From Podospora anserina (taxonomy: Eukaryota), in NCBI GenBank assembly GCA_017654855.1, contig CM030337.1, positions 2,666,001 through 2,730,000 of the forward strand: 64,000 nucleotides of DNA, written 5' to 3'. The notes under the pieces are model-generated. The model made no database searches. It saw only the letters and a program-made list of their open reading frames with translations, and had not been told where the DNA came from. This document shows positions 1-64,000 of the stretch, piece by piece. How positions within the stretch are numbered: the first letter of the stretch is position 1; each line of letters opens with the position of its first letter. Position numbers and translations under genes: made by a program.

Positions 1-1
1 G

Positions 2-88
2 GCTTTCATTTTGCCCATCCAAGAAGATTTCTACAAGGACGTTGATGAGTATGAGTGGTCTGGGTACCACCTTGACGAGAGATATTAG
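2..88 (+). CDS. Possible 3' end of an upstream gene (partial)
   Basis: Frame 2 reads AFILPIQEDFYKDVDEYEWSGYHLDERY then TAG; too short to identify. Confidence 0.25.
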   Translation, partial: AFILPIQEDFYKDVDEYEWSGYHLDERY

Positions 89-682
89 TAGGGATCAATC
101 ACATCATGCTAGGTATCAAGGGCTCTAGAATTAGGACTTTTATGGCTACATCCCTAGTATGGAAGGGAATTAATCATCTTGCCATACATCTTTTTGCATT
201 TGATCTCGACTTCAACCCGATTGGATCGCAACTTACGCCCAACTCGATTTGAGCTCCCTCTCGCGCCCATCTCAACTCGCAGCCAACTTACCTTCGGTCT
301 CAGCTTACTGTCGGCTTTACCCAGCTTAAAGCCGGTCATTTCTAGTGGTTCATGTACCTACATTTGGGTTATATCACTGCTGAGAAACCACAAACGTCCG
401 CACACCCGAGCTGCTGTCAGCCGCGTCAATAGGAAACGTCCCTCCTAGCCGCCCAACTTTCCAGAGGCATTGGCATCAGAAAAACAAATATCGGGGCGCC
501 AGCAGATCACCATAGCTCGCGGGTACACGTCTTTACAATAAACATACTGCGGCTTTAGCCGCGAGGATAAAATCCCCGACGTGGTATACCCGGACTTGCA
601 TCATCTAAATCTCCATGTCGGGTGACCGGGAGGTATGTTATTGCAAGACCAAATGCCGAAAGCCTCAACTCTCCTTGCTTAG

Positions 683-1540
<858 letters not shown>

Positions 1541-2157
1541 GGTGGGAGATGATGTGAAGGTGGGAAAAGGGGGATCGTGGAAAAAGGGGTGGGTTTTATG
1601 TAGCTAGTTCTGAGATGTACATATTTTGCGAGAAAAATGTCACAAGCATGCTTTCTGTGATGCATATTGTTGGCGGTTCGGCGATGAGGTAATGTGCAAG
1701 TTCACTGTCTAGAGTAAGGTACCTTACCTCGAGTCGCCTGCATCACACAAAAGAGAGGTGGGAAGGTGTCCCAGTTGGCGGATGGTAAAATTAAGACTTC
1801 CATTGAAGACACAATCGTATGGTGCAGGAGATTCATGCAATCTCTATACACGGCGGTCTATTCTAATCTTCAAAGACCGTCAATTCTGTATCTCTAGCTC
1901 TTTTCACACCTTTTAGATCTCACCTCTCTGTATTCTTAGACCGAGCAGCTCTCCGGTTTAACAGGCCCCCTACACGGACACGCATCACCCCGACTACTTC
2001 CACCCCCAAATATGCTCTGATACCCGTCCCGTGAGCCTGCTTGCCCTCCTCCACCGCCTCATACCGCGCCTTGGTTAGCCATACTCGTGGTCCATCCTTC
2101 TCTTTCACCTCCTCCTCCACCTTCGATCCATCACCTAAACCACCCGCAAAAAATCTC

Positions 2158-3475
2158 CTAGCCACCTCCACCTTTCCACTCCCACCCCCTCCTCCCCCAC
2201 ACCTCCGGCCTCTCCTCCAACCTCTCCTCCAACCCTCTAGACCTCCAACACCTCCTCGTTTTCTCATCAAACAGCCTCTCCGTCCCAAAACACCCCTGAC
2301 AATGAACCCCACACAAAAACCTATCACACCCCTCCTTCCGACAAGTCGGATTCCACCCATGATCCTGCCCCAAATGCGCCCCTCCCCACCTACACCGTTT
2401 CAACCTACAATCCTTCCCCGCATGCGAGTTCCTAATCCCGCACATACAACACCGATAAGTACACATCATCGCATTCCCCTTATGTCTCCCCGGGTCGGGA
2501 TGTCCACACCCCGGACGACATTTCACCGTACACCTCTTGGCCGTGTGATAAACCGGAAAAGGCATACACTTACACCTGTTATTCTTAGCCTTAGGACAGT
2601 CAGGCGCAGAGTGGCTCTCCCCCGGCTCGTGAATGGAATCCCTGTCGGGAAGCTCGCCTCTTGCAACCATGTGCCAGTATACATCATACTCACCTGGTGA
2701 CCACCCCCCGCGGTGACCACACGGCATGTTGCAAACCGACATGACATGATCCTCGCCGTAATTGTCGCACTCCCGGTTAGGCTCCATGCATGCTTTCCCA
2801 CAGTCTGAGCACCCTCCTCCACCCCTCCACCTGGACGTGTTGATGCGAGTTGACATCCCTTAAAGGTTTGATATCCCATCTTGTCATCGCAGGGCTCTCT
2901 AGGAACCTCTCCCTCGCCCACTTCGTATCCTTAACCGGCCTCGGCCTGACGTCATGAACCATCCTGCCAAAATAAGGCGAGCGGCAAAACGTGCTGAACG
3001 AGTTGAGGTCGTGCTCGATGTAGTACCTCTCGAAAGCGAAGAGCAGAATATCGCCAAGGGATGGTGGCCGTCCGGAGCGGGGGTTTTGGTGCGATCATTT
3101 CTTCTTGTAGGTGCCAAAATACCACATGGATTCATCTTCGGGTGGAGGGCGGAAATTGGCCGTAGTCCTATGCTGAAGGGGTGATCGGCTGAGCAAAGAT
3201 TCGTGCAGAGAAGCAATAGCGTGGAGGCGTTTCGGGTCGACTTGGTGGAGGGCCCGCAAGGTGACACGCCAAGGGATGCTTGTCGATGGGGTGAGGGGCC
3301 TGCCATAAAGGGAGGCAGTTGCTGGGGAGGGGTTCATAAAGTCTTGGAGCAGGTCGGCGATGAGGAGGTCAAAGTCTGTGAGTTCAATGTGGTGGTAGCG
3401 GTTGAAGGGGGTGGCGTGTGGGATGTCGACGGGGTAGTGGCGGACATGTTTGCTGTGTCCATTTGGTTCTTCCAT
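2158..3475 (-). pseudogene. Disrupted gene with a Cys/His-rich (zinc-binding-like) C-terminal region
   Basis: ORF 3095-3475 and ORF 2777-2962 share a frame but are separated by an in-frame TGA at 3095-3097. The Cys-rich ORF 2158-2856 is in another frame and begins just after a TAA. No convincing intron removes these lesions. Confidence 0.4.
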
Positions 3476-4027
3476 CTTGAACTGTGAGATGTCAGGGTGA
3501 GAAAAGGTTGAAAGTGAGTGAGAGAAAGATGTGAGGTATAAGAGAAGGGGTCTTTAAGCTGCCTGGCTTGGCAGGTGATTGGGGCCCCACCACCTGGCGG
3601 GCCTTGGTGCGGGCCGCGGGGATAAGGATGAGCTCGGCCCAAAGCTAACAACCATAAGGATGCGACTACAAGATATTTGTGTGTTTTGGAGACTAAGTAT
3701 TCTTGTAGTAAACTGCCTTAAACAATCGGAAATGTCATCCACATCATGCATTGTCTCGTCATGGTCATATATGCCTATCAGCCCAAACACAACAGAACCA
3801 TATCCAACCCCATTCCTATTCCAACACCAAAGGTATACTCAAAACAATCCCTCAAACTCCGCGCCCATCATGCCGGCTACAAACCAAGATTATGGACAGA
3901 TGTAGAATAGGTAAGCCGCGCACTGCATGCTAGGAATGCGAATCGAGGTCTGGAGACAAAAAGCACAAGGGGGTATAAAAACAAACAAACCAGCAAGTCA
4001 CCGAAGATCCAACCCATGGCTTCCTCT

Positions 4028-5701
4028 TCAAAAGACGTCCTCGTCCTCCCATCCCCCACCACCTAAATCATCTTCATCCGTCATTTCTACCTCCACCTTC
4101 GTCCCTAACGCCTCTTTCCCTTGTCTGATCATCGCCATTAACCTTGCGTTGAAAGCATCCACTTTCATGTCAGCGTCCCTCTCCGCGGCCAGCTTCCTCG
4201 CTGCAAGCGCCTTGGCCTCGGCATCTAACCTTTGGCTGGCCTTGATCTCCTCCGGGTCAACGCTCGCAGCTAATAGTGAGTGCCTTCGAGCCGTGGCAGA
4301 CGCGCCACTCTGATTGCGCCGGTGAATGGTGCTGGCTGTGGTTTTTGTCGGCGATATGGGTCGCGAGGAGACCCCACTTCCAACACTCAGCCGTGGACTT
4401 TGTCGACTGGACGGGCGTGAGGCAGAGGTAGGTATTGGTAATTGGCTTGGAGAGGCGAGGGCGGCGAATGGGTTCTTCGTTGCAGGCTGTACCGGCATCG
4501 GAATGCGGCTAGGGGTAGAGGGGGCAACGGGAGCCTGGCGGGGAGAGGCAAAGCTTGCTGGTTCGCGGGGTGGGACGAGAGGGGAACCTGCGTGGGAGGT
4601 CCGCAGGGAAGGCCGAACTGCGGCAGCCCGGGTCGGTGTTCCTGTGAACCTGGAGGATGGGACGCTGATACGTCGGCCGGAGCTCACGGCTGTGGAGGAG
4701 TAGTATCCAGGCCGAGGGGAATGTCGCACTATAGAGGCCGGTGTTCTCACTGGGACCGCCCTGGCATCGGAGCCAAATCGCCTTTGGTTTGTGTTAGCCG
4801 GACCGTCCACCATTACCCAATTCTTGAGTTCGTCGTTGTTGTAGCTAACTTGCCTCCGTTTGGCGGCTGGTGGTTGTGGAGTAGAATCCGGTGATTCGAT
4901 GTAGGAAACTGCATCCTGGTATGGGGAAAACGGCTCGTGGGAACCGGCTTTCTCCTGGTCGTTTTCTGGCCGGGGGTATCCATCCTGTATCATTTGGTCG
5001 GTCATGTTCTCTTCGCTCGCAGGAGTAGGTTCGTCGTGCTGGTTAACCCACGGCTTTCCTGTAGTCTCGGGGATCGTCGTTCCATTCGCCGTGTACGCTG
5101 TCCCTCCGCCCGCCTGGAAGCCCCTGAATGCGCCCTTTGTGCAGAACTCCCATACCTTCCCTACCACCTCACCCAACGTGCCCAGCGTGAATATCCTCCA
5201 TGCCGCCGAAGTCGACGGTTGTGCGTTGGGGGTTTCGTCGTGGTGCGCTGATGGCACCTCGAAGTCTGGGGCAACCTTGGTGGGACCTAAAGCTCTCCTG
5301 TAGTCAACATCAGAGTAGACACTGTCCTCCAACAGGCCATTCTCAACCCCGATGGGAGCCCCCATCGGCGTTGCATTGATTTGCCCTGCCAGAGTATATC
5401 TAAACTGACGACCCTTCTCCTCTTCTCTGATGTCGTGCGCACCGTCCATGTCCATGTTCCATCCCATCGGTGTTGAGGACCTTGTGCTGGCACGTTTTCG
5501 CTTGGCAGTGCCTGTGCCGAGGGCACCGTTGCCGTGTGTGTTCGTCATTGAGACATCAGAATACAGGCTCCCGTAGGTCGAGGCGGTCGGTGATGTGGCC
5601 GGAGGTCGAAACATGCCTGCGCTAAGTGTCTGGCCAGATTTCGGCGACGTATCGAAGTGAAATGTGCCAGGCACATGGAACTGTGGTGAGTACGACGCCA
5701 T
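4028..5701 (-). CDS. Fungal hypothetical protein, Ser/Pro/Arg-rich with a coiled-coil C-terminus
   Basis: Long ORF with ATG at 5701 (MASYSPQFHVPGTF). Ordered blocks VVGKVWEFCTKGAFRGFQAGGG and FNARLMAMIRQGKEALGTKVEVE lie in a disordered background. Confidence 0.75.
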   Translation of the reverse strand: MASYSPQFHVPGTFHFDTSPKSGQTLSAGMFRPPATSPTASTYGSLYSDVSMTNTHGNGALGTGTAKRKRASTRSSTPMGWNMDMDGAHDIREEEKGRQFRYTLAGQINATPMGAPIGVENGLLEDSVYSDVDYRRALGPTKVAPDFEVPSAHHDETPNAQPSTSAAWRIFTLGTLGEVVGKVWEFCTKGAFRGFQAGGGTAYTANGTTIPETTGKPWVNQHDEPTPASEENMTDQMIQDGYPRPENDQEKAGSHEPFSPYQDAVSYIESPDSTPQPPAAKRRQVSYNNDELKNWVMVDGPANTNQRRFGSDARAVPVRTPASIVRHSPRPGYYSSTAVSSGRRISVPSSRFTGTPTRAAAVRPSLRTSHAGSPLVPPREPASFASPRQAPVAPSTPSRIPMPVQPATKNPFAALASPSQLPIPTSASRPSSRQSPRLSVGSGVSSRPISPTKTTASTIHRRNQSGASATARRHSLLAASVDPEEIKASQRLDAEAKALAARKLAAERDADMKVDAFNARLMAMIRQGKEALGTKVEVEMTDEDDLGGGGWEDEDVF

Positions 5702-6895
5702 GGGGAACGGCTGGGCGGTGCCGAAGTGTGTCTCGATCGCGATGTCGACGCCCGACTGTTCCAGCGCAGGGCTTGATGGTTCAATGATCCGACAAGCTGA
5801 TGGGGTGGAATGGTCGCAGACTGTTGATACGCAGGCTCTCAGTCGCAGTGGATGGCGTGCATTCAGCAGACGCACATGGTCCGCCTGTAATCACTACTCG
5901 TTCTTCGGTCTGAACTGCTGTCTTTTCCGCGCGGTGTTCAAGGTTGTACAATCTCTTTCCTCACAGTCTCGTGGTCCCGTGGTTGAGTTGTCAGCGAGTG
6001 GGGTTGTTGAGCTGGCGGAGCTTGACGAACAGCCAACCAGATGTAAGGGCTGGCGAACTGGTGAGCGCCCGGTGCAAGTGGCAGCTTCACCGCCAACCTC
6101 AAGCCTGGATCCCTATCTTGCGATTGTTGTCGCACTGGAGCCTCTGTGTTCAAATGGCCACGCCGGGGCTTTTGTCAACTGTCGGGGCATATAAACATTG
6201 GCCGTCTCAAGAGTTGGAAAACGAATGGATGGATCTTTGCTCCTTCAATTGTGGGAAAGCACCGTCGCCGAATGTTTTTTGTTGAAGTGGAATGCGCCTG
6301 CGCCAAATATTCACCGCCTAGCTGGTGTATCCCGGCACCAAAAGGGGGTGACGTAGCGCCGGGTATGTGTTAAAGCCGTTCTGACAGTTCTTGGTCAGGG
6401 ACCAAGCGCAATGCTGAAGATCCGAGGGACTGAGGCAAAGGGAGGTTACAACGTCACGGTTGTCACCACTCTTCGAAGAATAATAGTTTGGGATAAGTAT
6501 CAGGTTGTCAGCGGTCATTGGCATGTTCTGGTCAACAGCGCGACCACGACGGTTGCTGTGGCAAACAAGGACCATTGAAAATAGTAATGGTGGGGTTTGG
6601 AACAACACACCAATGCAGAGAAGGCGGTTGAAATTTGGGGAATCTGTACGTACAGTGCATTATTGGAACCCGCCCCCACCTTTAAATCCAGGGTCTTCTC
6701 CATATCGCCGACTCTTAACATCATATGCTGCCTATTGTAATGGTGCAACTAATAGTTGTAGTTATTGCTTCTAAACCTTGCGGTAGGAATAGCCTCGTCA
6801 TGCCATGCAAGTCCCACACAAAACCCAAATGCTCCGCGCAGAAAGCCCGTTCATAAAAAGCAAAAATCATGCCATCATAACCCTGACCTCGCCGT

Positions 6896-7842
6896 CTACT
6901 CCTTGTTGTAGTAGTTGTCCTGCATAGCCTTCTTCTGAGCAGAGACGCCGGAAGATTCGACGGCTTTGTCGCCCCTAACGTGCTCATGTCCAACCCAGTA
7001 CGCATTCCACTCCTTCAAGAGATCGTCCGCCCAGGCCTGAATCTCGGGCAGTACGATCCTAGTCTTAACATAGGCAAATTCACCCAGGTCTAGCTTGTGG
7101 TCACCGCGCTTCTCGTACTCTACCATCTGCAAAAGAAGCTCCATCTTGTCGATGTCGTGCACATAGTGGCTCTCCAGTGTCTTGGAGTCTTCGTATTCTT
7201 GCCAGATGGCGCGAATCTCCTCGCCCACCTTCCCGCCGTCCACGTTGCCCAGCAAGCCCTTGGTGATGTAGTCCATAGTTGTGGCCTCCCGGCGGCTCTT
7301 CTCCTGTTTTGGAACTCCGTCCACGGGTGTGATGTCGCCAACAATCGACTCGGCCATGTCGTGAATCAGGCACATCTTCATGCACTTCGCCATGTCGAGT
7401 TTGCTAGCCAGCGCTGGGGGGGCAAGCATGCTGATCAGGGACATGCGGTACATGTGGTCGGAGATGGATTCGCCCCTGGAACAAAATGTGTCAGTCTGGT
7501 CTCACAGAGTCAACACTGCTTGGAGCAACCCACCTGTTGATTCCAAATCGCCGCCACCCCTCGCGCTTGTTCGTCTTCAGCTTCTCGAGAATGTGGAAGA
7601 AGGCTAGCGGTGAGGTTGTACCCTCGGTAGGCTTGTCGCCTGGAAGCGCATCGAGAACTTTGTCTACGGTCCACTCGCCCTCGACTTGGGGAAGTTGTAC
7701 TTCGGCCACGTCTGTCCAGTCCAAAGATAAGCATCGGAGTGGCATGCGCAAGGAATTCTGGGTGTCGAAACCTACCTGGAACAGCATCATGGCCGTTTGC
7801 GGACACTCCATTCGAGCCGTTCTCTTTGGCGCTTGGAGACAT
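6896..7842 (-). CDS. HD-domain 5'-deoxynucleotidase (HDDC2/YGK1-like); introns 7712-7775 and 7476-7533
   Basis: Spliced product MSPSAKENG...LKTNKREGWRRFGINRGESISDHMYRM...CLIHDMAESIVGDITP...DIDKMELLLQMVEYE; both introns are GT-AG and restore the frame. Confidence 0.93.
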
Positions 7843-8732
7843 ATCTTGGCCCTGGTGTGTGTACTCGAAAAGGCAGAATGACGGAAGTGGCAGAATCGCC
7901 CCAGCTAAGTTGGGTGGGCGTTGACACAGTAAACCGTGAGGGCGTCGGCGTGGAAAGAACGAGACAAACGTCAGAAGAAGTAGGGTATTTGATGCAAAAT
8001 CTCTTCTGTCACAGAACAGCAGGCAGTGGGCTTGTTTATACCTTTTCGCAAGAGAGGAAAACAAAGAGAAGCTGGCAGCAACCAAGAGTCAGATGAAACC
8101 CCAGATCTGGGTGCAGCTGTGGAGCCCTACACCGCTGGCGGCCGGCATCTCAACAACCCCACGTCAGCGGCACTGGGCGATGACTTCCAGGCCCTGAAAA
8201 GACAGGGGGGTTTTGCTACCAACAGCGGCCCAGCGCGGGCTGCTGGCATTTCCAATTCGGTGCCTGAGAGAGGCACGGCCGGATCGGCTCGGGCCCCGGA
8301 AGATGGACGGGATGGAGATCGCTGAACCCTTTCAGTGGATGCAGATTTGTGTGATGTCACCGGCCCTGCAAGTTAGGCTGCAACTGGCCATATTCTCCGC
8401 ACCTTCATGCGACTTTGATCTTGACCTTCTACTTTTGATTCAAATTGCTCTCATACACCACATCACCCCATCACTCCATACACCATTGCGAAAATGGGTC
8501 AACTTTCGATCTTGAGTCACATTCGGTGTGGGCAGCAGCATTTGCAAGTGATGTTCAAGTCATCTTCGACCTCCAGTCGGCCCGGAACCCAGTTGGCAGC
8601 CGAGACCTGCCTTTAGGAAGGTTATCAAGTTGTCTCGTTTTTGACTCCATCTCGTGGCTATTTGCAGAATCTCACTCAACACTCACTCTACCGGCCGAGA
8701 GATTTGTTTGAAACTCCGCAGGCTAATGACCA

Positions 8733-10672
8733 CTAACTTCGAAGTCCAGCATCTTCCAAAATCATGTCGGCTCCCTTCTCACCAATAGCATAAACGGTAG
8801 CCTGCAAATGCGCGCTGATATGCAGCGGCATCACGCTTGCATCGATCACTCTCAACTCCTTCACGCCGTGCACCCTGAGCCGTTCATCAACCACACCGCC
8901 TGCCTGCCCAGCACGACCGCCCATCGCACAGGTCCCTATCGGATGCCAGTCTGTGATGGTATTCTCAACGATCCATCCTCTCAGGTCTTCATTAGAGACC
9001 ACTGCCGACGAAGGAGAAGCAGGACCGGGGATGACATTCTTCAATGGCTTAGTCGAGCAAATCTTCTGCGCAAACTTGGCACCATGCAGCATAATCTCAA
9101 GGTCGAGCTCCCCATGAGGACCAACATAATACTGCGGATCTATCACCGGCTGTTGGTGCGCGGTGGCCGGTACCCCATCAGCGGTTGGTCCATCTTTAGG
9201 ATCGATATGGATGGACCCTCTCGAGTAGGGATACTGCAGCACCAACAGCATGGAGCAGTATCTCTTGCCCTCTTCCTTAGGCGCAAACGACGGGTTCCAG
9301 TTGCCGAGATCAAAGACGAATTCGACTTGGCCGAGCTGTTTGTCGGTGTCGAACCTGCTAGAGAGGATGGACGTTTGCTCGGCGCCAAAACGTTCCAGCT
9401 GTTGGGACCTGGACGAGAGCGAAGCCACATCTTCTTCGGGTGCCAGCTTGGAAACGGGAAGATATGCCATCGAGCAGGGGAGGACGGTCAAACGACCGGA
9501 CTTTTCTCTTTGGTATTGCTCGTAGGCGGTGGCGGCGACTTCTTCGATGAACAGGTCGTCTGGGTGGGGGAGCTTGGGGTCTACTTCGAAGACCATTGGG
9601 AGCACTGGTGGTGATCAGCGACAGACATACTCAATGTTACAGTAGGACTTACTGATATGCTCCTGCAGGTTTTCACCCACGTTTGGACTCTCAACTTTTA
9701 ACGGAATTCCCGCAGCACCCAGAACATCAGCCCGGCCAACACCGGACAACTCCAAAAGCTGTGGTGACTGGACGCTGCCTGCTGACAGGATGACCTCTCG
9801 AGCAGCTGAGGCGACATATTGCTTTCCGTATTGACTGAACCGCACGCCAGTAGCAGCCCATTCCCCGTCCTTCTTATCCAGAACGACTTGCTCAACGAGA
9901 GCCTCAGTAAGGATATGCAGATTCGCAGGCGGCGTCAAGCAGTAATGAGTCGCATATGATCTTGTGGCAGTCTCTGGGTTGACGGCCACAATGGTAGTCC
10001 ACACACCCACATTTGATCCGTCCAGGTGAGATGGATTTGACTCGACCCCCACCTCGTTGAAGGTTGCATGCCACAGAGCATGTGAAGGCGAGAAGTCTCG
10101 AGTGTATGAGACATTGATGGGCCCATCTTCCCCCAGGAAGCTGTTTGGCTCGTTGTACGATGCCTGGTGGTTGTCCTTAAAGCTCGGCGGAGGCGGATGG
10201 AATCGTTCTGACCTTTTGAAGTAAGGGCTGTCCACCCGTCAGTTCTCAACTCACGTCTGTCGTAGCCGAAAGATGCTTACAGGAGAGAATCCCACCCCCA
10301 ACCATCATTCCCCAGCTCCTCCCAGGCATTATAATCCTCCTTGCTTCCACGATTCCAAGTCATATAATTCAGCGCACTTGATCCGCCTAGGACCTTCCCC
10401 CGGTTCCATGGGAGAGTTCGTCCGCCGAGACCGGGCTGGGGCGTGGTCTGGAAGTGCCAGTCGTAGGGTCCTCCCAGTGCTCGGCCAGAGTAGGCTGGGA
10501 TGTCAATGTTGTCGTCGCCATAACCGCTTTTCCCTGCTTCGAGGACGCCGATGGTGAGGGAGGGGATTTCGGCTAGGCGGGAGGCGACGGCGAGACCAGC
10601 TGTGCCGCCGCCGATGATGAGGTAGTCGAACTTGATGGAGGAGAACTCCTGGGCGTCGGTTGAGGTAGCCAT
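8733..10672 (-). CDS. GMC oxidoreductase (AA3-type FAD enzyme); introns 10228-10280 and 9605-9652
   Basis: FDYLIIGGGTAG (FAD binding), RGKVLGGSSALN, VILSAGSVQSPQLLELSGVG, VGENLQEH, WHPIGTCAM and LRVIDASVMP. No signal peptide, so probably intracellular. Confidence 0.94.
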
Positions 10673-11413
10673 TTTCTCAAATTTCTCTTCTCACGGCTTA
10701 AAATTGAGTGCAAAAAGGTAGTGAGACGAACGTCGTCGGGGGGGCCAGGCTGTCAGGACTGTCGTTCCATTTTTCTCGCGTTGGAATTCTCCAACAAATG
10801 TCCACACTCAATCTAACGTCTCGGCAATGAGCCACTATTCCCATCTCTCCCCCTCTGTCGCACAAACCCCCAACCGCAGCATCATGTCACATCAGCTCTG
10901 CAGCACATGCGGGGTAACACTGTAACCCCCCTTCTCTATTCGACATAACCCATCAAATAGTCGACCTTTTGTGGCGTCTTTTGCGGCTGACAACCCCAAC
11001 AGTTGCCGTTCAGAGCAGGTTACCAAGACTTACTAGACCTGATATGCCGGGGTCTAACGCGGTGGGAGTGTAGTGGTGGTTACACAAGTGTGATACAGTG
11101 TTACACAGACGTTCAGGTGCAGGTTGCCATCGGTTCGGTTGGTCAATCACAAGGAGGGAGTAGAACCAACGACATGGAGCCGAGATGCAGGGAAGATACC
11201 CCGCTCGGTGGGTGATGGCGATGGCTTGCAATCTTTGGATGCTGGGGTTGGAGCGGTTGGTTGGTATCACCTACCTTTGACGTGGCGTATCTCACCGCTG
11301 GGATAAGGCTGGGGTAAGGGGTGATAAGGTCGCGTCTCCCAAGTCTCATCAGGCCAGCGCGTGGTGCCAGCATTTTTTTAACATCATCCAACTTAGATGA
11401 CATCCAAGCCAGA

Positions 11414-13044
11414 ATGACAACCCCCGATCTGGAGAAGCAGCAGGCTGCTGCCACCACCGCAACAACACCAGCAGATCCCACCACCAAATCAATCTCCTCC
11501 ACTGACACCCCCCAACAACAACAGCCCCAAAATGCTTCTCCTTTCAAGGTTCCCCATTTTTTGATCAAGATCAACAACACCCTCGAATCCCTCTCCGGCT
11601 TCGAAGCCCGCGGCATCACCCGCGTCCTCCCCTCCGAACGGCAACCTCCCTCCCACCTCGCAGACGCCCAGGTATTCCTCCTCTGGTTCGGGGCCAACAT
11701 CTCCGTCAACAACCTCGCAGTGGCCCTTCTCGGACCATTAGTCTTCCAGCTTGGTTTCACCGACTCGGCATGGTGCGCTATTGTTGGAGCCTTTCTGGGG
11801 AGTTGTTCCACCGCATACATGAGTATCTGGGGACCGGCAAGCGGGAACAGAACAATGGTTATCGCGAGGTATTTCATGGGTTACTGGCCTAGCAAGATAC
11901 CGACAACGTTGAACATTGTTTTAATGGTGGGGTATATCACCTTGAGTTACATCATTGCGGGACAGATGTTATCTGCGGTGAGCGGGGGGAGTTTGACGAT
12001 TGTGGTTGGGATTGTGGTTAGTGCTTTGGTGTGTTGGGTTGTGGCGGTTTTTGGGATGAGGGTTTTTCATTTTTATGAACGGTAAGTTCCTGTTTGGAGA
12101 TGGGAACGGGAGACAGCAGCTGATGGAAAAACAGGTTCGCGTTGATACCCCAGATATTGGTCCTCTTCGCACTTATCGGGTGTGCGGGACCGTATTTTGA
12201 CACCACGATTGAGTCCCAGGGAGATGGGACGGCCATTGCGGCGAACAGGCTTAGCTTTTTGAGCCTGTGTCTTTATGTGCCCAACTCGTGGGCGGCGGCG
12301 GCGAGTGATTATTATGTTTACTACCCTGAGAGCACGCGCAAGAGGAAGATCTTCTGTTTGACACTGTTTGGGCTTTGGACGTCGTTTAGTCTGGTTTATA
12401 TGATTGGGATTGGGCTTGCGACTGGTGTGACGCATCATACTGCTTGGGCGGAGGCGAATGCTATTTCTGCTGGGGCATTGATTGTGGCTGGGTTTGAACC
12501 ATTGAAGGGGTTCGGATTGTTCTGCTCTGTTATTGTGGCGTTGGGAATCATCGCGAATAGTATCCCCGGGTGTTATTCAGCGGCGTTGGGCTTTCAGGTT
12601 CTGGGGAGGCACTTCAAGGTTGTGCCGAGGTGGGTGTGGACTTGTACGGTGGTCGTCCTGCAGACTGTGCTGGCTTTGGCAGGGAGGGAGCATTTGTTTG
12701 TGCTGTTCCAGAACTTCCTCGCGCTGATGGGGTACTGGGTAGAGTTTATGATTTTGATCTTTGTGTTAGAGCATGTACTGTTTAGGAGGACTAGAGGGTT
12801 TGACTGGGCGAGGTGGGAGGATAAGAGTTATTTGCCGGTTGGGTGGGCTGCGCTGGTTGCTTTCTTGTTGGGCTGGGTCGGGGCCGTGTTGGGGATGTAT
12901 CAGATTTGGTATACCGGGCCATTGGCGGTGCTGGCAGGAGCGAGCGCGGGGGGTTGTGATGTTGGTGTTTGGGTTGGGTGTGGGTTTGCTTTGGTGAGCT
13001 TTCCTCCGTTGAGGTGGTTGGAGTTGAGGATTATTGGGAGGTAA
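11414..13044 (+). CDS. Purine-cytosine/pyridoxine permease (NCS1, Fcy2/Tpn1-like); intron 12082-12134
   Basis: FEARGITRV, LWFGANISVN, WGPASGNRTMVIARYFMGYW, SWAAAASDYYVYYP, NFLALMGYW and PPLRWLELRIIGR; many hydrophobic segments. Confidence 0.93.
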
Positions 13045-13147
13045 AGGACAGGGGGGATATGGTGTTCCGTGTGGTTGATGGAGGCTGATCATAGTGGCTC
13101 AATCCACATCAAGCTTGCATCAAATCGGAGACCACACACGATTTCAA

Positions 13148-13239
13148 TCGGGTATGGTGTAGCGGTAACATCGTTGACTCTCACTTCTCAGAAGTGTCTG
13201 TTCTCTCAACAGCCCCGGGTTCGACTCCCGGTATCCGAG
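13148..13239 (+). tRNA. tRNA-Glu(CTC) with a 21-nt intron (13184-13204)
   Basis: Acceptor stem TCGGGTA/TATCCGA plus discriminator G; A-box TGGTGTAGCGG; anticodon stem GTTGA/TCAAC with CTC at 13180-13182; T-arm CCGGG-TTCGACT-CCCGG; T-runs downstream. Confidence 0.92.
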
Positions 13240-13767
13240 TCTCAATTATCTTTTGCGTTTTTGACCATTTTTTGAGGTGTGCCCTTCAGTTTTCTGAAGT
13301 CCTTCATTTTCTTTTTGTCAGCTCAGATGAAGTTGCTGCGGCTCAGATGAACCAGCCAACTTCCTGCAGGTGCGGTGACAGTGTTCTTGACCGCCAAAGT
13401 GGGTCCTGACCCTGGCGCAATCGCAACATCAAGTCGCGTGCGGGGCGCTGGACCGTCCACCGCCGTCTCACTTCCCTCCTTCAATCTTCTGTTAACATTG
13501 AGAATTCGCAAAGCCAGCGGCGCAATGTCTTCTGCTCTTAAGAGCGGGCAGAATTCTGCCAGATCAGATACCATCATATACAGTCGTTGTCATCGACCGA
13601 GGTGAAGACGCGGTCTTCTGTCGGGCGGTTCGGGGATCAGTCAGCGACAAGGTCTCCTGCGACTGCTCGCGCTTTGATCACTCCGCATCATCAGGCAGGG
13701 CCTCAATCTCAGTCTCCAGCCATCTCAGCAAAAGATCCATCTTCAACACGGCGAACCACTGGCCAAC

Positions 13768-15651
13768 ATGACCGCCTCAACACCCAACCTCAAGCCGGCG
13801 GGGTACGGCACCTCCTCCTCGTCCTCCTCTGGCTCATCCACCCCCCTACCATCACGCTCTCCCAAACAGAACATCGCCCGCGTCAGCATCATCAATAACA
13901 CCGACGTCGAGTCCCCTCTCCTATCCCCCAAATCCAATAATCCCCTCTTATCCAACCCCCAGAGCCTCAGCCAAGAGCACCAGATTGAGTCCAGATCCCT
14001 CCAAAAGGGCCTCTCCCAACGCCATCTCTCCATGCTGGGAATAGCAGGGTCCATCGGCACCGGTCTCTTCCTCGGCCTTGGCGGGGCAGTTTCTACGGGT
14101 GGTCCTCTCGGTGCACTGCTAGGCTATGCAGTCATCGGACTAGTCGTTTGCTCCGTGCAGTTTGCCCTGGGAGAGGTGACGGCTTTGATGCCTGTCACCG
14201 GATCATTCGTCAGACACGCCGAGGTGCTGGTTGATCCAGCCATGGGGTTTGCTATCGGGTGGAACTTGGTTTACGGCAATCTGTTGAGTATACCTTCTGA
14301 GATTGTGGCGGTTTGTGTGCTGGTCAAGTTTTGGACGGGGGATGGGCTGAACCCGGCGGCGGTGATCTTGCCGTTTATTGCACTCACGGGTGGGATAGGG
14401 ATGGCTTTTGTGAGGGTGTTTGGTGAGGTGGAGTTTGTGTTTGCCTTGTTGAAGATCTTGCTGGTTGTCTTTTTAATTGTGTTGGGTTTGGTGATCAATT
14501 TGGGGGGAGTGCCTGGGACTGGGGTGATTGGGTTCAGATATTGGCGAGATCCGGGTCCGTTTGTGGAGTATATTGCTCAAGGAGACTGGGGGAGGTTTCT
14601 CGGCTTCTGGGCAGTGATGACCGGGGCGGTGTTCAGTTTTGCGGGGGTGGAGTCTTTGGCTATGGCTGCCGCTGAGACGAGAAACCCGAGCGAGGCTATT
14701 CCCAGGGCTGTGAAGAGGGTCTTTGCGAGGATTGTCATCTTCTATGGTTTGGCGGTGTTTGTGGTGGGCTTGTTGGTGCCTAGCAATGATGAGAGGCTGA
14801 AGGGGAGTGGTGATACCGTGGCACAGAGTCCGTTTGTGCTTGCGGCCGCAGCAGCTGGGATCAAGGGGATCCCGAGCTTGGTGAATGCCATTGTGATCAC
14901 GTCGGCCTGGTCAGCGGCGAATCAGAGTTTGCTGGCGGGCACGAGGGTGTTGTATGGATTGGCACTGAAGGGACAAGCACCGAAGATCTTTTTGAGGACC
15001 ACGTCCTGGGGCACACCATATATGTGTGTCTTGTTGTTCACGGTCTTCATGTTTTTGAGCTTCTTGAGCCTGTCCGAGAACGCCATTAGCGTGTTCTGGT
15101 GGCTGGTCATGCTGACGGCAGCCGGGGTGTTGGTCTCTTGGAGTTCCATTCTGCTGAACCACATCCGGCTTCTCAAGGCTATGAAGAAGCAAGGCATTTC
15201 GACCGACAGACTGCCGTGGCACAATTGGTGGACGGGTAGGTCTTCATTCTTGGATGTGAGGGAAGCTGAAGTTGACAATCAGCAGAGTACACATCCCCAG
15301 TCGGGCTTGTCATGTGCCTCGTCATTTTGTTCACGAGCGGCTTCAGTGTCTTCACCACGGGCCGTTGGGACGCCGCCAAGTTTGTGTCGTCGTACCTGTC
15401 AGTCATTTGATTGTTTTGTGCAAACCTGTTGTCTTGATACTAACGTGACCTACAGTGACATTCCCATTGTCCTAGCTGCTTACCTGGGCTGGAAGTTCTT
15501 CCGCAAGACCTCGATCACTCCTCTCGATCAAATACCCCTTGAAGAAGCGTTTGAACAGGCCGAGGAGAACCTCTCGGTACAAACCCAAGGTTTCCAGCCA
15601 ACAAAGAAGACTAGAGGCTGGACAAGGTTCGTCAGCTGGATATGGGACTAG
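13768..15651 (+). CDS. Amino acid permease (APC/YAT family); introns 15236-15285 and 15398-15455
   Basis: LSQRHLSMLGIAGSIGTGLFLG, ALGEVTALMP, FGEVEF, GFRYWRDPGPF and FAGVESLAMAAAETRNP. The spliced C-terminus reads WWTEYTSPVGL...FVSSYLDIPIV. Confidence 0.94.
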   Translation: MTASTPNLKPAGYGTSSSSSSGSSTPLPSRSPKQNIARVSIINNTDVESPLLSPKSNNPLLSNPQSLSQEHQIESRSLQKGLSQRHLSMLGIAGSIGTGLFLGLGGAVSTGGPLGALLGYAVIGLVVCSVQFALGEVTALMPVTGSFVRHAEVLVDPAMGFAIGWNLVYGNLLSIPSEIVAVCVLVKFWTGDGLNPAAVILPFIALTGGIGMAFVRVFGEVEFVFALLKILLVVFLIVLGLVINLGGVPGTGVIGFRYWRDPGPFVEYIAQGDWGRFLGFWAVMTGAVFSFAGVESLAMAAAETRNPSEAIPRAVKRVFARIVIFYGLAVFVVGLLVPSNDERLKGSGDTVAQSPFVLAAAAAGIKGIPSLVNAIVITSAWSAANQSLLAGTRVLYGLALKGQAPKIFLRTTSWGTPYMCVLLFTVFMFLSFLSLSENAISVFWWLVMLTAAGVLVSWSSILLNHIRLLKAMKKQGISTDRLPWHNWWTGRSSFLDVREAEVDNQQSTHPQSGLSCASSFCSRAASVSSPRAVGTPPSLCRRTCQSFDCFVQTCCLDTNVTYSDIPIVLAAYLGWKFFRKTSITPLDQIPLEEAFEQAEENLSVQTQGFQPTKKTRGWTRFVSWIWD

Positions 15652-16201
15652 TATCTACTGTCTACCCCTCTTTTTCTCGTTATCATCGTTATCTTGTATG
15701 CAATTTGCCTGTTATCGGCAAGGTGGAATTGTTTCTCGAGCAATTGTGTTGGAATCGAAGCATTGCTAGGGTTCGCAACGGTTATGGGGCTGGTCAATTG
15801 TCCGAATGGTAGCACTGTCATTTTTTGGCGTTGTTCTTTCAGATCATTGACTAGTGTTCGAAGCGTTGTCAACCTGGAAATGCTTTAATTGCAGCGAAAT
15901 TGGTCGAGGAGCGGCTGCCGGGCATGGAGGGAATGACGGGTACTGCAAATCAGAAGCCCACTTGATCTACTGCACTGTATCTATCCTTTATTGTCGTTGA
16001 AGAGTATTCTGACAAGATTCTATCTCATTATTCGGCGTGTGTGTGTGAGTCACGTTTATTAGCCGAAGGCCACCCAGCAGCGACCTCGTGAGAAATACTA
16101 TTTAGGGATAGGTACAGGCAGACTCGTAATGATTGCTGAGGAGTGTTTTCCCCAGCCCATTCAAGCCTTTCAATCACAGTGATGGGAATAAAAAAAAGTC
16201 A

Positions 16202-16273
16202 AGGACTAGACGCGATTTGAACGCGTGACCTACCGGACTGCAGCCGGTTGCTCTACCCCTGAGCTACTGGTCC
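16202..16273 (-). tRNA. tRNA-Cys(GCA), intronless, one acceptor-stem mismatch
   Basis: Minus strand reads GGACCAG TAGCTCAGGGGTAGAGC A ACCGG CT GCA GT CCGGT AGGTC ACGCG TTCAAAT CGCGT CTAGTCC T, followed by a T-run (plus-strand A8 at 16190-16197). Confidence 0.92.
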
Positions 16274-16380
16274 TCTTCTTATTCAGATAACAAGCTGGCT
16301 TAATCCACCCTAGTTTACATCTTTCAACCTAGCCCTTTGACCATTAAAGCTACCTACCATATCCATTACCTGCACCCCGC

Positions 16381-17195
16381 TCACTCCCAAGAATCAACTT
16401 CCCTCATAAACTCATTCTCCCGAACCCCATTCTCAAAAACCTCCCACCCCAAATGGCTGGTATGCCCCCAGGGTTTTAGTTTCTTCTCATTGGCGATAGC
16501 AGCAGAGAAACACCCGCTCCAGCCCTTTCTAGGGTAAGCCTTGTTCACCTCGACCTTGGTGTCTAGGTGGATGAGATACGGGCGAAGGGACATGTTATCG
16601 TAAACTGTGGCTAGTTGGAGGATTTGTCCCAAGACTGTGATGGTGCCTACTGTGCCGAGGTCTTGGTGTCGGATTATGGCTTCTGCTACGGCTTCTGCTT
16701 GCGACTTGTTGCCGTTGAGTTCTTTTAGGAGGTCGAGGGCTATCACCCCGCCTTGGAACTCGAATGAGAGGAGGGTGGAGGATTGGTTGGAGGGGGTGGT
16801 GCCGATGTCGTGGAGGAGACAGGTCAGGGCTATGGTGGAGGGCGAGATGGGGGGGAGGGAGGGGAATTGTTGTTGCATGATGATGGTTGCTGGTTGGGGG
16901 GGTTAGGAGGATGGGGAGGGGGGTGGTGGAGGGGAAAGGGGTGAAGGGGCGTACACCAGTAGAAAACCCGCATGGAGTGGTTGTAGGTTTGGATTGGGAG
17001 CTTTTCCTTCGCGTACTCCTGCACCTTGGCGACCAAGGGGTCGGTAGAGCTTGGATAGGGGATGGACGAGAGAGGGACCGGGGTGGGTTGGTGGAGGAAT
17101 GGTTTTCCCTGGAAGATGGCGTCCTGGTCCACGGGGAGGGGAGTGAAACCGTGGAGGGATATGAGGTCGTCGCGGGAGAGGGTAGGGGTCGTCAT
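16381..17195 (-). CDS. Cyanamide hydratase / urea hydro-lyase (HD superfamily, DDI2/3-like); intron 16890-16954
   Basis: TYNHSMRVFYW, TCLLHDIGT, SFEFQGG, AEAIIRHQDLG, GQILQLATVYDN, YPRKGWSGCF and KPWGHTSHL. Confidence 0.9.
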
Positions 17196-17897
17196 CGTGA
17201 ACTGAGTATCGTTCTCAGTGTTGTTGGTGTGAAAACAATGTTTTACTCCTGGTGAGGTGAGGTTGATTATGGGATTTTATATCCCAGTTACTGATCGTGG
17301 AGACGATGAGTCGAGCTTTGTCATCACGACGTCAACACATGCACTTACTAACACCCATCATGGCATGATGCCTGCATAATCCACATTTACAGTCGCAGCC
17401 GCCCGGAAACATTTATCCTCTTGTTCCTGTACTCATATTAGAGGACGTCTAAAGACAGAAAAGCAGTCCCGTGAATGCCGAGCTGTGTCCGAAGGGCGTC
17501 ACAAACGACAATGTCGTAGAATGCTTAGTCAACGCCGGTGGTAGATGTTGACCCTGTGGGACCTTTCTCCACGGGCAGCAACATGCTGTCCTTGATTTGG
17601 TGCAGAAATAACTTCCATATCAAGAATCAGAAATACACAGAAAAAAGAAATCAATGCTTCGATGACCCCATCTCTTTTTTCAACACCTTTTCCTGTCATA
17701 TTCTCTCTCCAACTTGTCCCATCCTCATACTACGTGTGGCTGGGTATTGCTGGCAGGATAAAAGGAGAGCTTCCAGCCTCGATAGAATTTGTGTTGGTGG
17801 GTATTATTCCTCCTCCAATGCCCGTCCCCTATCTAGTCGTCCATTATCTGGCTCTTGGTCCTCCTTCTTCATCCCCGATGTTGGGTCTGGGCACAAT

Positions 17898-18227
17898 CTA
17901 TTCGCACCAGCAGTTCTTCTCGCACTGGGCCATCATGTTGTTGTGAAACCCGGTGGCGTCGCAGTATGGCTTATTGCTGTTTGACAGGCAAAAGTCGCTG
18001 AGGCCCTGTGTCTTGCATCGGGGGATACCGGCGTTGACGTTGCCCACTGTCGCCGGCGTGTTGGTCCCTTGCTCCACTTGATTGACTGAGTCTTCTGGTG
18101 TGGGAAGGGCGAGGGCGAAGGGCAGAAGGAAGAGGGTGAGCAAGTGCGTGGTTGGTTGCTACACGGGCCAAGGTTAGTTAGATGTCACGGTGCGAGGTCC
18201 AAGAGGGAAGGTTGCACATACCTTCAT
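17898..18227 (-). CDS. Small secreted cysteine-rich protein (88 aa); intron 18159-18221
   Basis: ATG AAG, then a GTATGT...CTAAC...TAG intron, giving MKQPTTHLLTLFLLPFALA-LPTPEDS...CKTQGLSDFCLSNSNKPYCDATGFHNNMMAQCEKNCWCE; signal peptide plus six Cys. Confidence 0.8.
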
Positions 18228-19408
18228 GATGGCTAATAGACGTTAGAAGTGAGGGGTGACAGAGTTTGATGGAGTGTCTTGTGTCAAGCGACGATCTTTT
18301 CAGGGGAGTTTTTTTTAAAAAAAAATAAATAAAAAAATAAAAGCGATCGGCAAGATGGTGTAGATCCAGCGGAGTGGTGAGCGGGAGAGAACCTGGTCGG
18401 TCACGGCAACGTGATTCTTATACTGCTGTATCACCGGATGGACAGGGTGGAGCCGATGGGAGCAAGGATGCTTCAGAGAGCAAGTGGGAGTCTAGACGTC
18501 GTATTCTAGATTCGCTCGTGGTAGCGGTCGGTGACATGTTCTAGGCGTGACATCCATGGATCGCCGACACCGAGAACCAGGCGAGGAAGGACAGGACCGG
18601 ATTTATGATACTTATTTAGACCATGACGAGTCCCCAACTCCCGGGATATGCACGTTTCAGGCCGGCACGACGGTCACTGCAATGGAATGCAACAGCAGGT
18701 GCGAGGTCCGGCGGGGGAAATGATTTGCAACCTGGGCGCTGGGAATGGACGGGTCCGCTGCCAAGGGGCAAAAAGACTCGAAAGAGCAAGGCGGAAGGGG
18801 TCGGATCTCCGAATAGGCAGTTTGGTAACTGACAAGTTGGGATGGTTACACTCCTGATAGAAGTCGGAACATGGCAGGCAATGGAAGGTGGGGTTCCATG
18901 CCCCCGCCAGGCATGTCTCACTGCCTCACCTGCCCCAAGAATTCTTTTCGCCTTCTTTTTGTTATTTTTACTCTTCTTCACGTTCCGTGTCTCGATTTGT
19001 CGGGAAGCTCTGCACGCCGTGTGCATGCTATCGCCGAATCAGACAGCGTCCCGGATGGATGCAACGACTGTGGTCTCCCGTCCCGACGGTCCAATCGCCC
19101 TGTGGTAACACTCGGCATATAGTGCTGTTAATTTATCCAGATTTCACCCGCAGACGAGGGGTAGTCTTCAAGTACAACAAGTTCAACTCTTTTATGCCGG
19201 CATGTCCTTGCTTTATGGTTATTTTGACGAGTCCACCACATGGAACGGGTAAGCACAGACAATTCATTCCCCTCTGCCTGGCTGGAATCTTTCTATTTTT
19301 ATATACTTGATCATCACGAGGTTTTCGAGTTCCTTGCAGACACTCACCCACATGCTATCGCTAAAGATGGGGCTCGGTACCTGTTCCGTGTGGTCAATTG
19401 ATGTCTTG

Positions 19409-20400
19409 TCAGTCAGGGCAGCAGGCAGAATATATGTTCATAGTCTTCATCCTCTCCATCGTCTTGGACAGTCTCAGCGCGGTGATGATCCCCCACCATG
19501 GTCCAAATCGTGTTGGGTGTGCCCCAAACCCCCAAACACGAGCCACTTCAACATCCAGCTCCTTGAAGGTGTTTGTAGATCGCCGGAGATGCTTCACAAT
19601 CTTCGGTCAGAGATAGTAATGGCTGGTATCCATTCCCCCTCCACCATGCAGAAGTTGGTCCCAGCCACCCGCCTCCACGCCATACAAGAACTCCAATAAA
19701 TTTGCCCACGTTGACCCTTGCTTCGAATGCTTAGTGTTAACCCTTCCCACGCCGTTTAGTTGTGTGAATAGCGTCTACGGACCATGAGTTGCAGCCCGAT
19801 GACTCCGCCCTCGAGATACGTATAAGCGCATGAGACTGGCTCGATAAAGATGAGTGGCAGTCCACTTGGGATGATCTGTTGAAAAATCTTCGCAAGTGAC
19901 CCTCGCAGGTGATAGTGATCAATGGATTTTAATATTCTCTCGGCGTGTGGAAGATGGCGTTTGATCGCGCAGGATTTCTTCAGATGTCCAAATAGGCCAG
20001 GACCGATAGCTGACCCCCTTCGTGGGTTTGAGCGCGATGCTAGCGAAGTCGGAGATGATGTCGTCGATTATCTCGAGCTTCTCACACATTCCTTCAAGCT
20101 CTCGAAAAGTGGGAGGCATACGGTAAATAAATGTTTCCAAGCTGAGATCTGTGTAGGCCTCGAACCGGTCGAAAGAGCACGCGATGCTGAGGAACGGGTC
20201 GATGCCTCCGAGGCGTCGATACAGGTGTTGCTCCCAATCCGGCCCGCTGTAGATCCGGAGAATTTCTGGTGACAGTCTCTTCAGGGTGACCACATCCTTA
20301 ATTGGCATGTGAATCAGAGTGAGGTCTAATATCTCGAGCGGAAGGTCCAGGAGAGGAAAGCTGGCCTGTACAGTCGATCTTGCTCCGGAAGAGGCCGCAT
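19409..20400 (-). pseudogene. F-box-like family paralog A (disrupted)
   Basis: LLDLPLEILDLTLIHMPIKDVVTLKRLSPEILRIY (F-box-like). Similarity to paralog B continues in other frames (LAKIFQQIIPSGLPLIFIEPVSCAYTYL; HYYL*PKI versus HYIWPQI). Several frameshifts and stops; the 3' limit is approximate. Confidence 0.7.
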
Positions 20401-21683
20401 GGTTGCAAATGTCGAGCGTGAAACTGCCCTGGGCTACCGTGCTTGATTTGGTTCGACGTGATGCCAACGGTTGACAGTTGGCGTTCAGTGCTCGCCGTGT
20501 GATCTTTTTCAGTAGGATTTGGACTGAATGGCAGATCTCATGACTCGGATGCTTTCAAGCTTTGTCATGAGGAAAGAAGGACAGCTGGGGTGAAGGTTCC
20601 CATTTTAAAAAGATGGAAAAGAAAGATACTTTCTGACAGCCCAGCCTCTTGAAAACCTTAATGACGCCACAAAGTCAAATCAGGGACACCCACATCCCCA
20701 CATACCAACGAGTAGCTCCTGCCTATCCGTGCCCACATGTCATTGAGGCGTCGGTATGGAAATTCTCGGACGTCATCCTCTGGTGTGTTGAGGATGCTTG
20801 GTCTCGGACATGTCGATCTTTGACAAGGTAGCCTGCGTGTGGTACGACCAGAACGGAAGAAGTGAGTACAAACTGATGATGTATTTGGGAGTATCTGAAC
20901 GGAGCAAGCCAACCGGCTAATCTAATATATCCTCGCTGCGGAAGTGGGCCAGGGCAGAACCCTGGGAGCAACCTGCTCCCTGCCAGTAAGACCCACGGAG
21001 CAACCCACACCACATTGCGCCAGATACTATGCAACAAAGAGAAAGCTAGCGTTGGGAACCGTGTTGGTATCTGTATCTTGGATGGAAACCATGTTGATCG
21101 TACTACTGGCCGGAACCCCTCCAGGCCAACTTCAAATCTAGCATCGCAAAGCATGACGGGAGTGGTGAAAGCCGTCACACTGGCAAGGACAATAACACTA
21201 CGTGTGCTTCATTCTGGTCTTTATCAGATGTTAATGAACGGCATGATGCGGCATCTACGCAGTTACAAAGACCGTGATTAAGAATAAAGGTAGATTCGAC
21301 GAGGTAATTAACGACTACCTTGTATAGGTAGCAAGATTGTTGGCCGCTGTTTGAAGCTTTGCGTCAAGGAAATTGTGAAGATATACCCCTCGCTTTGGCC
21401 CCATGGCCAAGGATGTCCTTTTGGTACGGCAGAAGTGGCATCTGAGATACAGACGTTTCAAGAACTGGCTGAATAGCAAGCGCTTCATGTCCTGACAGGC
21501 TTGGACGGGTAACTGAGTGCCCTCCTCGTTCCCCAGAAGAAGAGCTTAACCAGCAGTCGTCTGCCGCTACCATTGCAACTTACTAGACGATGACCCTCAC
21601 GAAGGGCTCATCATCATCATCATCCTCACTTTGCTCCTCACTTTTTCACCATCCTAGAACCCCTTCTTCATCACAGAAACGAT

Positions 21684-22912
21684 CTATTTCTTCTTCGCCC
21701 TCGCCTCCTTCTTGACCTCCTTCAGCGTCCCCCTATCCGTCATTACCTCGTTAACATCACCTTCGTCGTTGCGGCTGGCTCGTGTTATAAGCTCGGCGCA
21801 CTTCTTCAAAGCCAGCCTCTTGCCCTTCTCATCCCCATCCCGCCACCCAGGCTGGACCTGGGCAATCCAGCCCACCGTTTCCGCGTCGGTCCATCCCAAG
21901 GATTGGACCCTCTCCTCGTCCCAGAAGACCCAACCCCTGAGAGCCGGACCAGTAAACTCCCAGCGTTCGTGGGACCAATGGTTGCAATCCCCATGATGGA
22001 TTTCCCGCTTCTCACGCGTCATCCTATCCGCTAGCATCTTCCAAACCGAATTGCAAGACCCCCACACACGTAAGGTAATGCCCTGTTCGATGGTGCTTGG
22101 TGCTTTGTGCCAGATGTTGATCATGTTACAAGTCGGTTCAGTTAGCACCGTATATATCTGTGGCCAAATGTAATGAGGGTACAGATCCCAACCTTTATAC
22201 AACAATGTCAATAACCCCTTATTCCGGAGACCCTTGGGCATAACACGTTCAGTCGCTCCAACGTCCCAACTGACTGGCATTTTGACTGCCAACGACAGAG
22301 CCTTTGGCCCCTGACTAGCCAGCCGTTGAGAACACCAATCGATCATCTGCTTGTGTCCGATGCAAGGAAAGCATGGCCTATCCTGCCTCTCCGCGCACGT
22401 ATGATGCCCGGAGCTGAACTCCATTCTCGTGGCGAGCATTATCCGTTTCCAGTACAAGTACATATACGTGTAGACGCTCGACAGCGCTTCGAGGAAGGTT
22501 TCAGAGGGCGTTGGAAGCAACTCCTGGGCCAGGCGAGCAAGCGTCTCAGGCCCGCGACCGAGCGGTTCTGCCTCGCAGCCGAACGAGCAATCGACGATGA
22601 CATCCAAACGCTCGGTCATGTGGTGGAGATTGGAAGCTGTTGGTTCTTGTGCAAGTCTGAGCTGCAGAGACTCAAGCTTGAGGTCCTCGATCGAACTCGG
22701 TAAGCAGCTTTAATGTTGGGCAACGCGCCGTAGAGGCGACGGTGTAAATGCTTCTCTCATTCAGTGCCGGTGTAGATTCTGAAGATTGCCGGGATGCTGC
22801 TTTTAACTGTCCAGCCGTCCCTGACTGGCATGCTCAGAAGGATTTGGTCGATGATCTCCAAGGGGAGCTGGCCAAGAAAACTTGGAGAATAGCCTTGAAA
22901 TATAGCAGCCAT
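21684..22912 (-). pseudogene. F-box-like family paralog B (disrupted 5' part, 311-codon 3' part intact)
   Basis: MAAIFQGYSPSFLGQLPLEIIDQILLSMPVRD...IFRIYTGTE*EKHLHRRL, with TGA at 22757-22759 where paralog A has Trp. A frameshift near 22700 leads into the ORF containing GWVFWDEERVQSLGW. Confidence 0.75.
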
Positions 22913-23877
22913 GATGAACACGTTTGACTCTGTTGTGCTGATGTGCTGGTGAAGGAAGATCGGTTCTGGTTGTTTGGGCGGCGCAGATTCACGTGGTATG
23001 GATTGTGTGACTGCCTCGGCGTGTGACCTCCATTCTGTGAAGACTTTGTCAAATCAAAGCTTTGCTGCTGGTTGTCTGGGTCATGGGATTGAACCCACCA
23101 GTATAATGGTTTGTGCTGGTACGAGAGTTGGTTCTGTGTGGGAACTCAAGCTGTAATAAAGGATTGAATTGACTGAACGGGAGGAAAAAGAAAACAGGTC
23201 GGTTGAGTGTGAGGGGACTCCCCTAAATACATGTTGGAAAGGACACCTTGCCAGACACTGGCCTCTGGAAAGCCTCAGGAAAAGTCTCAGGAAAGGTCAC
23301 CTGGAAAGCCACGACCTCAAACTCCTCGTATTGCCCGATCTATCAAACCTTGGGATGCCACACAGCGTCCTACAGGCTTTTGAACCTTTTCAGAACCTTA
23401 ATGATATCAGGGGCGCCAACCACGCCACAGACCCACAGGAAGATTCAACACATGGGTGAATGCCATTGAGAATCTATACCATCCGAAAATTGAACCTGTG
23501 TAAAAGCCTCAAATTCTTCGGCCGCAAGTATTTGGCAACCTACCTGGAAATCAGACGATGCTGAGCCAGGTGATTAACACCTACTAACACAGTTGCTCGT
23601 GTTGACAGTGGTGCTCCTGCTCCGCTTCATATACATCAGTGTTATTGAAGGCCACCGATGGTGGTAAATGGTGCTTTGTGGTGGGCAATATTTTGCTGAG
23701 GACTCTGACAAAAGGGGGTAAACTCTTACAGTTGAGACCGTCAACAGCTTCTCTCTCATTACTGTAGCATCCCTCTAACAACTATCAGCGGCCATCACGT
23801 TCTTTGTGAACACTCTGATTCGAGGAAATGACACCCGTCTCCATCTAATCATCATTTTCCACTGCGCACTCCAGAAT

Positions 23878-25376
23878 TTAGCTCAGTGGAAGGGGAGTGC
23901 ATCGCACCCTCTCAATGAAACACCTCCCTTCTCGCATACTCTCCAGTCTCCCACTCTCGGTAAAATATGCCACCTCTCCCTGAGCAATCCAACCCAAAAC
24001 ATCCACCTTATCCCATCCGATCCTTTTGATACGCTCGTCATCCCAGAGCGTCCATCCTCTTGATGACAAATTCCCAAACTCTACTCGATACCATTCATCA
24101 CCTCAACCCCACATAGAGCACCCCCAAACCTCATCCCATGTCGGTATTCACGTGCTTGATGGGTAAGGACGGGCATCTGAATATGAAAAGCAACTCGACA
24201 TTGACCTCTGACTTTCTTCTGCAACAATCCTCCACGACAAGTTGCCGGCCTCGGCTTCTTCTTTTGTTGTACACTGTGAGCATGGGCAGATCCCAGTGGT
24301 CTAAGCCAGATGAACTGTCTCATATCCTCATGGCCGAGAGCGGACTGAGATGAATGATACGAGAAGCTTTCAATGTCCCAATAGGTGTCCCTATAGTAGT
24401 CGTGGTGGTCCTGTTCAGTAGGAGAATCGTGAGCGGAGATCTGCAACCCTCGCCAGAGGCCCTCGGGACCAAGGCCACACAAAGGTCTCTCTATACTCAA
24501 GACGAAAAGAGTGGTCACAGCACCGACTACACTGAACGTATCTGAGTGGTCCCTCAGTAGGATAGGGTTCGCGAGGAGAGCAAAAAGTACAAACATGCTT
24601 CTTTTCGCGGCGGCGTCGTGGGAGGGATGGGTGTTTGATGTGCATTGCACGTATGCTAAGTCTCAAAATGGCATCCCACGTCATATACATGTAGTCGTGA
24701 ATAGCACAGACAGATTGCTGCTGGTCGAGCGGTAGAACAGGCAAGAAGCCTCCACGCGAGGTGTCTTTCGCACCCTCAAGAAAGTCCGACCGCCACATCA
24801 TCTCGGGGAAATGTCGTCGCATTCGGCAGTTGAGGCAGCAAGCAATGGAGACCACAGGAAACGCATGCCTGAGCCGCGAGAGCTCCTGCTACGACAAAGT
24901 ATAAACAGACCAGTAGATCCGCTTCTCATGTTGCGGTTTGTAGATCTCGAAGAGCCCTAAGCCCTCGCGTAAAGTGGGGTGAGCCCTCGAAGGAAGGTTT
25001 CTGTATGCATGTCGAACGCGTTGTCCCGGGTACAAGGCCTTCTTGTAGACACCGATAATCAGATCGTCGATTTTGTCCAAATGGTGGCACATGGACATCA
25101 GATCTTCCGTGGTCAACGTCTTGTCCTTTGCGCAGGCCATCTATTGAAGCTTCGAGATGCTCTCAGTTTCTCAGGCTCGGAGTTTGTGTGGCATGGTGAG
25201 AAGCGTCAAGTCGGAGGGTAAACGGCGTTTGACGTATTCGACAAGGTTCTCCCCATTGTATGCCCGCAGCAGTGTTGGGGAGGCTGCTCGCAGATTGATG
25301 ACATCTTTGAAGGGGGGGTTGAGAGGATTAAATCCTGAAGCTCGAGAGGCAGCCTGTCCAGAATATCCCTGACCAT
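23878..25376 (-). pseudogene. F-box-like family paralog C (disrupted)
   Basis: MVRDILDRLPLELQDLILS, then a frameshift at the G7 run 25312-25318 into FKDVINLRAASPTLLRAY. In-frame stops separate LMSMCHHLDKIDDLI and SVCAIHDYMYMTW; the C-terminal block is GWTLWDDERIKRIGWDKVDVLGWIAQ. Confidence 0.75.
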
Positions 25377-25631
25377 GATCCCAACGGGCAATGATGGGTG
25401 CTAAAAGCATGCGATCAAGACAAGAATCAGCAGATGAAGGGTGGAAGGGCAGTATTGAGCTTTTGGCCACCAAAAGTCAATCTCTGTTCTAAGGTTTGGC
25501 GCACCGACATGGCTGAACGCCTCGCCTTGATACGAGGTCGGGCAACTTGATAAGGTTAGGTATACCGCTGACGCCAGGACCTCTCCATCGCCAACCCAAA
25601 CGGCTTTCTCACCCATCACAATCCAGCCCAA

Positions 25632-27255
25632 TCAGGTACCTTCAGATTGTTCCAACCTATCTTGGTGTCGATGACGCTGCATGAGCCTTTGTTTCATGAT
25701 GGATTGCCTCCAATTCCCGCCCTTTCCATCACAAATATAGAAAATAATTACATCTAACGAGCTATTTTGACATTGTTCAAGGACACCAAGGGTTGTGCTA
25801 GCCCTCCATGTCTGACCCATCCTCGCTCCGCCCCCATCATTCTCTTCATCCCACGCTCTGGGATCTTCGACATCTGAGACATTGGTGACTACCCTGTCAA
25901 TACCTTCAAGAAAATACCTCCCCTCTTCCACCAGCGCTTCCCAGTCCTCCTAGCCGCCCTACTATGGCTTTTCACCGAGGGCCATCCAGCCTAGCACCCC
26001 AATGTTATCTCAACCCATTCTGTGAACGCGCGAGTCATCCCAAAACTCCCATCATCTTCTGTACAACCTTGCCAGCTTGGAGTCTTGCGGCTGCTTTGTA
26101 GACGCGAGGTCCCCAAGCAGGCCACAGAGAAGTCTGCAAGATATGATACCAGACCTCCTCTTCTTGTTTTACTAGGCAAAAATGTGGTCAGGTCAAGGAC
26201 CTTTGACCAGATGACCTCTCCACCGGTAAGAAAGGCCATCCCGTGCCCAAGTGAGTGGACGCTCGTTTGAGTGAGCCCGGATGACACCCAAAGCTCTTCA
26301 TTCTCCAGGCCATCAACATAGGCTTCGAAGACAGCGCGCTGTTTCTGACTCAGGCCCAGAGGCATGTTTCAACGCGGCGAACAATGCCTCCGGACCGAGG
26401 GTACAGAAATACTGGGCTTCTTCCCGGGCTCTATTTCGAGTCATGTCTTCACAATAACGACATGTGCTCCTCCCTGGGAGCGACTCCGACGCTGAGAAGC
26501 CGACCATGTGGTTGGAACATTGTCGGAGAATGCTCTCCCACATGCCTAAGATGTAACTGTAAACGCTGGAAACTGCCTCCTGATCTGTCTCGTTGATGCT
26601 GTAAAGCAGGTCGCGGTAAGCTCTTTTTCATTGAGTTTGTCTCTTTGCAAGCGGTGAGATATCGGCCAAGGGTGCTGATAACCGAAGTTCAAAGAAAAGC
26701 CCGTCTCCATCTCGCTCGCTCGCTAAAAGATAGATTCAGTCGTTCAGTCCGCCAATACCCCAACCCAACCGTCTTGATTTGGGAAGTTGGGGTGGAATGG
26801 CAATGCTTCAGAATGCTGCTGTTGGTCCAGGCGGGGAGACTTCCCCAGATCTCATCAGCAAGCTGCCCGTTGTACAGAGCCTTGGAACAGACATCGTCAA
26901 TAACCGCGTCGACCCGGTCCATATGTAAGCACATGGAAACCAGGTCCGGAGTCTTGAGGTCGCCTTTCCGTTCCTTGTTGCGTTCCGCGCGCTTGGCCGC
27001 GACCAGAGGGTCCTTACTGGGGTTGGGAAGCCAGATGTTGAACTTGAGTATGTAGGCTGTCGCGCTCAGTTCAAAGTTGCCAAACAGGCACTGGCAAAGG
27101 TGGCTGTCCAGGGTTGCACCTCTGTATTTGCGGTAGAATGTTGGCGATGCGTGGCGTAAAGTCATGAGATCTGGGATGAGAATTTGGTGGAGGATCATAT
27201 CGTGTATCTCTGCTGGCAGGCCTGCCTCGAGGGAAATTTATTGGATGGTCGACAT
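25632..27255 (-). pseudogene. F-box-like family paralog D (disrupted)
   Basis: MSTIQ*ISLEAGLPAEIHDMILHQILIPDLMTLRHASPTFYRKY with TAA at 27238-27240. Frameshifts near 26690 and 26366; EAVSSVYSYILGMW; C-terminal RR*WEFWDDSRVHRMG*DNIGVLGWMA. Confidence 0.75.
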
Positions 27256-27469
27256 TGCGAAGCTTTTTAGACGCTGTGGAAAGGATATCAGGTACTAGGT
27301 TTGTGAACCGGGATACAACGGAGGCAATTGTGATAGATCTTTTTGATGAGACTGTTTGTGAAGTATCAGAAAAGTGTTTGGTTGGGGACTGGGAACCGAC
27401 GATGATGTAGAGACTTGTTCAAATATAAAGCTGGCGGAAGGTATGAAGAAGAGAAATGGAACTAACTCC

Positions 27470-27539
27470 CAGAGCCCTATAGGCTATATAGCCCGCGCGC
27501 CCGGACCCAGTCCATAGGTCACGTACCAGTGCCGTGACA
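27470..27539. mobile_element. Possible short LTR-end remnant
   Basis: Ends in CCGTGACA (reverse complement TGTCACGG), a common fungal LTR terminus, at the edge of an ORF-poor, TpA-rich stretch. The other end was not found. Confidence 0.25.
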
Positions 27540-28667
27540 ATTTTAGTTATAGTTCATGATACCGGGCATGAACCCAAGTGAAAGAGAGTTTAAAGTGCCC
27601 AGGTGGGGTTAACGAATGAAAAAGTCTGTAAGTGAACTATCCAACCTTAATGTGACTCACTTCTGAGACTGAACTCAGAACCAAGAGAGCCTTGGCGATA
27701 CTTAGCAATGGCTCCTAATAACAAACTCAGGGAAACGTGGGTGATTATTAAATCAAGCCACCGGAAGTCAGACTAAAATAGGTACCTTAGATAGGCTTTC
27801 ACTCAGGAAGTTACTCCTATTTATCTGTCAGGTTTAATTTGTGGCACCGAAAGTTACCACATAGTGTGCTTTACACACAGTATGAGAAGGGTTTTGGAGG
27901 CGAAATGCTGAAGCAGACTGGGATGGGCCCAGCTGGGAAGCTTGCAGTATGTACTTTCGATTTCTTAAGAGAGAGAGAGAGCTTTGTTATAAAAGTTGTA
28001 GAAAAGAGGGTCGATTCTCACTAGCAGAGTGGATCAACCGTGCTCCGAGCCATCGAGCAACTTAACCACAATGGATCTTTGGAATAGCTCCAAGTGACTC
28101 CCAGTGATTGTAAGAGGATCATCTGGTTAAGTCTTTAGGCTAATTGCGCTTGGGAAACTAACAATGCATTTTTCTATATCTCACTTGTGCGTCTAGACAC
28201 CCAATGGAGGCTTCTGACTGTCCCATCCTCACAAACGTGAGACCTCATGCTGCTGAAAGTGGATACAAAGCCTGTAGTAGGAATCCAAATCACCCGAGTT
28301 GCCAAAGTTTTCACAGTCAGTCCACAGAGCAAATTACTGGTTGAAACACTGGAGAGCTTCGGTGTCCTGGTCAATTGTTGGAAAGGTAATAGTGTAGGTA
28401 GGCACAAAATCCAGATCTTGAGAATATGCCATGTGATTTATATCCAATGTCAATGCTTCGTAACCGTTGCAAACTGCGCTGTATTCACCACGTTTATCCT
28501 CATCCTTGTGTTATAGCTGTGGGTAGCTCACTCCAAGACCCAAACAATAATCCATCAAACGCCAGGCTGGATGTTCAGAGTGCATGCAAGAAATCCAAAG
28601 CCAAACATCCCCCCCTTTTGTGCAAACCTCCATCACTCATCATCCTCCAAGGGTATCCCCGCCTCCT

Positions 28668-29693
28668 TCAACCCCTCCCTAATAGCCTCCACCACATCAT
28701 CCAAATCCTCCCCCAACCCGGAATCTCATGCCCCCCCTCATGAATCGCATACTGCACCTTATCCTCATCACACATCCTCATCAACGCCCTCCCCTGCACC
28801 CTCCAAGGATCATTCCTCCCATGTATATGCACCGTCGGGATCTGAATCCTCGCCTCCTCCACATCAGGATGAAACATCTGATAAAACGTCCTCTCCCCTT
28901 TATCCACCACCACAATCTTATCTGTCTTCCTCGCCCCACTACACCCCTCATGCCCCTCAAGACTCATACACAACCTCGTCTCCGCCCTCCAAACCACCCC
29001 ATCCTTATCCACCCTCTTGACAACATTAAAATCCTCCTCCCAAACAGTCTCATGCTCCTGACACCGGAAACAATTCTGCTCCTCGGTCGGTAACATCTCC
29101 CCCGGCACATCCGTCGGCCGATCCCTCACCACCTCAGGAGTCTCCCCCTCAATCCCAAAAACGTGCCGCGCGTTGTAACCCGCCTGCAAACACTTCGCGT
29201 ATGGGATCGTAGAGCTGAAAAATACCCCTAGTTTGAACTCTGACTCCCCAATCTGCCAATCACGCTGCTCATGCAACAGAATTGAGGCCGCTAGCGCGGC
29301 GCCTTGGCCGAAGCCGAGGATGATGTCGTACCCGAGCCCGTTGAGGAGGGTGTACAAGTGGACTTGGGAGTGCGCCTCGTCGATGTGGTGCGCGTCGGGG
29401 GTTGGGTAGTAGCTTCGGCAGGAGTGTTCCCCCGGGGGTGAGGTGCTGAGCGGGACGGGGTAGTCGCCGTCGATGTAGTGCCACTCCCAGGATTGGGGGA
29501 GGCGGGAGCGGATGGGTTGGAGGTGTTTTTCTAGGAGGATGCCGTTGGAGGAGTAGCCGTGGAGGCAGAGGACGCGGACGGGCCGAGGGGTGGGGGGGTG
29601 TTCATCGCTGGATTTGGTGGTTGGGGAGAGGTTGGGCGAGGGGATGGAGATGTTGGGGGAGGGGAGGGGGGAGGAGAAGGCGGTGTCTGGCAT
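28668..29693 (-). CDS. FSH1/DUF341 serine hydrolase family protein, apparently catalytically disabled, with a C-terminal frameshift
   Basis: VLCLHGYSSNG, ILGFGQGAALA (family motif GFSQG), IPTVHIHGRNDP and HEGGHEIP; ATG at 29693. Confidence 0.8.
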   Translation of the reverse strand: MPDTAFSSPLPSPNISIPSPNLSPTTKSSDEHPPTPRPVRVLCLHGYSSNGILLEKHLQPIRSRLPQSWEWHYIDGDYPVPLSTSPPGEHSCRSYYPTPDAHHIDEAHSQVHLYTLLNGLGYDIILGFGQGAALAASILLHEQRDWQIGESEFKLGVFFSSTIPYAKCLQAGYNARHVFGIEGETPEVVRDRPTDVPGEMLPTEEQNCFRCQEHETVWEEDFNVVKRVDKDGVVWRAETRLCMSLEGHEGCSGARKTDKIVVVDKGERTFYQMFHPDVEEARIQIPTVHIHGRNDPWRVQGRALMRMCDEDKVQYAIHEGGHEIPGWGRIWMMWWRLLGRG

Positions 29694-30080
29694 TGTGAGA
29701 GGTGAAGAACCTGAGGATGAAACAGAGATAATGGCTGGCAAAGCATTGACTCGGAAGGTTTAGTTATATCCTCAGAAAGTCAGCGGTGAGCTGTTGAGGC
29801 CGCCGCCACCCGTCCTCATCATGTTATCCCCCTGTTAGTCACCCTGAAAAGAGCCTCCAGCGCGAGCCAAGGCGCCATCGCCAGAAGAAGGAACTTGGAG
29901 TTGCAGCGAAGTCTTGTTGTGGTCAGACGCTTATGCAGTACACTAATAACTCTCACAAACATGCTTCTGTTGGTGAGTTTTCAGTACACATCATCCAAGT
30001 GTTGAAAGAATGCTGAATTGGTAGAACAACGTAGATAAAAAAAAACTCCATGCTGACCCAAGCGGATGTGTTTCATCATA

Positions 30081-31181
30081 TCAGTCTTGCTCAGCCTTCA
30101 CAGTCACCCATTTATCCTCACCCACCCCCTCACCCACCTCACTGATTTGACAATTCTTCCGGGCATGCTCCGCAATAACAAGCTCAACCAACTCCCTCTC
30201 CACAATCTCACAAAGCATCGAGACCTCCTCATCTCCTGTTGTAGGTACACTCCCATCAGAGCCAACCTTTGCGAGATACTCACCCACTATCCTCCGCCCG
30301 TGTTGTTCCCAGTAATCCCTCGTCATTGCTACTGCCAACGGCAAGCCTTGGCTTATATATGCCGTCCCCCTTCCAGGGGGCTTGTTACCGGGAAGCAAAA
30401 TCCTATAAATGTTCCGCCAGCGGTCTTCTTCAGGTAGGTGCGGTTTGTCACGTCTAATGATCTCCCTGAGCGTAGACTGGGAAACGCCCTTGCTGATGTC
30501 AAGGCTGCGAGGCTTGCAGGTGCGTTCCCGAATGTGGCTGTCGCAGGTGGGCTCATTGGCAAAGGTTTGACTGCAGATAGGGCAGTAGAAGGGATTGGGG
30601 TGGTGCTTGATAAGATGTTGGACGACATCAGAGATGGAGCGGAGGCGGTGCTGTAAATTACAGAATCCATGATGGGATGGGTTGGAGATGGCGAAGGGAC
30701 ATGGTAGAGGGTAGTAGCCATCAATTCGAAAGATGAGGACGGTTGAGGGGTCGGATGGGTCAGATGTCTCCATGAGTATGGATCGAGGTGTTGGGCTAGA
30801 GGTTTTGGAGCGCTTTGGAGGTGGGATCCTGATAGTAGGGGGTGGGATGTAGCGTGCGGAGTTCATCCATTGAGAAACAACTGGAAAGGTTTGACCGGCT
30901 AACTGGCACGCCAGGTGTTGAAGATCCTTAGGCAAGTGTGGCTGTAACAATGAGGCTGTTTCGTCGGGGGAGACACTGCCGCAGTCGCTTTCGAGGGCAT
31001 CTTCTAGGTCGGTGCTCTCGACAGAGTGTGTTGAGGTGACGTCGTCATGACTCTCATGCCGGTAGCGTTTCCGGCCCGTCGCTGGACGTATAGAGTCGCG
31101 ATGTCGGGATGACGGATTCAGTGCCGAGGTCTTTTCCCTTCTTCCGATCGTGACTGACCTGCCATGTCCGGGCTGTGGCAT
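30081..31181 (-). CDS. Atypical C2H2 zinc-finger protein, paralog 1
   Basis: LPCPFAISNPSHHGFC...ISDVVQHLIKHHPNPFYCPICSQTFANEPTCDSHIRERTC...WRNIYRILLPG; intronless, 366 aa. Confidence 0.85.
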   Translation of the reverse strand: MPQPGHGRSVTIGRREKTSALNPSSRHRDSIRPATGRKRYRHESHDDVTSTHSVESTDLEDALESDCGSVSPDETASLLQPHLPKDLQHLACQLAGQTFPVVSQWMNSARYIPPPTIRIPPPKRSKTSSPTPRSILMETSDPSDPSTVLIFRIDGYYPLPCPFAISNPSHHGFCNLQHRLRSISDVVQHLIKHHPNPFYCPICSQTFANEPTCDSHIRERTCKPRSLDISKGVSQSTLREIIRRDKPHLPEEDRWRNIYRILLPGNKPPGRGTAYISQGLPLAVAMTRDYWEQHGRRIVGEYLAKVGSDGSVPTTGDEEVSMLCEIVERELVELVIAEHARKNCQISEVGEGVGEDKWVTVKAEQD

Positions 31182-32047
31182 GATCTTGGGAGGATCTCTA
31201 TCCTGGATATTCCAAAGATGCTGTGCTCAGGGTGGTCCAGGTGCTAGTATCCACCAGGTTTTTGTCGAGATCAATAAAAGCTGTTTCGCAGATAGAGACT
31301 GAATAGAGGCTGGACTGTATGGGGCGTGGTAGACTCATTTTGGAGGGCAATGGGCTGTTTTAATCGTGTGGCCATTGACTGTTGACTGGGAGAGGTTAGG
31401 CGAGAGGGACGGGGTCATGTTATGCCGTTTGGTGCCTACTGCCATCTTATATTGTTCCACCGGGTATGCGGCTGTAGCTGGCGCAGTGGTGCTGGCACAA
31501 TTGTGCGGGCCATCGTCCCTGTTTAGTGGTGAAACTCGCAAGGTCGGGGCAATTATTACCCCGCTGCCGCCCCAAAATAAATCCAAATGTCTAAAAGCAC
31601 CATTTCTCTCCGCCTAGATAAAATTCCCGCGGTCAACTCATCAACACTTACCTGATTTTCTAAGCGTTCCGCACACTTCGCAATTTGACGATAGGCCAAG
31701 TTCCCGAATATTTCAGCACCCACTCTCGTCGAGGTTCAACAAGTTTGTTTGTCACTCGCCCACAAGGACATCATTTGCCAATCCATCCCCCGTTTCCTAC
31801 GGAAAAGGGAGTTCTCCTGAGACTAATCACAGTTCCGTATCTGGTACACACTGGCTCGCGAAGAGATAAGGTTATCACACATTTTTAGCTTTACTTCCAG
31901 CTGACAGGTAGGAGTTTCTACACCTAACAAATCACAGAAAAATGCCGATGCCCGACTTTTGACTCTTAAAGACCATCACATCCGAACCTTTTTCCTCCAC
32001 GAGGCCCGATGCTTCCCACCTCAGAGATCTGGAATGTAACCCGTGGA

Positions 32048-33196
32048 CTATGAAGGCCGGATGCCTGCGACCTCGAAATCGAACAGCTTGGATTCTATTG
32101 CGGCCAGGCTTTGGACATGGGTGGACCGGATCGGTATCGAAACCTGTACTGCCGGTGTGTTTCCAAGGGCCCAGAACTTCCTCAGAGCATCCCGGTCGAT
32201 GTGGTCGTAAACGTCACTCCACTTGGGACCATCCGGTTTAAACCATGAAATCGGGTCTTCCATCAACCTTGCCAAGATCCCATCCGCGGTCGCCCAAGGG
32301 ACCAAACACACGGTTCGCCAAGCGTCGAAGGTGTTTGTTTCAGGGCCCCCGCCGCTGGTGGACGCTGGTTGTTGAGGTACCAATATCGGTCCGAGGCTAA
32401 AGCTGGTTGGCAGAGGGGTGACAGGACTGACCGCAGCGGCAGGGTGAGGAGAAGATTCTCCGATGATTGGGAGACATGGTTCTTCTGGAAGCAATGCGTG
32501 TCGCGCTGGTGGAAGGGCAAAAGCAACGGCCTCTGCTTCCATTTCTGCGGCCCCTCCACCCATAGACCCATACCCCGAGGCTTTCAAGTTAGCCGGTATC
32601 CCATTGTCACCGCCACCCTCGCTGTCGCAGACGCGATAAGGTCTTGCACCGGAATTTTTACGGAGCAAGGCTTCGCGAACCTCGTCGGCTACTGATGAAA
32701 TTTCCTGTTGATCAAGGTGCAGTCGCGCCTTGAGAACTGACTGTATGGTAACAGGGTCGATCAAAACGTTTTTGGCCTCCACGACAGCATCTTGAAAATA
32801 GACAAGCTCTCGAGGCAGTGCTGGGAGCTTGAAGAATGTCGTCCACAACCACTTCCACTTCACTTCACAGGACTTCGTTCTAGGGCACCGCCGCGCTCTG
32901 GTCCATTCGTCGTATGTTATTTCGTCGCGGCCAAGCGCGATTGAGCAGCACTCGCTCACGATGTGGTTGTTTCTTGCATCCTCACTTTCAAACGACCTGA
33001 AGCAACGGGCGCAGTGATTCTTCAGGATGTGTTTCCTCTCGAGGTGCTTCTTGACCGCCTCGAAGCCCTTCAGCTCGTAACTGGCGCACGCGTAATGGCG
33101 ACATGGATCATAACGGAAGAAGGGACAAGCTAGCCTTGGCTTGGTGTTGTCGGCGGTGGCAGGCTCAGCAGGGTGCATCAGTAATGGAGCTGACAT
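32048..33196 (-). CDS. Atypical C2H2 zinc-finger protein, paralog 2 (382 aa)
   Basis: LACPFFRYDPCRHYAC...EAVKKHLERKHILKNHCARCFRSFESEDARNNHIVSECC...WKWLWTTFF; ATG at 33196. Confidence 0.85.
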   Translation of the reverse strand: MSAPLLMHPAEPATADNTKPRLACPFFRYDPCRHYACASYELKGFEAVKKHLERKHILKNHCARCFRSFESEDARNNHIVSECCSIALGRDEITYDEWTRARRCPRTKSCEVKWKWLWTTFFKLPALPRELVYFQDAVVEAKNVLIDPVTIQSVLKARLHLDQQEISSVADEVREALLRKNSGARPYRVCDSEGGGDNGIPANLKASGYGSMGGGAAEMEAEAVAFALPPARHALLPEEPCLPIIGESSPHPAAAVSPVTPLPTSFSLGPILVPQQPASTSGGGPETNTFDAWRTVCLVPWATADGILARLMEDPISWFKPDGPKWSDVYDHIDRDALRKFWALGNTPAVQVSIPIRSTHVQSLAAIESKLFDFEVAGIRPS

Positions 33197-33677
33197 GTTT
33201 GCAGCCGCATGTACAAATCCAGAGCAGATCAATGAGTCAAACCAAGTTCAAGTCTTGAAGGATATGTGAGTAATGGAAGTTATGTCCAACACGGTGGGTC
33301 GGTGGGCTGTCTCTATAGGATCCTGAGTGGGCCATTTGCTGTAAACACCTTTTGGACAAAAGGCTGAATTGACAGAATTGGTCAGCCCGGAACAACTGAG
33401 AGAACAAACCCCAAACCCTGTCGAATACTGCCGAATACCCCAGTTCAGACAAATGTCGAAAATCCCGCGATGAGGGGGGGTGGGTGTCTCCAAGTAGGAG
33501 CCAGGCCAGTGTCACAGCTGATTGGCTCTATCTGCAGACTCTTGGCTTCTTTTCAGTCAAGCTTGCAGCAAATTATAGTTCACCTGGCTCAAAACATACA
33601 TTAGTGAATGTGGTGTATCCCCAAGAACCAGCCAGCACAGCACCTACGAGGCACGTAACTATGCGACTAGGCGTCCT

Positions 33678-33896
33678 GGCACCCTCACCACAAAATAATT
33701 GGCACACAAAGGTAGGTTAACCCACATCATATCGTGGACTATCTATACCTTGGAGGATGATTATGAGGCCTTTAAAGATAGATAATAGGCCTTTAATAAT
33801 ATTCAAGGGCCTATTTATATTTCATGAGGTATGGTTTATACTATCCTATGGGTTGACTTACTTTGGTGTGGTAATCATTTTGTCGGGAGGGGTGCC
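33678..33896. mobile_element. MITE-like element, family X copy 1 (about 220 bp)
   Basis: Left end GGCACCCTCACCACAAAATAATTGGCACACAAAGGTAGGTTAACCCA; reverse complement of right end GGCACCCCTCCCGACAAAATGATTACCACACCAAAGTAAGTCAACCCA; AT-rich non-coding core. Confidence 0.75.
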
Positions 33897-34149
33897 TGGG
33901 CAATTGGGAAGTTGGACATTTGTCTGAATTGCCGCATGCCACGGCGTCATCCAATAGGACAGACCCTACTAGTGCATGACCCTCATGTGTTGAGAGTCTG
34001 CCTTGTCCGGCCAAATTGAATTTGGAATTTCAGATGCCTGCCCTCTCATGACATCTCAGTCAACCCATTTGTTTTGCCCCCCGATGTATAGCGCTCGCCT
34101 CTCGTATCTCTCCTTTCCGCCCTAACTGACAGCTTCATCCAAATAGTCT

Positions 34150-35626
34150 ATGGCTATGATTGCAAACAAAGCGACATCCGACCTCTCGTATGAGCAGACC
34201 GTTAGGCCAAAGGATCGCAAAAACAAACGCAGATGTGAGATCAAGAACTACGACACCGACGGGAACAATGATATTCCATACCTCGAGCAGGAAGACAAAG
34301 CTCCGGGGACTGGATCTTCCGATATATCGTGGAGTTGTCCATTCTGGAAGCGGGACCCCTTTCACCATATGGATTGCATGTCCTACAAGCTTAGACGAAT
34401 TCGAGATGTCAAGCAGCATCTCATGCGCAAACACTACGAACTCCCGTTTTACTGCCCGATTTGCCAACACAAGTTTTCCGACATCAAGGAACGCGATCAT
34501 CACATCCGACAGCGAACATGTACGGAAGATTTGAAAGGGAGAACAGACCCACCAAACACATCGATTCCGCCTGAAAAGCAGGAGCTGTTGCGAGCGCGGT
34601 TGGGTGGGTCAGACAAGGAGATATGGTATCAGATTTGGGATATCCTTTTTGAAGCCAGGACACCACCGGCGACACCACATCAGAAGACCGTCATCGAAGA
34701 GGTTGTCGATGTGTTGCAAGGGTTCTGGAGTGAACACCGATTGGAAATCATTCTTGATGTCACCCACGGACAGGATTCATACGACGAAGACGCCGATTCT
34801 ATCAGAGCGCAGCTCCCAGGCTTGATGTCAACGGCATTGTCTAGTCTCGTGAGGAGGGTGAAAGAGGCTGTCCGCAAGATCGACCACTGTGAGCCAACAT
34901 CACCAGCAACTGAGAATTATGGGACACCGGTTACCAGCACGCCATCCAGCTTTACGTCGACATTCTCATCAAAGAGACACGAAAGCTTCATGAAGAAGAA
35001 GGGTCAGAATGACGCTCATACGAGGAAGCTGGGGAGGGTGTGCAAGGAGTACATGAGTATGCGTAAGGAAATTTGGCAACCCCTGGCGGCAAGGTGTGAA
35101 GAGAAGTGGAATGTGGTTGAAATGCAGGTTTGTTTTCTTTCCAGACCCCCAATCTGTGAAAAACCAAGGCATATTGACTTCTAAACAGTGCATGTCCAAC
35201 GGCCTCAAGGGCATTCAATCCCACGCTCGTGCTTATACCAAATCGGTGACACCCGCCACTAGCATGATGGAAACATCGATTTGTCAACCTCCCGCAACGC
35301 CACCACCACAAAGCTTCGATAACCCCCAGTTCGAAGGTTTCGAAAACTTCTCGCCATCCCAAGAGGTCGACGGCGGGTTAGTACAACCCTTTGGCGCAGG
35401 TCACGACCCGGGATTCGATATGGGGAACGATGGCACAAGTGATTTCCTCCAGGATTGGGACTCTTCGATTATTTTCTCACTCTTCCCTGGAGGTCATGGG
35501 GCCAGACACTGGAATTTTGGGGCCAGTTCGGCCAGTGCTCATTCCGAAGGAATGCAGTATCCGCCACTATCAAACACCACGACCAGTGAGGGATCCTTTC
35601 TAAAATGGGATGGTGGTGACGGCTGA
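34150..35626 (+). CDS. Atypical C2H2 zinc-finger protein, paralog 3; intron 35128-35188
   Basis: WSCPFWKRDPFHHMDC...IRDVKQHLMRKHYELPFYCPICQHKFSDIKERDHHIRQRTC...WYQIWDILF. A GT-AG intron joins VVEMQ to CMSNGLK in frame. Confidence 0.85.
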
Positions 35627-35764
35627 CAGGGGCATTGGCTTTCATAATGTCAAAAGCAAAATTTGCATTATCCTCATTGCGTAGCTGGGGTATACTATCA
35701 TTACAGATTGAAAGTAAAGCCAGGGCGATTACACCTGCTCATATCAGACTCCAAACAAGACTTG

Positions 35765-36474
35765 TCAATTCCAAACAAAGCTCTCCATCAACCAAACCCA
35801 ACCCATTATGATCAACGGCAGCAAAGCAACACCAATAACCAACAAGACCCATCTCATCTCCAACGTCACCGGGCCCCTCAACCACCTCTTGATTTTGGTC
35901 TTGAGCTTCCTCGCATGGGGACAGGTCTCTGTGCCGTAAATTAGACAGCCTAAACCAGGTCGTGATTCACACTCGATATGCTCTCTTCTTCGTTGCATCA
36001 ATAACCTAAAAATATCCTTGTTAGCCTTCGGCTATTCTCGAAGATACCAGTAAGAGCTAATTGTGACGATACTGACTTTACGCTCCCCCTACAAAACCGC
36101 AAGTCACTCCCCAAATCACATCGCTGATTACTCGGGCATTCCAGATGCAGCTTCCTCCTCTCCATGAGCCAATCAACCTTCAGTTTCACGCCGGTATCGA
36201 CGAGCTGGTAAAAATAGCGAGAGGTGTGCTTGAGGGATAGGGCATCAGGATAGATGAGATGTTGTGTGATTATCAGATGGATCTCTGGTGGCAGTTGGGA
36301 AAAGCCCCTTTTTGGTTGAGCGCCGGAATCATCATGATGAGGCAGTTCGTAATCGGCCGCCGGGCCGGAAGTGGAGTTGGGTCCGGAAGACGTCAATGTG
36401 GGTTTCCGGTTCGGCGGCGGTGTGGAGCCCAGGTTGTCCTGCAGAACGTTGCGGCGGCGGCGGATGTGGAACAT
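35765..36474 (-). CDS. Conserved fungal F-box protein with a C-terminal transmembrane segment; intron 36006-36076
   Basis: FSQLPPEIHLIITQHLIYPDALSLKHTSRYFY (F-box), HLECP...CDLGSDLRFCRGSVK joined to LLMQRRREHIECESRPGLGC; hydrophobic tail WVLLVIGVALLPLIIMGWVWL. Confidence 0.88.
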
Positions 36475-36929
36475 TTCTTCAGCGGGTTACAAATGACAGA
36501 CAAACAAGAGCTGGACAGTGGTTGGTTTAAGGAGAAGCAGTCAATCAGACATGCGGGTGAGGTTGGAGAACACGGGTATATATAAACGCCAGAAACGAGA
36601 TTCTGCCTGGAGTCCTCCCCATCGTTCAAACTGGCATCAAGTGCGAGGGCTCAGCTGAGTGATTCGCGGATGATTCCAGGGTTGTTGAGACAAGACGTGT
36701 GGCGCTTGGTTAGCGGGCTCTGAACCCCTGTAACTCGCATCTCGTTTTTGGTGTGGTGCCTGAAAAGAGCCCCTGAGGGCTGCGTCATCTTTGCGACGAC
36801 TTTTTTGGAGGACAGGTATTTGGATGGAGCGCAGATGGTGGATAAGATACCGTTTAGATGATGCTGAGATGGTGGACAGTGATGCTCAAGAACCTCTGAG
36901 CTCGAGGTATCGAGCTGGTTAGCTTGCTA

Positions 36930-37180
36930 CCCTCACCACAAAATAATTAGCGGTCGAAAGTAGGTCAAGCCCATATTATCTCACAAACCATACCTCGAAA
37001 GATAATCGTCTTACGTTTAAAAATAGTCAATACGTCTTAAAAGATAGTTCATAAGCCTTGAAAGATAGTTCATAAGCCTTGAAAGATATTTTAAGGGCCT
37101 AATAATGTACTTTTGAGACATGGTTCACAGTATAATATGGGGTTAACTTACCTGCTGTGCCAATTATTCTGTGGGGAGCA
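36930..37180. mobile_element. MITE-like element, family X copy 2 (about 250 bp)
   Basis: Starts TA then CCCTCACCACAAAATAATT (19 bp identical to copy 1); reverse complement of right end CTCCCCACAGAATAATTGGCACAGCAGGTAAGTTAACCCCATATTAT; AT-rich core. Confidence 0.75.
37040..37088 (+). repeat. 21-bp tandem repeat inside the MITE
   Basis: AAAGATAGTTCATAAGCCTTG occurs twice, followed by a partial AAAGATA. Confidence 0.85.
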
Positions 37181-37389
37181 TGCTTGTCTGAATGAATGTT
37201 TTCTCAACCGGGGTTAGGGTTGGAGAGTCATGAAACCCAAATCCAGCGAACCCACGTGACCACGCGCCCCGCCAGCAAAGGTGCGGGGAAGAAACCGCCG
37301 AGCGGGCATGGGCCAGTGGAACTTTGGGAGCCTCACTGAAGCGCTGCGTCTTCAACAAAAGCACAGGATGCCGTCCTGAAGCCGTGGCC

Positions 37390-39669
37390 ATGTCGAGCCT
37401 CAGGTCGTATAGCGACGACGACGACAGCAGCGAGTATGGCTACAACCTGAGCCCGGAGGAGGAAAGACTTCTTTGCGCACTTGCGGACCGCATTTCTCCC
37501 GTGGTTCCAACGTCGGCCCCGCCAGAACCAGCGCCGACGAAAGTTCCAGCGCCCGCACCGCGGATCCCAGCTCCGCGTACGTCACGACCACCGCCCTCCC
37601 CACCCAAGCCCTCCAAGCCCTCCCAACCCACAATAGATTCAAAGGCCCCATCTTCATCATGGGATCCGCCCGTACCCGAAGTTGTTTCGGTCTACAGACC
37701 CCCAACAGTGCCCCAGAATAAACCGAGGCCATCGCAGCTAGTCAAGCCGAGGTGGGACATCAGTGGCGGCATCAAACCCGATGCTTCTCAAGCCGTTGAT
37801 GAAGCGCTCGACGCCCTCAGTGAGAACGACTTGAAATTTGACATCATCCAGCTCACCCCCGAAACGAACCCTCGTACCTATCGTCATGGCTCGGCAAATT
37901 CTAAGCATGTGGGCAGGGAGAGCGGTGACAGTCAGGACAGTGGAATCTGGAATGCGCCGCGCAGCAGTGGCAGCCGTGTGTCTTTCGACGTCAAGCACAA
38001 GACAGCGCGCATGTCTACCGTGGATACAATACCGGACGTCAACTACCCGGACCGTGAGTTGTCTGCCCCCGGCTTTGTCGCCTGTCTAACTGACCAGACA
38101 CCTCGACTAGTGAGTCAGGCGCTTGCTGGCGTCAGCGACACGTCGTTATCTGTGTCGGATGAGAACCCCCAACACATGCTCGAGATAGAAGTCAAGAGAC
38201 TCAATGGCGTTGTTCCGTCGCCCCTCGCCCAGTTTCGATCTTTTCCAAAGAAACCACTGTCTGTTACTGATCTTACAGCCGGGCTATGGTGCGAGTTGCA
38301 GCACTACTACACACTGTCGAGACTTCCGTTTGGCAGAAGGACGCAAACTCCTGCCATGAAGAGGGGCTCCAAGGTTCACGAGAAGCTCGAGCGCGAAGTT
38401 TTTCAGCCCGTTACAGTCACCATCGCTAAAAAGGTGGACAATTTAGGTCTGCAAATGTGGAATGTCATTTTGGGTTTACGAACACTTCGCGATACTGGCT
38501 CAACCCGGGAACTGCAGGTTTGGGGCATGGTAGACGGCAACCTGGTGAACGGTGTCATTGACTACCTCAGCTACGAGAATCCCGATTCCGAACTAGAAGA
38601 GGAGACTCTCAGCAGTCGCGGAAGCCAAACCACCGCCTCACAACGCCTCGCTGACACCATGATGCAAGTCTACATAACCGACATCAAGACTCGTCTCACT
38701 CCCAAGCCCCCGTCTAAACCCCAGGTTCACATGTCCCTGATCCAGCTGTTCCTGTACCACCGTTTTCTCAGTGAGATGGCCTCTGACAAACTCGACTACT
38801 TCCAGATCTTTGGCCGGTACAACTTGAACCCCGAGGAACCCTTCTCAGACTCGTTTATGGCTCAAATGGGCGCTCTGCATGAAGAGGTGTTTGAGAATGG
38901 GGATTCAGAAAGCGAAACGGAAGGGGCGTCAGAATGGGTGTATGAATCCGAAAGCGCCAGGACCACCACTACATCCACGACAACCACCACGACGGAATCC
39001 TCTGCTTATTTCTCTGCCCCGGCGTCACCCGGTGCAGGGAAACGACCCAAGGGTCTCAAGTACGGCAATCTCCAATCGTTGCTAGGGCTTTTGAAGTTTG
39101 AGCTCCAGGTCACCTTTCCACATGGAGCATCGGATATCGGACAGATAGTAGCTGTGGAATATCGCTCTCGAGGCAAGGGGAAGGCACCGGCTGCTGCTGA
39201 GGAAGAAGATGAAGACGAGATAGACAAGGATGAGGGGAGGGTCATCTCCACGACTACGTATTTTGTCGAGCCGGGCACGCTGGATACGTATCTTGCGCAG
39301 ACTATGCCTTGGTGGAAGGGGGAGAGGGAGCCGAGGGGGGTGGAGATGGAGGATGCGTTCAAGTGTGGGTATTGCGAGTTTGCGGGGGAGTGTGAGTGGA
39401 GGGCGAAGATGGATGATGAGGTGGTCAGGAAGGCGAGGGCGAACAGGGCTAGACGAGAAAGGAAGAGGATGAAGGAGGAGGGGGCGGTGGTTGTTGGGGA
39501 GGGGTTGGAGGGGGAGCAGGGGGAGAAGCCGGTTTTGGAGGAGTATAGTGGGGATGTGGAGGAGAGCGCGTCGCAGAGGAAGAAGAAGGGGAAGAAGAGG
39601 GGTGGTGAGGAGAAGAAGAGTAGGAGTAGGAAGAGGCAGAGTGCCAGTCAGGAGGGGATTGCGTGGTGA
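37390..39669 (+). CDS. EXO5: Exonuclease V (Exo5/Dem1); in-frame intron 38054-38110
   Basis: LSVTDLTAGLWCELQ, GSKVHEKLE, RELQVWG, GVIDYL, ITDIKTR and KCGYCEFAGECEW (Fe-S ligands). Confidence 0.9.
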   Translation: MSSLRSYSDDDDSSEYGYNLSPEEERLLCALADRISPVVPTSAPPEPAPTKVPAPAPRIPAPRTSRPPPSPPKPSKPSQPTIDSKAPSSSWDPPVPEVVSVYRPPTVPQNKPRPSQLVKPRWDISGGIKPDASQAVDEALDALSENDLKFDIIQLTPETNPRTYRHGSANSKHVGRESGDSQDSGIWNAPRSSGSRVSFDVKHKTARMSTVDTIPDVNYPDRELSAPGFVACLTDQTPRLVSQALAGVSDTSLSVSDENPQHMLEIEVKRLNGVVPSPLAQFRSFPKKPLSVTDLTAGLWCELQHYYTLSRLPFGRRTQTPAMKRGSKVHEKLEREVFQPVTVTIAKKVDNLGLQMWNVILGLRTLRDTGSTRELQVWGMVDGNLVNGVIDYLSYENPDSELEEETLSSRGSQTTASQRLADTMMQVYITDIKTRLTPKPPSKPQVHMSLIQLFLYHRFLSEMASDKLDYFQIFGRYNLNPEEPFSDSFMAQMGALHEEVFENGDSESETEGASEWVYESESARTTTTSTTTTTTESSAYFSAPASPGAGKRPKGLKYGNLQSLLGLLKFELQVTFPHGASDIGQIVAVEYRSRGKGKAPAAAEEEDEDEIDKDEGRVISTTTYFVEPGTLDTYLAQTMPWWKGEREPRGVEMEDAFKCGYCEFAGECEWRAKMDDEVVRKARANRARRERKRMKEEGAVVVGEGLEGEQGEKPVLEEYSGDVEESASQRKKKGKKRGGEEKKSRSRKRQSASQEGIAW

Positions 39670-40665
39670 TGGTCAAAGCGGAAGAAAAGAAACCAAGAGA
39701 GATTGCCTCGGTAACGGGGAGTGAAACAAGTGTGCTGGAGATGGGGATGGACTTTGGAGGCTATATATGGTGTTCATGAGGAACGACAAGGAGAACTGCT
39801 TTGGAGTAATCTTTTGGACGGAAGGCAAGTGGATGTTGGGACACCATATATACGGAGTGGTGATTTTCATCGCGCGGGGAATGAGATGAGGACATGAGGG
39901 ACCCTGCTGAGTTTGACTCTAGTTTGACATTGTGAAAAGAGATAAGATGTGTAGAAGGGGTGGAAAGAAAAAGGAGGAAAAAGAGAGAGGATCACCCACC
40001 CTTTATCATCTCCCTCGCCATCACAACACAGCAGCAGAGTTTCTCTTCCTCTTTGCTAGCTCTTGTGCGGTGGTTGCTGTTGGCTGGGTAGGTGCTGGCG
40101 GGTTGGTGGTCTTCTCTCTTCTGCGATGACGAGAGAGCTTGGAAGGCAATTTTGGAAAAGCAATTAGCGATGGATACCCGGGCTTATGACTATATTCTTT
40201 TCTTTACAGTCAATTTCAGCACATCATCATTTTGGGAACATTTTTTTGTGTTGTTATAGGTTGTTTGGTTGTTGTTGTTTGTTCATCATTACTCTTTCTC
40301 TTTAGTCTACACTACTACCCATGTCTGCCTCTACCGCCAACAAACCAGTCCTTGTTCTATCCATCATGTCCCTATCCTACAATTCCCCTTCCTGGTGTTA
40401 ACAGCTGCCAAGAAAGAAGAAGAAAAAGACAAAACTGCACAATGCATGCTCGCTTGCTTTTCAAACTTTGCCATCCCACACCCACCCAATTTTGATAGGT
40501 ACCCAAACTTTCCCATCCCGGCTTGCAAACAGAAAAGAGCCTTTCCCATATGTACTGATTCATTCCTTTTGTGACAGGTCCAACCCCTTCCAAAAAAAAA
40601 CAAAAAAAAAGCGCATAATCATAAGTCATTTCCCTCATCATCCACTTTCGGCATACCCCAGAGCC

Positions 40666-43180
40666 TCAAACAAACTCCCCACTTCCCCCTCCCGTCCCCG
40701 TCCTCTTATGATTAGGCGGCTGCGGTGGCGGTTTACTATCCGCCCTCCCTCTCCTCCTCCCCTTCTTGCCACTCCCTGACCCAGAACTACTCCCCCCACT
40801 CCCACTCCCACTCCCACTCCCACTCCCACTCCTCTCCCTCGGCCTCTCCTTCTCCCCCTCCATACTCCTCCGCTCCTTAAACCTCTGCCTCCTCTCCTCA
40901 TAAGCCTTCAGCTCATCCTTTTCCACATCTTTTTCCGTCTTCTTCCTCGGAGGGGAAGTATTAGTATACCCCTGCGTAATACTATGCCCATACTCCCTCG
41001 CCTTCCTATCACCCCCATCCCCCCCAACAAAAGGTCTCTTCTCCTGAACATGCTGCTGCTCATCCTCGCTGTCCTCCTCTTCCTCCTCTTCGGAAAACCG
41101 CTGAATCTGCAGAGCAGGCATCGACTTGGCGGCCAAAGGATGGGGCTTAACCAGCCCTAACCTCTCCTCCTCCGTCGCGCCCGTGATGCGCACCTGAGGG
41201 GACGAGTACCCCCTCGAGTTGAGTCCGCTTCTCTGCGGGCTGCCGCCACTCTCCAACGCCCCGTCGATGGACTGGGCTTGGTTGCGTTTGAAAATGTTTT
41301 GAAAGGAAAACTGGCGCTTTGCAGAGTGAGGCGGGGGGGTGGGTGGTGATGGGAGGGGGTGTTCGCCCTCGTTGTATTCCGGGAACTGGACCCGCCGTTT
41401 GGAACTCGAGGCGCTAGCTGTCGTTCCTGCTCTGGTTTGTCTTGCTGCTCCCAGTGGGTGCAGGAAATCATCTGATGGGTTGTTGGAAGAAGCGGGATTG
41501 TCCTGACCTGGCACTGCTATCGAGGTCAACTGGACGGGGTGCATTGGGCTTTGCACCTTTGTGGTGGAGGGGTTGTTGCTGGGCTTGTAGTCGGGGTGCC
41601 CTGGGAGGAGGGCAGACCGGGCGCGGCTGCGGATCGTGCCCATTATGCTAGAGAGGGCAGGCGAGACAGGTCTACTGGCCTCGGCGAGCTCCTCCTCGGT
41701 GGGGAAGTGTGACCAGCCGAGTGGAGGGTGAGGTGTAGGAGGAGCGAGAAAGGGGGCGCCAGAGGGCGCGGGGGAGGCACCAACACCGGTGCCGGGACGA
41801 GTGCGGTGACTGCTGAAGGTTCCGGTGCGCCTTCTTCGTAGACCGTCCCATTCGTAGAGAGGAGCTCCATTTTCGCTGACAGGGGCAAGACTCTCTTGAA
41901 TCTTCTCCTCGTGCAATCGTTTGAGCTCCTCCAATTCCATCTTTTGTCTCGCGGATGACAGGCGCCTGACAATGGCAGCGGTGCCTCTAATGGCGTCCGC
42001 CTTGGGCTCGGTTTCGGGCTGGGGCTGCTCGGCAATGGTCTGGATTTGGTCGAGGTCACCGGCAAAGACGGCAGTGTCTGGGACGTCCTTGGCGGACTTG
42101 GACAGCTGCAGGAGAACAACCCCCGAGCAAATAACCAAGAATCCCATCACCACGGTGATAATCGATGTCGGTGTGCCATTGAAACCTCTAAACAGGATTG
42201 CCGAGGTGATAATGGTGGTACTGGTAAAGTAGACATAGTAGGTGGGGGTAACCAAGGCGGCGTTGAACAAATTGAGCGCTTTCTGCATAAAGGTGTCAAA
42301 ACTCCGTCGGGTCCAGGGGTGGCAAGAAGGAGTTGCAAAGGATTTCACCAAAGCCCCGTCGGCGTCGTTGGAAAAGGGGGTATATAAGGGAGGCACTCAC
42401 GTTGAGGTAAATAATCTCGGTCAAGAGCGTAGCAATAACGAAAACCAACAGCACATACAAAAACCACTGGTTGAACTGAGGCTTTCCTCCCGCCTGGGCG
42501 ATGATGGCGGCTCCCAGTCCCTGCGTCGCCACAACGCTCAGTCCGCCGATCCAACTGCAGATGGAAATGTACACCATCATATTCTTGGCGCCATACTTTG
42601 GTCCCAGCCAAAATGCGACAATAGCGCTGCCGACGATAATGACGCCCGCATAGCTCAAAAACAGCGGATGTACGACGAAGCCTTGCATGTCCTGGATGTC
42701 CTTAACAGCCGATGTTTGTGGTGCATTCATGACGATGACAACCGACCCAACGATACACAGAAAACAAGCAACCTTGCCGACCATGCTCAAGCGCTCCTTC
42801 AAGAAAATGGCCGACAAGATGGTGGTGATGACGACCGACAGGGCTCCCAGAGGGGTGACCAGAATGGCATCGGTGAAGGCGTACGCAGCGAAATTGAGTC
42901 CCTCGCCCAAGATCATCAGGATCATGCCCGCCCACCAGTAAAAGTTCTTGAGATACCCATATCCCTCGCCAGCCACCTCGTTGTACTTTTGGTTGGCGCG
43001 AAGCAGGCCGACCTTTTTGAGCACGAACGAGGTACCGATGAAGGCGCCGGAGCCAATGGCGAGGCCTATGCCGATCGCCTTGAACACGGGGGGTCTCTCG
43101 GAGGCGGGTGGCCCGGCGCCGCCGCCGGCGCGGATGTAGAGTTGTTGCACATGGTCGATCGCCTGTGCTGCATGCTCCAT
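40666..43180 (-). CDS. Magnesium transporter, NIPA/DUF803 family; intron 42283-42400
   Basis: AFIGTSFVLKKVGL, YLKNFYWWAGM, NFAAYAF, LVTPLGALSV, TEIIYLN joined to KALNLFNAALVTPTYYV; long disordered C-terminal tail. Confidence 0.94.
40795..40831 (+). repeat. (CCCACT)n hexamer microsatellite encoding the Ser-Gly run of the NIPA tail
   Basis: About six tandem CCCACT units. Confidence 0.8.
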
Positions 43181-44973
43181 GGTGTGGGTTGCGCTGGTCG
43201 TTGGCGCAACAAGCGACTCGACCGTCGCTGACCTGGTTCGAATACCGAGGGTTCTTCTATCGCTGGTCTCTCGAGCAGTCTCTGGTCTGGGGCGGCAGCT
43301 ATTACGGTTGGAAGAGAGGTTTCGAAAAGGTGGTTTGCGTTATCAGGTGCGATGGAGGAAGCGGCATGAACTTTTCGTATTTGCTCTCGGAATACAAACG
43401 ATTGACAACACAGGGGGCTAGAACGGGCCAAGTAAGGTGTTCGTAGGGGAATGATTCGGGGTGTGGGAACAGGTTGAGACGATGGTTGTACGAGAGCAGG
43501 CGATATCGCGCGCTGGGTGTCTGTCGAGTCTCGCTCCTGGTTGCTGGTGCAATGACGACGACCTTGTTCGACAGGGGGGGAGTGAGATGGAGCTCTCCAC
43601 ACAAAAAAAAACACACAAGCAGCTTCAGGGACTGAAACAACCAAAACAACACTGGGAAAAATGCAAGAAATCGCAAAAGACACCAAGACACAGGAAGGTC
43701 GAGAACAGAGATTGGGATGATGGAACGGAGGACCCTTTGACGCCCAGCGACGCACAAGGGACACCGGCGCAAAAACTTGCTTGCACCAGAGGGGGCAGGT
43801 GCAGGCCGCAGACTGGGGGGGGTTGAGGTGGTGGGGTTTCTGCGCCACCAGCTTGGGGTTCTGGGCTTCTGGCCCGGTAACCGAACCGTTGACCCCTGCC
43901 CGCCCAAAACTATGGGGTTCGCTTCGTTTTGGGCAGTTCAATCGTGAAACCACTGATCGCAAGACTTTACTTTTATATCTTCTACAACAACTCAACTCTT
44001 TTATCGTGCTGTTGGCGTCATGTTTGTTCTGTTCGTATGTACTCAAAATCAGACCATTGCCAGACTCCTCTTTCTTCCTCACTTCTCCTCCCCTCCCCTC
44101 GTGTTCTCCCCCACCTATCCCGCTCATAGCTCCGTGACTTCACTCCACTCTTCAGCTCCTCTCTTGTGCAGCTGCATCTGCAATCTGCATCTAGCGATAG
44201 GCGTATCATCCGTCTTTCCCCCCAGTTTCCCCCGTAGTCTATCACTTCTATCTCTAGATAGAATCCCCCTTCGCCGTGCAGCTGCGCAAAGGGTCGTCGT
44301 CATTCAGCGGCATCAGTGGCTAACCGCCATACCCACCCTGAGCGAGCGCCTCGCCAGACAGTGACGATGATGTCAACTGGGCCACGGAACACCTGCAGAT
44401 CCCCAGGATTGATAGGGTGGCACGCCTTGGATGTGAGACCTGGTTTCGCAGCCACATGCATGAGTGATCTTCCAATTGATGGCTTGCCAATCAATCCTTG
44501 GTCGCCCGTTGACAAGCTTTTGACCCGGGCCCGTTTGACGGTTGGCATCCAATGTCCAACGCCGGCCGGGCCTTTTTTTCGTCTGATGTTGTTGGCACCG
44601 AGTCCCCGGAGTTGTATGCCCGATGGGTAAACATAGCTGTCGGACACGGGTTGATAGTGCAGCCCGGGTAAAGGGATGCAGACCGAGCACAGCACCAACA
44701 CCGAACCCAACACTTTAGATAACCAACGGCATCTTTTATTAGGCCAACGGACCACAGTCGAATGTTGGACACTTCCACATGCAACGGAGGACGTCTCAAC
44801 GATGGGCAACCTGCACTAACAGATTTCGGTGGAGTGTACGCGAGGATCTGTTAGTGGGCTACCCCTGAACCCCTGACGAGCAATCAAGAGTCTCAACAGT
44901 CGCCCGAGCACAACACCAAGCGCTTGGAACTGGATATTTCCAACTTATCTCCAGTATAAACGCCTGGAGCTTA

Positions 44974-46108
44974 CTACCAAGGCAAAACACCCCCATCCCA
45001 CCTCCAAAACTGCCCCGAATTCTCCATCGTCAACTTGTCAATCTACCTTGATGTCAGCACTTCTCCAACTATGATACTAAGGGTAACATACCTGCTCAAC
45101 AACCCCCCTCGCACTCTCCCCCACCCCCAAAGGCGGCCCCGCCTCAAACCCAACCGCATCCGCCAGCCCCTGTCCCATCTCCGTTTTCACCCACCTAGGT
45201 AGGTACTCATCATCAGCATCTCCATTCCCACTCCCAACACTTGACAAAAAACTCACCCCGGATGAACAACCCCAACCACCACCCCCTTTCGCTGCATCTT
45301 AAGTTCCGCCCTCAACTTCATCACCCACCACCCCACCCCACATTTACTCAACCCATACCCCCCACAAACCAACATCCCCCCCTCCACCTCCCCCTCCGGT
45401 GTCACCAAACCCCCTATACTCCCCACCGAACTCCCAATCACGACAAACTTCCCCCCTTCCTTCTCCAACAGCGGCCATAGTGCTTTGAACAATCTGATTG
45501 GGCCGAGGGTGTTGACATTAAGGTCAGCGAGGTACTCTTCCTCTGTCGTGTCAAAGACTGATTTAAAACCTGTGGCCGAGCCGGCGTTTGCGATGAGGGT
45601 GTTGATGTGGGTGATGCCGAGGGATTGGAGGCGGGAGGGTAGGGTAGATGATGATATCTCATCTTTTGCGTCGTCGAGAAGAATAGGGATGACGCAGCTG
45701 GTGGCATGGTGGGGGGTTGTAGCATCGAAGGGGGAGGGAGTGGAAAAGGAGCGGGTTGTGGCGATGATGGTTGTTTTGGGGCGGGCGGAGAGGAGTTTGA
45801 CGATGGCGAGGCCGATCCCTGATAAAAGGAGGAAGGTTAGTTAGTTGGGTGGTGCTTGATATTGGTGGGTGGGTGGTGGGTGACAAATACTGGGGGGAAC
45901 AGAGGAAAGGTATGAGGAGCTATAAAGAGACTGTGAAAGTGTTATGGAAGGGGGCAGTGGTAAAGGGTTAATGCAAAAGGCAGATGAGGGAGATGACGCG
46001 GGGTTGGGATGTGCCAAGATGGCAGTGTCAGCAAAGAAAAAGGGGTAAGTAAATACCCCTATTCGCCCCAGTGACCAAGTAAACAGTGTTGGAAGAGTGA
46101 TCGGCCAT
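44974..46108 (-). CDS. Short-chain dehydrogenase/reductase (Nor-1/C-factor-like); introns 45819-46056, 45195-45256, 45043-45091
   Basis: Spliced product MADHSSNTVYLVTGANRGIG...LIANAG...VNTLGP...GSSVGSIG...YGLSK...VHPGWVKTEMG...SGQFWRWDGGVLPW*. Confidence 0.9.
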
Positions 46109-46758
46109 TTTGCTCGGGTTGACAGCGGCGACAACGACAAAAACGCTGCAATACTGTCAAGGTCAATTGCGTACAACACAAAGAAGATGAGCAAAGGATG
46201 GAGCAGACACTGAGAAGTAGAGCAAGCAATGGAGAGGGTAGCAAGCGAACAAGACAAGACAGCTGAAGCCGACCGACAAGTGTGATCTCACGAGAACCAC
46301 GGCACAGAGAGAAAGGGAAAAAGAAAAAGAGGAGAGCAGGATGAGGAACAAAAACGAATGGTTTAAATACCCTGAGACAGAACCCGCGACCAATGATATT
46401 CCCCCTCATCATGCGTGACCACCCATCCATCCATTGCTGCCCTCGGGGCTGTCGCGTCGGGCGGGGGCGAGTTGGTCCGAGAGGAAGGGCTTGGCCGCAT
46501 TGTCATCACTCATCCCGTCCGCCACACCGAAGCGCATTTCCACAATGATCCATAACGATACCAAAAAACATCTTCAATTGCGTGCCATCTGCGATCGCAT
46601 GAAATAAAATACAGAATAGTCTCAACAATCCCACCCAAAACGCGCTGTCCGCCCAATGTGGTATCCCGCTCATAACCAAAAACGCCAGAGTACTCCAGCC
46701 CTAACATAGGAACGAAAAGGATAAAGATGTCATGTACATTCCCACAAACAAGAAAAGG

Positions 46759-48474
46759 TCAAGCCTTGATGACCCATCCAGCATTCACCATAAAGTCAAA
46801 GATGCGCCCTCCCTTTTGTGTATCCAGCCTGCAGATTTCCTTGGCCTGCTTCTTCTTCAAGCTGCCGTTGCTCTTGACGGCCTCCTTCAAAATCTGCTCC
46901 TTGATCATCAGATAAGGCTTCGGCTGCAAGCGCAACGTCTCGCAGAGCTTCGCTTCCTCCGGTGTCAAAAGATGGAGATCAGGTGCGTTGTCTTGCGATA
47001 ACAGCAATGGCTGGATGCCTGGAATCGGTTGCGCCACAAACTTCTGTTTCGCTGGCGTGCCATTGGCAACCACCATGCTGCCTCCGTTGATGTGGTTCCC
47101 GTTGACCTGGTTTTCCTTGCCCTCGATCTTGATCCCGCCATTCACCGCATCGCCATTTGTGCCTCCGACTGACGCTGCCGACCGGATGGGAAGCTCTGGC
47201 GCGACCAGCAGGGCGGCGCCGCTTGGTGGTTCCGGTGGTGGCTGGTTCTTGCCACGTTGGTTTGCTGCTAGGCGGTCTCGGTCCATGGATCCCATAGGTA
47301 TCGACTTCTGAATCCGCAATGCCTTCTCCTGCTCGTACTTCTCGCCGCTCTTGAGGTCACCAATGCGCATGCTTCGCCATTCTTGCAACTGAGCAATGGC
47401 TTGCCGTAGGTTGAGTTCGTCAATCAGCCCCTGACAAAAATTCTCGAAATCTTCCCGGTTCATCATGCGTGCGAACGGCTTCGCCTTGTTGATCAGGTCC
47501 CTCTCTTCCTTGGACCGCTTCTTTTCTATTTTGCTGTTTTCTCGGTAATCCAAAAGATTGTGTTCGAAGATGACCTTCTTCCGTTCGGCTCTCTGTGTTA
47601 ACCTGCAGTTGTAGATTTCCATAACTGTGAGCTTGAGCTCCATCTCTGGCTCGAGCTCGCCGGTGCGTGGGTTGATGCCATCGCCTGGGTCGAATTGCAT
47701 GAGTTGTACTGCTTCTTCAGCCTCGTTGGCATATTCTGTCTCGAACTCCAATCGACCGGGCATGTACCCCTGGATTTCGTGACAAGACGGCACACTAGCC
47801 GTCGGTTTCGTCTTTGGTTGCAGAGCTGGGGCATTCTTTGCAGCCTCTCGTCGCTCTTCGATCCTGCGCTTCTTGCGAGACTGGAACTCTTCTCTCGAAA
47901 TCTCGTTTGCCAGTTCCATATCGTGAGGGCTGCATCGTTTCGGAAGCGGAAAGTTTTCGGACTCGATGTACGCCTTGTAATAGTGGTCGCGAACCTCATC
48001 CTTGCTACGGTAGCCACCAATATGATCGGCAATGTCGGCCCAGGACCCTAAGCCATATATCTCGGCTCCTTCTAGGAGTAGCAGTTCCTCGTCGGCGCCC
48101 CATTCGCGATCAAATATGGGGAAGGAATTCTGTTCGATAACTCGGAAGGGGTGGGTGGCAGGCTGGTGGGAACCGCTGGAGGAGCCATTGGCGAAGCATT
48201 GTACACAAAGATCGTACTCATTGCAAGCGCTGTGTGCGCATCGTATCCGGACCTGCCGGGAAAGCTGTTAGCTTGGGGGTGCTCGACGGTTGTGTTGTCG
48301 ACCCCACAGTTGCTCCGACAGGAGACGAGATGCGGCTCGAGCCGGCCATCGCGGGGTAGTAACGGCAGCTGGATGACTTACAGTAGAAGTGATATCTGCA
48401 GAGCAAACGTCGCAAACATACTTGACACCGCCCTCACCGCCTCTGGCAGCAATCTTTTTGCGAATGACACCCAT
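46759..48474 (-). CDS. ADA2: Transcriptional adapter 2 (SAGA subunit); intron 48253-48381
   Basis: ZZ finger [38 protein letters not shown] domain [22 protein letters not shown], and C-terminal SWIRM domain. Confidence 0.97.
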
Positions 48475-49487
48475 TGTGAGTGTGACGAGACGGGCTGGCG
48501 CGGGCGCGGGCGCAAAATGATGCGGATGCGGATGGAGAGCTGTCTTTTGGTGGAGCGACAACTATTGGACAGGGGCCAAGCAAAGACAATCGATGAATCA
48601 AGCACGCCTAAAACTGCCAAAAGGCACGCGGAAAACCCACGGGAAAGCGGGAATGTGATTGCGCATACAGGAAAGAGATGGAGGCGACGCGTACTTTTGA
48701 TGATTCTTGGTGGTGAGGGATCCGAATTTGATGGAATGGGCGCGTGTGGTGATGGACATTGATGTTGCGATCGAGGGTCAATCCTGGACAAGGCAGCTGC
48801 GCGATGCCACTTTGGGGACACGGACCTTTGCGGAGAAGCTGCCGAGGATCAGCCGGCCTTGGAATGTGTCAGCCGGCTGGTCTGTGCATCGCTTCGGCCT
48901 GTCCTTCCCCGAGCTGTCGACGGATGATGTCACAACCCTAACCCATTGCTAGCCGCTCATCGTCGAACGAATTGTTGCTTCAGAGCTGTTCGCCCTGGTT
49001 AATCTTTACGTTATACACAATTACGAGAGTGTAGGCTGGGAGTACTGCGGCATTGTCGCTTGACTAGCGATCTGGTATAAATTTGATATGATCACATGCT
49101 TCGTAACTCAGGCAGGACCTTGACATGATTGGGAGTAAGGCAGGAGCAGCTATTCCCGTAGAGCTCTTTGCAACAGAACATGATTCCCGGAAAATGAAAA
49201 CTCAATGGCCACAAGTGCGGCACTAATTAATACCGCCGGAACAGCGCCGAATCTGCGAATCTGAAAACTCGATCTCATCCAGTGACCCCGCCTCATGCTG
49301 TCGCCAAACTGGCAAGTGTGACCCAGCAGTGTGGGCGCGGGGTTATTTGCTGCAAGATGCTGTGAGAACAACCAAATGCAAACGCCGCTTCTTCTCATCC
49401 CAGACCCTGCATATTAGTAGTGCTTCGACTGCATCTTATTCCTTTCCATCAACCTCACCTCATCGAAATTCACAGTCACCTCTTTAA

Positions 49488-50765
<1,278 letters not shown>

Positions 50766-50914
50766 GAAAGGCAACAACAGGTGGTATTATTGATATTAGA
50801 CAGCTGCTAGACGCCTGATTACGGAGTCCCTATAAACACGAGGGGATGCTCGTTTCCGTGTTGTATTATACAACCTTTTTTAACACATACACTCCTGACC
50901 CCCTTTCAGCTGAC

Positions 50915-51510
50915 TTAGACAACGTAGTTGCTGTACTGGAGCAGCATCCAAGTGGTACCGCCGTAGGCAGCGAGGAAGGGGAAGATTTGAGGCCCACTGA
51001 ACCGGATGGTCTTGAAGATGAGCATCTCAGAGGTGAAGTGAACGGCGGCAATGACGTGGGTGAGGATGCCCATCTGGTACAGAGCGTAGTTCTCGGGTTG
51101 GTAGCTGGCGTAGAGCCGGATGATGCCGGCGACGAAGGTGTAGGTGCCAAAGACACGAGCGGCCAGGGGAGTGACCTGGTCCTTGGCCTTCTCGGCGTCC
51201 TTGCCGGAGGCGGGCTTGAGGATGTTGGTGCTGTCCTCGGGACTGTGCTTGCCCGTGGCTGGGGGCAGCGCGTGGTTCGGGACGAAGCGGCCGTTGTAGA
51301 TGCGCCGGGTGTAGTGGAGGGTTACGTAGTTTTGGAGAGCGTTGCCCATGGACACGATGGAGATCTAGAAGGAGGATCGAAGTTAGTGGACGGTGCATTG
51401 TTGATGCCGTGTTGGTCCGAGGGTTCCCGGCAGGTGCGACTTACGAACCACAGGTAATAGGGGAGGATGCCCTTTTCTCCCGAGGGGAGGAATGCTTTGA
51501 GTTGGTCCAT
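50915..51510 (-). CDS. ERG28: Ergosterol biosynthesis scaffold Erg28; intron 51365-51444
   Basis: GILPYYLWFISIVSMGNALQNY...VTPLAARVFGTYT...IRLYASY...HFTSEMLIFKT...WMLLQY. Confidence 0.92.
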
Positions 51511-51947
51511 TTTGGCGATTGAGGTAATAGAATGTCGATTGACTAGGCAAGGAACGGTGATGTTGTTCAGTGACCGTGTCGTCTTCCAGCCAGCAATCTC
51601 AAGATTGGACCAACAGCCTCAAAGTCGTCCAATGAATTGAACACCAGCTGAGGTGTGCCACGACACTGCTCAGCTCAGGCCCAAGCCTAAGGGACGTGTT
51701 TCCACTGTCAGGGGTCTCCTTTGGAGGCAATCGCCATTGGCCGAAGCTCGGGCGGCGGCCCCGCAGCGGGATGGACGGTGGATGGTCACAAAAATTTCCC
51801 TGGCAGGACCCCCAACATTTTTTTGGGGGAAGCGCGTTTCTCGTCTCCAAGCCCGAGCCATCCGGACCCTTTCAACCTTATTTCAGGACAAGACACCACT
51901 ACATCCGGGGACATCGCCATCTCGGAATACGCACGGCGATCAGACAC

Positions 51948-53035
51948 ATGGCTTCGCAAATCGCCCAGCTCCTGGAGAAGGCTCTCCACTTCTGGAATGC
52001 TGTCCCTCAGCCACTCCAGTACACCTTTGCTGCTCTCGGCGCTCTCTACGTTCTGAGGGGCGCTCTCAGCTTCGTCCGCCTCCTCTTGAACTCATTCATC
52101 CTCAGCGGTCCCAACGTAGGTGGCTTCACCTTTCGACAAAATTACACCAGAAGCATGCTAACCTCTCAATCTCGGAACAGCTTCGCAAGTATGGCAAGAA
52201 GGGCACCTGGGCCGTCGTCACCGGTGCGTCTGATGGTCTCGGCAAGGAGTTCGCCTCTCAGCTTGCCTCCAAGGGCTTCAACCTCGTCCTCGTCTCCCGC
52301 ACCCAGTCAAAGCTCGATGCTCTCGCCAAGGAGTTGCGTTTGAAGTGGTCCGGTCTCGAGACCAAGGTTCTCGCCATGGATTTCTCCCAGGACAACGATG
52401 AGGACTACGAGCGCCTGGCCAAGCTGATTGCTGGTCTTGATGTCGGTATCTTGATCAACAACGTCGGCCAGTCCCACAGCATCCCCGTATCCTTCCTCGA
52501 TACCGAGAAGACCGAGCTCCAGAGCATTGTCACCATCAACTGCCTCGGCACTCTCAAGACCACCAAGGTCGTTGCTCCCATCCTCGCTGCTCGCAAGAAG
52601 GGTCTCATTCTCACCATGGGCTCCTTCGCCGGCACCATGCCCACCCCCTACCTCGCCACCTACAGCGGCAGCAAGGCTTTCCTCCAGCACTGGAGCTCTT
52701 CTCTCGCCTCAGAGCTTGCCCCCCATGGCGTTGATGTTCAGTTTGTCATCTCTTACCTCGTCACCACTGCCATGAGCAAGGTTCGCCGCACCAGCCTCCT
52801 CATCCCTGGCCCCAAGCAGTTTGTAAAGGCTGCCCTTGGCAAGATTGGTCTCGACAGCAACGAGAACTTTCCCAACACCTATACCCCCTGGTGGAGCCAC
52901 AACGTGTTCAAGTGGATCATTGACAGCACTGTTGGCAACACCAGCGCTTTCACTATCTGGCAGAACAGGAAGATGCACGTTGACATCCGCAACCGTGCCC
53001 TCCGGAAGGCTGCCCGTGAGGCCAAGAAGCAGTAA
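51948..53035 (+). CDS. IFA38: Very-long-chain 3-oxoacyl-CoA reductase; intron 52116-52180
   Basis: N-terminal transmembrane segment, [51 protein letters not shown]. Confidence 0.93.
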
Positions 53036-53908
53036 AGGGTTGCCTTGGGGATAATGTAAGAGTAATGAAGGCATGGATGGGTTAGGAAAGGAAGAAAAAT
53101 AGGGTGGCAATGGTATTCATGGAAAAAGCGTCCATTTGGCGGGGTACATGATCAGCCGATGCTTTAGTTTGTAGACTGTTGTAATGACTTCGATTGGTTC
53201 TCGGGTTTTTGGATCTGCATAGAAATGGTATAACCATTGGTTCTCTATCTGTTTCTGTGCTATTTGTGAATGACAATGGGTCAGTTGGTCTCTAATTGCT
53301 GTTCTAACGCCAATGTCAACAACAAAACAAGCCCTTGGAGCAAGAGGTGACAGTGACGTGGTGGATGTGGTCTGTGCGTGCCGGTTGAGAGCTTGAACTT
53401 TGAAGGCGGTGACAGAGAGGGCTGCTCCCAATAAGGCTTAGCGCCTTCTACAGTCCCATGCAGCGCGTTCGCGTGTCCGTGCCATTCAGGTCGCTGCCAA
53501 TGATCCTTGCTCTCCAAAAATTGTTTACGGCCAGCCTCTTTCTTGTTTCCTGCCACTGACTGCGAAGGCGCCCATTCATCGTGACCACCGTCCCTTGCAA
53601 CCGAACAAGACCACGGCGAGCTTCCCGACAGCCCTGGAAGCATCTATTTGAGCTATAATCGCGATACGAAACACGGCATCTCTACGAAACAGCTGTTGAT
53701 TGCATCAGCCGGGGATAGAAAGGGCTTGGTTTGGTGTTGGTGTTCGTTCGACTGGCTGTCGCAGGGCCAAGCAGAGGACAGGAGCCGCAGGAGAACCGAG
53801 AGAGACCTTTCATCTCTCGACCTTCAATTGCCTTCCACGAACAGCTCAAAGGACCCCCGCGACCTGGGATGAGATTGTCTGCTATTATATTTGCTCGATA
53901 CCCCGACA

Positions 53909-56900
53909 ATGGAGCCCTCAACGCCCATGCGCCCCATCCCCGGCGCTTACATTAACACTCCTGCGCCAAACACCACGCGACGACAACTCTTTACCAACAA
54001 CCCTGGGAATGGTGTGCCACCACCTATGGCACTCCCACCCGCGAACCCAGTTGGCCCCGGCACTCAGGCTCTCGTGACAGGCCAGCTTCCGGCACCGCCT
54101 GTTGCCCGCGCAGACGTCCCTCTGATCGAAACGGCTGGTCATGTTGTCAACTCAAATCTCCTCAACGATGAGAGCTATCCTGACCTGGACTCATACTGCC
54201 GACGTGTGTATCATCTCTACGAGCTTCCGATTATCAGACACTGACAGACCTTGAAATAGCCGGCGCTTCCTCCGAGTATGACATCCATCCGCCGGACAGG
54301 CCATGGGCGCCTTTTCAAAAGACCCATATGTACCAAATTCCTGACCAGATCTTCGACTTCCTTAATGGGGGAGAGGTCTTCACGAAACTAGGCCTCTTCC
54401 CACAGCTCGGATATGCCTGGGCCTCCATCGATAGTTCGCTCTTCCTCTGGGACTACACGCATCCCACGCCAGAACTCATCGGGTACGAGGAATTGACCAC
54501 CACCATCACCGCCGTTGCCCTCGTTGCGCCAAAGCCAGGCGTATTCGTCAAGACCATTACACATATTCTCGTCATCTCCACAACAACCGATGTTGTTCTT
54601 GTTGGCGTGGCGGCCGAGACCAACGCGTCGGGAGCCAAGAAGGTCACGCTCTACCAGACCAAGATGGCTGTGCACCGTGGTGGCAGTGATGTCAGTTACA
54701 TCGTCGGAACCGCCAATGGGCGCATCTTTGTCGGTGGCGAAACGGACACCGACATCCACGAAATTGTTTACCAGCAAGAAGAGAGATGGTTCTCTAGCAG
54801 ATGCAGCAAAGTCAACCATACCCATCCCGGCTGGTCCTCTGTTGTACCACTGACCAACTTGCCATTTGGCCCCCGGCCACACGAACACCTCGTGGGTCTC
54901 TATGTTGACGATACTCGAAACCTTGTGTACTCGCTATCTGACCGGTCGACCATCCGAACCTATCACATGGAGGGCCCCGAAAAGCTCACCAAGGTGATTG
55001 AGAAGGACAAGACCAGCATCCTCCGCGACTTTGCCCACTTGGCTGCCCCATCACCTCTCTTCACCGACAGGACTACCATTGTGTCACTCAGTCCCATCAC
55101 CGCCACCGAGACGTCGAAACTCCATCTCATGGCTCTCACCGATACTGGCTGTCGCCTTCTTCTCAGCGCCACGAGCGCTGCTTCATACACCATCGGCGGC
55201 GGGTCATCCACCCTTCCTCCTCAAAGTATGCAGCTGCAGTTTATCAAGTTCCCTCCCAGGGAGGAGTACCAACGGACTAGGGATCACAGACTCCAACCTA
55301 TCGAGACGGTACTAGACAAGACATCGCAGCTTCTTGAAATTAGCGCAATGGGTGTGCGCTTCCCTCCAGGTTACTTCTTTGACGTCGTCCGTGACAGGAC
55401 CGCTGCTTCGGACAGGCTTTTTATCTCGACTCCCGATACGGGCCGGATCAAGTTGACACAGCCTACCTCGGCGCTGAAATACTTTGAGCAGGGCACGTGG
55501 ATCGACCTCGGCGCCGGCAACCGAACCATTGAGATCGGTTTGACGACCAAGCCTTTCTCGGCAAACAGTCAGCCTCTAGGCTTCGGCAATGAGCTCGCTG
55601 TTCAGTTCGACCAGGCTCCCGGGGAGTTTGCGATTCTCACAAACACTGGCGTACACATCATTCGCCGGAGAAGGGTGGTGGATATGCTTGCGACTGCCCT
55701 CAGATCTGTCCAAGGTCAGGGCGACGACGTGCTAGAGCTGGAGGTTCGCCACTTTCTTGCTCAGTACGGGAGAGTGGAAACCTGCTCGGCGGCGCTGGCA
55801 GTAGCGTGTGGTCAGGGCAACGACTCGCGGACGGGTATTGGGCGATCCTCGGACACCGGCCTTGCGAACCTTGCCCGCTTGGTATTTGTGGAATACGGTG
55901 GCCAAGCCAGAGTGGCGGAGTCAGACGGGCGCATGGCCCCTCAGGATTCTGTTAGGTTATCGTCCCGTCACGATGCGTTGGTGCTGTACTTTACCCGCCT
56001 TGTCAGGACACTCTGGAAAACCAAGGTCGTCACGATTGCCAAGGACGGCAAGGAGGTGACCTCGACCGTAGACGTCAAGAAATTGGTGCAGGTTCAGGAA
56101 CAGGTCGACCGTCTGGAGAATTTCTTGGAGACCAACAAGGGCACGATCCAAGGCCTCTCTGGCCCTCCCGGTACTCTGACAAACAGAAATGACGAGATTG
56201 CTGCGCAAAAGGAACACCAGGCTTTCCACGGCATGCGTCAGCTCATGAAGAGTGTGACGGAGGGCATTTCCTTCGTCACTATGCTTTTTAGCGAGAGAGT
56301 TGCGGATATCTATGGTCGGCTCGAACCTGCCGACCAACAAAGGCTCTCTCAGCTTACCTATGAGCACCTGTTCTCCCAGAAGCCCGGAAAAGACCTCGCA
56401 AAGGTGTTGGTCAAAGCAATCGTCAACCGCAATATCGCTAATGGCGCCAATGTGGATACGGTCGCTGATGGCCTGAGGAGACGTTGCGGGAGCTTCTGCT
56501 CGCCTGACGATGTGGTCATCTTTAAGGCCCAAGAGCAGTTGCAGCGCGCGAGTGACCAGGTTGCTAATGCCAGCGCCGCTCGTCTGCTGCTGGCCGAGAG
56601 TTTGAGACTCTTTCAGGAGGTCGCTGGCAGTCTTTCTGCCGACAACCTCGAGAGGGCTGTTAACCAGTACATCGAGCTCAAGTACTACGCCGGTGCTATT
56701 CAGCTGTGCTTGGTGGTTGCCAAGGAAAAGGACCGGGGCAACACTGCATTGACATGGGTTATGGATAACAGGCCGGCGGGTGATGTTCGTGAGAGGGCGT
56801 ACAATGCCCGGAAGAGCTGCTACATCCTGATTCAGCAGATTCTTGACGCGCTCGAGGGTTACCTCTCCACGGAGCCTGAGACGATTGATGGGCGCCAAAC

Positions 56901-58274
56901 GGTCGCTGCCACCAAGAGGAAAGAGGCCTACGATGTTGTTAACAACTCGGATGATCAAGTGTTTCACATTGACCTGTACGAGTGGTACATCTCCAAGGGC
57001 TGGATTGATAGGCTACTTGCCATTGACTCGCCACACGTTGAGGCTTACCTTCAGCAGCTCTCTGAGCAGAATTACACTCACGCTGACCTCCTCTGCCGGT
57101 GGTATACTCACCGTAACTTCTTCTTCCAAGCGGCCCAAGTCCAAGCCAACATTGCCAAGTCGGACATGGCCATCCCCATCAAACACCGCATCAAGCTGCT
57201 TGGTTTGGCCAAGGCAAATGCCAGTGTCAACACTGCTGGCGTGAGCCGTCAGCAGCAACAAATGTTGAACCATGAGGTGTCTGAAATGCTCGAGATGGCG
57301 CACATCCAGGATGATTTGCTGCAGAGATTGCTCGCAGACGGCCGGATAGACAACAGCAGGAAGGCCGAGGTCAATGACCATTTGAACGGGCCGATCCTCA
57401 GCGTGAACGAGGTACGTTCGAGTCCGTTTCGTTTACCAACAAGGACTCGTTTTGCTAACGTTGTGTTTTCTAGCTCTACAATGACTACATTGACCAAGCC
57501 GGGTACTACGACCTCAGCCTCTTGATCTTCCACCTTGCCGACTTCCAAAACCACCGCGTCATCGAGGAGACGTGGAGCAACCTCATCCACCAGGTCCACA
57601 ACGAGACGGAGATCAAGACGGAGCTGTGGAACAAGCGCGACGGGAATGGGGTACCTGCCGAGCTGCGGGATCAGATCCCCGAGGCTGAGCCGCCGAGGCC
57701 GTGGGAGTGTGTAGCGCAGAACGTGCAGATTATTGCTCACCGCGCCTCGCTGGACAGTCTCGTCTTCCCCGTCGACAAGGTCATCCCAATGGTGTGCGGT
57801 TATGCGATTGAGTACAACCAGGATTTGGAGAGCCCCAACTGGCCGATGGCGCTGTTTCAGCAGCTTCATGTCCCGCATGCGCTTATTGTGCAGGTGTTGG
57901 AGGGGGTGCTGGATGCGCAGGAGGTTCCTTTTGTGGGGAGGAAGAGGAAGAATGTGGCTGGCTGGGTTGTTGCTGTTGTGGAGGATTGGGTGACTTCGAT
58001 TCAGATGAGGGGGGGGAGGAATTCGGCTGATGCTGGGGGGGTTGGGGTTTGGGTTAGTGAGTTGTTGGGACGGGTGGATGCGTTGCTCAGGCAGTTTCAG
58101 TCTGCGGGGGCGAGGACGGAGGCGGATAAGAAGTTGAGAGACGAGGCTGCGCAGTTGAGGGGGGAGTTGGCTACCGTCAAGAGGAGGGTCGATGGGCTTG
58201 TTGCGGCGGCGGCGCAGGGGGGGATGGGGGGGAGTGTGATGGGAGGTTTTGGTTTTAGGGGCGGGTTGGCTTAG
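53909..58274 (+). CDS. NUP170: Nucleoporin Nup170/Nup155; introns 54204-54259 and 57412-57473
   Basis: YPDLDSY, GLFPQLGYAWASIDSSLFLWDY, YQQEERWFSSRCSKVNHT, GNELAVQF, LRRRCGSFCSPDDVVIFKAQE. Confidence 0.96.
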
Positions 58275-58786
58275 GAGTCGACTGCTGCTGCTGAGGCTGT
58301 TGTGGAGAAGAAAGGGGTGTCACTACCGGGGCGGAGTAAACCCCGTGGGGGGTATCACGAGGAGGAAGGGAGGAGGAAGAAAACGAGGATGAGACTTGGG
58401 TAAACTTATGTGGGAGTTTGAAACATAGATCGATTTTAGGGGAAAGCGAGCGGGGAAAAAAAGTCGAGATGGGAAGGGAATTTGGGAGGTTGTTGTTGTT
58501 AGGAGCATGGCTTGTGTAGGCAGGGTTTTTGATGTAATGTGTTGTACATAGTTATGGTGTAGGGATTGTTGGACTTTTTCAATGTCTTGTTTTGTCTAGC
58601 TAGTTTGGGGTGTTTTATGGGATTGGGGAGGGGGAGGGAGAAGGGGGGGAGAAAAGAAAATAGACAGTTACGTGTCAATTTTGTGTGTGTTTGAGGGTGA
58701 TAGTGATGATTTGAGTGAGTGTGAGGTTGATGTTTGAATGGGGAGAAAATGTGGTTGGCATGTGTAAAGGAAAGAGAGAACCTTTA

Positions 58787-59134
58787 CGGAGTCCCTTATT
58801 TATCTTATCAGTGCCCCCCTCCCTACCTATTAACTTACCTTTGCTATAATATAGTAAAAAGCCTTAAGAGAAAAATAATAAGCGTTTCATTTATCTTCAA
58901 AAGCCCTTGAATTATTTTCCATAGCCTTCAAACTCTATTTTAAAGCCCTTAAACTATCTTTTAAGCCTTGTTACCTATCTTTTAAGGCCTCCTAATTATT
59001 TTTTTTAAAAACTTTCAACTATTTTTAGAGCCTATTAAATACCATTCAACCCTTAATAATTATACTTTATAATATAGTCAAATCCTATATTCAGGGGAGG
59101 GTTGGTAAGATAAATAGATAAATAGGGGGCTCCA
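58787..59134. mobile_element. MITE-like element (348 bp) flanked by TA, Tc1/mariner-type
   Basis: TA then CGGAGTCCCTTATTTATCT at the left; AGATAAATAGGGGGCTCCA then TA at the right (imperfect inverted repeat). Very AT- and TpA-rich core with repeated AGCC(C)TT units. Confidence 0.75.
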
Positions 59135-59371
59135 TATAGGTTCTCTCATTACACACTACCTGATCAGGAATGGCTATGTAATCGATGCTATATATCTGTA
59201 CTTGATGTGCTATCTCTTTTGAAAGGGAAGAAGGAAAGCAGAGAGAGAATGTGGGTATGCGTGTTGCTGAGGCTCTGAAAAAGGAGGTACATGAAAGAAT
59301 GTGTGAAATGCCATCGGGTGGGAACAAAGTGTGGGTTGGGTTGTTGTGTCATTCATGTCGGTGGAGGGTTT

Positions 59372-61651
59372 TTAAGCATGCGCCTCGACCATCGGCTGGA
59401 TGACAGGGACAACACGAGAGGGTGGTTGATGTTGGGTGTGGTTGGCGGTGTTGGTCTCGACCTGAGGGTACAAGTCCTCATGCGTAGTGATAATATCCCA
59501 CGTCGCAACCTTAAACTCATCCAGAGATCGCAAGTTCTGTACCTCTTCTTCTTCTGCTCTCGTCGCCTGCCGCGAAGGCATGTTGTTCTGACCTTTCGGG
59601 GTGATCTTCTTGAAGAATACGTCCTCGCGGGCATCCTCCGGATGCAGCCAGGCGAGAAGGTCTGGCTGCGAGTAATGCCGGAAGTTTGTCGCCTTGCTCG
59701 AGATGAGAACTATAATCTTGTCGTGCATTTGGAAGCCTGGTTGTTGGGAGGCGGCTTGGAGCTGTGGGGGGACTGTGATGTTGAGCTTGAACTTGGGGTC
59801 GATGGCCTCTCTGGGGTAGACTTCGAAGCTGTCGGCGCCTTCGTCAGGGAAGATCTGTGTTATGCCGTAGGTTGGATCAAGGTTGAAGATGGTAATGAAT
59901 TGGGTGAGGGCTTCCTCTTCTTGGTTTAGTATCCGGATAGGGCGGGGTTCGGTGTTTTTGAAGACGACCCCGTACTGCACCTTAGCGGGAAGCGTGGGGC
60001 TGTTGGACCTGTTGACATCGTGGATCCGTTTTATCTCGAATTCGTACCTAGGGTTCCACGGATTTGTGGAATCTTCACGGGCGGCGAGGTTGGTGAGACG
60101 CTGGTAAGGGGAGAGGTGTTGAACGATGAGGGAGAGTGTTCTGGCAATGCTGTCGTCGTTATGGTCGAGGCTGGGGACATTCTCTATTATCTCTGTGTTG
60201 TTTTTGTGGACCACAAGGCTTGTCCCATCCTCAGAGGGCTTGACGTAAAAGGTGTCAGGACAAGTGACTTCTGGGACAATATCCGGATCAGAGTGTAGTC
60301 TCAAGTCAGCCGTGGGGCGCAATAGGTCTTCCGGTAGCTCTCTCCAGGAGTTTTGGAGACGAGTGGCTGTTTGATCAGAAAGATTGACTGTGTCAACGTA
60401 GATGACGGGGCGATGGTTGCGTTGGACCAAAACGGCGAACCAACCAACCTTGGGAATATTGGCAAGGTTGGATGTGGTCGGAACTCGCGCAGCAGCCGTC
60501 ATGTTGGTGACCTCGAGAATGATAGCTTCGGCAGCTCGCTCCTCGTCAGGGTTGAGTAAGCCGAAGGTGAACTGATCCGGTCTGTAGAGGGCGAAGCGGT
60601 CCCCAACCTCGACCCCATGAGAAGCACCCCTGCTGATGGTGACAAGAGTGAATCCCACTTCTTTCTTTGTCTTTGTGACATTGCCCTGCATCACGCCTGT
60701 AAGAGCCGACTTGGTATTTGTGCCAAAAGCCAGGCGGTTGCGGTTTCCGAGAAGCATGGGTTGTTGAGGGAAAATGTTGTTGCGGATGCCGGACTTGGAT
60801 ACAAGGTGAGTGATGAGCATATCGTAGGTGATTGGGATGATGGAATCTTTCAGCGCCGTCAAGGTTTTGTCGAGATGGTATGTCATTGTCCCCCTTCCAC
60901 CAGTTTCATATGCGAATTCACTTGGCTGACAGGCTGCGAGCAGATTGTGCCTCCGGTTGCGATACAGCCAGCTCTCCTGCACTATCACGTTGCGGCCATC
61001 TCCATCACCACGGCCCACTTCATTGCCAGAATCAATCTCATCATCTGAGTCCGAATCGGGAAAAGGACACCGAATGCTAACACTCTCAAGTCCGGCGGCA
61101 TCATGACCATCCAAAGCATCATGTCCACCACCAGAGCCTGAATGCAAGCTGTCCCGATCGGCGCCTCCTGAATGACAACAGTCGAGGGACACAAATACCG
61201 TGAGACCCAGCTCATTCAGCCCATCCAAAACATTGGAAAGCTCAACATCCATCAGGGGCTCTCCCAGAGTGCACAACCCCTCATCGTAGGCACCTGCAGA
61301 CTTCAAACCACCATTCTCTGGCTTATGGTAGATTGTTTTGGTGCGCATGCCGTGGCCAGAGTAGTGCAGGAAGAAAAGGGCACCAGGGCCGCTCGCAACC
61401 GCTCTTCCGGCGACCTCCTCAATCAGGGCAAGGACATTGGTTTTGGTCGGCAAAGTTTCCGGTGTCGACCCATGAGGGGACGTGAGGGTATGAACATTGC
61501 CGGCTGGAACGCGGAGGGTGGTTGTGAGGAGTGTATCGATGATGTCTACATCCTTGACACAACCGTATAGATTTTTGACATTGTTGTACTGCCCGCGGTA
61601 GTTGTTGATGCCAATCAACACGGCAAATATCTTCTCAGGTGCGACGGCCAT
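59372..61651 (-). CDS. Caspase-family (peptidase C14) protease with a long C-terminal extension, 759 aa, intronless
   Basis: IFAVLIGINNY, NLYGCVKDV, PTKTNV, FFLHYSGHG (catalytic His), VSLDCCHSGG (catalytic Cys), LLAACQPSEFAYE, GTMTYHL, QQPMLLG; ATG at 61651. Confidence 0.93.
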   Translation of the reverse strand: MAVAPEKIFAVLIGINNYRGQYNNVKNLYGCVKDVDIIDTLLTTTLRVPAGNVHTLTSPHGSTPETLPTKTNVLALIEEVAGRAVASGPGALFFLHYSGHGMRTKTIYHKPENGGLKSAGAYDEGLCTLGEPLMDVELSNVLDGLNELGLTVFVSLDCCHSGGADRDSLHSGSGGGHDALDGHDAAGLESVSIRCPFPDSDSDDEIDSGNEVGRGDGDGRNVIVQESWLYRNRRHNLLAACQPSEFAYETGGRGTMTYHLDKTLTALKDSIIPITYDMLITHLVSKSGIRNNIFPQQPMLLGNRNRLAFGTNTKSALTGVMQGNVTKTKKEVGFTLVTISRGASHGVEVGDRFALYRPDQFTFGLLNPDEERAAEAIILEVTNMTAAARVPTTSNLANIPKVGWFAVLVQRNHRPVIYVDTVNLSDQTATRLQNSWRELPEDLLRPTADLRLHSDPDIVPEVTCPDTFYVKPSEDGTSLVVHKNNTEIIENVPSLDHNDDSIARTLSLIVQHLSPYQRLTNLAAREDSTNPWNPRYEFEIKRIHDVNRSNSPTLPAKVQYGVVFKNTEPRPIRILNQEEEALTQFITIFNLDPTYGITQIFPDEGADSFEVYPREAIDPKFKLNITVPPQLQAASQQPGFQMHDKIIVLISSKATNFRHYSQPDLLAWLHPEDAREDVFFKKITPKGQNNMPSRQATRAEEEEVQNLRSLDEFKVATWDIITTHEDLYPQVETNTANHTQHQPPSRVVPVIQPMVEAHA

Positions 61652-62830
61652 TGTTGCTGGGACTGAAAGCTTCCAGTCTTGTGTCTTGAGTGAGGTTGGT
61701 AATTTTGGGCCCGGCAGGTCAACGAGTGTATTGATGAAAGTGATCACCGGGCAGATTGTGTGGCAGGGAGCATGAGCTTATATCCAAGTCAGTAAGCGTT
61801 CGGAGAGGTAGGAATTCTCAAGACAGTGGATGTCTTTTCCCAGCCTCGAACAGTATGTGCGGGTCAGGTAACCAGTGCAAGACACGTCACCAAATTGTTG
61901 GTGTCAAGTTACCTTGGGAAAAACAGAAGGTACGTACCAATGTGATCATTTTGCCATTGATATTCCACGCGGCATCGGCGGCAGAAGAAAACATCCAACC
62001 GTTAGATGAACGACGGTCACCTTACATATCCCTACATGTAACTTCCAATGTAACTCTGACACTGGGTAGAAGAACTTCATGATTTGATGAACTGCATGCA
62101 TACCTGATATTTTTTTTGGCCGAAGAGTCTAGATCCTCTCTCTAAGGTAAAATCGATAGAACTGCGCCAAATAAATACCGAGGGCCACACATATGCCAGA
62201 ACTGTGCCCTTGCATTGGTCAAAAGAGATGTTTTGGAAAAGGCCAGCCAAGACATTGACATATGGCCTTGGCGAGTCAGGACTCGTTAGATATTCGACCT
62301 GTCAATGTTTAGTGGGTGTCCTGTCTGCCTAACCAAGTCGCAAAGTACCTGCCAGAGATCAATGGAAAAGTGTTACATCTGATAACTATCGGCCACAGAC
62401 TCACGAAAGTGAAAAGATGGAGTGCCCATGACCAAGATGAAAAGCAGGGCGAACACCCCACACATCTACTAAAGTTTCCGATAGCATACATTGGAATTTT
62501 GTTGATAATTCCAAGAGTAAAACGGCAAGAAACTGAGCTTGGCATAAGGTACGAGTAGATCAGGCGGTAATTGAGCATATGCTGGCTGCCCAAGCTGAAC
62601 TGCAAGGTTGGACATGCAGAATTTCATGACAGACCCGGAACAGTCATTTGTTGGATCCGAGTCTGTCATCCCATCCTCCAGAGTTTTCGATCCCAGTTTT
62701 GGCAACTTTCTGTCTGAGCTCGAGACGAAATTTACCCCAGCAGTGGCCTTTCTGCCTCCAGCTTTGATAGTTTGATCTGAGCATCGGCACACATTGTTTC
62801 TCCAAGACCACCAACCAACCATTAGAGGAG

Positions 62831-64000
62831 ATGGATGCTTTTTGGGAAAATCTCTCAAATTCCATGACCCTGCAAGACATAGAGTATGTTCTTGAACGTT
62901 TTCAAGAGCTCTTCTCTACGAGGCAGCCACACGACTCTCCTAGCATGGCTTATCTCCTGAGCCAGGAGAGTCTCACATGGCAGTTGCACTTTGCCAAAAC
63001 TATGGACAGTGCTTCTCTCCAAAAAGCGCTCGAAACAAGCGACGCTGCTCTCTGCCATTTGCAACTTGATGGGCCCAATGGCCCTGATTCTGACAAGAGC
63101 GCGGTCTATGAGAGTGTCGCCAACAGTCGCTACACTCACTTTCAAGCAACTGGAAGTTTTGACAGCATCAAAGCTGCCATAGACCACTGCATTGTGGCAC
63201 TCAACTTTGAGGAGGCCGGAACTGCACGGTGGAGTGCTCTAGCCGTTGCAAAATTGAGCATTTACCTGATGGATCGGGTTGTGATGCTCCCTACACAGGA
63301 GCACGTTTCCGAAGCCGTGGAATTCTTTCGAAAACACTCTTCTACAGCAAACAAGCTCAGTCCAACCTACCACGCGCAGTTCCTATCTAGATTCAGCGTG
63401 GCTCTGTTTCACAAGTGCATGTTCGCTTCTGACGAGCCTGCCATCATGGAGGAAGCTCTGAAGCTTGGTTATCGGTCCATCGACATCATTCCGCCTGAAG
63501 CTGCAACCATGGAATACACAAATTGTGCCGGGATTCTTCAGCAACGCTTCCAACAAACCCTTCAGTTCAGTGTACTTGAGCACGCTCTTCAGATCTCCCG
63601 GTTGGCTGTGAAACATGAAGCGTCGAAGGACGTTGCGGAGAAGGCTGGGAAGCTGACGGCTCTCGGCAACATGCTGGTAACCAAATGTCAAAGATACATT
63701 GAAACCAAATCTCGGGAAGCGTTGCAAGCCTTAGAGGAGGCAATCCAGCTGGGTCGAGAGGCCGTCCGCACTCTGCAGCCAATAGACCCAAGTTCCAATG
63801 CACTTCTCAGACACGAAAAGTCCCATACGCTCACTTTGATTGCGCCATGGTTCGCCCTCAAATCGAGTGTAACCGGAGATCTTCGGTGTGGCGAGGAAGG
63901 TGTTCGGCTTCTTCAACAGGCCCTGACACTGACCTCGGATGGGCATCCAGCACGTCACCGAATTCTTACCTACTTGGCTCACATCCTCGAAACTCAACAC
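62831..64000 (+). CDS. TPR-repeat protein, probably the N-terminus of a TPR-CHAT protease (partial, runs off the window)
   Basis: Translated by hand: 390 stop-free codons from ATG 62831 (MDAFWENLSNSMTLQDIEYV...). Degenerate repeats RYTHFQATGSFDSIKAAIDHCIVAL, QRFQQTLQFSVLEHALQISRLAV, ALEEAIQLGREAVRTL and TGDLRCGEEGVRLLQQALTLTSDGHPARHRILTYLAHIL. Confidence 0.85.
   Translation, partial: MDAFWENLSNSMTLQDIEYVLERFQELFSTRQPHDSPSMAYLLSQESLTWQLHFAKTMDSASLQKALETSDAALCHLQLDGPNGPDSDKSAVYESVANSRYTHFQATGSFDSIKAAIDHCIVALNFEEAGTARWSALAVAKLSIYLMDRVVMLPTQEHVSEAVEFFRKHSSTANKLSPTYHAQFLSRFSVALFHKCMFASDEPAIMEEALKLGYRSIDIIPPEAATMEYTNCAGILQQRFQQTLQFSVLEHALQISRLAVKHEASKDVAEKAGKLTALGNMLVTKCQRYIETKSREALQALEEAIQLGREAVRTLQPIDPSSNALLRHEKSHTLTLIAPWFALKSSVTGDLRCGEEGVRLLQQALTLTSDGHPARHRILTYLAHILETQH

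What the first reader, a model, noticed from the sequence alone, without database searches (positions are those of the whole stretch)
59372..64000. Head-to-head caspase-like protease and TPR(-CHAT) gene pair: candidate fungal proteolytic immune or cell-death cascade
Seen: two long intronless genes diverge from a 1179-bp shared intergenic region (61652-62830). One is a C14 protease with an intact His/Cys dyad. The other carries TPR repeats of the RF..TG...L..AI...R.AV..T..DHP.R...L..L type. A MITE separates the pair from the housekeeping block. Established: in fungi this TPR type is typically N-terminal to a CHAT protease. Fungal non-self systems are often two-gene sensor/effector units, such as NWD2/HET-s and gasdermin-protease pairs. 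In bacteria a SAVED-CHAT protease activates a co-encoded caspase-like protease by cleavage. Inference: the TPR protein senses a ligand and its CHAT domain clips the neighbouring caspase to trigger cell death. I do not know of such a cascade being characterised in fungi. The CHAT domain lies beyond the window and is not observed.
Basis: partly seen in the sequence, partly recalled or inferred. Interest (0 to 1): 0.85.

Follow-up and report, generated by a model that had tools for sequence, protein, structure and literature searches.

The report
Known gasdermin-activating protease beside uncharacterised caspase
One gene of the pair is the already published Podospora anserina TPR-CHAT protease Q2L-6, which cuts a gasdermin encoded just past the window, and the other is an unstudied caspase-like protease that repeatedly sits next to such CHAT genes in fungi and bacteria and may be an overlooked third member of that cell-death module.

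Summary
Two intron-free genes diverge from 61652-62830. One is a 759-aa C14 protease with His100/Cys159. The other is the first 390 codons of a helical-repeat protein.

The window is Podospora anserina chromosome 6. Two published primers for the "836-bp promoter of Q2L-6" match exactly at 61995-62015 and 62809-62830. So the + strand gene is Pa_6_6610 (Q2L-6). It is 1005 aa, with its CHAT domain at 723-1005, beyond the window. PMC8851545 showed that this CHAT domain processes the gasdermin Q1-6 (Pa_6_6615), also beyond the window. The CHAT prediction was right, but the gene is already characterised and its shown substrate is a gasdermin.

The C14 gene is PODANS_6_6600. I found nothing on it in the library searched. 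It belongs to a large family shared by fungi, bacteria and archaea: C14 plus a roughly 420-aa beta-rich module.

- Linkage to CHAT: 6 of 8 Q2L-6-clade CHAT genes share a locus or contig with a family member.
- 22 of 80 metagenome loci and 8 of 78 prokaryote genome loci hold a CHAT gene in the flanks. Some form operons resembling the SAVED-CHAT/PCaspase cascade.
- Most cyanobacterial members stand alone.
- Cleavage of the C14 protein by CHAT is untested. A complex prediction gave only weak support.

The parts
59372..61651 (-). CDS of the C14 caspase-like protease PODANS_6_6600 (759 codons plus stop), with no intron in the CDS
   Evidence: The ORF is. Pfam Peptidase_C14 scores E=4.2e-14. It is 99.9% identical (1 difference, I489M) to P0100, named 'uncharacterized protein PODANS_6_6600'. 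Collinear contigs of 4 runs cover it.
61352..61354 (-). Codon of the catalytic His100 (HYSGHG)
   Evidence: Coordinates. Invariant in 23 of 23 and in 167 of 168.
61175..61177 (-). Codon of the catalytic Cys159 (DCCHSGG). Asp157, two residues before it, is also invariant.
   Evidence: Coordinates. Invariant in 23 of 23 and in 168 of 168.
60971..61171 (-). Flexible linker after the catalytic Cys (residues 161-227), holding conserved Arg194 and Arg220. These are candidate maturation or cleavage sites.
   Evidence: pLDDT is below 50 for residues 161-189 and 198-227. R194 is kept in 160 of 168 and R220 in 134 of 168 members.
59462..60739 (-). Beta-rich C-terminal module (residues 305-730) with no Pfam model
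   Evidence: The AF2 model of this part has pLDDT 74.9 and pTM 0.76, and is mostly strands. No convincing PDB match was found: the best Foldseek E is 6.6e-4 with TM 0.15. The profile finds 6006 cluster representatives at E<=0.001. Atlas look-alikes are DUF4384-type clusters, score 0.94, which is a lead only.
59525..59632 (-). Second disordered linker (residues 674-709) with near-invariant Arg694 (59570-59572), just before the last strand (713-723)
   Evidence: pLDDT is below 50 for 674-709. Position 694 is R in 137 and K in 13 of 168 members.
61652..62830 (.). Shared 1179-bp divergent intergenic and promoter region. 61995-62830 is the published 836-bp 'promoter region of Q2L-6'.
   Evidence: for the ORFs. 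Exact primer matches are, with primer sequences taken from the methods passage of PMC8851545.
61777..61937 (-). 161-nt intron in the 5' leader of the C14 transcript
   Evidence: One contig of run X5 skips 61777-61937 and continues to 62010. On the minus strand the skipped part starts GTACGT and ends AG.
62831..64000 (+). First 390 of 1005 codons of Q2L-6 / Pa_6_6610 (the helical TPR-like region). The CHAT domain lies beyond the window.
   Evidence: The ORF is. It is 100% identical to residues 1-390 of P0061. CHAT is at 723-1005 in P0061 and P0001. Identity with the published gene rests on the primers.
58771..59150 (.). MITE-like AT-rich element with imperfect terminal inverted repeats, lying between the nucleoporin gene and the C14 gene
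   Evidence: Inverted repeats sit at 58771-58805/59116-59150 (35 nt, 86%) and 58797-58820/59093-59116. GC is 0.34-0.38 here. Only one copy of the arm was found in the window.

Best explanation
**What it is.** The region is one end of a Podospora anserina regulated-cell-death locus.
- The plus-strand gene is Q2L-6 (Pa_6_6610), a cytosolic protease with an N-terminal TPR-like region and a C-terminal CHAT domain.
- Its shown activity is to cut the inhibitory end off the gasdermin Q1-6 (Pa_6_6615), encoded tail-to-tail just beyond the window. This releases a pore-former that kills the cell.
- The minus-strand gene, PODANS_6_6600, is an uncharacterised metacaspase/orthocaspase-type C14 protease. 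It has an intact His/Cys dyad, an acidic residue at the S1 position (so I infer Arg/Lys specificity), two flexible linkers with conserved Arg, and a roughly 420-residue beta-rich module of unknown role.

**My reading (inferred, not shown).** The C14 gene is a third, overlooked member of the same module. The two caspase-fold proteases act in one pathway. The most likely order is that Q2L-6, once relieved of autoinhibition by its TPR part, cleaves a linker of the C14 zymogen and activates it. This would parallel SAVED-CHAT activating PCaspase in bacteria, so that C14 adds a second, broader proteolytic output beside or upstream of gasdermin pore formation.

**Odds by step.**
- Identity of the genes: about 0.97.
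- Functional coupling of C14 with Q2L-6: about 0.5.
- The direction CHAT to C14: about 0.3.
For: **Identity.**
- Published primers match exactly and span 836 bp.
- P0061 is 100% identical over 390 aa, is 1005 aa long, and has CHAT at E=1e-30.
- The C14 protein is 758 of 759 identical to PODANS_6_6600.
- The published function comes from passages of PMC8851545.

**Linkage in fungi.**
- In the CHAT-domain tree the Q2L-6 clade has 8 rows with SH-aLRT 97.
- Six of the 8 have a C14-family gene in the same locus or on a contig of identical length.
  - The window itself.
  - P0002 with P0021, both on a 97228-bp contig.
  - P0070 with P0022, both on a 1364453-bp contig of the same named Ilyonectria.
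  - L001 and L002, head-to-head with gaps of 506 and 85 bp.
  - L042, in tandem.
- Of 13 fungal-like C14 loci from metagenomes, 7 hold a CHAT gene. These amount to 5 independent loci, because L002/L003 and L041/L045 are near-duplicates.

**Linkage in prokaryotes.**
- 22 of 80 metagenome loci have a CHAT ORF in the flanks at E<1e-5. Among loci with at least 8 kb of flank the count is 20 of 40.
- 12 of the 80 are directly adjacent, with a gap of 542 bp or less.
- Pfam confirmed CHAT in 9 of 9 tested and TPR plus CHAT in 7 of 9.
- 8 of 78 full-length family loci of named genomes have a CHAT, and 5 of them have gaps of 41-360 bp.
- Two all-adjacent CHAT clades of 5 rows each appear in the tree, with support 100 and 99.

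**Operon parallel.**
- L081 encodes, in order, TPR-CHAT, a 192-aa sigma-like protein (Sigma70_r4_2, E=1.6e-4, below the cut-off), a 300-aa protein (zf-HC2, E=0.03) and the C14 protein. Gaps between them are 24-65 bp.
- The same two small genes recur in L019, L029, L049, L050 and L051.

**Other points.**
- The published deletion kept 61995-62830 as a flank, so the C14 gene stayed in every strain used. Its role was therefore never excluded (inference).
- Both genes are covered by contigs of runs guessed to be RNA.
- Complex prediction of C14 residues 8-724 with the CHAT domain 723-1005 of P0001 gave 'weak support'.
  - The score was 0.41 and the best of 3 controls 0.01.
  - The runs agree in at least 50% of contacts, and the partner's pLDDT is at least 72.
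  - The mark was reached by 51 of 78 solved complexes and 2 of 108 mismatches.
  - At 0.60 or under it was reached by only 5 of those 78 and by all 4 mismatches that passed of 180.
  - So such a pass is more often wrong than right unless the guess was already likely.
Against: **No result here shows cleavage or binding.**

**Most family members stand alone.**
- 58 of 80 metagenome loci and 70 of 78 genome loci have no CHAT in the fetched flanks.
- Among the many cyanobacterial genome loci only one (L086) has one.

**The base rate of CHAT genes is high.**
- The five genomes checked hold 21, 28, 5, 14 and 25 CHAT matches in 4.8-8.3 Mb.
- A CHAT gene within a 20-kb span is therefore expected in roughly 2-10% of loci.
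- The 8 of 78 'within 10 kb' is only about twice chance. Only the tight adjacency stands out.
- These five genomes were chosen because they were positive.

**Bacterial C14-adjacent CHATs do not form one clade.** They are scattered over several.

**The conserved Arg residues do not depend on a CHAT neighbour.** They are kept family-wide, which fits self-processing by an Arg-specific C14 protease as well as it fits cleavage by CHAT.

**The simplest reading of the published assay is direct cleavage.** The CHAT domain alone sufficed for gasdermin processing in lysates.

**Possible decay in sibling species.**
- The C14 orthologues are annotated as 439 aa and 494 aa proteins lacking the catalytic part.
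- This may be annotation, or it may be decay.

**The closest C14 homologue outside Podospora shows no link.** For P0017 (Triangularia setosa, 50% identity) no CHAT hit on a contig of the same length was seen.

**The weak complex score may be an artefact.** Both chains have the caspase fold, and the model may be remembering caspase-type dimers.
Confidence: 0.5

Rival explanations
1. The two genes are independent neighbours. PODANS_6_6600 is a stand-alone orthocaspase-type protease that matures itself at its conserved Arg sites. It serves some other stress or death pathway. It sits beside Q2L-6 only because cell-death and conflict genes gather in the same genomic islands.
For: - 70 of 78 prokaryote genome loci and 58 of 80 metagenome loci of the family have no CHAT neighbour.
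- CHAT genes are numerous in the genomes checked, at 5-28 per genome.
- The Arg sites are conserved regardless of neighbour.
- The published two-gene description works without the C14 gene.
Against: - 6 of 8 Q2L-6-clade CHAT genes are linked to a C14-family gene.
- Head-to-head adjacency with gaps of 85-506 bp recurs in L001-L003, where the proteins are only 32-45% identical to the window's or its relatives'.
- 12 of 80 metagenome loci and 5 of 78 genome loci are directly adjacent. Two neighbours out of several thousand genes would give under 1% by chance (my estimate).
- A four-gene operon is conserved.
Confidence: 0.3
2. The proteases are coupled, but in the other order or in parallel. Either the Arg-specific C14 protease cuts the low-complexity linker between the TPR and CHAT parts of Q2L-6 and so releases the active CHAT domain. 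Or C14 and CHAT each cut the gasdermin Q1-6 in response to different signals.
For: - The authors of PMC8851545 had to truncate Q2L-6 to residues 701-1005 because they expected the full protein to be repressed. Something must relieve that repression in vivo.
- Q2L-6 has a variable Pro/Arg-rich stretch before the CHAT domain (sequence).
- In bacteria both Peptidase C14 (n=15) and CHAT (n=23) proteases lie next to gasdermins, and some gasdermins have more than one adjacent protease (passage of bioRxiv 10.1101/2021.06.07.447441).
- In L002 and L003 a second C14 paralogue sits just downstream of the CHAT gene, where I infer the gasdermin lies in Podospora.
Against: - The only experimentally shown order for a CHAT/C14 pair is CHAT first.
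- There is no evidence here on the specificity of either enzyme.
- I could not test whether the loci with two C14 genes lack a gasdermin, because no gasdermin probe was available.
Confidence: 0.15

Closest known systems
Q2L-6 / Q1-6 two-gene cluster of Podospora anserina (Pa_6_6610 / Pa_6_6615), PMC8851545
   Same: It is the same gene. The published promoter primers match the window exactly. The length of 1005 aa and the CHAT domain at the C-terminus agree.
   Different: The published unit has two genes, a TPR-CHAT protease and a gasdermin. The divergent C14 gene PODANS_6_6600 is not mentioned in the passages I saw, and no held paper contains 'Pa_6_6600'. The supplementary datasets could not be read.
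SAVED-CHAT / PCaspase proteolytic cascade of the Haliangium ochraceum type III-B CRISPR locus (bioRxiv 10.1101/2023.06.23.546230)
   Same: A CHAT protease and a Peptidase C14 protease are encoded in one cluster. There the CHAT protease cleaves and activates the C14 protease, which then cuts many proteins. Bacterial relatives of the window's C14 gene lie in operons with a CHAT gene and a sigma-like gene.
   Different: The sensor there is a cA3-binding SAVED domain and here it is a TPR-like region. That system has a sigma factor, an inhibitor and a kinase but no gasdermin. Whether PCaspase belongs to the same C14 subfamily with the C-terminal module was not tested.
Bacterial gasdermin operons with caspase-like proteases (bioRxiv 10.1101/2021.06.07.447441)
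   Same: A gasdermin sits next to Peptidase C14 and/or CHAT proteases, sometimes more than one, and often fused to TPR repeats.
   Different: Those are bacterial anti-phage operons, with no divergent eukaryotic promoter. A serial action of two proteases is not described in the passages seen.
Craspase: type III-E gRAMP with TPR-CHAT (Csx29)
   Same: The TPR-then-CHAT architecture is the same, as is the link to a sigma factor in the operon (search listing, and a passage of the SAVED-CHAT preprint).
   Different: Craspase is activated by an RNA-guided Cas complex, and its substrate Csx30 is not a protease.
Metacaspases and cyanobacterial orthocaspases (Yca1, AtMC4/9; orthocaspases with DUF4384)
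   Same: The p20-type fold and the His/Cys dyad match. The profile hits metacaspase chains at E=1.6e-33 to 5e-26 and the fold matches them. Most prokaryote relatives come from filamentous cyanobacteria.
   Different: This family has a conserved roughly 420-aa beta-rich C-terminal module in place of a classical p10-only tail. Pfam DUF4384 was not called in any of the 9 family members scanned. The DUF4384 link is only an Atlas look-alike. I saw the orthocaspase papers only as a search listing.

Membership tests
Peptidase C14 (caspase / metacaspase / orthocaspase) | Match to the family profile above the curated cut-off | tested here: met
   PF00656 scores 53.2 bits against a cut-off of 21.4, E=4.2e-14. 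The PADLOC 'caspase' model PDLC02987 scores E=9.6e-24. The NCBIfam caspase_w_EACC1 model scores only 27.8 bits against a cut-off of 140, so the protein is not a member of that subfamily.
Peptidase C14 (caspase / metacaspase / orthocaspase) | Catalytic His-Cys dyad in the HxxGHG and DxCHSG contexts | tested here: met
   The motifs are HYSGHG with His100 and DCCHSGG with Cys159. They are invariant in 23 of 23 and in 167 and 168 of 168.
Peptidase C14 (caspase / metacaspase / orthocaspase) | Caspase-hemoglobinase fold | tested here: met
   The AF2 model has mean pLDDT 72.3. The top Foldseek PDB hits are metacaspases 9, 4 and Yca1 at probability 1.00.
Peptidase C14 (caspase / metacaspase / orthocaspase) | Cleavage after Arg/Lys and maturation by cleavage | not testable with these tools
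   Only indirect evidence exists: invariant Asp157 two residues before the Cys, and conserved Arg in disordered linkers. That this Asp forms the S1 pocket is recalled from metacaspase structures.
CHAT protease (PF12770), for the + strand gene | CHAT domain with His/Cys dyad | tested here: met
   The domain is not in the window. In P0061, which is 100% identical over the 390 window residues, CHAT lies at 723-1005 with E=1e-30. H867 and C912 are invariant in 20 of 20.
TPR repeat protein | Match to TPR repeat profiles | tested here: inconclusive
   There is no Pfam TPR hit on the fragment at E<=0.1 or on the full protein at E<=0.01. Relatives at 24-29% identity carry TPR_10, TPR_12 or TPR-S. The repeat motif shows in the consensus. 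The paper calls the region TPR.
Fungal gasdermin / HET-Q2-like protease cluster | A gasdermin (het-Q1 homologue) gene within 10 kb of the protease gene | not testable with these tools
   The gasdermin gene lies beyond 64000 and no whole genome is held. This feature rests on the published description of Pa_6_6615 together with the exact primer matches.
CHAT-to-C14 proteolytic cascade (SAVED-CHAT / PCaspase type) | CHAT and C14 protease genes in one conserved cluster | tested here: met
   The window; 6 of 8 Q2L-6-clade genes; 22 of 80 and 8 of 78 loci.
CHAT-to-C14 proteolytic cascade (SAVED-CHAT / PCaspase type) | A cyclic-oligoadenylate-sensing SAVED domain on the CHAT protease | tested here: not met
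   Pfam finds only CHAT in Q2L-6. The N-terminal part is helical and TPR-like.
CHAT-to-C14 proteolytic cascade (SAVED-CHAT / PCaspase type) | The CHAT protease cleaves and thereby activates the C14 protease | not testable with these tools
   There is only a weak complex prediction, score 0.41 against a best control of 0.01. It needs biochemistry.
MITE | Short non-coding element with terminal inverted repeats, present in many copies | tested here: inconclusive
   Terminal inverted repeats are present, 35 nt at 86% complementarity. Only one copy was found in the 64-kb window. The genome could not be searched.

The most novel reading that the evidence does not exclude
Fungi have an initiator-executioner cascade of two caspase-fold proteases, inherited as a gene pair from bacterial TPR-CHAT / PCaspase-type operons. 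In it the sensor protease Q2L-6 cuts the PODANS_6_6600 zymogen at its conserved Arg linkers. The activated C14 protease then carries out part of the killing, including or alongside maturation of the gasdermin Q1-6. The published 'two-gene' pyroptosis-like cluster would then be a three-gene module.
Probability: 0.25. Interest if true: 0.8.

Novelty: new variant of a known kind. Interest (0 to 1): 0.5.

Why it matters
Fungal gasdermin clusters are described as contracted pathways in which one receptor-protease directly cuts one pore-former. If the conserved C14 neighbour takes part, the Podospora locus would hold a two-step protease cascade. That would bring fungal regulated cell death closer to animal initiator/executioner caspases and to the bacterial SAVED-CHAT/PCaspase system.

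It would also change how the published Q2L-6/Q1-6 experiments are read, because the C14 gene was present in all the strains used.

The question can be tested directly in an established, harmless model fungus with existing strains.

Separately, the C14-plus-beta-module family is large, with 6006 cluster representatives. It spans fungi, bacteria and archaea, and its C-terminal module has no Pfam model.

Tried and rejected
**Searches that could not run or found nothing.**
- Whole-genome look-up of the window: no genome is held. The ORF could not be extended directly, so I used identical and near-identical database proteins.
- Searching the records behind L001, L002, L041, L042 and L075 for the Pfam gasdermin family: those records are not held. 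I had no gasdermin sequence or usable model. Whether the other fungal C14/CHAT loci also hold a gasdermin therefore stays open. ORF listings downstream of the CHAT genes in L001 and L002 showed no obvious gene.
- Earlier notes of this scan on this genome or sequence: none.

**Tests that were negative or uninformative.**
- A shared adaptor or amyloid-type motif between the two proteins: BLASTP found nothing, best E=1.5.
- Function of the C14 C-terminal module: Pfam gave only a sub-threshold FlgT_C match. The PDB fold search gave no convincing match, with TM about 0.15. The module remains of unknown role.
- A single C14-dedicated CHAT clade in bacteria: rejected, because adjacent CHATs are scattered over several clades. 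This was a quick tree without a mixture model, with long branches flagged, built from 120 rows. I left out near-duplicate loci L003, L033 and L045, and loci L081, L134, L138 and L160, which are represented through their genomes.
- Hyper-variability of the het-gene type: orthologues across the Podospora species complex are 93-98.7% identical. Nothing unusual was seen, but no population data were examined.

**RNA evidence.**
- No RNA holder is listed as such. The runs laid are 'RNA?' by the tool's guess.
- Parts of the intergenic region without cover say nothing.

Full report
**What is in the sequence**

The window carries a minus-strand ORF at 59372..61747. Its first ATG is at 61651, which gives 759 aa. 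A plus-strand ORF starts at 62831 and is still open at 64000, giving 390 aa. The two ATGs are 1179 bp apart.

The minus-strand protein matches Pfam Peptidase_C14 at E=4.2e-14. It has His100 and Cys159 in the motifs HYSGHG and DCCHSGG. These are invariant in 23 of 23 relatives. Across 168 family members His100 is kept in 167 and Cys159 in 168.

An AlphaFold model has mean pLDDT 72.3. It matches metacaspase crystal structures in its first roughly 300 residues. It is disordered at 161-189, 198-227 and 674-709.

The plus-strand fragment has no Pfam hit of its own.

Between this pair and a nucleoporin gene lies a roughly 380-bp AT-rich element with imperfect inverted ends. I found one copy only in the window.

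**Which genes these are**

A search with the 390-aa fragment among longer proteins returned 15 hits, and 13 of them carry a CHAT domain. The best hit is 1005 aa with CHAT at 723-1005, E=3.3e-31. Its cluster holds Podospora proteins.

One member, P0061, is 100% identical to the window over all 390 residues. It has the same CHAT domain at E=1e-30.

A literature search led to PMC8851545. I read passages only, and the supplements are closed. The paper describes a two-gene cluster on P. anserina chromosome 6.
[quoted passage not shown] The authors used residues 701-1005.
- Pa_6_6615 (Q1-6) is a gasdermin.
- The CHAT domain processed tagged Q1-6 in mixed lysates and gave a barrage reaction.

The two primers the paper gives for the '836-bp promoter region of Q2L-6' match the window exactly at 61995-62015 and 62809-62830. 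That span is 836 bp and ends at the base before the ATG. The plus-strand gene is therefore Q2L-6 itself.

The gasdermin lies beyond 64000. The deletion cassette used both genes' promoter regions as outer flanks, so I infer that the two genes are tail-to-tail.

The C14 protein differs by one residue (I489M) from 'uncharacterized protein PODANS_6_6600'. The same T>C at 60185 appears in contigs of all four runs laid.

No held paper contains Pa_6_6600. The passages on CHAT in two reviews and one het-gene paper do not mention a C14 partner.

**Transcripts**

The tool guesses that the four runs laid are RNA. Their contigs cover the C14 gene as discrete 2.1-2.7-kb pieces that are collinear with the CDS.

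One contig skips 61777-61937. On the gene's strand that stretch begins GTACGT and ends AG, so it is a 5'-leader intron.

Two contigs of 3367 and 3352 nt start 125 and 110 nt upstream of the Q2L-6 ATG and run past the window end. This fits an unspliced 3018-nt CDS. So 'intronless' holds for both coding regions as far as I can see.

**The C14 family**

Relatives are alignable over the full length in Sordariomycetes and Orbiliomycetes. They are also alignable in many prokaryotes: filamentous cyanobacteria above all, and also Acidobacteriota, Chloroflexota, Planctomycetota, Rhodothermales and two archaeal MAGs.

The C-terminal roughly 420 residues fold into beta-rich domains, with pLDDT 74.9. I found no convincing solved relative and no Pfam model. 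A profile of this part finds 6006 cluster representatives at E<=0.001. Most are about 700 aa long with the module at about 300-710.

Conserved basic residues sit in the disordered linkers. R194 is kept in 160, R220 in 134, and R or K at 694 in 150, each of 168 members.

**Linkage to CHAT genes: evidence for**

Fungi:
- The 48-53%-identical Q2L-6 orthologue P0002 and the 37%-identical C14 homologue P0021 both come from a JGI contig of 97228 bp.
- P0070 and P0022 both come from a 1364453-bp contig of one named Ilyonectria.
- Metagenome loci L001, L002 and L003 repeat the head-to-head arrangement, with gaps of 85-506 bp. L042 has the pair in tandem.
- In a CHAT-domain tree these genes form one clade of 8 with Q2L-6. 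Six of the 8 are linked to a C14 gene and 2 are unknown.

All metagenome loci found with the C14 alignment:
- 22 of 80 have a CHAT ORF in the flanks at E<1e-5.
- Among loci with at least 8 kb of flank the count is 20 of 40.
- Pfam confirmed CHAT in 9 of 9 tested and TPR plus CHAT in 7 of 9.

Several bacterial loci form a four-gene operon of TPR-CHAT, a sigma-like protein, a possible anti-sigma protein and the C14 protein. The two small-gene assignments are below Pfam thresholds. [quoted passage not shown]

**Linkage to CHAT genes: evidence against**

- In named prokaryote genomes only 8 of 78 family loci have a CHAT gene within the flanks. Only one of the many cyanobacterial loci does.
- Five of the positive genomes carry 5-28 CHAT matches each. 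'Within 10 kb' is therefore only about twice what chance would give. Only the tight adjacency stands out: 5 of 78 genome loci and 12 of 80 metagenome loci, with gaps of 542 bp or less.
- Some loci are duplicates of one organism: L013 with L094, L072 with L111, L031 with L033, L002 with L003, and L041 with L045.
- Bacterial C14-adjacent CHATs fall into several clades.
- The Arg sites are conserved whether or not a CHAT gene is nearby. Self-processing explains them as well as cleavage by CHAT does.

**Direct test of contact**

I ran a complex prediction of C14 residues 8-724 with the CHAT domain 723-1005 of the 97%-identical P0001. It returned 'weak support', with a score of 0.41 and a best control of 0.01 out of 3. 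The runs agree in at least 50% of contacts and the partner's pLDDT is at least 72.

By the tool's calibration, the mark was reached by 51 of 78 solved complexes and 2 of 108 mismatches. At 0.60 or under it was reached by only 5 of those 78 and by all 4 mismatches that passed. So such a pass is more often wrong than right unless the guess was already likely. Both chains share the caspase fold, which may inflate the score.

**Reading**

- The gene identities are settled.
- The shown function of the locus is CHAT-mediated gasdermin activation.
- The new point is that an uncharacterised, transcribed C14 protease gene shares the promoter region with Q2L-6, and that this pairing recurs across the Q2L-6 clade and in bacterial operons.
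- The published deletion kept 61995-62830 and everything to its left. The C14 gene was therefore present in every strain and lysate, and its contribution was never excluded. This is my inference from the methods passage.
- I put functional coupling at about 0.5 and the specific order CHAT to C14 at about 0.3.
- Independent neighbours (0.3) and the reverse or parallel order (0.15) remain open.

**Novelty**

The CHAT gene and its gasdermin link are already known. A CHAT-to-C14 cascade is known in one bacterial system. A conserved C14 partner of a fungal gasdermin-activating TPR-CHAT protease was not found in the literature I could search. The supplementary tables of PMC8851545 could not be checked. 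I rate this a new variant of a known kind, of moderate interest, and directly testable.

Noticed in passing
L002:1-1139, L003:1-1116, L041:12650-13576, L045:12659-13585, L075:7720-8608: A gene of the fungal family DUF6594 (PF20237, E=1e-12 to 3e-24 on its exons) lies next to C14-family genes in 5 fungal-like loci, which amount to 3 independent ones. It may be another recurrent partner or target of these proteases.
   Followed up: partly
L002:2654-11956 and L003:2672-11974: The Q2L-6-clade CHAT gene is flanked by two C14-family paralogues. One is head-to-head upstream. The other lies downstream on the same strand, in the place where I infer the gasdermin gene lies in Podospora.
   Followed up: partly
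L081:4576-12109; also L019, L029, L049, L050, L051, L138: A conserved bacterial four-gene operon encodes TPR-CHAT, a roughly 190-230-aa sigma-like protein, a roughly 300-aa protein with a weak zf-HC2 (anti-sigma-like) match, and the C14 protein. In L081, L134, L138 and L160 a second CHAT gene lies near the same C14 gene, on its other side in the first three and directly after the first CHAT gene in L160.
   Followed up: partly
L013:5836-7710 (identical to the CHAT domain of L094): A CHAT domain fused to an FGE-sulfatase domain lies directly after a C14-family gene in a Caldilineaceae genome.
   Followed up: no
window 60185: The window has T (Ile489), whereas contigs of all four runs laid and the reference protein PODANS_6_6600 have C (Met489). 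This is a strain difference or an error in the window.
   Followed up: yes
P0103, P0105, P0063 (database proteins): In two sibling species the annotated C14 orthologues are 439 and 494 aa and lack the catalytic part. One CHAT orthologue is 859 aa and lacks the first 146 residues. This may be annotation differences or gene decay.
   Followed up: partly
window 58880-59025: About five degenerate 21-bp tandem units lie inside the MITE-like element.
   Followed up: no
window 62094-62504: Low-depth contigs of run X1 lie in the shared intergenic region. One has a 54-nt skip with non-canonical ends, and one has an extra T after 62109. Their meaning is unclear.
   Followed up: no
window 54328-58274: The nucleoporin gene (Nucleoporin_N and Nucleoporin_C) is split between two reading frames near 57522, probably by an intron.
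   Followed up: no
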